From the human T2T-CHM13v2.0 reference genome, Homo sapiens, in the NCBI RefSeq assembly GCF_009914755.1, contig NC_060935.1: a stretch of 64,000 nucleotides of DNA; one strand, written 5' to 3'. Position numbers and translations under genes: made by a program. Positions 1-64,000 of this stretch are shown here, piece after piece (the first letter of the stretch is position 1; the number at the start of each line of letters is the position of its first letter). The notes beneath the pieces were generated by a model, which did not search any database, was not told the origin of the DNA, and saw only the letters and a list, made by a program, of their open reading frames with translations.

Positions 1-132
1 ACTGCTGGTGATCCTCCCTGTCTGACCTATCTTTACTTCTCAGCAGTTGATCCAATTAAGGACACCAGCTCTGGCCTGGTAGGGCCTTTGCTAGTCTGTA
101 AAAAGGGCGTCCTCAATGCTGATGGGACACAG
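1..132 (+). CDS. HEPHL1: HEPHL1 coding exon (probably exon 9; 5' part outside window)
   Basis: Frame 1 reads [44 protein letters not shown], a cupredoxin-domain [10 protein letters not shown] motif of the ceruloplasmin/hephaestin family; donor CAG|gtaggc at 132/133, phase 0. Confidence 0.95.
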
Positions 133-458
133 GTAGGCCATTGAGTGTCACCAGTTCTTCTCAGGGTTGTATGTGGGAGAGATCCGCAACAGAGCCAGAG
201 ACGAGACAGGAATAGTCAGTTACAAAAAGCAATTTGTCTTTCTTCCTCTTGAAGTAGATTTCTACATAATGGAGATTTTATTTGATTTTCTGGTGAAAAT
301 GTAAGATCTAAATTTATAGTTACAAATGCCCACTCAGGAACCTAGAATCTCTGCTTGTTGTGGTTAGGATTTGGCAGGCCTCTTTTTCTGTGTGCTGCTT
401 TTATTACAGAATCTTTAGAGATCCACATGGAATGCTAATTGGAATTATTCTTCTTGGA

Positions 459-580
459 CAAGGTTTCTCAAATCAAAATTACTTGGGGACCATTTAAACA
501 TCCATTATTCAGATACTACAGACTAATTAAATCAGAATCTCCAGATGATTCCAATGTGCAGCCAACGTTGAGAACCACTG
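459..580. mobile_element. MER5-like hAT MITE fragment
   Basis: caaggtttctcaaa...aaatcagaatct...gatgattccaatgtgcagccaacgttgagaaccactg ends. Confidence 0.6.
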
Positions 581-1714
581 TGACCCACAACTGTAAAATG
601 AAAGTTAATCACTATGGCTGAAGGAAAAAGAAAGCATTTAGATAACTTCTTGCAAGTCCCAACTTAGAGATTTGAATTGTTCAACTGATTAGTGTAGCGA
701 AGCATAGCCTTTCAAGCTATGTCTACATGATATTAAACATATTAATGAAAAGAGAAAAACAGTCATTTAAGCATCTATTTTACCAATCAGAAATAGCAAG
801 GACATTTATTTAAATGGTATATTTTATAATTTTTGGCATTGTGTGGCTCCACTTCTGGACTCAAAGGAATTTCCAGATTTAAAAAACACAAAATATCTTG
901 ATCCTATTTGGATTTTCCTTTCTCTACATGAAGGAACAATCCCGGAAATGTCTATTGCATGTGTTATAAGACTGAATGTTTATGCTGTGCCTCAACAAGC
1001 ACACAAGGCAAAGCGGAATGATTATTCATATTTTAAAGCTGAAGAAACTAAGGCTCAGAGACATTGAGTAGAATTCCAGGAAATACACCTAGTAAGTAGT
1101 GAAAGTTGGCAGTAAAACACAGGACCTTGAACATCCAACTTTGTCCTTTTCCAATGCATCCTCTTGCTTCCTCGCAGCTAAATACCTAAGCCAAGGAGAT
1201 GTAGTGCCAGAAAATGTTTGAAAGGTAGTGCTAATTTTGCCCCCGCTGTGTCCGTTTAATGGTACCTTTGAGGTTTGCTAGAAGCACCTCATAGTCTGTG
1301 GGAATTGTTGCCTAAGCCAAATACTATTCATGGTCAGTCCACTTACACAAAATTCATGAAAAAAAAAAAGTACCCTGAAACATCCTATACCTATAACTTG
1401 GCTGAGAGAGAAAACCATTTGGCCAGATGGAAAGGTATGTTCAATTCAAGAGTTACTTATGAAATACCTGCTATGTGCCAGGCCCTCTATAAGCAAAATG
1501 GTCAGTCTTCTTCTAGGCAGGTGGAGAGATGAAAATGGGAATAAGTGTTTGCGTCTCTTTCCAGTAAATTGTCATAAATTCTCCCAGTGGTGAATGGTCA
1601 GGTACAGAATGTCATTTACTAACACCCCTAGTCCTCCACACTAACCATTCAGTCAAACTCCCTACTCCCATTCTGTTTCTCTCTTTGAATCCACCTCTCT
1701 ATAGATCTCACACT

Positions 1715-2100
1715 TTTTTGGAAATAATCTGACTTATGAAAAAGTAGAAAAAATTTACAAAGAATCTTCATGTACCCTTCACCCAGATTCATCAACATTT
1801 GATCTCATTTGCTTTATTATTATCTCTCTTTGTTTTTATGGGTTATTTTTCTGAACTGTTTGAGAGTAGGTTGTAGACATAATGTCTTTCAGTGTGTGTT
1901 TCCTAAAAACAAGGACCCTCTCTGACATAAACAAAGTAAAATTATCTGAGTCAGAAAATTAACGTTGACATTATCAAATCTACATACATTTTAAAATTTT
2001 GCCGATTGTCTCATTGATGTTCTTTATAGCAAAAGAAAAACATGTTTTTCCTGGTCCTGGGTCTGATCTAGGATCATGCATTGCATTGAGCTGTCTCCTC
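1715..2100 (-). mobile_element. Old L1 (L1MC4-like) 3' end fragment
   Basis: tacccttcacccagattc, ctgaactgtttgagagtaggttgtagacat and cctaaaaacaaggac motifs. Confidence 0.6.
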
Positions 2101-2119
2101 TTTCCCCCATGATTAATTT

Positions 2120-2340
2120 CTTTAAATTTTTTTTATTTTTAATTTTTGTGGGTACATAGAACTTGTATATATTTATGGAGTACACGAGATGTTTTGGTAC
2201 AGGCATGCAATGCATAATAACCACATCATGGAGAATGGGGTATTCATCCCCTCAAGCATTTATCCTTTGTGTTACAAATAATCCATTTATATTCTTTTAG
2301 TTATTTTCAAATGTACAATTAAGGTGACTATAGTCACCCT
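2120..2340 (-). mobile_element. Short 5'-truncated L1MA-type 3' end with intact 15-bp TSD
   Basis: Poly-T then ttttgtgggtacatag...cctcaagcatttatcc; flanked by ccccatgattaattt at 2105-2119 and 2341-2355. Confidence 0.8.
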
Positions 2341-2364
2341 CCCCATGATTAATTTTATCACAGG

Positions 2365-2900
2365 GCACCAGGCATGATTTTTCTAAAGTGCAAATGAGAT
2401 CAAGTCACTTTCCTGTTCAACACTTCCAGTGGTTTCCTGTCACACTTAAAACAAAAATCAACACTATTTAGACATGCCCCAGCCTCTTGTTCCCACAAGT
2501 GGGCACCACGCTCCCTCATGCCCACTTATGCTCCATCCACATTCTGTTCCTCTCTCAGGCCAAGCTTGTCTTTGGCTTTGGGCCTCTGTACCAGGCTCCT
2601 TATGCCTGGAATGTCATCCCCTGACCTTTGCGTGGCTAGTTCTTCTTGTCACTCCTCAGAGAAGCCTTCTCTGATCACCAGGCTAAGGTCACTTTCTTTT
2701 ATATCACCTGATTTTACTATCACTTACCACCATAAGACAGTTTCCTTGTTTATTTATTTGCTTATGTGTATAGTATGTTTCCTCCTACAAGAAGATAAGT
2801 GCAATGGAGCAAGGACCTTGCCTATCTTATCTTCCTTTCCCAGAACAATGCATGGCACATTGTTGACATTCAACAAATATTTCTGGTTGGATAAATGCAA
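2365..2900 (+). mobile_element. L2 3' fragment
   Basis: gatcaagtcactttcctgttcaacacttccagtgg, tgcctggaatgtc and ccagaacaatgcatggcacat...caacaaatattt L2 motifs. Confidence 0.65.
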
Positions 2901-3193
2901 TACAGGGTAAGTACTCTTATCCCCAAGGTTAAGAAGTTTAGTTAGCAGAAAATGCCATATTACACACATCTTAAACATTGTGTGGCCTGCAAACAAACAC
3001 TGAAAATTCCAGTGCAACCTCATTTAGAAAACTCATTTTCCTTATCCACATTTCAATACTCAGAGTTGTGTAATGGGTTATGGTTTAGACCTCTCACCTT
3101 TCTTCCCTGCTGCTGTGGGAGCCTACTATGTACTAACATATACTGTTCACAAAATAGCTGTGTGCTGCAGACACCAGCCACTACTCAGATGTT

Positions 3194-3195
<2 letters not shown>

Positions 3196-3235
<40 letters not shown>
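3196..3235. repeat. (AT)20 microsatellite
   Basis: Pure dinucleotide run. Confidence 0.97.
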
Positions 3236-3237
<2 letters not shown>

Positions 3238-3703
3238 AGAAAGAGACACACAGAGAGATATTTATTATGAGGAATTGGCTCATATGATTATGGAGACTGA
3301 TAGATCTCAGCACCTGCAGGCTGAGTCAACAGGCAGAAGACCCAGGAGAGCCAATGGGGTGGCTCCAGTTAGAAAGCTGACAGGCTCGAGAACCAGGAAG
3401 AGCCAACATTTTAGTTTAAGCATGAAGGCAAAAAGAAGCCAATGTCCTAGTTCAAGGACAGTCAGGTGGGAGAAATTCCCTCTTATTTAGAGGAAGGTGA
3501 GCCTTTTGGTTCTTTCTATTCAGGCCTTCAACCAATTGGATGGGGTACACTCATGTCGGGAAGTACAATCAGTTTTATTCAGTCTACTGATTCAATTGTT
3601 AATCTCATCCAAAAACATCCTTTCAGAAACACCCAGGATAATGTGTGAGCAAAAATCTGGGCACACTGTGGCCCAGTTAAGTTATTCATAAATTCACCAT
3701 CAC
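3236..3703 (-). mobile_element. MLT2-family (ERVL) LTR
   Basis: ggaattggctcatatgattatggagactga ... ctgattcaattgttaatctcatccaaaaacatcc ... ctgtggcccagttaagtt..cataaattcaccatcac. Confidence 0.75.
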
Positions 3704-3859
3704 TCAGGGTTCTGTCACCTTCCTTCTAATGTTTTCTTGGGCTAACTTCCCACCCTCATTAAACCCAGTTACCCTCCAAATACCTGTCAAGCAATGAGGT
3801 TCTTCAATGCAACTCCTTTCAATTGTTCATTCTTCTACTATGGATGATTGCAGTCTCAC

Positions 3860-4095
3860 CTAATAATAACAGCACTGAGTGCTTAATATTTGTCAGTTGT
3901 TGCGTTGAGTGCTTTAGCTAAGTCATCTCATTTAATCTTCACAAAAAACATGATGTGGGGACTCCTATTACCCTCACGTTGCAAGTGAGGGAATTAGGGC
4001 TTAGAGAGGATAAATCACTTGCTCCAGGCTTCACAGTGGGTGAACAGAAGAATAGCATTAGAACCTAGGTTTTTCTGTTCACATAGCCCATGATC
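3860..4095 (-). mobile_element. MIR
   Basis: catctcatttaatcttcac ... gtgagggaattagggcttagagaggataaatcacttgc core. Confidence 0.65.
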
Positions 4096-4675
4096 TTTTA
4101 AAATATATTTTGATCCTTTATGTTCTTCCAATTTTTAATATTTTATTCTGAAAAATTTCAAGTCTTCATTGTTTTCTTCTGTAGCTCAAGCTTTTATACC
4201 ACTGCCTTCTAAAGCATCATGTAATTAAGGAAATAACTATATATAAGGAATAGTAGGAGCAAGGAGTACTCACCTCATTGATGAGGAGTTAGGAAAGCAT
4301 CACAGAAGTGGGCAGCTAAGCAGAACCATGAGGTTGCTTAGTGGTTTGCAAGAGAAAAGAGTGGCAGACTATCAAAGCTGAGGGAATACATGCATGAAGG
4401 ACAGAGGGATGCAGAACACAGCAAGTGCAGAGGGTGACAAGGAGCTTGGCCTTGCTTCAAAGTGCCAGGAGGAAAGAGTCAAGAGATGAGGCTGAACAGG
4501 TAGGCAGGAACCGGAATACCATTAGATGAGACTGTATTGTCCAACATAAGGAGAGAGATATGGTCAGATGACATTGCTGAGGGTCCCTCCAGAGCATGCA
4601 GCAGGATGAAGGTGGCTTGGGTGGGGAGCATGTTAGAGACAGGAAAGCATTGAGGGATAGAAAGGATGGTCACCT

Positions 4676-6229
4676 CCATTCTTCACAGAATTAGAAACAA
4701 CAACTTTAAAATTCATATGGAACCAAAAAGGAGCCCATATAGCCAAGGCAATCCTAAGCAAAAGGAACAAAGCTAGAAGCATCATACTACCCGACTTCAA
4801 ACTATACAACAAGGCTACAGTAACCAAAACAGCATTGTACTGATACAAAGTCAGACACATAGAGCAATTGAGCAAAATAGAGAACTCAGAAATAAGACAG
4901 CACATCTACAACCATCTGATCTTTGACAAGCCTGACAAAAACAAACAGTGGGGAAAGGATTCCCTATTTAATAAGTGATGCTGGGAGAACTGGCTAGCCA
5001 TATGCAGAAAATTGAAACTGGACCCCCTTCCTTACACCTTATACAAAAATTAACTCAAGATGGATTAAAGACTTATGTGTAAAACCCAAAACTATAAAAA
5101 CCCTAGAAGAAAATCTAGGCAATACCATTCAGGCCATAGGCACAGGCAAAGATTTCATGATGAAAATGTCAAAAGCAATTGCAACAAAAGCAAAGTGTGA
5201 CAAATGGGTTCTAATTAAACTAAAGAGCTTCTGCACAGCAAAATAAACCATCATCAGAGTGAACAGACAACCTGGAGAGTTGGAGGACATCTTTGCAATC
5301 TATCCATCTGATGAAGGTCTAATATCCAGAATCTACAAGGAACTTAAACAAATTTACAAGAAAAAAAACTCATTAAAAAGTGGGCAAAAGACGTGAACAG
5401 ACACTTCTCAAAAGAAGACATCTATGCAGCCAATAAACCTATGAAAAGAAGCTCAACTTAACTGATCATTAGAGAAATGCAAATGAAAACCACAATGAGA
5501 TACCATCTCACGCTATTCAGAATGGCAATTATTAAAAAGTCGAGAAATGGCAGATGCTGGCAAGGCTGTGGAGAAATAGGAACACTTTTACACTGTTGGT
5601 GGGAATGTAAATTAGTTCAACCATTGTGGAAGACAGTATGGTGATTCCTCAAAGACCTAGAACCAGAAATACCATTTGACCCAGCAGTTCCATTACTGGG
5701 CATACACCAAAAGGAATATAAATCATTCTATCACAAAGATACATGCATGTATGTGTTCATTGCAGCACTACTCACAACAGCAAAGACATGGAATCAACTG
5801 AAAAGCCCATGTCTTTTGACAGGCTGGATAAACAAATTGTGGTACACGTACACCATGGAATATCATGCAGCCATAAAAACGAATGAGATCATGTCCTTTG
5901 CAGGGACATGGATGGCACTTGAAGCCATTATCTTCGGCAAACTAAAGCAGGAACAGGAAACCAAACAATGCATGTTCTCACTTATAAGTGGGAGCTGAAC
6001 AATGAGAACACATGGACACAGGGAGGGGAACAACACACACTGCGGCTTGTGGTGGTAGGGGTGGAGGGAGGAAGAGCATCAAGATAAATAGCTAATGCAT
6101 GCTGTGCTTAATACCTAGGTGACAGGTTGATAGGTGTAGCAAACCACCATGGCACATGTTTACCTATGTAACAAATCTGCACAGACTGCACCTGTATCCC
6201 AAAATTTTAAATTAAATTGAAAAGAAAAC
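4676..6229 (+). mobile_element. 5'-truncated L1PA (older, roughly L1PA10-13) ORF2 C-terminus + 3' UTR
   Basis: ttcacagaattagaa...ttcatatggaaccaaaa; ORF2 tail FIAALLTTAKTWNQ; 3' UTR gctaatgcatgc...aatacctaggtg; degenerate TSD atggtcacctc / atagtcatctc. Confidence 0.9.
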
Positions 6230-6404
6230 ATAGTCATCTCTCTGGTCAGTTCTAAAGGAAAGCATACTGCAGCGATCTGTGATGCTGTGTGATCAGATAG
6301 GCTCAAATAGACTGATTAGGAATACATGCTGTGGGAAGTCATATCCATTGTCCCCTCACTATCCACTCAAGTTAACATAATTTAGCTAAGTCTCGTCAGT
6401 TATA

Positions 6405-6860
6405 TGAATTCATTATTTCACTCAAAAATGTATACTTGATGCCTGCTTTTCCAGGCATTTTTCTTGGTGATGCAGGTACAGAGAGGAATCCAAAGTGTTC
6501 CTATCCTCATGAAACTCACATTGCAGTAGGAAAAAGTTAAAAAAAATAACTTCATAAATAAAATAGTTTCAGGTGGAGATAAGTGCTATGAAGAATAAAA
6601 TAGGGTAAAGTGAGTGAGTTTCTGGGCAGAAGATGGAGATAAGTTTAGAAGGATGGTTAGGGAAGACCACTCTGAGGAAATGACATGCAGAAAAGTGAAT
6701 TGAGGAAGGGAGTTCTTCAATTCATGTTCCACAACACATGGAAAGACCCTGAGGCAGGAATGAGGTTGGTGTGTTCGTGGAAGGGCAAAAGGCCAGGGTG
6801 TCTGGAGCAAGCTAGGAGGTGAGTACAGGGAAATGAAGTCAGAGAGAGAAGCTGGGCCAG
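6405..6860 (-). mobile_element. L2 fragment
   Basis: attcattatttcactcaaaaatg, ccaggcatt, ataagtgctatgaag and gaccctgaggcaggaatgag motifs. Confidence 0.65.
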
Positions 6861-7176
6861 GGCTGGCAGGTCAGGGTAAGGAGAAAAAGTCCTTGAGGAC
6901 CAGCCTGGCAACAGAGGCCAAAAGAGTAGAAAGCCTTCTAAGCAGGGGCTGATTTCCTTGGAGGACGGATGTAACAAGAAAGACAAATTTTCTGAGTGGG
7001 GAATAAATTCATCAGAGCAACATTCAGTATCTTTATTTAAAAATGACCTGCGAACTCTTGGGCTGATGTTGATCTGCCCTGACTTATTAATATTTTGTGT
7101 GAACTTTGAAGGAAAGCAATTCTGTGAATTCCTCCAAGCTGTACCTTTTATGTATTCATTTCTTTCTTCTCTGTAG

Positions 7177-7327
7177 AAAGGAATAGACAAGGAGTTTTAC
7201 CTACTGTTCACAGTCTTTGATGAGAATCTGAGCAGATATTTTGATGAAAACATTCAGAAGTTTATCTGGCATCCCTTCAGCATTGACAAAGAAGATAAAG
7301 AGTTTGTGAAATCCAACCGAATGCATG
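7177..7327 (+). CDS. HEPHL1: HEPHL1 exon 10
   Basis: Acceptor tctttcttctctgtag; KGIDKEFYLLFTVFDENLSRYF...SNRMH; donor G|gtatga; 151 nt, phase 0->1. Confidence 0.95.
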
Positions 7328-7573
7328 GTATGACAAATGACATTCCCGCCTGTAAATGAAAGGCTGACTTGCATTAGAAGTGAAAATGATTGGTGTGTTT
7401 GAATTATATTAATTTTGGTTTCTTGGATATTGTTCTTGGTCATGAGTAAGTTATTTCATGCCTTCAGCTTTAGATGGTATGGTGAAACCTCCCTATCTCT
7501 CAGAGATGTGAAATTTAATACTTCTAGAGCACTTTATCAGCCTTAGATGAAGGAACACAAATTTTAAACTAGC

Positions 7574-7860
7574 GGCCAGGCACAGTGGCTAACACCTGTA
7601 ATCCCAGCACTTTGGGAGGCTGAGGTGGGCAGATCACGAGGTCAGGAGACCAGCCTGGCCAATATGGTGAAACCCCGTCTCTACTAAAAATACAAAACTT
7701 AGCTGGGCATGGTGGTGCGTGCCTATATTCCCAGCTACTCAGGAGGCTGAGGCAGGAGAATTGCTTGAACCCGGAGGTGGAGGTTGCAGTGAGCCAAGTT
7801 CGTGCCACTGCACAGCCTGGGCGACAGAGTGAGACTCCGTCTAAAAAAAAAAAAAAAAAA
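7574..7860 (+). mobile_element. AluS
   Basis: Dimeric Alu with A tail; TSD tttaaactagc on both sides. Confidence 0.95.
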
Positions 7861-8727
7861 TTTAAACTAGCCAAGTTCACAGTATATCATAAATGTAGAA
7901 AATTACTGACAAACTACTCTCCCTTGGGTTCACAATAACATTAAGTCTGAAAACCAAAGTGACAATAGGAGATAATCATTACATAGCAAAGTGTCTATAA
8001 TTAAGTAGTATGAATGATTTAATTAAGTAGTATGAGTGACTGGTGAATGTTAATTTGTGAAACACTAGCTGTTCCTATCCCAGATCTTCATTTGAGAGGA
8101 ATTACTTAATTCTCTCTCCCTGTCTCTTTGTATCAAGTGTTACAATAGCAAACCACCTGCTAATTGCTTGTGAGTAACACAGGATGTCATTACTCTTAGG
8201 CATATTACCTAAGGTAGCAGAGTAATGAGAGTCCAAACTCAATGCCTGCAAGAGTGTGCAGTCAATAAAAGTGCCCGAAGCAAGTAACGTAAGACAACAG
8301 GTGCTAACCTGCTTGTTTTAGGACCCAGCATAAAATCTATTTATTGCCTTTTAAAGCATTATGGAAGAATAACAAAATAGCCCTTAACCTCCCTTCCTTG
8401 CATGGAAGTAAAAAATAGTCCAAGGTTACAAGTGCCCCATGGCAACCAGGTCACAGACCCTATGGTCCCAGATGCTCATTTCCAACAGAGTCCCCTCTTG
8501 TGCCAATGGAAAGCACGGAGTAGTACATTTTCAGTGTCATCTTCTACAAAAGGTTTTGCTGTAACTGAATATGAATATTGTTTCCAAACTTCTTAGTAGA
8601 CAATATAAAGGGGAAATTAAGGTGGAAATAAGGAAATATAGCAGTTTCTTGGTGGAGAAACTAAATTGTAAAAGAAATTTATCATCAAAGAGGTTGGTCT
8701 TCATTTAAAAAGATAATAAACAACTGA

Positions 8728-9134
<407 letters not shown>

Positions 9135-9659
9135 ATATAAATACAGGATATATCATTGTTAAAACAAAGTTCAAGGCAAATAATGCATCTTAATTCAAAT
9201 GTCACATTAATTATAAACTAAGTTCTAGCTTCAGTCTTGCTTGCAGGGAGTGGAAGGAAGACAGCAACAAAGCCAAAAAGAAAGGGCCTGACATGGTGCA
9301 CAATGCTTTGTGTTGTGTTTATTATATAGTCTGTATTCAAAATATGTTTATTGAAAGAAAGAATGGATGAGTGACTGTTGTAGAAAGAGAGGCTTTAAAC
9401 AAGCATTCCAAGGCAAGAGAAGATTCTCTACCAGCCAGCCAAGGACTGAATTTATTAGCACCTTGATTTATACTCAGATTTCATTAACATTTGATGGACA
9501 AGATTTAGATCATTTATTTGCAAAGACATTATCAAAGATTTTTTTTTCATAAAATGTGGTGTCCTTCTCAGAAGTGCCAGAATTTCTTGGAATTTCTACC
9601 AATAATCCCAGATCTGAGTACAATTACCAAGCACCACTGGTTTTGCAGACACAGAAATA

Positions 9660-9739
9660 TTAGGATAGTACAAAAGTAATTGCGGTTTTTGCAATTACTT
9701 TCAATGGCAAAAACTGCAATCACTTTTGCACCAACCTAA
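9660..9739. mobile_element. MADE1 (Hsmar1-derived 80-bp mariner MITE)
   Basis: ttaggatagtacaaaagtaattgcggtttttgc-aattactttcaat-ggcaaaaactgcaatcacttttgcaccaacctaa: two Hsmar1 TIRs in inverted orientation. Confidence 0.92.
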
Positions 9740-10733
9740 CAAAAAGTAATTTTATTTGACAATGGGATTATAACAGAAGGTCACTCATGTGCATGATAAT
9801 AGTTCCTTCCTGCTATAGGCTTAGTAGAGAGCAGGAGGGGGGTAGAAATATTTATTTCTCCAAGAAACATCAAGCATGAGACACAATTATGTGCATTTAC
9901 CAGTCAGACATTGCGTTATATCATGGCTTTCATCCCCATGGGGTGAGAATGCGGTTTCTAAATTCTTGTCAAGGCACTTTTTCAGATAGCCACTATCAAT
10001 GGATTGGGGTTGATGTCAAAGATAAAAACAATTTGCCACTCTGGAAGCACAGAGGGTCTTCATATCTAACTAATCATTATTTATTAATAAAGTCCCTCCA
10101 GTAATTGTACTGGGGTAAGGAAGTACGAGTTATCATAAAGCAAATTTATTTACTCAAAGACTAACCTCATATAAGCTTAAGTACCCCCTAAAAAACAATC
10201 CTTCTCCACTAACTGCATATGCACATATACTGTCAATTGATTTAAAAATCTTTCAAATAATGCTGAATCCATGTAATCAGTAAAAGCATGTCTGATAACT
10301 TCTAGAATCAAATGCAAAGCCCACTGGCAAATGAGGGTCTTGTAGAATTCAATGAATTAATAACTGAGGAAGAGACATTTAACAAGGGAGATCATAGGAA
10401 AATAACCACAAAAGAAAAAGATTTTCATATCGAGAGCCTTAGAGAAGAGTATGGGGAAATTATTTCATAAACAATCTGATTTATCCCTTAGTCATTCTTA
10501 GAATTAGTGTCCTTGCATATGTGTTGTTAAAGATAACATTTAAATAATTTCCTTATATTTTCATTATTCATTGTTAATTTTGGTCTCCATTTTAAGTGGA
10601 TTCACCATGTGGCTTTTCCCTGGTACTGTTTATTCTCTGAAAACAAGGATCTTTTGTAAACAGTTTACATATTTGAAGCTCCCCTGCCCCATACACACTG
10701 ATAATTTTTCACCGTCTTTCTTCTTCCATTTAG

Positions 10734-10946
10734 CTGTTAACGGCTACATGTATGGCAACCAGCCAGGCTTAAACATGTGTAAAAGGGATAGAGTTTCCTG
10801 GCATCTGATTGGATTGGGCACTGACACTGACATGCATGGAATTGTTTTTCAAGGGAACACCATCCACCTACGAGGGACTCACCGAGACTCCCTGGCCCTG
10901 TTTCCCCACATGGCCACAACAGCATTCATGCAGCCAGACCATGCAG
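10734..10946 (+). CDS. HEPHL1: HEPHL1 exon 11
   Basis: Acceptor ttccatttag; AVNGYMYGNQPGLNMC...DMHGIVFQGN...QPDHA (His ligand of the domain-4 type-1 Cu site); donor CAG|gtaaac; 213 nt, phase 1->1. Confidence 0.95.
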
Positions 10947-13511
10947 GTAAACTTGCTGGGTCCATCTCAGGTGACCAGATTTCTACCTTCAGGCTCATCC
11001 TCTTAGAGTTCTCCCACAGAAGAAATTGGTAGACTTTGTGCACTTCAAGTGGTGTAGAAATAGATATAGTCTTGATTAGAATCAGAGAATCCTGACTTAT
11101 TAGTCCAAACACATAGTATAAGGGACAAAGGGGAAATATCTAAAATAGCATCCACAAAACAGAAGTGGGAGCCTTCTAAAGTCTTTGGTGCATAAATCCT
11201 AGGAGAATGTTTTTGATTCACAGTCCATAAAAATTCAGCCCTGATAAAGTGGATATGTTTTGCTCTCATTGAGCATGAACATAATTTCAGTTGCTTCTCT
11301 GAAGCATCTACCAGGCATGGACATCCCAGTGGATGCTTCCAGATTACAGATGTAGCCATAACTGCAGCCTGGTCTCTCTTCTGTAGGTACTGATAACAGC
11401 CTTTTGATTGGGGGAATTCTCTGTTTTCATTCTGTTGGGCACCCTTGGTTTCCCAACAGGGCAAGCTGCATTGGATCTGGAATTTATGGAGACCCCTGTA
11501 TAATGCCAGTACCTGGAACTTCTTCTCTTAGAGATTCCAAGCTAATGAGATAATTGGGGCGTTTTCATAAAAGATCTAGAGCAACACGTGGTAGCACATG
11601 CTAATCACTGCATGAAAAGTGAGGAGAACAAGCCCTATAGACATTGAACATGTTTTTCCAAACCAATTTTTTCATCAGTCTTAACAAGAAACCAATATGC
11701 TACCTAAGATGAGTACTTGCTGTTTACTAATGGATGTTCTACTTCTTTGCTTTCCACTGGAACTGCAGTTTAGATGTCTCTGTGTCATCAATTAAGAACT
11801 TGAGGCTTGGGCTTCAAAATCTTTGCCTAAGGACTGCCTGAGACTAGGAGCTCCATAGTCTTTTCTATGTGAACTTTTCCTAGTGTCCAGTCTCTGTACA
11901 TTAGTATAGTTGATCAATTATGAATTACTCAAATCAAGAGATGCCTTGGACACAACTTTTTTTTTTAATACGCTCTTCAAGACCAAAGAGAGGAGGGGAT
12001 TGGGAAATAGCCAAATCATTTTAATTCATAGAAATAGGCACTCAAAGTTAGAGCTGCCCAGAATAATTTTAGAAATGGAGCTACTTATTCTAGTGCTTTG
12101 ATCATTACTCCATGTGTCCTATACATTTCTAAAGAGCTTCACAACAGTGTTTTCCAGTTTATGTTTGGTGATAAGCATAAATCTGTGACTGCTTAAAAGC
12201 TTAGTCATTTCACCAATTCCTGTCCCTTACCTATAAGTCAAGAAGGAGGGTGCTCAAGAGTGGGTAGAGTAGACTATATGCTGCAACTCAAACATTTCCA
12301 TGTTCTTCTATTATTATTATCATTATTATTAGTTTTGTTTTCTTCTTCATGCTACCTTGTCTAAGATCCTCTTTGTTCTTAGAGGAGACAATTCCTCAAC
12401 TATTGAAGTGCCATGATCAATACATAAAAAATAGGCTGCCTGGAAAAAACAAATGTAGGGGACAGTCTTTCCAAGTCTGTCTTCAAAGGTATCTTCTCTG
12501 TGGTTTCATATAAAGACCCTTCCTCATGTGTCCTCATCAGTGCCTGGGTGTGCTTGGTACCCATTGAATCAACCCATTGAATTTTTGCTCATCTAAAAGG
12601 AGTAACTAGGCGATGTTTAGACAACAGAGTTACATGTATAGCAAGATAGAGGATACCTCTGTACATTGTAGAAGGTTAATGAAAGGTACACTCATCCCTC
12701 ACCTCTAAAAACAGAGGCTACTAGAGAAAGGGGAGAAAGATTTATTGATCCAATATTTTCATTGAGAGTTAATATCTTCAATAATTTTATCTGTCTTATG
12801 TGATTTTATGGTGAGTTAAGAAATATCTATCTGATGCCAATGCATCTAGAAAATTCAATCTAAAAATTACATAATTTTTGACAGACAGGATTGTCAGTAT
12901 TATGTAGAAAAATCTAATTGATTGTTTTTCTGTTTTCTGTTTCCTTTTCATTTAGCATAATGTAGACCTATCATTGGAAATGAGAAACTTCTTTGCTCAA
13001 GGGCTTAATGAAGTAATACATTTGGCTTTAATAATAATAACACTTACATATTTATTGCACTTTAGAATTTATGAAATCCTTTAGGGCAAAATACTCATCA
13101 GAAATATGGCTTAATTTGAACCTTGTCTAGGATAATCATCTTACAGGTAATTAGTTCTTTTTAAACTGGGCTGGACTAAGACAGTCATTGGTGATTTTCC
13201 AGGACAGACTGTCTCCTAATAGGTGTGAATTATATGGGAGACCCAGAAAAGTCATTTCTTGGTAGCAATATTGTAAGTTTCTTTTTTTATAACAAATGAA
13301 TTTTGGACAGTATCTTTCTCTCCACAGAAGTAAATATATTCAAAGTAATCTATACCCCCTGGGGTCTGATTTTAAACTACTAGACAACTGGTATTTTAAA
13401 AATCCACCTAACTGGTTATTTTGTAATAAAATATGCAGGTTTGCTAAAAACAGACCATCACCAACAAAAATACCGAGCACCACACTCAATGCCGAGCCAT
13501 TTCTCTTGCAG

Positions 13512-13725
13512 GTATTTTTAGGGTGTTTTGTGCCACCATGCCCCACCTCTCGAGAGGCATGGGTCAGATCTATGAGGTCAGCAGCTGTGACAACAGGGAC
13601 CCTTCTGAGCAGCGGTACGGGATGATAAGAACTTTTTACATCGCCGCTGAAGAAGTAGAATGGGATTATGCCCCTAACAAAAACTGGGAGTTCGAAAAGC
13701 AGCACGTGGACGCAAGAGGGGAAAG
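13512..13725 (+). CDS. HEPHL1: HEPHL1 exon 12
   Basis: Acceptor ttctcttgcag; GIFRVFCATMPHLSRGM (C-x4-H-x4-M type-1 Cu motif)...FYIAAEEVEWDYAP; donor AAG|gtacca; 214 nt, phase 1->2. Confidence 0.95.
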
Positions 13726-16264
13726 GTACCACAGGCGCCGCCGCTAGGGCTCCTCGGTGGGATCGCGCATGCTCCGTAGGTCTTTAGTAAGTGTGGCTCC
13801 CTGCAAATTCCCAGGTTGTGTCTCCACAGTTCCGGCCGACAGAGACTTTTACTTATGTGCACAGATTAGGGAAGCTGCCCACCTCGGCCTCCGGAAGGCA
13901 GCGTGCGGTGTCTCGCAGGCCCTCGGCGGGCTCTGCTGGGTGGTCATGGGATGCAGGGCGTGCCTGGGAGTGCGTGTGCAGGGTGAAAAGGCTGAGGGAA
14001 AGAGGCAGATCACATGGTTATAGTGGGGCTGGGAAGACAAAAAGGGCCAGAGAAGGCAGAGAGGGTGTATGATGTGGGGTGAGAGGATGGGCTGCTGTGG
14101 ATGCAGGACCTCAGGAAAGGTTGAGGCTGAGCCACTGGCAGAGCGCTGCTCTAAGTGGGGGACCACCAAGGAGGGACAGGAGGCCATTGCCTTGTAAGAG
14201 ACTCCGGGATCGGGGTAGGAAGAACAGGTTTCTCTACTAGGCCCTGTGCCCAGAAAGTCTGCAAGACTGGCCCTCCCTTAACAGTGCTGTTGGCCAGTGA
14301 TGCATGCCCAAGACTCAGCAGCTCTCAGGCCGCCAGCAGCCTTGTAAGCATTGCTCCTCCAGGGCGCTAAGCCCAGAGTCCAGGAACCAAGATCCCTAGG
14401 GTGCACTGGGATGGAGTTAAACAAGGGAGAAGGCAGGCGCAGACCACAGACCTCCTCCCCCAGGGCTAATCCCCTCCCTCCACAGCAACCCACTGCCTGG
14501 TATTACTGTTCTGATATGCAGATGAGGAAACTTGGACGCAAAGAGTTAAGGCGCCCAACTAGACATTGGCAGAGTTAGAACTGAACATAGATCTTTTGAA
14601 AGACAAATAAATCCACGTTCTCTCCGGCACACTACATTGTCCCTCCTGGCCCAGTTCCTCTTTGTTCTTTATTGCCACCTACCCTCGCCCCCTGCCACCA
14701 TACTCCCCTCCCCTCACCTCATAGACATCCTCCGTGGCTGCGAGACAAACACGACATGCTACTGTTCCTATCTTAACACAAGTATTTCTTTTCTTATTTA
14801 TTGGCCTTTGTTTTGAGGGGCTGTACTTATGGAAAAGAGATTATAATGGTTCTACCTTCTGGATACTTTTTTTTTTAAGATTTCCCTTAAGAACAGGAGA
14901 ATTTTAAATCCATTCAATTACTCACTAACCTATTTGTTAGGCCAAACACCTGTATTCTGCAAAACTAGTGCTGCCAATACAAGCTGAAGACTGGTGCTGG
15001 TACAGTGGAAAATGAAATGAATTCCAATCTGGCCCTTTCTAAAATGATTATTTCATTAAAAGGCTACCATAACTAAAGAAATAATTGTATAATAACTTTG
15101 TCATGTGTACAATCTTAGCCCATGAATGTATAAAAATATAGCCTTTATGATGTTCTTACAACTAATATGAACTCCTACTTTAAGTCTCCATCCCACGGGG
15201 CTAGCAGGAAGGTCTAGCTTCAGTCTTCTGAGACTCCCTCCCAAGTGACATAAGGAGATAAAATGTGCTGGTGGGGAAGGGGGTGCAATGCCATAATTAC
15301 ACCTTCCCCTGTCACTCTGATTCTTGCCCATACATAGATGAAAGCAAAGTGAGATAAGGACAAGTTCACATGTTCAAAGTTTAACAAATGCTGTAGATAA
15401 CAATTCAGTATGGAATTGAAATGGCAGTTCTCTTAGGGCACATCTGAGGCATGTCTGTAGATAAGAGCCCAGTGACACATACCCCTTCTGCACCCTAGTT
15501 TCTATGTGTCTGCCCTTTGTCCCATGGCCATGGTAGGAGCCCATCTGGTTTTTGAACCATTTGTGGGTACAGGCTATCCCTGAGACATTTATTATCCTGG
15601 TCAGCACAGGCCCTCTGCCCCACCTTGGGACCTAGAAGTCTTTCTTTGGGGCTTCCTAAAACATGCTGGGAAGGTCTCAGCATCCCAGAAAGCCAACAAA
15701 TGGGACCATCGGTACAATGTCCAGGGGAAGTTTATGCAGTGGGAGGAAATTTGAAAACAGAAATTAAGTTGCTATGAAAAAATAAAGTTGTATTCCTAGT
15801 ACTCCTGAGCTTGTAGACTGATAGGTGTGTGATTTAGTCATCCTGAGATTCTCCACAATAAACCACTGCCTATTGAGCAGCTACTGTGGACCAGGCATTC
15901 TGCTAGGGATTTTACAAACCTTATCTGACATAACCCTTACAACACACCTGACCTACTCCACCAGTTTTTGCTCAGCATCTCTTGCACCATTCTCACAAGA
16001 TGATGAAAAAGCAAGTGCTTATATAGTGCTGAACATGGGCCTGACATGTGCTTTACAGATACTGACTCACATGACCCTCATATCAATTCCATGAGGTAGA
16101 GGAATTATTATCAGCCTGGTTTGCAGTGGAGAAAGCTGGGAAACGGTGGAATGTGGCTACAGGTTCTGCACTGGTCACTACCACATGTAACTGGGTCTCC
16201 TGAAAAATGAAAGTAGAAGAAAAGTTCTCTTCCCTTGGAAATCATACAGTCTAGGGTGGAAGTA

Positions 16265-16920
16265 TACATGCATTTATTAAATACCTACTATATGCTAGAC
16301 ATTGTGCAATGTGCTGGTGAAACAGTATGGAGGATAGACAAGGTCCTTTCCCACACAGAATTCCTGGTCCATGGTAAGACTTTAGAACAAGTATGTTCTA
16401 TGAGAGGGGAAGGGTAGAGTGCAACAGGAGATATGGCAGAAGCACACAGCCCTGTCTTGAGGAAAGGTAGGGAGAAGGTTGGTAGTCGGCGGGGGCTTCT
16501 GGGAGGAAGTAGTCTTTGAGTTGGGACATGAAGAGTAGTCCACTTGAAGAGGAAGGAAGCATGTTCGTGGCAGAGGGAACAACCTGTGTAAAGGCCTGGA
16601 GGTGAGGGAGAGCACATCATGTTCAAGAGAGTGAATGTTTAGAATGACCAGAACATAGAGCCTAGGGGCTAGTGATGGGAAATGAGGCTCAGGAGGTGGC
16701 AAAAGCAGACAGTGAGGCTTGAGAGCCAAATTGAGGAGTTTGGCAGTGGGAAATCATAAAAAGGCTTAACATCAACGTTGTTAAATGTATAGCTTAGGAT
16801 CCCTCTGCCTGCAGTGTGTGAATAGAGGGCAAAGAGGAGTACAGGTGGCAGGGAAAATGATTAGGAACAATTCCACCCAACCTAGGTAAGTATTACAAGT
16901 GGCTGAGATAAGAATGAAAG
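16265..16920 (-). mobile_element. L2 fragment
   Basis: catttattaaatacctactatatgctagacattgtg, ggcagagggaacaacctgtgtaaaggcctggagg motifs. Confidence 0.7.
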
Positions 16921-17048
16921 CTCCCTCAATGGAAGGGGTGGGTCTCACTGTATTTTAGAGATAAAATTAAAAGATTTTAAAAATCTGTCTTTTGTGATGA
17001 TCTGCCTTGGTAATAGATGAAATGTACTATACATGTAAGGTACGTATA

Positions 17049-17711
17049 CAGTCTATCCTCGTTATTTGTAGATTCTGCTTTTGCAAATTTGCCTACTTGC
17101 TAAAATTTATTTTTAACCCCAAAATCAATTCCTGTGACATTTTTGTGGTCATTTGCAGGTACATGTAGAGTGGCAAAAAATTTACGTTGCCTGATGCACA
17201 CATTTTCAGCTGAGGTCAAACAAGGAGTCTCTCTGCCTTCTTGTTTCAGCTCTCATACTGTAAACAAATGTCCTTGTTTTCAGATTATTTAGTGCCATCG
17301 TTTTTGCACTTGTGTGCTTTATGTTGGTGCTTTCACTGTTTAAAATGCCCCCTTAAACAGAGTTTTGAAGCAGTGTCCTCAGTGTAAGAAGCCTCTGATG
17401 TGCCTTATACATGTGAGAGGGGCTTTGTTCCTGCATGAGTTACAGTGCTGTTGGCTGTTGAGCTCAGTGTTAATGAGCTCAACAGTGTTAATGCTGTTGA
17501 GCTCAGCAATATATATTAAATAAAGTGTGTTTAAAAAGAAACAGACATAAAACAAGGTTATATATTGATCTGTTGATGAAAATATTGTGACCAGAGGTTT
17601 GCAGGAACCTAACCCTATATTTTCCCTAGGAACAATGGTTCAGTCTTTATTAGTCCAGTTATCACAATGACTTTCTAGAACATAACTAGGGTGAATAACA
17701 AGTATCAACTG
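17049..17711. mobile_element. MER82 (TcMar-Tigger MITE), full length
   Basis: TA|cagtctatcctcgttatttgtag ... gtgaataacaagtatcaactg|TA terminal inverted repeats with TA TSD; ~660 bp. Confidence 0.8.
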
Positions 17712-17850
17712 TATCTATCTATATTTGTATATGGATGTATACACAATACATGACTATGGTCCTTCTTGAGATCCTTCAAAGTGGAAAAGCATTACCATGT
17801 ACAGAAAGATGCATATGAAATCTGGAGAAACTCAGGGTGGTAGAGGGTGG

Positions 17851-17858
<8 letters not shown>

Positions 17859-17883
<25 letters not shown>
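17859..17883. repeat. (TG)n microsatellite
   Basis: Direct reading. Confidence 0.9.
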
Positions 17884-18253
17884 ATGACACACACATGAAG
17901 ATGCAAGTGTGTAAGGTTAGATGGTCCCAGAAGAGAGGCGCAACCTCAAAGGATACTTAGGAGTCTCTGAGGTTGGCCCTACTCAGTGCTTAGCAGAAGA
18001 TTACAACCGTGATTTCCAAGGGTGGGCCATGGACTGGTGCTGGGCTGCCCATATCAGAACTGAAGGAGCTTTAAAGTGCAGATGCCTGGCCTCACTCCCA
18101 GAAAGTATGGTGCAAAAGGCCTGCTCCCCAGGGAGCACTTGATCACAGCCAGGTTTGGGGAGCACTTCTCCAGAATACCCCTGAATCACTTAGAAGCGCT
18201 CAAAGCTTTTCTGCTTTCTGACAACTTTAATTTCTGATGCTTCTGATTTGCAG

Positions 18254-18393
18254 ACATGGAGATATATTTATGAACCGCACTGAAAATTGGATTGGCTCTC
18301 AGTACAAGAAGGTGGTTTACAGGGAATATACGGATGGAGAATTTGTGGAGATCAAAGCCCGACCACCACGAGAGGAGCACTTAGAACTCCTGG
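18254..18393 (+). CDS. HEPHL1: HEPHL1 exon 13
   Basis: Acceptor ctgatttgcag; HGDIFMNRTENWIGSQYKKVVYREYTDGEF...EHLELL; donor G|gtatgg; 140 nt, phase 2->1. Confidence 0.95.
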
Positions 18394-18722
18394 GTATGGC
18401 ACAGATTTCAGGCGTGCACTGTCAGCCCCAAGCATGTGCATGCACACATACTCATGTGTTCTGTTACACTTGTGGCTAAGAAAGGATAGAAGAAACAGAG
18501 TAGCTTGACTGCATTCCTCCAAGTGTAATATCTTCCTGCTCTACCATTATCAGGGAGTGTGCTGAGTGCTCAACTCATACAAAAACTAGTCATAATAGGA
18601 CTACCAGATAATACACAAATAGGAATCCATGACATCAGGGCAGTCTAACTGGTGTATGATACCCTAAAGCTTCTTTCCAACCCCTATACTGAGCCAGGAA
18701 ATTTTCTTTTAAATCCTCCAGC

Positions 18723-18724
<2 letters not shown>

Positions 18725-18769
<45 letters not shown>
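18725..18769. repeat. (AT)22 microsatellite at the L1 tail position
   Basis: Pure run directly abutting the L1 3' end (ctttaagttctagggtacatgtgc). Confidence 0.95.
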
Positions 18770-18770
<1 letters not shown>

Positions 18771-18968
18771 CTTTAAGTTCTAGGGTACATGTGCACCACC
18801 TGCAGGATTGTTACATATGTATACATGTGCCATGTTGGTGTGCTGCACCCATTAACTCATCATTTACATTAGGTATATCTCCTAATGCTATCCCTCACCC
18901 CTGCCCCTACCCCACGACAGGCCCTGGTGTGTGATGTTCCCCTTCCTGTGTCCAAATGTTCTCATTGT

Positions 18969-22809
<3,841 letters not shown>

Positions 22810-22872
22810 TATGATGTTAGCTGGTTATTTCACTCATTAGTTGATGCAGTTTCTTCCTAGCATCGATGATCT

Positions 22873-23886
22873 TTACAATTTGGCATGTTTTTGCAGTGGC
22901 TGGTACTGATTGTTCCTTTCCATGTTTAGTGCTTCCTTCAGGAGCTCTTGTAATGCAGGCCTGGTGGTGACAAAATCTCTCAGCATTTGCTTGTCTGTAA
23001 AGGATTTTATTTCTCCACTTATGAAGCTTAGTTTGGCTGGATATGAAATTCTGAGTTGAAAATTCTTTTCTTTAAGTATGTTGAATATTGGCCCCCACTC
23101 TCTTCTGGCTTGTAGAGTTTCTGCTGAGAGATCCGCTGTTAGTCTGATGGGCTTCCCTTTGTGGGTAACCCGACCTTTCTCTCTGGCTGCCCATAACATT
23201 TTTTCCTTCATTTCAGCTTTGGTGAATCTGACAATTATGTGTCTTGTAGTTGCTCTTCTCGAGGAGTATCTTTGTGGCATTCTCTGTATTTCCTGAATCT
23301 GAATGTTGGCCTGCCTTGCTAGGTTGGGGAAGTTCTCCTGGATAATATCCTGCAGAGTGTTTTCCAACTTGATTCCATTCTCCTCGTCACTTTCAGGTAC
23401 ACCAGTCAGACGCAGATTTGGTCTTTTCACATAGTCCTATATTTCTTGGAGGCTTTGTTCGTTTCTTTTTACTCTTTTTTCTCTAAACTTCTCTTCTCAC
23501 TTCATTTCATTCATTTGATCTTCAATCACTGATACCCTTTCTTCCAGTTGATCGAATCGGCTACTGAAGCTTGTGCATTCATTATGTAGTTCTCGTGCCA
23601 TGGTTTTCAGCTCTATCAGGTCATTTAAGGACTTCTCTACACTGGTTATTCTAGTTAGCCATTCATCTAATCTTTTTTCAAGGTTTTTAGCTTCTTTGCG
23701 ATGGGTTCGAACATCCTCCTTTAGCTTGGAGAAGTCTGATCGTCTGAAGCCTTCTTCTCTCAACTCGTCAAAGTCATTCTCCATCCAGCTTTGTTCTGTT
23801 GCTGGCTAGGAGCTGCGTTCCTTTGGTGGGGGAGAGGCACTCTGATTTTTAGAATTTTCAGCTTTTCTGCTCTGTTTTTTCCCCAT
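22873..23886 (-). pseudogene. L1 ORF1p remnant
   Basis: Fragments MENDFDELREEGFRR and KRPNLRLTGVPESD...LQKHAKL, separated by stops/frameshifts. Confidence 0.9.
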
Positions 23887-25947
23887 CTTTGTGGTTTTAT
23901 CTACCTTTGGTCTTTGATGATGGTGATGTACAGATGGGGTTTTGGTGTGGATTTGCTCTCTGTTTGTTAGTTTTCCTTCTAACAGTCAGGGCCCTCAGCT
24001 GCAGGTCTGTTGGAGTTTGCTGGAGGTCCACTCTGGACCCTGTTTGCCTGGATATCAGCAGCGGAGGCTGCAGAACAGCGAATATTTCTGAACAGCAAAT
24101 GTTGCTGCCTGATCCTTCTTCTGGAAGCTTCATCTCAGAGGGGTGCCTGGCCGTGTGAGGTGTCAGTCTGCCCCTACTGGAGGGTGACTCCCAGTTAGGC
24201 TACTTGGGTGTCAGGGACCCACTTGAGGAGGCAGTCTGACCATTCTCAGATCTCAAACTCTGTGCTGGGAGAACCACTACTCTCTTCAAAGCTGTCAGAC
24301 AGGGACATTTACGTCTGCAGAGGTTTCTGCTGCCTTTTGTTCGGCTATGCCTTGCCCCCAGGGGTGGAGTCTACAGAGGCAGGCAGGCCTCCTCGAGCTG
24401 CGGTGGGCTCCACCCAGTTCGAGCTTCCCAGCCGCTTTGTTTACCTACTCAAGCCTTAGCAATGGTGGGCGCCCCTCCCCCAGCCTCACTGCCACCTTGC
24501 AGTTTGATCTCAGACTGCTGTGCTAGCAATGAGTGAGGCTCCTTGGGTGTGGGTCCATCTGAGCCAGGCACCGGCTATAATCTCCTGGTGTGCCGTTTGC
24601 TAAGACCATTGGAAAAGCGCAGTATTAGGGTAGGAGTGACCCAATTTTCCAGGTGCCATCTGTCACAGCTTCCCTTGGTCGGAAAGGGAATTCCCTGACC
24701 CCTTGTGCTTCCCAGGTAAGGCGATGCCTCTCCCTGCTTCGGCTCACGCTCGGTGGGCTGCACCCACTGTCCTGCCCCCACTGTCTGACAGGCCGCAGTG
24801 AGATGAACCCGGTACCTCAGTTGGAAATGCAGAAATCACCTGTCTTCTGCGTCGCTCACACTGGGAGCTGTAGACTGGAGCTGTTCCTATTCATCCATCT
24901 TGGAACTACCCCCTAAGAATATTTTAAGAAATTGAGAGAAAATTGAAAATAATAACCGTCCAACAAATTTTAGATTTATATATACCTTTCTCAGAAAAGC
25001 AATTAAAACCATGGCTTGAATCAGCAAGGAATCGATATGTGTGGCCAGACCACCAACTGTCAGTGTATCTCCCTGTGAATGTAGAATGCACCAGATACCC
25101 AAGAGAGAGCCATAGGGATCAGGCACTTCTGAAATGGGAGTCTACTGACCATGAAGCAGTGCACAAGTCATGCTGCCACAGGCCCTCTGAGCCAGGTGTG
25201 GGCTCATCTCCATTGGCACCCAGCCTGGTTGCTTCCAACAGAAATGCACACACCAGAGGGGCTGAAGAGTGCTTGTCTCCTTGGGTAAACAAATATTGAG
25301 AAACAGAGTTAGATGTGTATTTGTGAAGTCACTATATTAATCATAAATTAATACATAAATGATTTTATTTCCCTCTACTCTTTCAGATTCCTTTTACACA
25401 CATTATTTCATTGGATCTTCATTATTATTGTCATCCATTTACCAGATAATGAATAATTTCAGACTTATCAAAGGTTATACACAGGGGGATTACAACTGAA
25501 AGTCACCATATCATGTGGATATGGCTTTTCCTGGAGATGATTTCTCAGTAGTAAAAAAGCATTTACCAAGTACTTATGGTGTATCAGTGCACTGACGTAA
25601 ACACTTTTAGATACATTATCTTATTCAACCCTTACTATAATCCCACATAAAAGTTATTACTAAACTGATGTTACAGATGAGGAAACTGAAACTCAGACAG
25701 ATTACATCACTTACCCAAGGCCCCTCTAATAAATGAAGGAAGCAGAATTTTAACCCATTGCTAAAGACTACATGATATTTAATACTACACAATGTTGCTC
25801 TCTAAAGTGAAGTAGAGTTATATATGCCTTTCTCGGAAAAACAACTAAAGCCAAACTATTTTATTTGACTAACTACTGCCTATATTTAAATTACACTAAT
25901 GTTGAAAGAGCAATAATAATGCACACAGGCCTGTGTTTTGCCTTTAG

Positions 25948-26088
25948 GCCCAATGATTCATGCTGAGGTGGGCAACACCGTCCTGATCATATTTAAGAAC
26001 AAAGCCAGTAGGCCCTACTCCATCTCAGCCCAGGGTGTGGAGGAGATGGATAGTGGAAAGCAATTCCAAGTGCCCATGACAAAACCAG
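25948..26088 (+). CDS. HEPHL1: HEPHL1 exon 14
   Basis: Acceptor ttttgcctttag; [26 protein letters not shown]...MTKP; donor CAG|gtaagt; 141 nt, phase 1->1. Confidence 0.95.
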
Positions 26089-26292
26089 GTAAGTTGTGTC
26101 AGAGGTCTGCTCCATCTTGAAGAAGAACATTGGCGTCAACTCTTTTCTGGTCTCAGAGGTGTCTTAAAGAGCTCATCTTAATGTCAATGTGTTTCAGCCA
26201 TCATCTAGTCACTCTGGTATGAGATCATCATTCATCCAATGACCAAATGTTTAGGAATTTCTAGGGTTCCATTAGAAACCTCCATTAGGGAC

Positions 26293-26570
26293 CCCATTGT
26301 CAACATCCCCCACCAGAGTAGTACATTTGTTGTAATTGATGAACCTACATTGATACATCATTATCCCCTAAAGCCCATAATTTACATTAGGGTTCAGTAT
26401 TGGTGTGTATACTCTAAGGGTTTTGACAAATGCACAACAACATGTATCCACCATTTTAGTCCTATAAAGAATAGTTTCACTGCCCTAAAAATTCTCCGTG
26501 CTCTGGTGTTTATTTTTTCCTCTTCCTTAACCCCTGGCAACCACTGATCTTTTTACTGTCTCCATAGCTG
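26293..26570 (-). mobile_element. Old L1 (L1MC/MD-like) 3' end
   Basis: aacatcccccaccagagtagtacatttgttgtaattgatgaacctacattgatacatcattatc. Confidence 0.7.
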
Positions 26571-26576
26571 TTCTTA

Positions 26577-26928
26577 CAGTAGCTCCCCCTTATCACGGTT
26601 TTGCTTTCCTTAGTTTTAGTTACCTGAATCAATCTTGGTCTGAAAATATTAAGAAATTTTGAGATAACTTCAATTAGAGACAATAAAAAGATATTTTGAG
26701 AGTGAGAGTCTACATTCACATAGCTTTTATTATAGTGTACTGTTATAATTGTCATATTTTATTATTAGTAATTATTGTCAATCTCTTACTGTGCCTAATT
26801 TATAAATTAATTATAGGTATGTCTGTATAGGAAAACACATAGTATATATAGGTATGGCACTGTCTGTGGTTTCAAGCATCCCCTGGGGGTCTTGGAATGT
26901 ATCTCTCCTGGACAAAGGGGGACTACTG
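26577..26928. mobile_element. MER44-like (Tigger) MITE
   Basis: TA|cagtagctcccccttatc ... gacaaagggggactactg|TA terminal inverted repeats. Confidence 0.8.
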
Positions 26929-27666
26929 TAGTAAACATAAAAATTAACACATTAACTGCCTTCAAAATGAAGCATTATCCTGTGTATTTAATGACATTAT
27001 TTCATTTAATCCTCACAACAATTAGAAAACTATGATGACCAACCCACTTTACAGATAAGGATACTAAAGGTTAGTGACATTAGGTAGCTGGTCAAATGTG
27101 GGATAAATAGGAAGTCATAGGGTTGAGATTTGGAACTAGGTCTCTCTGATTCTGGTTCTCACCAGATCTCACCTGCCCACTTGAGAAGCTTTTAAAAAAC
27201 ACTGGCACCAGAGTCCTAGACCCTAGACTCTCTGATTTCACTGTCTGGGGTGAGGCCTGAGCAGCAAGGGCTTACAAAGCTCCCTGGTGACTCCCATAAG
27301 AGGCCAAAGCAGAGGTCCTTGATGACAAAGATGTGCTCAAGGACAGCTCTTGGGAAGGAGATAAAACATTTAAGGAGGAAAAACAGTGAGGTATAAAATG
27401 TTTTTATTTCCTGAATACACACCAGTTGACAATAGAAAAATGCAAACTAGAGGGAAGGCTGGAGCCTGAAATGACAAATCTGCCATTTCATTTTGAAATA
27501 GTAGAAATCAAGATGGGAGTTTAATAAGAACATTTGTAATGAATGAGTAATTCTCTCCAGCAATAAACATTAATGAAAATATATAAAGACCTGCTTATAT
27601 TTCTTCAGATAAATCATCTGAAACACAGATAATTCTAATAAATTTTTTCCATTTCATTTATTACAG

Positions 27667-27773
27667 GAGAAGTAAAAACTTATAGATGGAATATCCCTAA
27701 AAGATCCGGTCCAGGGCCTTCTGATCCCAATTGTATTCCATGGGTTTACTATTCAACAGTAAACTTTGTGAAG
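27667..27773 (+). CDS. HEPHL1: HEPHL1 exon 15
   Basis: Not in the ORF track; acceptor tcatttattacag; [36 protein letters not shown]; donor AAG|gtaagg; 107 nt, phase 1->0. Confidence 0.95.
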
Positions 27774-27881
27774 GTAAGGTGGAGAAAGCAACCAAAAGGC
27801 TTAAAATAATTTGGATGAAAGTTGACTACTTGGGTCATCACAATTTGGGTTGGTATATGTGAAAGCGTATAATGATTTAGA

Positions 27882-28063
27882 GCAAGGGTCTCATACTATG
27901 GCCCATTTACGAAATCTAGACATGCTGGACGTTTACATTGTCAATGGTTGACTTGAGTAGCTGCAACAGAGACTATATGGCCCACAAAGTCAAAAATATT
28001 TACTATCTGGTGATTTTTTTTTCCCAAAAAAAAAAAAAAAAAAAAAAAGTTTGGTGACCCTTG
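27882..28063. mobile_element. MER58A-like hAT MITE with expanded internal A tract
   Basis: caagggtc...gcaacagagactatatggcccacaaagtcaaaaatatttactatctgg...aagtttggtgacccttg. Confidence 0.7.
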
Positions 28064-29279
28064 ACTTAAAGTATGGGGAATAAAAACAAAATCCCAATGT
28101 TTCAATTACCAAATTTAGAACTTAAAAAGATAAAAGGTTTGAAGCAAAAGAGGATATGTAAATATACAACAATAAAATAAATATAACTTAGAGTACAATT
28201 TATGTATGGTTTTGGATGTGTGAAATCTGTTTATTTTAAACGCATTATTATCAGGGCTACTAGGGCTCAGGAGAAGAAAGTTCACTCTAAACATAGTAAC
28301 TGAAACTACAAAATTGTTTGAATGATTAATGATCTAACTTTGAAATAAAAGGCAAAGATTCAACATTGAATTTGAGCCAGGTATGTGTATGTAAAACAAC
28401 CACAGTCTTTAATTACATGCCATAAACCAAAGTCCAATCTAAAGTCGTTATTTGATGTAAAATGTAAGCATTGCCTATTAAAGAAAAAAAGGGAGGGATT
28501 ATCATAACCTTCCTCTTAGGTATTAGATGGCTTGTATTAATGTCTTTGAGTTATACTGGACAGTTCTAGAGTTCAGGAGATAGAAATACAAGGCACTTGA
28601 ATAAATAAACTTACATATGAGAATTATGGGAAAATCCAAATTTATTTATGCATCACAACAAATACTTATTGAGCACTTGTGATGTGCAAATGACCCCACC
28701 AAATACTATGAGAGATGCAGATACTCTTGTCTTAAAGAAACTTATAACTTTGTGGGAAAATAATATGTCCACACTTGTAACTGTAATAGAGCTCTGAATC
28801 TGGTGAATTCTATAGGAGTGGCAGGCTAACTAAAGTACTATAGAAGGTTTTGGAGGGAGAGTCTAGGAAGAAAGAGCATTATGAGCACAGCTGAAAATAG
28901 GGAAGTAGAGGGAGTGTTTGGGACATGTTGAGAGTCCCATTTGGCTATCATATGGGGTCCAGTAGTAAATCAAGGGGTAGCCTAAGTCAGAAAATTTCAT
29001 TAGGGGAGCACATGGAGGGCTCACAGACCTGCAAGGGTTTGTATTTAATTCTGTAGGCCACGGAAAATCACTGAAGACTTCTAGATACGGGAGTATAAAG
29101 ATTACTGTGATGGTGGTCAACAGGATGGGCTGGAGGTGGGGTGAATCAGAGCTGAGAGAAGAATCAATTTCTAGTCCAGGGTGAGGTATTATGACCCTAC
29201 ACTAGAATGGTGGCAGGTGGAATGAAATATTATTAAATTACTTAATGGCTCTTTTAACTCAGTTTATTTTTTCTTCCAG

Positions 29280-29502
29280 GATACGTATAGTGGTTTGATG
29301 GGTCCTCTGATTACATGCCGAAAAGGAGTCTTGAATGAAAAGGGAAGAAGAAGTGACGTTGATTATGAATTTGCTCTCTTGTTTTTGGTATTTAATGAGA
29401 ATGAATCCTGGTATCTGGATGACAATATTAAGAAGTATCTCAACAAAGATCCACGAGATTTTAAGCGCACTGATGATTTTGAGGAAAGCAACAGAATGCA
29501 TG
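29280..29502 (+). CDS. HEPHL1: HEPHL1 exon 16
   Basis: Acceptor ttttcttccag; DTYSGLMGPLITCRKG...FALLFLVFNENESWY...SNRMH; donor G|gtatat; 223 nt, phase 0->1. Confidence 0.95.
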
Positions 29503-30742
29503 GTATATCCAAAGTTTAAAAAGAAGCCTATGTTGAGATAAGCTCATAGGAATTCCTGTAAATGTAGGAGGCTCCCAGCATCCTTCTCTGAGCCTTTCCT
29601 CCTTCCCAGGGGCACCTGGACTGAAGAAAGTCCTCTAATGCTTTCCTTCAGACTGAACCAGCCTAGCCACTGATTGGCTGGCAGCAAAGTCATTGAGGCT
29701 TTGTACTAACTTGTAGGGACATGTATTTCTGAATCCTGGGATCTCTAAGCTCTAAGACTGTAAAGTAATTCTTTAAAAACAAATCATCATTTATTGTCAT
29801 ATTTTTATAAGAATATGCCATAACTTCTATTTGTTTAAATTTAAGGGCCAGGTTTAATTGTCTCTGGGATATGAAACACTACCATCAAATTTCTGTTTTA
29901 ATGTATCTGTGTTACTTCTACATAATTTAAGGTAGTTTGTTGGTGGGAGTAATGTGTTCACATTGACACATCCACAGTTTCTCACCAACAGCTATTTTTG
30001 ACCAAAAGTGCACAAAAAGGCCTTGCCCAAGGTCACAAAGCTACTTGTTAATATAGATTAGAATATAGTAGCCTGATTCCCCATTCAGCTACTCTTTCCC
30101 CTACCAGTTTTGCTTTCTTCTCCTAAAGATGTCTTAGTATGCTCTCCATTTTTAATGAATGCAGGTCATTTGGTTGCACCACAATGCACAGAATCAAAAG
30201 TCAGTAGACAGTGGAGGAGTGGGAGTCACCATCATGTAAACTCAGTTTGCTTTGGTCATTGTTAGGTCATGAGCTCAGCCCGTGTGAAGCTCTCTTTTAT
30301 TTTTGGAGATTCAGCCAGGCTTAAACTATTCTCAACAAGTGAAATATTAAGAAAATACCTTCTAAGTCACTCAATTTTTATTTACATAAACTTGTTTATG
30401 CCTTGATTTGTTCTCTGTAGAGTGGTATAAATCTGACTACCTCTCCAATGAGACTGTATTTCCCTTCATAAAGAGATTATGCTGAATAAACAAACAAAAC
30501 ACTGCCACCAAGATACGGCTTTAAAACTGCTATTTCTCTGTTCTCGCTCTCTTTGTAGAAGGATTTCTCAGTTATCTGAATTTTGGGTCTAGAATGGTAG
30601 GACACTGCTAGGGGTGAGTGAGATTGTTGCATGTTTACTAGACAGATGAAAATATCAGTGACCTAAAGATCTTCTGGAAACATTTAAAAAATCAGCTTAT
30701 CTTTTAACTAACCAAAGGTTATTTTCTTATCACCTTTTAAAG

Positions 30743-30882
30743 CCATTAATGGAAAGATTTTTGGGAATCTCCATGGCCTCATAATGAACGAAGATACAAT
30801 GACAAACTGGTATTTGTTAGGGATAGGAAGTGAAGTGGACATACATACCATCCATTATCATGCTGAGAGCTTTCTTTTCAAA
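30743..30882 (+). CDS. HEPHL1: HEPHL1 exon 17
   Basis: Not in the ORF track; acceptor caccttttaaag; AINGKIFGNLHGL...EVDIHTIHYHAESFLFK (HxxHxH copper ligands); donor AAA|gtaagt; 140 nt, phase 1->0. Confidence 0.95.
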
Positions 30883-31008
30883 GTAAGTATAAGGAAAGTG
30901 CTTTGGGAAAGACGTTTTTGAACTAACAAATTCAATGTATTTCCAGTGGAAAATAAGAGTTACTTGGCAATAATGCTTGTGAGGATAGGTGAGAATGGAA
31001 CAGAATAA

Positions 31009-31345
<337 letters not shown>

Positions 31346-32149
31346 TGGCTATTTCTTAATATGTATATGTGTATTATTGTGCTTATAAAAATCTCTCCAA
31401 GCCTCAGGTGAGAGTTTTCTCATTAGTGATCTGGGGATAACTCTGACCACCCTGGAATATGCTGTTAATATTGTATATGAAACCACGGACACTGACAGCA
31501 TTCGTCCCTTTTCCTCACCCTTCCTTTTTTCTTTCCCTTTCCTTCTCCCCACCCTTTTCTTTTTCTGTGTGATTAGCTAACAGAATAGCTCTATCCAGTA
31601 AAGGAGCTATTTTGAGCTCTGGCCTAAGCCCTGAAACTTTATCTTGACTTTTGCCCTAGTGAGCTGGGCTGGACCATGTGTGACTTTCTACCCTCTAGCA
31701 TCAAGCTGTACCATATGGGTGGTGCTCACTGTACAGCAGAGCCATCTGGGGAACTATGTAAAAACCCAACTGCCAGGCCCGACCCAGACCTGCTGAATCA
31801 GAATCTCCATGGAAAGGTCCAAATAGTCTGTCATCCGAAGTTCTCAGTGCTTTCTACAAGGAAGTGGAATAGAAAAGAACAATCATATCCAATGTGTGGA
31901 GAAAACTGGAATTGATCTTTTCTAGTTAGACACGAATAAACGGTAACTTTAATAAAACATTTAATATCCTTTCTCCTTTGTATATTTCAACGTTGTTTAC
32001 GACACCAAGTATTAGCCTGCTATGATTAGAGTTTCACATATTAAATGGCTATGCTGCTTTTCAGAATTTGGCTTTTTTAAACTCACATTTTAAAAATTAT
32101 ATTAAAAATTTATAAAATTTAATACACAAAATTATAAAAATTTACATAT

Positions 32150-34980
32150 ACACTTTAAAAATAAGATATAATTTACATTGAATACAATTCACCATATTTA
32201 GTGTACAGTTCTCTTTTGATAAGCACATACAGTAGTGTAACGAACAACAATCACAATATAGAATACTTTTATTTCCCCCACAAATTTTCCCATTGCACCC
32301 TCTAGTGTCAACTACTTCCCCATACTTAACACTTGTCAACCACTGTCTCTATAGTTTTGCCTTTTTTGAAAGGTTATGTGGAAATCATAGGTTGTAGCAT
32401 CTTGAATCTGGCTTGTTTGATTTAACATAGGCATTCAAATTGCATCCATCTTGTTATGTGTATCAGTGGTTTGTTTCTTGTGACTGTTGAGTAGTATTCC
32501 ATTGTAAGGATATAATGCAGTTTGTTTATCTATTCTCCTGTTGAGGAACATTTGAGTTATTTTCAAGTTTGTTTATTACAAATCAAGTCATTACAAACAT
32601 TTGTGCACGTTTTTGTGTGAACATATGTTTTCATTTTCCTTGAGAAAATACCTAGAAGTAGGATTGCTAAGCCATGTGATAAGTGTATGTTTGATTTCAT
32701 AAGAAACCACCAAACTGTTTTCCAAAAAGGCAGTATCATTTTGCATTTCCAAGGAAATATACGAGAACTCCATATGTTGCACATCCACATATGCAGTTGG
32801 TATTTTTAGTTTTTATTTCATTTTTTTCCCTTAGGCATTCCCTCCTTGGGGAGGGGATATAGTGGTATCTCATTGTTTTTCATTTACATTTTCCCAGTGG
32901 CTAATGATATTGAGCATCTTTTCATGTGTTTGTTTACCATCTGTCATCTGTAAATCTTTGGTGAAGTGTCCAAATTGTAAGCCCATTTAAAAAAATTGGG
33001 TTACTTGTTTCCTTATTGTAGAGTTTGAGGGCTTTATATATTCTGGATACAAATCCTTTTTCAGTGATGTGACTCACAAATATTTGCTTCCAGTTTGTGG
33101 CTTATCTTTTCATTCTCTTAACAGCTTTCAAATAGAAGTTCTTAATTTTTGATGAAGTAAAATGAAGTACAATTTTTCTTTTTTCTCTTTTATAGATCAT
33201 ACTTTTGGTGTCATGTATAAAAAATTTTGGCCTTACTGAAGGTCCCAAAAAAGGTCTCTGTTTTCTTTTAGAAGTGGTATAGTTTTAGATTTAGGGCTCT
33301 GATACATTTTAATTTTCATATGTGGTTCAAGATATGAAATAAGCTTCATTTTTTTTTCATATATATGTCCAAATGTTCCATCACCACTCATTGAAAAGAT
33401 CATCTTTTTTTCCCACAGAATTGACTCTTTACTTTTGTGAAAATCATATTGACCACATATATGTGGGTCTATGTCTGGGCGGTCTCTTCTGTTACACTGG
33501 TTTATACTCTGCCCTTTCTTGAATGCCACAATGTTTTGATTACTTTAGTATTATAGTAAGTCTCAAAATCAGATGGTGATTGTTTTAGCTATTCTAGATG
33601 TTTGCCTTCCCAGATAAATTTTAGAAATAATTTGTTGATTTTGATTTTTAAAATCCTGTTGGGATTTTGATTGGTATTGCACTGAATCTATACAATGGGT
33701 TGGACAGAACTGACATAACAATATTGAGGCTTCCAATCCATGAACATGGTATATCTATCGTTTAGCTCTTCTTTGATTTCTTTCATCAGCATTTTGTAGT
33801 TTTCAATATAGAGATCTTGCATATACTTTGTTTTATTTATTTATAACTAAGTATATAAAAGGCTTTGGTAATAGTGTAAATGATAGTGTTTTTATTTTGA
33901 TTTATAGTTGTTTATTGCCAATATTTAGAAATATAATTGATATTTGCATGTTGACCTTGCATCCTGCATCTTTGCTAAACTCACTTTAGTTCCAATAGTT
34001 TTCCTATAGATTTTAGGGGGATTTTCTATGCAGACAATCATGTTGTCTGTGAATAGACATGGCTTCATTTATTTTCAATCTGTATGTCTTTTATTTCTTT
34101 TGTCTTACTGCAATGGCTAGGACCTGTAGTGCAATTTTGAATATGAGTGGTGAAAGTGGACATCCTCAGTTTGTTCTTAATCTTACAAGGGGAGCATTTA
34201 GTCATTCACCTTTGAATATAAAGTTAGCTGCAGCTTTTTTGTGGATCCCATTATGAGGTTGAGGAAATTTCCTTCTAAATTTGCTCAGAGTTTTGATCAT
34301 CAACAAATGTTAAATTCTATCAAATGGTTTTTCTGCATCTATTGAGATGATCAGATGCTTTTTCTTCTTTAATCTGTTGCTGAATTACATTTATTGATTT
34401 TGGAGTTTTTAAACACTTTTTCATTCCCAGGATAAACCTTACTTGGTCATGATGTATTATTCCTTTTTGTGGAATTGATTTGCTAGTATTTTGTTATGGA
34501 TGATGGTATCTATGTTCATGAGGAGTATTGATTGTAGCTTTTTTTCCTCACAAAGCATTTGTTTAGTTTTGGTATCACAGTAATGCTGGCCTCATAAAAT
34601 GAGTTGGAACTGTTCTTTCCTCTTCTATTTTCCAGAACAGTTTGTTTACAATTGGTATTATTTCTCCATTAAATGTTTGGTAGAATTTGCCAATAAAGCC
34701 ATCTGGAGTTTAATTTGTTGGAATATCTTGAAGCAATTACAGTTTCTTTAATAGATATAGTGCTATCCAGGTTATCAATGTATTCTTGAGTAATCTTCAG
34801 GAGTTTGTGTCTTTTAAGGGATTTGTTCATACCATCTAAGTTGTACAATTTTTGGATAAGAGGTGTTTGTCCAGTATTTCCTTTTTAATATTTGTAAGAT
34901 TTTAGTGATGTCCTCACTTTCATTCTCAGTATTTTTAATGTGTCCTTTTCCCTTTTCCCTTGGTTAGTCTGTCCAGAGAT
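32150..34980 (-). mobile_element. Old L1M (L1MB/MC-like) long fragment
   Basis: T-rich sequence with degenerate ORF2 similarity (FWKTVWWFL, HICGQYDFHK); resumes at ~35444-35590 after the MLT1 insertion. Confidence 0.8.
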
Positions 34981-34981
34981 T

Positions 34982-35443
34982 TGTATTAGTTATCTATTGC
35001 TGCATAACAAATTACTCTAAACTTAGAGTAATTCTTGGATCAGGAATTTGGGATTAGTTTAACTAGTTGGTTGATTCAGAATCTTTCATGAGGAGGCAAT
35101 CAAGATGTCGACTGGAGCTGCAGTTTTCAAAGGTTTGACTGGAGCTGGAGGATCCACTTCCAAACTTACTGATATGGTTGTTAACTAGAGGGTTCAGCTC
35201 CTGATCATGTGGATAAGACATGAAAACTGGCTTCCTCCAGTGAGTAATCCAAGAGAAGAGGGTGACAGAGTATCTAACACAGAAGTAATGATAACCTAAT
35301 CTTGGAATTGGAATGCCAGCACTTCTTCCACATGCTATTGATTTCGCATACCAACCCTTATACAATGTAGGTAGGAACCACAAAGGTTATGAATACCAGG
35401 AGGTGGGGATCATTGTGGGCCATCATGGAAGCTGGCTACTACA
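34982..35443 (-). mobile_element. MLT1 (MaLR) LTR nested in L1M
   Basis: tgtattagttatctattgctgcataacaaattac ... gaataccaggaggtggggatcatt..ggccatc..ggctggctactaca. Confidence 0.8.
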
Positions 35444-35651
35444 GAATTTATTGATTTTATTGATCTGTTCAAAGAATCAGTTTTAGATTTCTTTGACTTA
35501 TCTCTATTGTACTTCTATTCTTGATTCCTGCTCTTTCTTATGTCCTTCCTTTTGCTTACTGTGGGTTTTATTTGTTTTTGCTCTTCTTTCTGTTCTTGCT
35601 GTTCTGAGCAAAGAAGTCTACTAGCTGTTGTTTTTTAAAACGTTTTTGCAG

Positions 35652-35814
35652 ATAGATAAATCTTACCGAGAAGATGTGTATGATCTCTTTCCTGGGACAT
35701 TCCAAACCATTGAACTGTTTGCAGATCACCCAGGGACATGGCTGCTACACTGTCATGTGTCTGACCACATCCATGCTGGCATGGAGACAACCTACACGGT
35801 CCTTCGTAACATAG
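35652..35814 (+). CDS. HEPHL1: HEPHL1 exon 18
   Basis: Acceptor cgtttttgcag; ...[18 protein letters not shown]..., the multicopper oxidase HCHxxxHxxxGM signature. Counting back from the C-terminus of the 1159-aa protein puts this Met at residue 1059, the known HEPHL1 Cu-ligand Met. Donor TAG|gtacgg; 163 nt, phase 0->1. Confidence 0.97.
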
Positions 35815-36285
35815 GTACGGTTGTCTGTCAGTGATGCCAGATGATGGCACCGAGCTTCCTGTAGACCCCCAAAACAGGAGGCATGACAAAAACCCAGATA
35901 TAGCCCTCAACAAGCTCAGAGTCAAGTAAGAGAGACATATATGTAAATATGTAACTATAATCAAGTATGCTATGTGCCGTAGCAGAATGCAGAGTACAGG
36001 GCTTAATAGCAGCAGTAGGAGTGAATGGGTAACAGTTGGAGGATATGAGCCAAAGTTTCACAGAGGCCATGATGCTCCAGATAGACTCAGTGGGTGAGCA
36101 GAAGTGGGAAAGACAGCTGGGGCAGGAAAGCATGTACATGGGAATGAAGTAGCACAGTAAGAATCCAGAAATGATTGGCAGATACTGATGGGATAAGTCC
36201 TCGCTGGTGAAATGAAATGACTAGTGTCATGAAAAGAATCCCCTTCTGTTGTTAATAAAACAATGAACTTGTTTTCTTTGTGCAG

Positions 36286-36354
36286 ACAACAGGATTCCTT
36301 ACTCCACCACATCTCCTGGAGTGGCATCTCACCCAGCCACGGTGCCATCTAACG
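36286..36354 (+). CDS. HEPHL1: HEPHL1 exon 19 (Ser/Thr/Pro-rich stalk)
   Basis: Acceptor gttttctttgtgcag; DNRIPYSTTSPGVASHPATVPSN; donor ACG|gtaatg; 69 nt, phase 1->1. Confidence 0.9.
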
Positions 36355-36440
36355 GTAATGATACCCTCTCCCCATGTAAATGAGTCAACATTTCACCCCT
36401 CAAAAATGTCAGGGGCCTGACAAGTTTATCTTTTTCACAG

Positions 36441-36643
36441 AACGACCTGGCAAAGAGCAGCTCTATTTCTTTGGCAAGAATCTGGGTCCAACAGGAGCCA
36501 AGGCAGCCTTGGTCATCCTTTTCATCATTGGACTCCTCCTTCTAATCACCACGGTGATTCTCTCCCTCAGACTCTGCTCTGCAATGAAGCAGACAGATTA
36601 CCAGCAAGTCCAGTCCTGTGCTCTCCCCACGGATGCTCTGTGA
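36441..36643 (+). CDS. HEPHL1: HEPHL1 terminal exon 20, coding part (TM helix + cytoplasmic tail)
   Basis: Acceptor ctttttcacag; ERPGKEQLYFFGKNLGPTGAKAALVILFIIGLLLLITTVILSLRLC...ALPTDAL*, stop TGA at 36641-36643. Confidence 0.95.
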
Positions 36644-38510
36644 ACCATCTGGTCTCCCTCAACAGGAAAGGGTGATGTCCCACAGCTGGCCAGATGGCAG
36701 CCAACAGGGAAACTGGACCAAGGCATCACTCACCAAGGAAGGTTGACACTGTATCCTGGATCAGCCTTCTGATCCTCTCAAACATCATCCAAAGCAATTT
36801 GCTTTTATTTATTTATTTTTAAATGGGCTGCGAATAATCCTCAGGTATAAAACACAGAAAAAGGAGAATGGGCATGGCTGAGAATGTCAACTCTTAGTCT
36901 ATTCTTTGGTTGGATTCACTGAATAGGAGACACTGTGAAAGATATCTTTATATTCCATCTTTTATAATTCTTGAACAGTGCTTTCTTAGCTAACCACCAA
37001 AGTTTCTAGGTGAACAGCTTCTAGAAAAAGTTAGAGTGCCTCAGACATTTAACTGGAAGGGCACTACTTTTTCAACATTGTTGCATAACATGCGTCCCTT
37101 GGTTCTGTGGAAAATATCTTTCTTAGGAGTTCTTGGCAATGTCTAAGTCAGTGTCTGCTGATAGAATTAGACCAAATAAATTTTTTGGAGGCTTTAACCA
37201 GCTCTCCTGGCCTTTTCCTCTTTGATATAAATAGCCTGTGCAGTGCTTGTTTTAAAAAGCAAAGTTATACGTTTTTTAAAAAATTGCTGCTGTTTTTATT
37301 CAAACCTGTAGAAATACTTGAATGTTTACAACTCACTTCATGTTACATGTTTTTACAATATGTTTCTGTGGCAATGTTTGTACTTTCAAAAATCAAGTAG
37401 AGAAATTGTATTTCTACTGCAGACTGTGGGAGGGCTGAAATCTGTAAAAGAACATGTTAGGCTCTCCCTTTATGAATCAGGGACTCCCTGAGAGTTTAGA
37501 GCAAGCTTTCTATCAGGGAGGGAAGCTTTGCAGGAGGCAAGTCTGGGCTTGAATTTGGAGTCTGATTTTTCATTCAGTTAGAGGGAATCTTTACAAGTCC
37601 TCATCTTCTATGAAATTATAACATTCTCATTGTATGAGAAACATCAGGAGGAATTTATCAATGTAGGTGACTAGATAGGAGAAGGGACCTCTAAATATCC
37701 TAGATTCTATGGCTTTTAAAGACATACCTCTTCATGGAAGGAGAAAAAAGGAAAAGGAAAGGTGAGAAAAAGATAATCTTGGTGGCAGATTCTCTTAAAC
37801 CATTAAACCAGCTTTGAAAATTAATAAATAATTTCCAAGGTTCAAATGCAAAAAAATTATTGAACAACTAAACTCAACCCATTATGAGGCAATCTACACT
37901 GTCCATACCTATGCTTAGACAGTAGGTGTAAGATTGATAAAAGTAACATTGTTTATTACAAGACTGAGAAATTGCTTTTAGCTCTGGGCGAGATGCCCTG
38001 AGATTCCAATGCCAATGCTAGATGAGTGATACTGGTATGCCTGCCTTAGCAGTGGGTAATTTGAATGTCAAAGTGAGTGACAAGGACCTAAGAAATATTC
38101 TGGTGGAGGGACCTTTCACACTGTCTCATCTTCATCTTCATGAGGGGAAATGGGTAATTGGATAGAAGCTATAGTCTTAACATAAAAGGGGATGCAAATG
38201 CTAATAGTTCTGTTCATAGTTTGCTTGAATGTCATATCAAACAGCATACACAAAAGATTTTGAATTTCAATCTGCTAACCATTGACAATGTGATTTCATA
38301 GTACATGTTCTACAGTTTTCATACATGTGTAGGCTGCATAATTTCATAATTATGGTAAATGCCTTATTTATTACCCACCTTAGTAAGACAAGTTGTTCAG
38401 TTGTTTTTTTTTCTTTTCAGTTTATTTTTTTAATGAAAACAAAACCACAAAGTAGTTTGATTGCATCATTTATCATTTTAATAAAGTGTCACATAAGGTG
38501 GCTATTTGCA
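36644..38510 (+). other. HEPHL1: HEPHL1 3' UTR (approximate end)
   Basis: AT-rich, repeat-poor sequence after the stop; AATAAA at 37175, 37823 and 38480. The end position is inferred from the distal signal. Confidence 0.6.
38480..38485 (+). terminator. Probable distal HEPHL1 polyadenylation signal
   Basis: AATAAA with U-rich upstream sequence and GU/U-rich downstream sequence (ggctatttgcatggttattttc). Confidence 0.55.
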
Positions 38511-39372
38511 TGGTTATTTTCACTTAAAATTATCTATCACTGAACTAGGGGAGGTGGTTAAAGTGGAATTAATTTTTAGATATTTAGGGGCTATGACTAT
38601 GCCAATGACACTTGTTAGAGGAAATGAAACAAAATAGTGTATCTCCACAAATAATATGACTTCTCAAACATTGTTTCCTCAAACATAACTACACTCCTTG
38701 TTCTCAGCCTCACTCTTGAGAAAATCAACTCTGCCTTCACTTACACACATATTTCTTCCTATTACAATACACGTGTCCCTGCTCCTAGCAGGACAGTCTC
38801 TTCATTTGACTTTGGGTCTCATTGCTTCTTGCTTTCTCAAGACTTCATTCCCTTGGGTATCCATTTTTCCTCCTGCATCTTTCTATGAAACCATCAGCAA
38901 TGTCCACCATTAAAAACAGAAAGCAATGTGCTGTCTTATTTAACTCTATAACCCCCTCCGACACAGTTTCTCTCTTCCTTTGATAGCAGAACATAGAGGT
39001 ATTCACACTTGGTGCCTGTACTACCTCACCCCATGCATTCCTCAGCCCATTCTGATGGCTTTCAATCCAGCGTGCCCAGCCCCCACACCCCAATCTGCTG
39101 TGGTAGAGATCACCAATCATGATGCCATTTCCAGTGGCTTCTTCTCCATCTTTATCTTACTCAACCTCTCAGCAACAAGAAACAGCTCCTTCCTTCTGAA
39201 CACTCGGAGTCTCTAGTCCCTTGGCTCTGCAACATGACTCTCTGCCAGCCTTCCTTCTTCCTCAATGACTATTCCTTCTCAATCTCTTTTTCTAGTTCCT
39301 TCTCTTCTGTCTGACCTAAATGTTAGCATGCCTCAGAACTTGACACTGGGTCCTTTTTCGCTTTTTACCCTC

Positions 39373-39826
39373 TGTGGTAGGCTGAATATTGCCCCAAAGA
39401 TGTCATGTCCTAATCCCTGAACCTGTGAATGTCACCCTATGTGGCAAAAGGGACTTTGCAGGTATGATTAAGGATCTTGAAGATAGGAAATTTATACTGG
39501 ATTATCCATAATGGCCCTATATGTAATCATGAGTGTCCTTATGAAAGAGAGGCAGTGGGAGATTTGGCTACAGAAGAAGGCAATATGACAACCAAGACAA
39601 GATGCCATGCTGCTGGCTTTGGAGATGGAGGAAAGGGCCATGGGCCAGGGAATGCAAGGAATGCATCTCCAGAAGCTGGGAAAGGTAAGGGAAAGGATTT
39701 TCCTCTAGAGCCTCCAGAGAGAGGTTGGCCTTGCAGATATCTTGAAACTGATTTTGGACTTCAGAGGTCCAGAACTGTAAGAGAAGAAATGTGTGCCAAC
39801 AAGTTTGTGGTAATGTGTTACCAGCC
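39373..39826 (+). mobile_element. MLT1D-like MaLR LTR
   Basis: tgtggtaggctgaat..ccccaaagatgtc, ggcaaaagggactttgcagg, cctctagagcctccaga, ccagaactgtaaga. Confidence 0.8.
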
Positions 39827-40318
39827 ACTCCATAGTTTATTTTATCCATCCTTATGATCGGAAAACCATTTTTATGCAAACAAATTCAAAATGTATTTCT
39901 CTAACCCTGACCTTGGGCTGCAGATTCACACAAATCCTGCTTGAGTAGGGCCACTGCAGCAGTCCCCAAACCAGCCTCTCCATCATCACTACTGCTCCTT
40001 TCCACCACTGTCCACACATTGCCTCACGTTTTTCCAAATTTCATCACTTTCCTGGTTACTACCCTTTACTGTCTTCCCATTTCACTTTTAATAACATCCA
40101 AACTCTTTACCTTGGTCTTTAAGACCCAGCTTGACTTGGCCCATGCCCACTCCTCCAACTTCTTGAACTCTGCTCCAGCTTTCATCCGCTCCTATACTCT
40201 GCTAGTTCTTTCTTGCCTCAGGGCCTTTGCACATGCTGCTTTCTATGCCTGGAATGCTCTCCCTCCCTAGCTTCCTCATTCCCTCTCTGTATTAGTCGGG
40301 GTTCTCTTAGAGGGACAG

Positions 40319-40321
<3 letters not shown>

Positions 40322-40381
<60 letters not shown>
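40322..40381. repeat. (AT)30 microsatellite
   Basis: Pure 60-nt run. Confidence 0.97.
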
Positions 40382-40384
<3 letters not shown>

Positions 40385-40450
40385 AGAGGATAATAATACC
40401 GGTCTTGTGCTTTAAGATGATTAATCTGCCAGTCATGTGTAGAATAGATC
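40381..40450 (+). repeat. Dispersed local repeat, copy A
   Basis: tgtaagaggataataataccggtcttgtgctttaagatgattaatctgccagtcatgtgtagaatagatc; 63/70 identical, ungapped, to 41979-42048. Confidence 0.93.
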
Positions 40451-41354
40451 ATTTTATATATATATATAATATATAATGATATATAAACTCATTTTATATG
40501 TATATAATGATATAAAAACTCATTTTATATATATATATAAGTTCATTAAGTATTAACTTACATGATCACAGGGTCCCACAATAGGCTATCTGCAAGCTGA
40601 GGAGAAAGGAGAGCCAGTCCAAGTCCCAAATCTGGAGAACTTGGAATCTGATGTTCGAGGGCAGGGAGCATCCAGCATGGGAGAAAGATGTACGCTGAGA
40701 GGCTAAGCCCATCTCTCCCTCTCACATTTTTCTGCCTGCTTTATATTCACTGGCAGCTGATTAAATTGTGACCAATGGATTACGGGTGGATCTGCCTTCC
40801 CCAGCCCACTGACTCAAATGTTAATCTCTTTTGGCAACACCCACACAGACACACCCAGGATTAATACTTTGTAGCCCTCAATCCAATCAAGTTGACACTC
40901 AGTATTCAATATCATATTCTCCTAGCTTTTCTAGTTCACATGTGGGTTCCCCTGAATTCCCTCTCTAAAGTGGGTCCTTCCCTCTGTTATTTACTATCTT
41001 CACTGTTTTCCTTTGCAGCACTTATTACAGGACATAATCATTTTATGTCTGTTGGCTTAAGTTTTGTCTGCCTCTTTGGCTGGAATGTAGCTCTGTGGAA
41101 GCAAGGATGCCTGACCTGTTTGGCTCAATGTTGCATCCCCAGCAGAGATCATAGTACAAATACATAATAGTTTATCAGCAAATATTCATTGAATGAATGA
41201 ATATATAAAGAGATTAGGCAGTCTACTGAACTTCACTATTTTGACTTAGACTATTTTGGTTGCAAAACTCTCATATTCAAATGTCAAGGTTCTCAAACAA
41301 GTAAAACAGAGTTCTGAGAGACTGCCTATGAGTTTCACAACCTACCTTGGCTTC

Positions 41355-41669
41355 TTTTTTGTTTGTTTAAGACAGAGTCTTGCTCTGTTTCCCAGGCTGG
41401 AGTGCAATGGCACAATCTTGGCTCACTGCCATCTCCACCTCCTGGTTTCAAGCGATTCTCTTGCCTCGGCCTCCTGAGTAGCTGGGATTACAGGCATGTG
41501 CCACCATGCCTGGCTAACGCCTGGCTAGCTTTTGTATTTTTAGTAGAGACATGGTCAGCCAGGCTGGTCATGTTGGCCAGGCTGGTCTCGAACTCCTGGC
41601 TTCAAGTCATCCACTGGCCTCGGCTTCTTAAAGTTTTGGGACTGCAGACATGAGCCACCACACCTGGCC
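41355..41669 (-). mobile_element. AluS/J with internal short duplications
   Basis: Antisense Alu; TSD accttggcttc on both sides. Confidence 0.9.
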
Positions 41670-41739
41670 TCCACCTTGGCTTCCTTCTAACAAATGACAC
41701 TGGGACAAGGGGAGAGGCAGGTGGACATGGGAGGAGGAT

Positions 41740-42076
41740 GTGTGATTTAATCCCTAAATGTATAATTATTAAAAAGTGATGTCATCAAAAACAAAGCATG
41801 AGAAACAGCCAGGAGGAGCTAAGAAGACATGCTGATGAAAGAAACATACTGTGGTACCCTAGATGGGCTCCTGGAACAAAAGGATATTAGGGGGAAACTA
41901 AGGAAATATGAATAAACTATGGACTTTAATTAATGTACCAATATTGTCTCATTTGTTGTAAGAAATATACCACACTAATGTAAGATAATAATAATAGGGG
42001 TCTTGTGTTTTAAGATGATTAATCTGCCAGTCATGTGTAGAATGGATGCAGGAATGGGGTATATGGGAACTCTCTG
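41740..42076 (+). mobile_element. L1MC-type 3' end
   Basis: ctaaggaaatatgaataaactatggactt, taccacactaatgtaagat..aataatagggg ... ggggtatatgggaactctctg. Confidence 0.75.
41979..42048 (+). repeat. Dispersed local repeat, copy B (direct to A, 1598 bp downstream)
   Basis: tgtaagataataataataggggtcttgtgttttaagatgattaatctgccagtcatgtgtagaatggatg. Confidence 0.93.
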
Positions 42077-42078
42077 GG

Positions 42079-42334
42079 ATGTGTGTGTGTGTGTATGTGT
42101 GTGTGTAGAGATAGAGTCTGGCTGTGTCACTCAACCTGGAGTACAGTGGTGCAATCACAGCTCACTGCGGCCTCAGACTCCTGGGCTCAAGCAATCTTCC
42201 TGCCTTATCATCCAGAGTAGCTAGGACTACAGGCACACACCACCACACCTGGCTATTTTTTAAATAAAACTTTTTGTAGAGATGGAGTCTTTCTATGTTG
42301 CCCAGGTTTGTCTTGAACTTCTGGCCTCAAGTGA
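42079..42334 (-). mobile_element. Truncated AluJ with (TG)n-converted tail
   Basis: (TG)n at 42079-42106, then cacagctcactgcggcctc..ctcctgggctcaagcaatc. Confidence 0.85.
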
Positions 42335-42820
42335 TAAAGTCTATGTTTTAAAAAAACAATGTTATCTACACTCTCATTTGACATGTTAAAGTCCTGTGGT
42401 TGGTAATGACAGCTATCAAATGCTAAATGCCACCAATGTGGCAGGCACTGTTACATACATTATCACATTTGATCCTCAGAACAACCCATGAGGTCAGAAG
42501 CATTATCCCTATTTGGAGAATAGGGAAATTGAGGCTTATAGATTTCCAGCGACACAGCCTTAGTCATGTATCAAGTAAGTGACAAACCCAGGAGTTGAAC
42601 CCAGGGTCTTCTCATTACCCTGAAAGAATGCTGGTACATGTCAGATTGTCTGATTTGATTTTTACAGTAGGAAAAAATGGTTCCCTTAGCTACCACACCC
42701 TTCTGTGCTACCCATTTCTATCCTCCAGACCACAGCACCAGTTTGGGCCTTTGTTACTTCTCCTTTGCCAAACTTTGACAGCCTCTTACCCAGCCTCTCC
42801 ATCTCCACTCTCTGCATTCC

Positions 42821-42890
42821 AGTCTATTGTATACATGGCTGGCAGATTAATCATCTTAAAGCACAACATCCTTTATATTCCTCCCTTCCA
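42821..42890 (-). repeat. Dispersed local repeat, copy C (inverted)
   Basis: Reverse complement ...gatgttgtgctttaagatgattaatctgccagccatgtatacaatagact; 41/44 identical to A over the core, 54/70 overall. Confidence 0.9.
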
Positions 42891-42996
42891 AAAACCCCCT
42901 AATGCCTACTGAAAAAAATCTGAACTACCTCCTCTGCCCCAACCTTTCCATCTTTGACTTGGCCCTATACCAGTGTCCAGTGGCTCTACATCCTAA

Positions 42997-43490
42997 TGAG
43001 AGGTGAAGCCAGCTGGGCTTCTGGGTCAGGTGGGGACTTGGAGAACTTTTCTGTCTAGCTAGAGGACTGTAAACACACCAGTCAGTGCTCTGTGTCTAGC
43101 TAAAAGTTTGTAAACGCACCAATCAGTACTCTGTAAAAAAGCACCAATCAGCGCTGTGTGTCTAGCTAAAGGTTTGTAAATGCACCAATCAGCACTCTAT
43201 AAAAACGGACCAATCAGCACTCTGTAAAATAGACCAATCAGCAGGACGTGGGTGGGGCCAGATAAGGGCATAAAAGCTGGCCACCCGAGCCAGCAGTGGC
43301 AACCCACTCAGGTCCCCTGCCACACTGTGGAAGCTTTGTTCTTTCGTTCTTCACAATAAATCTTGCCACTGCTCACTCTTAGGGTCCGCACTACCTTTAA
43401 GAACTGTAACACTCACAGTGAGAGTCTGCGGCTTCATTCTTGAAGTCAGTGAGACCAAGAACCCACCGGAAGGAACCAGTTCCAGACACA
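42997..43490 (+). mobile_element. 5' LTR (LTR12 family, LTR12F-like), 494 bp
   Basis: tgagaggtgaagccagctgggc...ccagacaca; 5 intact CCAAT units, GC box, agataag, cacaataaa. Confidence 0.92.
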
Positions 43491-43493
43491 TTT

Positions 43494-43511
43494 TGGTGAC
43501 CATGAAGGGAC
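43494..43511 (+). other. Primer-binding site complementary to tRNA-Arg 3' end
   Basis: tggtgaccatgaagggac = TGGCGACCACGAAGGGAC with two CpG transitions, immediately after the 5' LTR. Confidence 0.85.
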
Positions 43512-44662
43512 TATTGCCTATTGCCAAGTGGTGAGTACCATCGGACCCCTTTCCCTTGCTATTCTGTCCTATTTTTCCTTAGAATTTGGGGGCTAAATAC
43601 TGGGCACCTATTGGCCAGTTAAAAGTGACTAGTGCGGCCACTGGACTAAAGACACAGGTCAGGCTTTCTGGGAAAGGGCTCTCTAACAACTCCCGACTCT
43701 TCGGAGTTGGGAGGGGTGGTTTGCCTGGAACCAGCTTCTGCTTTTCCTGTACTTCTGGGCTGAGCCAAGTGTCAACAGAGAGGAAAGTCATTCAGCTCTG
43801 GGGTCCTGACAACAAGTTGGTTGACCCTGCGGCCATGAGCAGAACTCTCAAAGTCATGTCACCCAAGCGAGACTCGCCCATCTATCCTATCTATCCTGAC
43901 CCTTGCCTACTGGGTCCTAATGCCTGTCAGACAAACTTCCTCTCCTCTCTCTTCTCCAAGGCTAGTCCTGCTTCTAAAAACCACTCCTTGCCTCTGGTGC
44001 TTTTCTAGTTTCTCCTATAAGAATGATTTCTAGTATAAACTTCAGGACTCTATTCCCTTCTTTAGGCACCCAGACTCACCAACCAGAAAGACATAATTTT
44101 TGCCCAAAGCTCCATCATAGCGGGGACTACCTGGAATTTTAGGATCCCTCCTCAGACAAGCAGGCCTAACAAAAGCTATTCCTGAAGCTAGGATATGGGG
44201 AGCCTCAGAAATTTTATCCTTCCTATTCATATAAGTGAGGACAAAAGGCATCACTCTTCCAACTCTGGAGTTCCTGTCCCTCCCTCAGGGTATGGCCCTC
44301 CACTTCATTTTTGGGGAAAAACATCTTTATAGGACACAAGTAAAGTCCCAATACTAACAGGAGAATGCTTAGGACTCTAACAGTTTTTCGAGAATGCATC
44401 GGTAAGGGCCACTAAATCTGATTTTTCTCGGTCCTCTTTGTGGTCTAGGAGGACAGGCAAGGGTGCGGGTTTTCGAGAATGTGTCTGCAAGGGCCACTAA
44501 ATCTGACCTTCCTTGGTCCTCCTTGTGGTCTAGGAGGAAAATTAGTGTTTCTGCTGCTGCATCAGTGAGTGCAACTATTCTGATCAGCAGGGTCCAGGGA
44601 CTGTTGCGGGTTCTTGGGCAGGGGGAGAAACAAATAACCCGTGGGTGGTTTTTGTCTTTCAG

Positions 44663-46112
44663 ATGGGATCAACAGGCTTACCGTTGAAATGCATCCTAAG
44701 CCATTGGGAGCAATTTGACCTGCAAACCCTGAAAAAGAGGCAGCTCATTTTTTTTCTGTACTACGGTCTGGCCCCAATATTCTCTCTCTGGTGGGGAAAA
44801 CTGGCCACCTGAGGGAAGTATAAATTACAATACTATCCTGCAGCTTAGCCTTTTCTGTAAGAGGGAAAGCAAATGGAGTGAAATACCTTATATCCAAGCT
44901 TTCTTTTCATTGAAGGAGAACACACAACTATGCAAAGCTTGCAATTTACATCTCATAGGAGGACCTCTCAGCTTACCCCCATATCCTATCCTCCCTATAG
45001 CTCCCCTTCGTATTAATGATAAGCCTCTTCTAATCTCCCCCACCCAGAAGGAAACAAGCAAAGAAATCTCCAAAGGACCACAAAAACCCCTGGGCTATCA
45101 GTTATGTCCCCTTCAAGTTGTAGGGGGAGAGGAATTTGGCCCAACCTGGGTACATGTCCCCTTCTCCCTCTCTGATTTAAAGCAGATCAAGGCAGACCTG
45201 GAGAAGTTTTCAGATGATCCTGATAGGTACACAGATGTCCTACAGGGTCTAGGGCAAACCTTTAATCTCACTTGGAGAGATGTCATGCTACTGTTAGATC
45301 AAACCCTGGCCTTTAATGAAAAGAATGTGGCTTTAGCTGCAGCCTGAGAGTTTGGAGATAACTGGTACCTTAGTCAAGTAAATGACAGAATGACAGCTGA
45401 AGAAAGGAACAAATTCCCTACTGGTCAGCAAGCCATCCCCAGTATGGATCCCCACTGGGATCGTGACTCACATCATGGGGACTGGAGTTGTAAACATCTG
45501 TTGACCTGTGTTCTAGAAGGACTAAGGAGAATTAAGAAAAAGCCCATGAATTATTCAATGATGTCCACCATAACTCAGGCAAAGGAAGAAAATCCTTCTG
45601 CCTTCCTCGAGTGGCTATGGGAGACCTTAGGAAAATATACTCCCCTGTCACCTGACTCACTAGAGGGTCAATTGATCCTAAAAGATAAGTTTATTACCCA
45701 ATCAGCTGCAGATATCAGGGGAAAGCTCCAAAAGTGAGCCCTGGGCTCTGAACAAAATCTGGAGACATTATTAAACCTGGCAACCTCAGTGTTCTATAAT
45801 AGGAACCAAGAGGAACAGGCTCAAAAGGAAAAGCGAGACCAGAGAAAGGCCGCAGGCTTAGTCATGGCCATCGGACAAATAAACCTTGGTGATTCAGACA
45901 GGACAGAAAATGGAGCAGGCCAATCACCCAGTAGGGCTTGTTATCTTTGTGGTTTACAGGAACACTTTAAAAAAGATTGTCCAACAAAAAAGAAGCCATC
46001 CCCTCGTCCACGTCTGCTATGTCGAGGCAATCACTGGAAAGTGCACTGCTCCAGGGTGCAATGGTTCTCTGGGCCAGAAGCCCCCAACCAGATGATCCAA
46101 CAACAGGACTGA
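44663..46112 (+). pseudogene. ERV9 gag remnant
   Basis: VHVPFSLSDLKQIK (CA), MHR-like TQAKEENPSAFLEWL, zinc knuckle CYLCGLQEHFKKDC, ends QQQD-TGA; several internal stops. Confidence 0.9.
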
Positions 46113-48394
46113 GGGTGCCCGGAGCAAGCACCAGCTCATGTCATCACCCTCACTGAGGCCCGGGTATGTTTAACCATTGAGTGCCAGGAAACTGACTTCT
46201 TCCTGGACACTAGCGCGGCCTTCTCAGTGTTAATCTCCTGTCCTGGACAACTGTCTTCAAGGTCCGTTACCATCCGAGGAATCCTGGGACAGTCTGTAAC
46301 CAGGTATTTCTTGCACCTCCTCAGTTGTAATTGGGAGACTTTGCTCTTTTCACATGCCTTTCTTGTTATGCCTGAAAGTCCCACGCCCTTATTAGGAAGG
46401 GATATATTAGCCAAAGCTGGAGCTATCATCTACATGAATATGGGGAACAAGTTACCCATTTGTTGTCCTCTACTTGAGGACGGAATCAACCCTGAAGTCT
46501 GGGCATTGGAAGGACAATTTGGAAGGGCAAAAAATGCCTGCCCAGTCCAAATCAAGCTAGAAGATCCCACCACTTTTCCTAATCAAAGGCAATATCCCTT
46601 AAAGCCTGAAGCTCATAAAGGATTACAGGATATTGTTAAACATTTAAAAGTTCAAGTCTTAGTAAGGAAATGCAGCAGTCCCTGCAACATCCCAATTCTA
46701 GGAGTACAAAAACTGAATGGTCAGTGGAGACTAGTGCAAGATCTTAGACTCATCAATGAGGCAGTAATTCCTCTATACCCAGTTGTACCCAACCCCTATA
46801 CCCTGCTCTCTCAAATACCAGAGGAAGCAGAATGGTTCACAGTTCTGGACCTCAAGGATGCCTTCTTCTCTATTCCCCTGCACTCTGACTCCCAGTTTCT
46901 CTTTGAGGATCCCACAGACCACACATCCCAACTTACGTGGACTGTCTTGCCCCAAGGGTTTAGGGATAGCCCTCATCTGTTTGGTCAGGCATTGGCCCAA
47001 GATCTAGGCCACTTCTCAAGTTCAGGCACTCGGTCCTTCAGGATGTGGATGATTTACTTTTGGCTACCGGTTCAGAAGCCTCATGCCAGCAGGCTACTCT
47101 AGATCTCTTGAACTTTCTAGCTAATCAAGGGTAAAAGGCGTTTAGGTCGAAGGCCCAGCTTTGCCTACAGCAGGTCAAATATCTAGGCCTAATCTTAGCC
47201 AGAGGAACCAGGGCCCTCAGCAAGGAACAAATACAGCCTATACTGGCTTATCCTTGCCCTAAGACATTAAAACAGTTGCGGGGGTTCCTTGGAAGCACCA
47301 GCTTTTGCCGACTATGGATCCCTGGATACAGCGAGATAGCCAGGCCCCTCTATACTCTAATCAAGGAGACCCAGAGGACAAATACTCATCTAGTAGAATG
47401 GGAAGCAGGGGCAGAAACAGGCTTCAAAACCTTAAGGCTGGCCCTAGTACAAGCTCCAGCTTTAAGCCTTGCCACAGGACAAAACTTCTCTTTATACGTC
47501 ATGGAGAGAGCAGGGATAGCTCTTGGAGTCCTTACTCAGACTCGTGGGACAACCCCACAACCAGTGGCATACCTAAGTAAGGAAATTGATGTAGTAGCAA
47601 AAGGCTGGCCTCACCATTTACAGGTAGTTGTGGCAGTGGCCGTCTCAGTGTCAGAGGCTATCAAAATAATACAAGGAAAAGATCTCACTGTCTGGACTAC
47701 TCATGATGTAAATGGCATACTAGGTGCCAAAGGAAGTTTATGGCTATCAGACAACCGTCTACTTAGATACCACCTGCTACTCCTTGAGGGACTGGTGCTT
47801 CAAATATGTACGTGCATGGCCCTCAACCCTGCCACTTTTCTCCCAGATGATGGGGAACCAATTGAGCATGATTGCCAACAAATTATAGTCCAGACTTATG
47901 CTGCCCGAGATGATCTCTTAGAAGTCCCCTTAGCTAATCCTGACCTTAACCTATATACTGATAGAAGTTCATTTGTAGAAAATGGGATATGAAGGGCAGG
48001 TTATGCCATAGTTAGTGATGTAACCAGAGTTGAAAGTAAGCCTCTTCCCTCTTCCCCCAAGGACCAGCGCCCAGTTAGCAGAACTAGTAGCACTTACCTG
48101 AGCCTTAGAACTGGGAAAGGGAAAAAGAATAAATGTGTATACAAAGAGCAAGTATGCTTATCTAATCCTACATGCTCATGCTGCAATATGGAAAGAAAGG
48201 GAGTTCCTAACCTCTGGGGGAACCCCCATTAAATACCACCAGGAAATTATGGAGTTATTACACGCAGTGCAAAACCCCAAGGAAGTGGCAGTCTTACACT
48301 GCCAAAGCCATCAGAAAGATGAGGGAGAAGAGGCAGAAGGAAACCGTCGGGCAGATGCTAAGGCCAAAATTGCTGCCAGGCAGAACCTCCCATT
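46113..48394 (+). pseudogene. ERV9 pro-pol remnant (protease, RT, RNase H; no integrase)
   Basis: FLLDTSAAFS (protease DTG mutated), WRLVQDLR, DLKDAFF, LPQGFRDSP, catalytic motif mutated to DVDD next to a frameshift, RNase H LYTDRSS ... GNRRAD. Confidence 0.9.
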
Positions 48395-49977
48395 CCTGCA
48401 AAAAACTGGGTCTTTACCAACTTAACATACCACCCTCGTTTTGAAGGAAAAGACCCTTTCCGACTTCTAAATATGCAATCATTAGCCAACTTCCCCATCT
48501 CTGATAGGACCAAGAATACCCTAACAGGACATGCGATACAACTTTTGCGTTCTTACATTTCCAACCTCACCTATTACACAAGCAATGAAAAGCCCATACA
48601 CAGCCCTGTAACTACAAATACCATCTTAACTTTCCAAGCCCCTTTATGCATCCAATGCAACCTGTTATCAGGTCTGCTCCTGGGGCACCTACTACCACAT
48701 CAGTGTAATTACACCGTACAACTTCAAGCCCCAACTGATCATAGTAACTTCCAAGTCACTCAAACAGCTCCATTCAGACGGCTTGTCCACGTCTCAGAGC
48801 CCCCCAAAATCATCACCTCCTCCCTGCTTAACAAACAGTCCAGGTTTTGTAATGGCAAACATACTCTCTGCATGACCATTCACCCCTGGACCCCCTGCAG
48901 CAGTATCCCCACCACTAGTGAATGCCATCTCATCCCCTCTTTCAATCGCTCTCTCGAATGGTTCCTAGTAGATACAAAATGGTTTTTTCTCCAATGGGAA
49001 AATAGAACACAGGGAGCCACTCAGTTTGCTCCCAACACCCCTTTCCAGCCACTCATAGCAGCTATCTTGGCAAGTATTCTAGGAGTATAGGAAAATGAAA
49101 ACAATAAACTCACACACCTTTATAACATACACAACCAGTTCTGTCTACCCAGCCAAGGTATATTCTTCTTATGTGGAATGTTGAACTATATCTGCCACCC
49201 CACTAACTGGAAGGCACCTGCACCTTAGTATTTCTAAGTCCCGACATTAACATTTCCCCAGGAAATCAGACCCTATCAGTACCCCTCAAAGCTCAAGTCT
49301 GTTAGTGCAGAGCCATACAACTAATACCCCTACTTATGGGGTTAGGAATGGCTACTGCTACAGGAACCGGAATAGTCAGTTTATCTACTTCATTATCCTA
49401 CTACCACACACTCTCAAAGGATTTCTCAGACAGTTTGCAAGAGATAACGAAATCTATCCTTATTCTACAATCCCAAATAGACTCTTTGGCAGCAGCGACT
49501 CTCCAAAACGGCCGAGGCCTAGACCTCCTCACTGCTGAGAAAGGAGGACTGTGCACCTTCTTAGGGGAAGAGTGTTGTTTTCACACTAACCATTCAGGGA
49601 TAGTATGATATGCCACCTGGCGTTTACAGGAAAAGGCTTCCAAAATCAGACAATGCCTTTCAAACTCTTATACCAACCTCTGGAGTTGGGCAACATGGCT
49701 TCTCCCCTTTCTAGGTCCCATGGCAGCCATCTTACTATTACTTGCCTTCGGGCCCTGTATTTTTAAACTCCTTGTTAAATTTGTTTCCTCTAGGATCGAG
49801 GCCATCAAGCTACAGATGGTCTTACCAATGGAACCCCAAATGAGCTCAACTAACAACTTCTACCGAGGACCCCTGGACCGACCCGCTGGTCCTTTCACTG
49901 GCCTAAAGAGTTCCCCTCTGGAGGATACTACAACTGCAGGGCCCCTTCTTTGCTCCTATCCAGCAGGAAGTAGCTAG
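48395..49977 (+). pseudogene. ERV9 env remnant (partial SU + TM)
   Basis: Fusion-peptide-like GLGMATATGTGI, ISD LQNGRGLDLLTAEKGGLC, CX6CC (CTFLGEECC), TM LLLLAFGPCIF; internal stops. Confidence 0.88.
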
Positions 49978-50033
49978 AGCAGTCATCACCCAATTCCCAA
50001 CAGCAGTTGGGGTGTCCTGTTTAGAGGGGGGAT

Positions 50034-50634
50034 TGAGAGGTGAAGCCAGCTGGGCTTCTGGGTCAGATGGGGACTTGGAGAAATTTTCTGTCTAGCTAGA
50101 GGATTGTAAACACACCAATCAGTGCTCTGTGTCTAGCTAAAGGTTTGTAAACGCACCAATCAGTACTCTGTAAAAACACAGCAACCAGCGCTCTGTGTCT
50201 ACCTAAAGGTTTGTAAATGCACCAATCAGCACTCTGTAAAAATGCACCAATCGGTGCTCTGTGTGTAGCTAAAGTTTTGTAAATGCACCAATTATCACTC
50301 TGTAAAAACGGGCCAATCAGCACTCTGTAAAATGGACCAATCAGCACTCTGTGAAATGGACCAATCAGCGCTCTGTAAAATGGACCAATCAGCAAGATGT
50401 GGGCGGGGCCAAATAAGTGAATACAAGCTGGCCACCAGAGCGGCAAGCTGCTCAGCTTCCCTTCCATGCTGTGGAAGCTTTGTTCTTTTGTTCTTCACAA
50501 TAAATCTTGCTGCTGCTCACTCTTTGGGTCCACACTACCTTTAAGAACAGTAACACTCAACACGAGGGCCCGTGGCTTCATTCTTGAAGTCAGTGAGACC
50601 AAGAACCCACCAGAAGGAATCAATTCCGGACACA
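50034..50634 (+). mobile_element. 3' LTR (LTR12 family), 601 bp
   Basis: Same termini as the 5' LTR; 9 intact CCAAT units. Confidence 0.92.
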
Positions 50635-51669
50635 CTATTTTCCAACAAGTTCTCCATCTGGCTTCTATTTTAAATTCATTAAAAGTAGGATAACATCATA
50701 TGGAATGTAAAAAATTGCCAAAACTGAGGGCAATTTATGCAACTGCTGAGATTCACTCCAGATCCTCAGAGGAACTTGCTATGTAATGAAAAAAGAGATA
50801 CACAATCCATCATCCCATCACAGGAGGCAAAATGAACTAACTTCTAGGCCAGAGGAGAGAGTAACAAGGGAGGGAAGGATTCATTACAACTGGAGGATCC
50901 TGGAAGGCTTCCTAAAAAGGGGGCATTTGAGCCTATCGGATGATTAGCTTTTGGCAAGGAAAGAAGGGAAATGGCACCCATGATTTCCTGACTCCCAGAA
51001 AGCCCCTGTCCCAGCTCTGAATGTCCCAACTGACACATTCTCCCAGGCCCTACTTATTCTCTGCACCTCCCTTGGTATACCCCACTTTTCACAATAATCA
51101 CTCTTTCTACCTTGCATTATAGTTAATTGTGTGCATGCCTTATTTCTCTTGCTAAGCCATAAGGTCTTTGAGGAAATGGAATCCATTCACTTCATTTCTG
51201 CTTCCCCATCCACTGAGCCCAGAACTGGCCCATCACCAGCTTCTAATATATGCCTGGAATGTATGGATAAATGAGTGTGAACTGGGCCAGTTTTAAAAAG
51301 TGTTCAGATTCCTTCAGACATTTATTTAATAATATGAATTAAAACATCAACTCTGTGTGAGGCATTTGTGCTAAGTGTTGAGGATAAAAGTGGTACACAT
51401 GGGCATGGGCCTACCCTCAAGAAGCCGATCACATAAAGTGGTGGCAAACACTAAATAAATGAATAAATATTTGTTGAGTTGCAATGGTGACTATTTTTAA
51501 GAAGGAAAAATAGAGAACAATGACAGATGAAATGTACCTAGATTCACAAGGTGCCAGGCACTGGGCACTACCCACGTGTTAACTCATTTGGTCCTTATCA
51601 CAGTCCTAAGAGGTACAACCTTTTTACAGATGAGAAAACTGAGACACAGGAGAGTCAAAGAACTCCCCA

Positions 51670-52450
51670 AGACTAATAGCTAGTAACTAGTGTGGCTAGT
51701 ATTATGGGAGAATTTCACAAAGGGACCTAATCTAGTCTGTCTACTTAGGGAAGGCTTTCCCAGGGAAGTGACATCAAGCTGAGGCCAGAAGGGTGAATAA
51801 AGGTGGGCCAGGCAAAGAGGCCACTGTGGGGAGTGTTTTGGGTGGGAAGGCCTGGAGGAGGCCAAGGGCTTAGCTAACTTGAAGAACTGAAAGGAAAGCA
51901 GTGAAGCTGGTGGTGAGGTAGGCAGAGGCCATGCTAAGAAATTTGTATTTTATGCTAAAAACAATGTACACTTTAAGTAGAAAAGATGATCCGACTGGAG
52001 TTTTGAAAAGCTCATCCTGGCAGCTGTAGAGGAGAATGGAGGGGGACCCTGTCTCACATATTTCCTATATGTGGTTAGGAGACAGGATGGTGAGTTGAAT
52101 TGGGTATTGGCAGTGCAGGTGGAGGGGTGTCAGATTTGCTATATTTAGGAGAGAGAAGCAAGAGAATTTGAAAATTGGTTATGGCAGCTGTGAGAAATGG
52201 AGTGTTGAAGATGGTGCTCCAGGATTCCGACTTGGGTGCACAGGTGGCTGGTGGTACATTTAGTAAGATGGGGAAGATGGAGTTCAGGTTTAAGGGGAAG
52301 ATGAAGACTGAAGTCCTGGCCGTTATGAGTTTGAAGCCCTATGAGCCATCTACGCGGAGAGAGCTGTATACGCTCTTGGATGTGTGTTTAGCGGCCAGGC
52401 TGGGGTGGAGAGGTACATGTGGGAGTTGAGGCTTGTATCTGTGGACCCAC
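51670..52450 (-). mobile_element. L2 fragment(s)
   Basis: agggaaggctttcccagggaagtgacat, ttttgaaaagctcatcctggcagctgt, gagttcaggttt motifs. Confidence 0.6.
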
Positions 52451-52522
52451 AGAGAAGGGAGCCAAGCCCTGCCCCAAGGAGCCCTCATGTTTGCAGGTCC
52501 TGCCTGCTTCAAATGTTACTGG

Positions 52523-53012
52523 TGATAACCTACATGTCACATTTGACAGGGCTTCCAAACTAAGCCATCTAAGAAAGGTCTTATGATTCATGGCTTAGAT
52601 CCTGTCCCTGAGTAAAAAATCTTACTGTGAGTCCTTCAAATCCTTTTGTCAGTTCCTCAAACTGCTGATGTACTGATTAGTATGTAAAATACTGACATTG
52701 AAAAGAACACTGACTTGTTTCTGAATCATATAAACTTTGATTTTCTTGTGCACAAAACATTTTAGCCTGTATGTTGTCATCTGCAGCCAGTGACTGTAAC
52801 CTGTGTACCATACCCTCCGATGAAAAAAATCCCACCTCTGATATAAGGGGTCCTCCTCCCTTTTCCTAAACTTTCTTCTAAAACCCTTCCAACGTGTAAC
52901 AAATTTTGAAACATGCCCAACTTTGCTGGTAAGTCTTCTTGGGTGGATCCTCACATTTAGCTTCCAATAAATCAAATTATTTCTACTTCAACAGCCTTAA
53001 TTTCCGTGGACA
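52523..53012 (+). mobile_element. Solo ERV LTR (family not assigned)
   Basis: Begins TGataacc, ends gtggaCA, AATAAA at 52966, perfect 4-bp TSD ctgg at 52519-52522 and 53013-53016. Confidence 0.7.
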
Positions 53013-53957
53013 CTGGTCAGAGTATTTCCTCCTGTCTTTCCATCATCCACTTCCTATGAGCTGTTCAGAAGCAGCTCTCTGCAGCCCCAACACCCACCTA
53101 CCTGCAGGCCCCCCTCTCTCTGCTGGCTCCCGGAACAAGGCTCTGATTGGGATGGCAGAGGAAAGAGAAACGGGACCAGCAGCGCTACTCAGGCCTCGAA
53201 ACTCCACACTCACTACCGTTTCCGCGCCACCCTCTCACGCGGAGCTCCTGGAAGGGTCCAGCGCTCCCTCTGCAAGGCACCGTCGGTCTACACCGCTCGA
53301 TTGGCCTTTTATGGCACTGACTGTTCTTTGAAGCTTTTGCAGCTCCTTCTAACCCGATTTCACCGTGTTGGAAATGTTGGGGGTGGGGCGTAAAGGGGGC
53401 CATCCCGTCCACAGAAAGAGTCGCTTGCAGAAATGATTTTAAAACTCCCGGGTGCCAGGACGTGAGGAGAATCCGGCAGGGAGGGACGGGAGAATTTCCA
53501 AAGGTGCCGCTCAGTGGGAAAATCCCTTTGTCAGAGAGTGGCCCGAGGGGCGCGGAATGCAGCCGCGCCCACCCCGCCCCGCGTCACCGCGTCTTCCGGA
53601 AGCTCCACGCCCCTGGGTACTTGGTTTCCTCGCATGGTTCCGGAAGAGCGCGGCGCAGCTGGCTGTGAGCGCAGGGCTATCCCGGCGGCCGCTTCGGCAG
53701 CCAGGGCGGCGCGGAGGGGCAGGGCCAGAGGGAAGCGCTTTGTTCCGCGCGTGGTTCCCGCGCCTGGGGGTGCGCGGGAGAGGCGCGAATCCGAGTGCCG
53801 CGCGCGGCCCGGGGACTTGCACGGGCGTGCGGGGTGGAACCGCAGGAAGCGGAGCTCTCGGGTTCCCGCCCCGCCCCGCCGGCGGCGGAGGCAGCGAGCG
53901 CGAGAGCCCAGCGGAGTCGCTGGGAGCCTGAGGCACCGAGACACAAAGGCAGGCGGG

Positions 53958-54014
53958 ATGCGGGAGCAGGCAAAGGGAAAGCGAAAGCCGCGCGCCCGGC
54001 CGGTGACTGGGTGA
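53958..54014 (+). other. Upstream ORF in the PANX1 5' leader (18 aa)
   Basis: gggATGc...TGA; MREQAKGKRKPRARPVTG*; same frame as the PANX1 ATG. Confidence 0.6.
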
Positions 54015-54083
54015 AGGCGCCGCGCAGCTTTCCCGACGCCGGCTGTACCCGGACCTCCTGGTCGAGCCTGGCGCGCCGCAGCC

Positions 54084-54264
54084 ATGGCCATCGCTCACCT
54101 GGCCACGGAGTACGTGTTCTCGGATTTCTTGCTGAAGGAGCCCACGGAGCCCAAGTTCAAGGGGCTGCGACTGGAGCTGGCTGTGGACAAGATGGTCACG
54201 TGCATTGCGGTGGGGCTGCCCCTGCTGCTCATCTCGCTGGCCTTCGCGCAGGAGATCTCGATTG
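54084..54264 (+). CDS. PANX1: PANX1 (pannexin-1) coding exon 1
   Basis: Kozak gccATGg; [61 protein letters not shown] (N-terminus + TM1); donor TTG|gtaagc after 181 nt. No further PANX1 exon recognised before 64000. Confidence 0.97.
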
Positions 54265-57200
54265 GTAAGCCTCGCCCAGGACGGAGGGGAGTGGCCGCCC
54301 CGGTCTGGCCCGGTGAGCTGCGATTTTACGGCTCACAGGCCCGAGTCTGGGTACGCCCAGCTGTGATGGTCGTGAGCGTCAGGAAGGGCAGTGGCCCCAG
54401 TTTTATGGTCCAAAGCGTTCTTTGCCCAGGTGTTTCATTGGTACCCTGGTCTACTCTGCTCGCATCCCTACTCCTCAGTTCTTTTGTTCCTCATGCCCCT
54501 CTGATCGGACTGTGGCTTATAGTTTATGTTCCACCCTTAGAACTGGCACCTTGCCACCAGATTTGCCAAGAATAGCTGTGTCCCCGTTTTTCACCCCTGT
54601 CTCCTACATATTTGTCCAGCCGCCTAAAATTTTACACCAGAGAAGTTCCTGAGTGGCTACATGGAGGATGTGAAGACCGGTGCTCCATGAGAAGTGTGTT
54701 CTTTCAGTGTCTTACATATAATTGGTATTTGCTGAGATCTTAGCTCTCTAGGGTTGTGAATGATAGGAAATATCTGCACTTGGCAGGCATTAGAGGGATC
54801 CTCAACTTGGACGGTCTTACAAATGTGAGATGAACAAGTCCCCTTCCTGTAAATTATCATTTGAGCTTCATAACAGTTGTGTGAGATTGGAAAGTCTGGT
54901 GGTTTGGGCAGGATCACGTGGCTACGTGCCTTACCTTCCTCATCAGCTGTTCTGACTCTCCACACAGGAGAGAGTGTTTATGAACCAACAGGAAGGTAGC
55001 GCAGGAGGGTTAAATACAGTTCTGTGGCAGGGGAAGAGAGAGGACCCAGTGCGGCTGGACTTTGGGAAAACTTTTGTCAGAGGGTGGGTGGGATTTGGAC
55101 AAGAAGGAGTAAGACCTTTGTTAAGGTTTTGAGATGGCAGAGAATGTTATATGTTCCTGGAAAGAGAGACACAGTGACTCTCCTAGCCAAGGCAGGAGGA
55201 TAAGTCAGAGTTCCTGGAGTCTGAGAGTGAATATGGGCCTGGGTCAGCCTGGAACAGAAGAGTGTAGGCTGATGGTTTCAGAACTGTGAAGTTATTGTTT
55301 GAGCAGAGGACAGACTGGTTGAAAACAGCACTAAGTAAATACTAACCTGATGGTGGCATTTAGGGTCTGGGAAGAAGGTGAGAGGATGGGGCCTGGAGGG
55401 CTGGGTGCCAGAGAGCAAGGCATCGGCTGAGGTCTTGTGCACAGAGGGTGTGAAGAGTGGAAGAAAATGGGTGGGTGATTGCTGTGCGATCAAGGAGTAA
55501 ATAAGCAGCACTTGAGTACCTAGTATTTAATAGGCCATGAACGGCAGTACTGGTCAAACGTGCTGCGGAGGTTGTATGTCTGGGTGAGTGGAGTGTGGTG
55601 TTGGTGGTGATGGGAATTGTGAAGTTGAGGGAATAGTTGATTAGGAAAGAATGACTATGAGTGTGATTTTGCAATCTGCAGCACTAAGTTGTTCAGCTTG
55701 GCAGGAAGTTGCCAAATTCATTGTGGAAAATAGTTTTTAGTTTTCCTGCTCTTTGCGCAGGCATAGTCATCGGGATGTTCTTTAAGTTTCCATTTGACAG
55801 TGGATTGAGGCTTCCAGCTGAAAGCAAAACCACCAAGTAGCATGAGTCCTGGAGATAATCTCTCCCTTTGGTCAATTCCTCCTTCAGTACTGGCTGTGTG
55901 CTGAACTCGGTGCTGACCTCCAAGGACCCGGGAGTAAAAGAGGCATGATTCCTGTCTTGGAGGTGCAAGTCTTGGGTACCTGGTTGGGACAGAAAGGCAG
56001 GAGGAAGGAGTTAGTCACCCTCTGTGACCAATCTCCACCTCTAGCACATGTACTAGAGGGACTCCTAAGGCACCTGTACCTGTAATGCCTTAGATACGTC
56101 TAAATTGGTGGGCTGTCTGAGAGGTATTTTTGGGGTATTGGGAGTGGTTTTAACTAGCAAGAGTTTGAGCTCATGCTGTGTGCATAGCACTGTTGTGTGC
56201 TGAGGGAGATGGGAAAGGATTTTGAGACCTTGTTCTTGCCCTGCCCTCTCCCTGCCCTGTGGCAGTTTACTATGCAGTTGGGCACTAGAAGGTATCTGTT
56301 AGCAGGTAAGTCATTCAGCTGTGTGTAATTCAGCACCCAGCCAGGTGTTGAGCTATGAGCTCCAGGCGGGTGAAGGTTGGCAGGCACTTGGGTGAGGAGC
56401 TGTCAAGCAGACTCCCATGTTTTCTGAAGTGTTTTCAGGAGTTCCAGGGGAGGACAGACATGTGGGATGAAGCTAACAGGACCAGGGAAGACCTATTAGA
56501 TTAGGTATACATTTAGATAAAACCAGAAGAAGGGCTTTTGAGAAGAGGGGAGAGGTACATAGATTAATACATGGAGTTGGTACAGTGGGAGGGATCATGT
56601 CATGCAGCATTTAATTTTGTGTAGTTAGTAGTATGCACTCAGCCAAAAACAAACCAAAAAAAAGAACAGCAATAAAGGGAGAATGAAGTAATTGAAATGG
56701 AGCTGGCACTTTGCCCACCATATTGGCCAGTGAACTCAGGCCCCGGGAAGACACTGAGATAAGGCCTGCAGACTTAAAACATGGCTTCATCCTTCCTCTG
56801 TTGATAATTACTGCTTCCCTCTCTGGTGCTTGGAATACTCTTTTGTTGAACTTAACACAGAGCTTTATAACCTGTCTATGCATGTTTTGCATGGAGATTG
56901 AAACTACTCTGTAAACATTTGTTGTGAATTAAAGGTGATAGCTTTTGGCATCATCAGACCTTGCTAATTGATTGTTATGTGCATGATGCTGTACCTTGGC
57001 AATGGGGTGTCAGACACACGTAGGACATAAGAATCTTTCCTCTGGAAGCACGGTCTAGTAGAGAAGTTGAACGCATAACCCTCCTAATGCAGGATTCATG
57101 GAACCTGGGCAGTGTCAGAAGTGTGTACTAAAGCCTGATGCTGTGGAAAGGCAGAAGGAGGGGTTTCTTCTGACTCATGAACAGTGAGAGTTTCAAGTCA

Positions 57201-59251
57201 GAGTTGGCCCCTGAGGCAGGATTCCAAGTGTGTGGAGCAGTGTTGGCTGAAGCTGAGACGTGTGAGACAACATGTGGCTTCTGGAGCTTTAGTGGCACCG
57301 TCACATGGAGAGGTGGGAGCCAAAGTAAGGGTCCAGGGGCTCCACATGAAAGAAGGCATAGCAAATCCCATTGTTTTCCTGTTTGTGTTGGGGGGGTGGT
57401 GTGTGTGTGTATAAAATTAGAAACGAGAAAATCAGCTGTAATTACATGTTTTTCCTTTTTCCACCTGTATGATAAACTAGTATATATAAGAATTCATCTC
57501 TTTTGATATAAAATCCCCTCAAGCGTAAAATAAATTATATTTTCCAGTTACTTTCCAAAAATTAAATTTTCTGTCAACTGTTGTTTGATAAAATAGGGTT
57601 CAAGTTGAAACTTTGTGGCGATTTTTCCTTTAAATAAATGATTTTTTACTTTAAAGAAAATCTATTAAATCAAGAAATGTGCATGGATTGTGCTTTAGAT
57701 TTAAGAGCAGGTTCTCTGTGGGGGTGGGAGTGTTGTAGGTTAGAGAGAGGGAATGTCCTCATATGATAAAATACTTGGCTTCATATTAAAGGCTTCCGTT
57801 TGGTCTTTGGCCTTTTCTCTTAGTAGTTCAGCCCACTGGGCTCCTCTCAGAAAAGAGGGACTGAGCCTGCCTGGGCCACAGAGACCCATGGGCATAGCAG
57901 CAGGCTGATCTTTATCAAGCCCTGCTGGGTGCCAGCATGGTGGCTGCAGGTGAAGCGTCCACTCCTCAGAGGTTCTGGCCCCTTCCCTCCCACAGCAGTT
58001 CACGCAGGTCCTGCATGGTAGGCACTGGTGTGGGGCTACCTGGGCTGGTGGGGACTGTGTTGGGGACAGAGAGCAGAAGGGACTCTGCCTTGCTCATTCA
58101 CCAGATCTTGGTCTGGCTGCCCACAATCACAGGTTGAGGGTCACTGCAGAAGTGATGTGGTCTGGAGGGGCATGGCAAGGCTGGTGCCATGGTCAAGGTG
58201 GAGGCAACTTTGGTAGTCTTTGCGGCAGCCACTCATTGGTCCAGATGTGCCCTGTGATAGTGAGAATTACAAGCAGAAACCCTCCTGAGGGAGTGGCAAG
58301 GAGACTCTTCTGAGTTGTGCCTGGGAGCATTTTGAAGGCTTTTGGACAGTGAGATACTAAGGATTGAATGTAAGAACTAAAATGTGCACCTGTCTGGTTA
58401 GGCCTGATACTTCTAGTCAGCCTTTCTAAAATACTGCAGGTGTGCCTCCTCTGAGATTCAGCTGGGTAGGGGGAAAATAAGTGACACACAGCAAAAGACA
58501 GTTTAATTGTGAGTTTGGGCTAGAAAGGCTGTGTGGTGGGAGCCAGAGAAGGGAGAATCAGTGGTTTCACCAGCCCTCATTTTTCCTTCCTCTTGTCTTC
58601 TACCATGTCTTGCCCTCAACAAGTGCTCCATAGGAATTTAGTGAAGGAAGTGCCAGAGCACACTAGGCAACTCTCCCAGAGTGGCTGTGCTGAGGGAATG
58701 GACGGAGTGTTCTGGATAAGGGTCCCAGTTGCTTGGAAGTGCGCCCTCTGAGTGCCATTTAATGATACAAGTGCTGTCCTGGGTCAGGCCTGTCCTGGCC
58801 ACCTCCCAGACACCTGCCTCTGATGATAGCAGTAAAGGATGCACATCGTCATGATAGGTAAGTTGTCCCACTTGATTTATAAGCTCAGGTTATATTGCGT
58901 GTGCCTCAGATTCTTTTTTATGTTATTTTTGTGATGAGGAAGAATCTGTGTTCAGAGTGCAGAATGGTGTACTGTGGAAGAAGGATGAGTGTGATCTGTG
59001 TGGCTTGGGTACCCTATGGGTGTCACCTTGTGCAAGCTGCTGGGAGACAGTGCCTTGAGGCCCTTCATTTCTAACACATCTACTCTCAGATGCCTCTAGA
59101 AGTGCTGCACATTTCATTGATGGGGGGAGAGGTTTAGGAAATGGCTGGGCGACAGCTTTGTGTAGAATATAAGCATGATTGCATGACGTGACCTTCAAGC
59201 TCTGAAATTCTAGAAGTATTTCTCTAAAGTTATGAATTCCCTTAGTGTGCT

Positions 59252-59728
59252 GCAGTTATGGACTGAATGTTTGTGTCTCCCAACCGCAAAATTCATATGT
59301 CGAAGTCCTGATCCCCAATGTGATGCTAATTGGAGATCCCTTTGGGAGGTAATTAGGTTTGGATGAGATTATGAGAGTGGGACCTTCATGATGGGATGCC
59401 CTTAGAAAAAGAAGAAATCCCTCTTTCTCTCCCCCCTCCCTCTTCCTCTCCCCCCTCCCTCTTCCTCCTTCTCTCCCTCTTTCCCTCTCTCTCCCACTAC
59501 CCCCCTTCCTCTCTTCTTCCCTCTTCCTCTCTCCACAAGTGCGGCCACAAGGAAAGGTGTGTGAGCACGCTGGGAGAAGGGGGCCATCTGCAAACTAGGA
59601 AAAGAGCTCTCACCAGACACCGAATCTGCTGGTACCTTGATCTTGAACTTCCCAGGCTGTGAGAAAATAACTGTTGTTTAAGCCACCCAGTCTGTGGGAT
59701 TTTCTTACAGCAGCCTGGTTGAAGACAA
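59252..59728 (+). mobile_element. MLT1A-like MaLR LTR with internal polypyrimidine expansion
   Basis: tatggactgaatgtttgtgtc, aaattcatatgtcgaagtcct, ctcaccagacaccgaatctgctgg; CT-rich tract at 59418-59534. Confidence 0.8.
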
Positions 59729-61293
59729 AACTATCAACAGACCAGACTCTGAATGGGATTCATGTTTAAGGGGTCTTTTGACAGGGCCTCCTGTGCCCTG
59801 CGCTTAGGGCTGTACAAGGCCTGAGGCGTCAGGGGCTGCTTTGATTCCCTGGTGCCTCATGTGGCACATATCCCCTGGGAAGGAGAGCCCGTGTCTCCTG
59901 CCAGGATGTTTCTGGCTGGCTGGACCAGGTGGGGAGCTGGGGCAGCCAGTAGTCTACTAGGGAAAGGGTGTCTGGTCAGCCGGGGACCCTGCCTCCCTCA
60001 CCCACTGACCTCTTAGTGGGCAGCCACCGTTCTGGGTAGAGAAGGACTTAGTCTTTCTGAGTTAGCACTGCTCTTTTGCTATCATTACAGGGCAGGCATT
60101 GGGCCAGCCCCAGTGAGTCAAAGGATAGATATAACTGCAGCTGCTTCCAATATAGTTTGCTTGGAGTTCCCCTTTCATTTCCTGCAACTGAGTCAGCGGC
60201 TGGGTGGCTTAAGTTATCTGCTCTGTTGTGGCTGAATTTAGACCTGTCTTTGGGAATATCTTCAGGCTGCTTTTTAGCATGTACCAGCTGGCAAAGCAGA
60301 TCGATTCTTTTCAGGGTTGTCTATCAGAGTGGGCCAATATTTAGGGTCTCATGGCATAGGTCCTATAATAGAACATCTTCAACTCACACTAAACCAAAGA
60401 GCCAAGAGAGACTCCTAACCCCTCCAGAAGGATGCATGCTGTCCAGAGAGTCTACTGTTGGATACATGTTTTACTTTGTTAATATTTTTCTTGTACAAGT
60501 AGTAGCTAAATACATCATCATGGTAAAGGATTCATAAATCTCTTTCACTATGTGCTGAAGGTAGGTGGACACTTTGTGCAGCCTTATTGCTGTACTTTGT
60601 CTGCATTAGCATAACGTGTACACCTTATTTTATTTTTTAAAACAAATCGAGTCATACCATAGTGGCTTGCTTTTTCTCACTTAGTATGTTTGGAGAGCTT
60701 TCCGTGCCAGTACATAGGTGTCACCTCACTGTTTTATAATAGAACAGTATTCCATAGCTTAGAATATACTTACAATTCATCTAAGCAGTCCCCTAATGAT
60801 GGACATTTACTTTCTTTCAAAATTTCTACTCACACATAAAGCTTGTTTGCATGAAAATCTTCGTAAATATTTCTCTCCTCCCAGCATTAAAAGGAAAGGA
60901 GACTAGTCGCAGCAGTATCAGTTTCCAGAAGGATGACATCATTTTCCGAATAGTTTTGCATTCCTGCGTTCCTATTTGAAATAAGTGGAAGAAAAAAAAA
61001 AACCACTGCCCTGTACACTATCCAGCTCTGACTCCCTCAAAATGTGACTGCATTAGAAGTTTGGAAGAAGCATTTTGATGTGCTCTTGGTTTTAAGAAAG
61101 AAAGGGCCTCCTTCAGGGGGTAGAATTGCAACTTTAAGTAGAACTTCATGATACATGTTCTCCTAACACTGTAAGTTTCCTTCCTAACATTTACCATAAC
61201 TTGAAGTTAGGTAATTACTTGCATACTTATCTGTTGAATACTGTAAGTTCATTTAGGGCAGGGACCATGTGTCCTTAAAACTTGATACATATC

Positions 61294-61827
<534 letters not shown>

Positions 61828-61829
61828 TA

Positions 61830-62136
<307 letters not shown>

Positions 62137-62687
62137 TTAGGACCTTCATGGACTCTAGGTTTGGATTAGCAACATCCCTTTAAAAAACCATGCAAACACC
62201 TTTTTTCTGCAGCTGGTTGCTTTCTTGGATTGCTTCCTTGTCAAACCCCTAACTGAGGCAGCGAGAGCTTGGTCCAAAGTGGAGAAAGGGAGGCAATTTG
62301 GGGGCATTTGCCCTGGCTAAGCTAGGAACTCTGGGCCAGGCAGGCCCCGCTGCATGCTGTGGGGTTTCTGGGGGCAGCAGGGAGACATTAGTTACTTGGG
62401 GAGAAGGGGGCCTAAAGAGAATCTACCATCTGCTTGGTACCAGGCACACCTAGTTCTGTGGGGGGTGAAAGGGGTGGTGGGGAGGGGACGCTGTTGTTTT
62501 TTAATAAATTCTCTATAAAGCTCACACTCCTTTTTAAAATATAAATATTTATATATGTATATTATATCATTATAAAGATAAAACTTACTGTAGAAAATAT
62601 GGAAAATACAGAAGAGAAAATAGCAGTACATCTATAATACTACCAGGGATAACTACTATTCTATCTTGGTCTGTTTTCCCCCAGGAT

Positions 62688-62689
<2 letters not shown>

Positions 62690-62732
<43 letters not shown>
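62690..62732. repeat. (AT)21 microsatellite
   Basis: Pure run. Confidence 0.95.
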
Positions 62733-62735
<3 letters not shown>

Positions 62736-63382
62736 TAACTTTTAAAAAGTTTTGAAAAACCAAACACTAAGTCAAGGCCATGTTACCATGTTCCTAAATT
62801 GTTGTACATGATTTTTTTTGTTGGCAGTGACATGGAATGTTGTGCACGTGTCAAAATTTAACTGTTTCACAAGTTTTGTAATATAAATAGCATTGTGAAG
62901 AACACTCCTGTACATAATAAACCACCTCTCTAAAGATCTCAGTATTTCAAGTGATTGTATAATTCTAATTACAAGGTCAAAGTATACATAGACATTTTTA
63001 AGATTTGACTGGTGTGGTTGGGTTGCCCTCTGGATAGACCCCCAATGGATACTTCTCCCCGCAGCTGAAGGAGTGGCTTTCCCCACAGCTGGCAAAAGTT
63101 AGTGGATTATCGTCCACAGCTTAATAGGTGAACAAAGGTGTGCCATTGTTTTAAGTCGCATTTATTCAGTTACGGCATTGAATGTTTTTTCGTATGTATT
63201 TTTTCCATTTATATAATTCTGTGAATTGTCTGTTCTTATCTTTTGCTTATTTTTCCAAGGGGATGTTGGTTTCTCAATGGGTTTTATTAACTATTTCTAT
63301 GTTTCAAATATTTTCTAGCTAGCCTTTATTGTATTTTCTTTTCCGGTTGTCCGTTTCCTTTGAATTCTGTTTATGTTAAGCA

Positions 63383-63690
63383 TTTTTGTTTTTTAATTTT
63401 TAATTTTTGTTGGTATGTAAAGGTATATATTCATGGGGTATGTGAGATATTTTGACACAGGCATACAATGTGTAATAATCACATCAGGAGAAATTGGGTA
63501 TCCATCTCCTCAAGTATTTATCCTTCGTTACAAACAATCCAGTTGTACTCTTTCAGTTATCTTAAAATGTAAAATTAAATTATTATTGACTACAGTCACT
63601 CTATTGTGCCATCAAATACTGGATCTTATTCATTCTATTTTTATGCCCATTAACCATCCCCATTTCCCCTGACAGCCATCCCTCAGTAAC
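63383..63690 (-). mobile_element. L1MA-type 3' end fragment
   Basis: Same family signature as 2120-2340 (caggcatacaatgtgtaataatcacatca, tcctcaagtatttatcc). Confidence 0.8.
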
Positions 63691-64000
63691 CTTTACAGTA
63701 TAAGTTTTGATAAGCAGAAGTTATTTTAAGTCATCAAAACTACCCATCTTTTAATTATTTCTTCAGTTGCATTATGATTAGACTGTCATAGCCCATCCTT
63801 AGGTCTATCAGTTTTTTAAAATGATCTTTAATGATTTTATTTGAACATTTACCTCTACAGTCTGTTTTGTTCTTTTGGTGCTATAAGTCAAGACTCTAGC
63901 TGATAATCCCCCCATTGTCATTTATTGAGGAACCCGTTCGTTATTCATTGATCCTTGATGATTTCCCAATCATATAGTCAACTCAAGTAAGTGAGCCTAT

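What the first reader, a model, noticed from the sequence alone, without database searches (positions are those of the whole stretch)
40381..42890. One ~45-70 bp sequence occurs three times (two direct, one inverted), each inside a different unrelated transposon
Seen: the core ttgtg(c/t)tttaagatgattaatctgccag(t/c)catgt(g/a)ta(g/c)aat(a/g)ga occurs at A 40381-40450 (+), B 41979-42048 (+) and C 42821-42890 (-). All alignments are ungapped. A vs B is 63/70; A vs C is 41/44 in the core, with 28 consecutive identical bases. A sits in the AT microsatellite of an MLT2A LTR. B sits between aatagggg and ggggtatatgggaac of an L1MC 3' end. C looks like the native position in a decayed L2. Other L2 copies of the same motif in this window (~16790, ~29095, ~52000) are far more diverged, so shared L2 ancestry does not explain the identity. 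A also carries B's L1-derived left flank, and at the core positions where B and C differ it matches one or the other. The core is centred on the palindrome GATTAATC, and A and B also contain TCATGTG. Inference: a chain of local templated insertions or gene conversions (C->B inverted, then B->A). The direct-direct-inverted layout could also support deletion of the 1598-bp A-B interval or inversion of the ~780-bp B-C interval. A shared protein-binding site is more speculative.
Basis: partly seen in the sequence, partly recalled or inferred. Interest (0 to 1): 0.8.

Follow-up and report, generated by a model that had tools for sequence, protein, structure and literature searches.

The report
Two chained local templated DNA insertions
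A 55-70-base piece of an ancient repeat was copied upside-down into a neighbouring repeat and then, together with a bit of that neighbour, copied again into a fragile TA-repeat 1.6 kb away; these are old scars of error-prone DNA repair, a known kind of mutation, with no sign of function.

Summary
A (40380-40449,+) and B (41978-42047,+) match at 64/70. Both match C (42823-42890,-), with 41/44 identity in the core. Across the 3.1-Gb assembly the 22-nt core has exact matches only at these three sites and no 1-mismatch hits.

A profile of the old repeat family matches C well beyond the copied stretch. At A and B it stops at the insert edges, so C is the native copy.

B replaces the 11-27-nt native spacer seen in 11/11 other copies of its host repeat with about 55 nt copied from C in reverse.

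A carries 23 nt of B's host flank, including a B-specific base. It lies in a hypervariable microsatellite of a young LTR-like element, and 0/9 other copies examined carry it.

The order is therefore C->B->A: two local templated insertions from break repair or replication template switching. The second hit a hairpin-forming (TA)30 tract.

Gene conversion, independent transposition and artefact do not fit. Nothing suggests function: the invariant core is not longer than chance (P=0.15).

The tracts (54-70 nt, 0.8-1.6 kb from their templates) are longer and more distant than typical polymerase-theta scars.

It is a new example of a known kind. Primate orthologues could not be checked.

The parts
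42817..42926 (-).
   Evidence: A profile HMM built from 15 other genomic family copies (A, B and C excluded) matches 42926-42817 at E=3.2e-11, model positions 140-260. That is about 58 nt past the stretch shared with A and B.
42815..42868 (-). Donor segment of C that was copied, in reverse complement, into B.
   Evidence: Gapped alignment of B 41979-42056 to C 42890-42815 gives 60/78 columns. The family-derived part starts at B 42001-42003.
42001..42057 (+). B insert: about 55 nt, an inverted copy of C that replaces the native 11-27-nt spacer of the host repeat (a deletion-insertion).
   Evidence: 11/11 other genomic copies with both anchors carry spacers of 11-27 nt, of AAACTG/AAATTG type, and none is L2-like. 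B has 57 nt between the anchors. The family profile matches exactly 42003-42056 at E=5.8e-8.
41930..42000 (+).
   Evidence: 31-55 of 70 positions are identical to each of 11 other genomic copies.
42058..42082 (+). Native right flank of B (same host repeat), followed by a (TG)n tract and an Alu-like insertion.
   Evidence: 18-22 of 25 positions are identical to each of 11 other copies. The hub table lists 42054-42364 as masked repeat.
41978..42047 (+). Donor stretch for A: 23 nt of B's host flank plus 47 nt of B's insert.
   Evidence: 64/70 identity to A in one ungapped block.
40380..40449 (+). A: a direct copy of B. 40380-40402 derives from B's host flank and 40403-40449 from the L2-like insert.
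   Evidence: 64/70 identity to B. A shares B's derived A at the position equivalent to 41988, where the host family has T in 8/11 copies. The family profile matches only 40396-40449. The segment is absent from 9/9 other copies of the host LTR-like element.
40322..40381 (.). (AT)30 microsatellite directly left of A. It is a perfect self-complementary tract and the likely break site.
   Evidence: Folded as single-stranded DNA it forms a 30-bp hairpin stem. For the region 40300-40560 the z-score is -5.66 and 0 of 200 shuffles fold as well (repeats I3-I25).
40450..40544 (.). AT-rich minisatellite directly right of A: about 31-nt units, with TCATTTTATAT occurring 3 times. It is not seen in other copies of the host element.
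   Evidence: Repeat families D1 and D5. Nine other copies have only 21-118 nt between the flanks, against 222 nt here.
40287..40918 (+). Host of A: a young LTR-like interspersed element.
   Evidence: 39 other genomic copies scored 88-90% identical to 40545-40920, out of 4,053 first-look candidates of which 40 were scored. The left flank from about 40286 matches the same copies.

Best explanation
Two successive local templated insertions, each a scar of error-prone repair of a broken chromosome or collapsed replication fork.

Step 1. A break inside the 3' end of an L1-type repeat lost about 10-13 nt of native spacer. A free 3' end then primed on the opposite strand of a neighbouring ancient L2-like fragment (C). 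C lies 776 nt away today, and was probably nearer before an Alu-like insertion. The end copied about 54 nt and rejoined, which created B as an inverted deletion-insertion.

Step 2. Later, a break in a hairpin-forming (TA)n microsatellite inside a young LTR-like element, 1.6 kb upstream, was patched in the same way. About 68 nt were copied in direct orientation from B, starting 23 nt inside B's native flank. A therefore inherited B's chimeric junction.

Shown: the copies, their uniqueness, the native state of both recipient sites, and the order C->B->A.

Inferred: the break, the microhomology priming and the enzymes. The single uninterrupted tracts of 54-70 nt and the template distances of 0.8-1.6 kb fit replication-type template switching (MMBIR or synthesis-dependent end joining) better than classical polymerase-theta scars. 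After copying, all three copies drifted neutrally. No function is implied.
For: The trio is unique. The exact 22-mer is found only at A, B and C in 3.1 Gb, with none at 1 mismatch. The 70-mer and 291-mer queries hit only the trio. These are the only short, local, high-identity, non-tandem pairs among the 30 self-matches in the 64-kb window.

C is native. The family profile extends about 58 nt beyond the copied stretch at C (42926-42817, E=3.2e-11), but ends at the insert edges at B (42003-42056) and A (40396-40449).

B is a replacement-insertion. 11/11 other host copies carry an 11-27-nt spacer and none is L2-like. B's flanks match those copies at 31-55/70 on the left and 18-22/25 on the right.

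A derives from B. The 23-nt host flank was copied along with the insert, including B's derived A where the family has T in 8/11 copies. 9/9 other copies of A's host have the two flanks joined by a 21-118-nt microsatellite, and 0/9 have the A segment.

The differences fit the tree ((A,B),C). In 44 shared nt there are 2 changes on B, 2 on C and 1 on the A/B stem. Family states favour G at 40439 (6 of 15) and at 40442 (6 of 15), as in A and B, and C at 40433 (6 of 15), as in C.

At 10 of the 48 columns from 40403 to 40450 the trio agrees while the family plurality differs.

The (AT)30 tract folds into a 30-bp hairpin, z=-5.66. TA-rich repeats are described as break-prone (abstract of PMC13738482).

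Inverted templated insertions with microhomology, replacement of native sequence and multiple templates occur as human germline variants (passages of PMC8421209).
Against: Junction microhomology is short and ambiguous. It is AT at both ends of A, which is uninformative inside a TA tract. At B's right end it is at most TG(G). At B's left end there is none, and one base (42002) matches neither the donor nor the host.

The tract lengths and template distances exceed what the papers read describe. Polymerase-theta insertions are 3-30 bp copied from the immediate flanks, with single tracts rarely over 10 bp (PMC7165422). The MMB-TI search tool only looks within 100 bp (PMC8421209).

C's native status rests on the profile alone. 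BLAST of C's flanks gave 0 hits in 27 rows. Pairwise flank scores were only weakly above the nulls: P=0.018 and 0.019 upstream, P=0.04 and 0.27 downstream. On the side below 42817 the profile match does not extend past the copy.

Substitutions are uneven. A has 0 changes in the 47-nt L2-like part but 3-4 in the 23-nt flank part.

The polarising family sample was selected for similarity to the query within the 22-mer.

No other species or human haplotypes could be examined, so the order and the ages are inferred from one genome.
Confidence: 0.8

Rival explanations
1. One complex event. A single multi-switch repair or replication episode created B and A at essentially the same time, instead of two events separated in time.
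For: Pairwise differences in the shared 44 nt are similar and small: A-B 2, A-C 3, B-C 5. Only one site (40433) separates A and B from C on the stem, and it could be a copying error. Multi-template germline events are described in PMC8421209 (passages).
Against: It needs two separate breaks 1.6 kb apart, plus copying from a product formed moments earlier. A's host element is much younger than B's host, so a long interval was available. The data cannot discriminate between the two.
Confidence: 0.1
2. RNA-mediated patching (class 2 templated sequence insertion). A reverse-transcribed fragment of a local transcript, not DNA, served as the patch at one or both breaks.
For: Class 2 insertions lack target-site duplication and poly(A), and show microdeletion and microhomology (passages of PMC5110952). 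A and B share those features.
Against: Those insertions are described as coming from distant regions, whereas here both donors lie within 1.6 kb. The stretch is intergenic in the hub's gene table. Nothing in the sequence requires RNA.
Confidence: 0.05
3. Gene conversion between pre-existing homologous tracts at A, B and C.
For: It would explain high identity among old repeats.
Against: Neither recipient had a tract to convert. 11/11 other copies of B's host have an unrelated short spacer. 9/9 other copies of A's host have only a microsatellite at that point. The family profile match at A and B ends at the insert edges.
Confidence: 0.02
4. Independent insertions of the same ancient repeat, or a repeat-family consensus that natively contains the segment.
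For: The core belongs to a real old family: 99 genome hits at <=3 mismatches against 6 for the control.
Against: There is no other genomic copy within 1 mismatch. Other in-window family copies are far more diverged. A shares B's non-L2 flank. The trio agrees against the family plurality at 10 of 48 columns.
Confidence: 0.01
5. A selected functional element, for example a protein-binding site centred on GATTAATC that is maintained in three copies.
For: The 22-nt core is identical in all three copies.
Against: With 5 variable sites in 44, an invariant run of 22 or more arises by chance with P=0.145. No RefSeq functional element overlaps 40380-42890 in the hub table, and Rfam finds nothing. Flank and core changes look like neutral drift.
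Confidence: 0.02

Closest known systems
MMBIR-type templated insertions (MMB-TI; Osia et al. 2021, PMC8421209; abstract and passages read)
   Same: The insert is a copy of nearby sequence. B is inverted relative to its template and replaces native sequence ('insertion with replacement'). Junction homology is short. Such events exist as inherited human variants and can use several templates.
   Different: The templates here lie 776 and 1,598 nt away, whereas that study's tool searches only within 100 bp. A is in direct, not inverted, orientation. Here a second event re-copied the junction made by the first.
Polymerase-theta templated insertions (TINS; Carvajal-Garcia et al. 2020, PMC7165422, abstract and passages; van Schendel et al. 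2015, PMC4490562, passages)
   Same: Break repair with a small deletion plus an insert identical to neighbouring DNA, in direct or inverted orientation, primed at microhomology.
   Different: Those are described as 3-30 bp copied from the immediate flanks, with single synthesis tracts rarely over 10 bp. Here the single uninterrupted tracts are about 54 and 68-70 nt and lie 0.8-1.6 kb from their templates.
Short-range template-switch mutations, four-point model (Loytynoja and Goldman 2017, PMC5453318; passages read)
   Same: A fragment is replaced by the reverse complement of a nearby fragment in one switch-and-return event, as at B. The GG>CC change in A that completes the palindrome ACCGGT is the kind of small cluster that model explains.
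   Different: That model is explicitly restricted to short-range switches and does not treat long-range or successive rounds. The B event spans hundreds of bases, and A is a direct copy.
Templated sequence insertion polymorphisms, class 2 (Onozawa and Aplan 2016, PMC5110952; abstract and passages read)
   Same: A patch of templated sequence at a repaired break, without target-site duplication or poly(A), and with microdeletion.
   Different: Those patches come from distant regions and are proposed to be RNA-derived. Here the donors are local and no RNA step is needed.
Fragility of TA-dinucleotide repeats (PMC13738482, abstract and outline read; PMC13669725 and PMC7616858, search listing only)
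   Same: Site A is a long, perfectly self-complementary (TA)n tract of the kind reported to form secondary structures and break.
   Different: Those reports concern cancers lacking WRN or mismatch repair. That this tract broke in an ancestral germline is inference.

Membership tests
Templated insertion by template switching (MMB-TI sense of PMC8421209) | The inserted sequence is a copy of a nearby genomic template. | tested here: met
   A-B 64/70. B-C 60/78 columns. The core is exact at all three sites and nowhere else in 3.1 Gb.
Templated insertion by template switching (MMB-TI sense of PMC8421209) | The insert is inverted relative to its template. | tested here: inconclusive
   Met for B relative to C, on opposite strands. 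Not met for A relative to B, on the same strand.
Templated insertion by template switching (MMB-TI sense of PMC8421209) | The template lies within 100 bp. This is the search criterion of that study's tool, not a biological limit. | tested here: not met
   The distances are 776 nt (B-C) and 1,598 nt start to start (A-B).
Templated insertion by template switching (MMB-TI sense of PMC8421209) | Microhomology at the junctions. | tested here: inconclusive
   A has AT at both ends, inside a TA tract. B's right end has at most TG(G), and native spacers end in TGG in only 3 of 11 copies. B's left end has none, though the adjoining flanks agree at 13/22 (shuffle P=0.017).
Templated insertion by template switching (MMB-TI sense of PMC8421209) | The recipient site lacked the segment before the event. 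| tested here: met
   0 of 11 other copies of B's host and 0 of 9 other copies of A's host carry it. This uses paralogous copies as a proxy, because orthologues are not available.
Polymerase-theta templated insertion (TINS, PMC7165422) | Insert of 3-30 bp, with single synthesis tracts rarely over 10 bp. | tested here: not met
   The tracts are uninterrupted and about 54 nt (B) and 68-70 nt (A) long.
Polymerase-theta templated insertion (TINS, PMC7165422) | The template is in DNA immediately flanking the break. | tested here: not met
   The templates are 0.8 and 1.6 kb away.
L1-mediated insertion (class 1 TSIP, PMC5110952) | Target-site duplication of at least 5 bp, and a poly(A) tract at the insert's end. 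| tested here: not met
   B lost native spacer instead of duplicating it. Neither insert ends in poly(A). A duplication at A cannot be judged inside (TA)n.
   The profile HMM of 15 copies matches 42926-42817 at E=3.2e-11. Pairwise tests were weak or negative. The family name itself could not be tested without a repeat library.
Gene conversion between paralogous tracts | A pre-existing homologous tract at the recipient site. | tested here: not met
   as described above.
Substrate for homologous deletion or inversion (NAHR) | Uninterrupted identity of roughly a hundred bases or more. This threshold is recalled from the literature on mammalian recombination and comes from no call. | tested here: not met
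   The longest identical runs are 35 (A-B), 28 (A-C) and 22 (B-C) nt.

The most novel reading that the evidence does not exclude
The relay is not a coincidence of two random repairs. The three sites may be held together, or the copied segment may itself be a preferred template. For example, the segment could be a fork-stalling or protein-bound sequence around the palindrome GATTAATC that repeatedly attracts invading 3' ends. In that case a short piece of a dead transposon would propagate locally through the repair machinery without any transposase. The imperfect 13/22 match between C's flank and B's host flank, and the fact that both known copies of this segment arose within 2.5 kb, are compatible with this but do not show it.
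Probability: 0.04. Interest if true: 0.7.

Novelty: new member of a known kind. Interest (0 to 1): 0.25.

Why it matters
This is a clean natural example of a mutation class that is hard to detect. The second copy carries the chimeric junction made by the first, so the template must have been local DNA and not another copy of the repeat family, and the order of events can be read from a single genome. The tracts (54-70 nt) and template distances (0.8-1.6 kb) fall outside what two of the papers I read cover. The tool in PMC8421209 searches within 100 bp, and the model in PMC5453318 is short-range only. Events like this are therefore probably under-counted, and may be mis-annotated as odd transposon fragments or mistaken for conserved elements. 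The case also links a long (TA)n hairpin tract inside an LTR-like element to an ancient germline repair event. No effect on the neighbouring genes HEPHL1 or PANX1 is indicated.

Tried and rejected

(2) An unbiased anchor for sampling family copies. No 20-mer from any real copy matched more than 1 of the 15 other rows (14 family rows plus C) at <=4 mismatches, so I dropped the idea. The family sample used for polarising is therefore biased towards the query inside the 22-mer.

(3) My first script for the host-flank comparison was off by one base and caught only 3 of 11 loci. It was redone correctly.

(4) BLAST of C's flanks without the copied stretch gave 0 hits in 27 rows. Pairwise Smith-Waterman flank scores were only weakly above the nulls, and the positive controls were equally weak, P=0.07-0.39. 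Pairwise methods lack power for this family, and the profile resolved the question.

I would have called these unconfirmed, but the profile then found them.

(6) The Rfam scan of 39500-43500 found 0 families.

(7) A constraint test on the invariant core was not significant, P=0.145.

(8) Considered and rejected: gene conversion, independent transposition, L1-mediated insertion and assembly artefact. Six substitutions between A and B argue for old copies, not a duplication error, but no second assembly was available.

(9) The homeology between C's flank and B's host flank is 13/22, with shuffle P=0.017, and 171 of 127,956 window 22-mers do as well. This was a post hoc test, so I treat it as suggestive only.
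Full report
OBSERVATION. A (40380-40449, +) and B (41978-42047, +) match at 64 of 70 positions without gaps. Both match the reverse complement of C (42823-42890). A vs C is 54/68 ungapped, with 41/44 in the core and a 28-nt identical run. B vs C is 60 of 78 columns with one 2-nt gap, and that alignment runs on to B 42056. The 22-nt core occurs exactly three times in the window against 0.01 expected, and 0 of 100 shuffles reached three. A self-comparison of the whole 64-kb window gave 30 pairs. The only short (35-120 nt), local (<=5 kb), >=88% identical, non-tandem pairs among them were A-B and A-C.

UNIQUENESS IN THE GENOME. The window's own 3.1-Gb assembly could be searched. The 70-mer of B hit only B, A and C. 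A 291-nt query around C hit only C, A and B. The 22-mer with up to 3 mismatches gave 99 hits against 6 for the reversed control, so it belongs to a real old repeat family. However, the three exact hits are all local, there are none at 1 mismatch, and there are 7 at 2 mismatches. Of the 89 hits at 3 mismatches, 21 are one tandem array with about 9.5-kb spacing on contig C23, and 5 share a single variant on C14 and C16.

WHICH COPY IS NATIVE. Of 27 fetched loci, 15 proved to be related to one another and align with C. I first assumed that this showed C to be in native context, but a control said otherwise. With the copied stretch removed, C's flanks gave no BLAST hit in 27 rows. Pairwise flank scores were only weakly above the nulls: P=0.018 and 0.019 upstream, 0.04 and 0.27 downstream. 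Positive controls were equally weak, so pairwise methods simply lack power for so old a family. A profile HMM built from the 15 rows, with A, B and C left out, settled the matter. It matches C over 42926-42817 (E=3.2e-11), about 58 nt beyond the stretch shared with A and B. At B it matches exactly 42003-42056 (E=5.8e-8), and at A only 40396-40449 (E=7e-8). The same profile finds further, much more diverged copies at 2512-2380, 16714-17000 (E=3.3e-4), 29034-29087 (E=0.02) and 51924-52030 (E=0.033).

SITE B. Eleven other places in the genome carry both anchors that bracket B, and the reversed control found none. In 11 of 11 the anchors are separated by 11-27 nt, mostly beginning AAACTG or AAATTG, and none resembles the shared segment. 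B has 57 nt between them. B's flanks are homologous to those copies at 31-55 of 70 positions on the left and 18-22 of 25 on the right. B is therefore a deletion-insertion. The native spacer was lost and about 54-56 nt copied from C in reverse orientation took its place.

SITE A. The sequence to the right of A belongs to a far younger family than the other repeats here. Thirty-nine other copies scored 88-90% identical to 40545-40920, out of 4,053 first-look candidates of which 40 were scored. In 9 of 9 copies examined, the two flanks of A's position lie 21-118 nt apart. They are joined by a short, hypervariable (TA)n, (TG)n or (GATA)n microsatellite. The window copy has 222 nt there, and 0 of the 9 copies contains the A segment. 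Directly to the left of A is (AT)30, which as single-stranded DNA folds into a 30-bp hairpin. For 40300-40560 the z-score is -5.66, and 0 of 200 shuffles fold as well.

ORDER OF EVENTS. A begins with 23 nt that are B's host flank, not L2-like sequence. In those 23 nt A shares B's derived A where 8 of 11 family copies have T. So A was copied from B, or from a B-like product, and not from C. Where A and B differ in the flank, B has the family state at three positions: T in 9/11, and GG in 11/11. One position is ambiguous. A therefore changed there after copying. In the 44 nt shared by all three copies there are five variable sites. Two are private to B. Two are private to C, where A and B keep the family plurality (G in 6 of 15 at each). 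At one site A and B share T while C keeps the family plurality (C in 6 of 15). This fits the tree ((A,B),C). At 10 of the 48 columns from 40403 to 40450 the trio agrees while the family plurality differs. Two caveats apply: the family sample is small, and inside the 22-mer it was selected for similarity to the query.

JUNCTIONS AND MECHANISM. At A, the two bases AT at each end could come from either partner, which says little inside a TA tract. At B, host sequence runs to 42000 and the family match begins at 42003. Base 42002 fits neither source. At the right end, up to TG(G) could be shared. Just outside the left junction, C's own flank matches B's host flank at 13 of 22 positions. The shuffle P is 0.017, 171 of 127,956 window 22-mers do as well, and other host copies score 8-13. 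This was a post hoc observation that may mark where the invading end paired.

The pattern has four features: a small deletion, one uninterrupted templated tract, little microhomology, and a nearby template in either orientation. That is the pattern of templated insertion during break repair or replication template switching. In the passages I read, inverted templated insertions with microhomology, with replacement of native sequence and with several templates, are reported as inherited human variants (PMC8421209). Polymerase-theta insertions are described as 3-30 bp copied from the immediate flanks, with single tracts rarely above 10 bp (PMC7165422; see also PMC4490562). The four-point template-switch model is restricted to short range (PMC5453318). 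Tracts of 54-70 nt copied from 0.8-1.6 kb away therefore fit a more processive, MMBIR-like or synthesis-dependent route better than classical polymerase-theta scars. Which enzymes acted is inference. That the (TA)n tract was the break site is also inference. It is supported by the fold and by reports that TA-rich repeats are fragile (abstract of PMC13738482).

AGE. With an assumed rate of 1.0-1.3e-9 per site per year (general knowledge, not a call), A-B at 6/70 gives about 35-45 Myr. The 44-47-nt comparisons give 17-62 Myr. The counts are tiny and the intervals wide. A must be younger than its host element, whose best relatives are 10-12% different. All of this points to events in an ancestral primate, tens of millions of years ago. 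No orthologous sequence was available to test that.

FUNCTION. There is no support for function. An invariant run of 22 or more among 44 sites with five variable positions arises by chance with P=0.145. Rfam finds nothing in 39500-43500. The hub's table lists no functional element between 38957 and 44339. The exact palindrome GATTAATC is present in 8 of 15 family rows, a sample selected for similarity. The in-window copies that cover the motif read differently there, so it is not a general family feature. The repeats share at most 35 identical bases in a row. That is far below the lengths that I recall as needed for efficient homologous deletion or inversion.

VERDICT AND LIMITS. It can be sharpened to two templated insertions, not gene conversions, in the order C->B->A. 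Whether they were two events or one complex event is open. The mutation class is known, and this is a particularly legible example of it. Three limits apply. Native states of the recipient sites were inferred from paralogous copies, not orthologues. No other assembly, species or functional data could be consulted. I searched the paper library four times for mechanisms, not for this locus, so I make no claim about whether the locus is in print.

Noticed in passing
window 40398-40403: In A, the host-derived GG (11/11 in the family, and in B) has become CC. This turns AGGGGT into the perfect palindrome ACCGGT. A two-base cluster that completes a palindrome is what a very short template switch would produce, but two ordinary substitutions cannot be excluded.
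   Followed up: partly
window 40450-40554: An AT-rich minisatellite lies right of A: about 31-nt units, with TCATTTTATAT occurring three times. The first occurrence abuts A's last bases. It has no counterpart in the 9 other copies of the host element examined. Whether it arose before or after A is unknown.
   Followed up: partly
L049-L057 (position equivalent to window 40322-40544): The internal microsatellite of this LTR-like family is hypervariable between copies. It ranges from 21 to 118 nt and consists of (TA)n, (TG)n, (GATA)n or poly(A) in different copies. It is a built-in unstable spot carried by thousands of elements.
   Followed up: no
G000 contig C23, 48716509-48915818: A 3-mismatch variant of the 22-mer recurs 21 times at about 9.5-kb spacing, so it lies in a large tandem array unrelated to this locus. 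A second variant occurs 5 times on C14 and C16, probably in duplicated segments.
   Followed up: no
window 43030-43232: Tandem units of 25, 41 and 66 nt each carry ACCAATCAG (repeat families D2 and D3). They lie directly right of C's element, inside the masked stretch 42994-43368. They look like the CCAAT-box repeats of an LTR12-type element; that name is recalled and was not tested.
   Followed up: no
window 2380-2512 (-) and 16714-17000 (+): Further diverged copies of the same ancient family lie within HEPHL1 introns, found by the profile at E=3.2e-7 and E=3.3e-4.
   Followed up: no
window 42868-42890 vs 41979-42000: C's own flank and B's native host flank agree at 13 of 22 positions just outside the junction. 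This may be pre-existing homeology that guided the template switch.
   Followed up: partly
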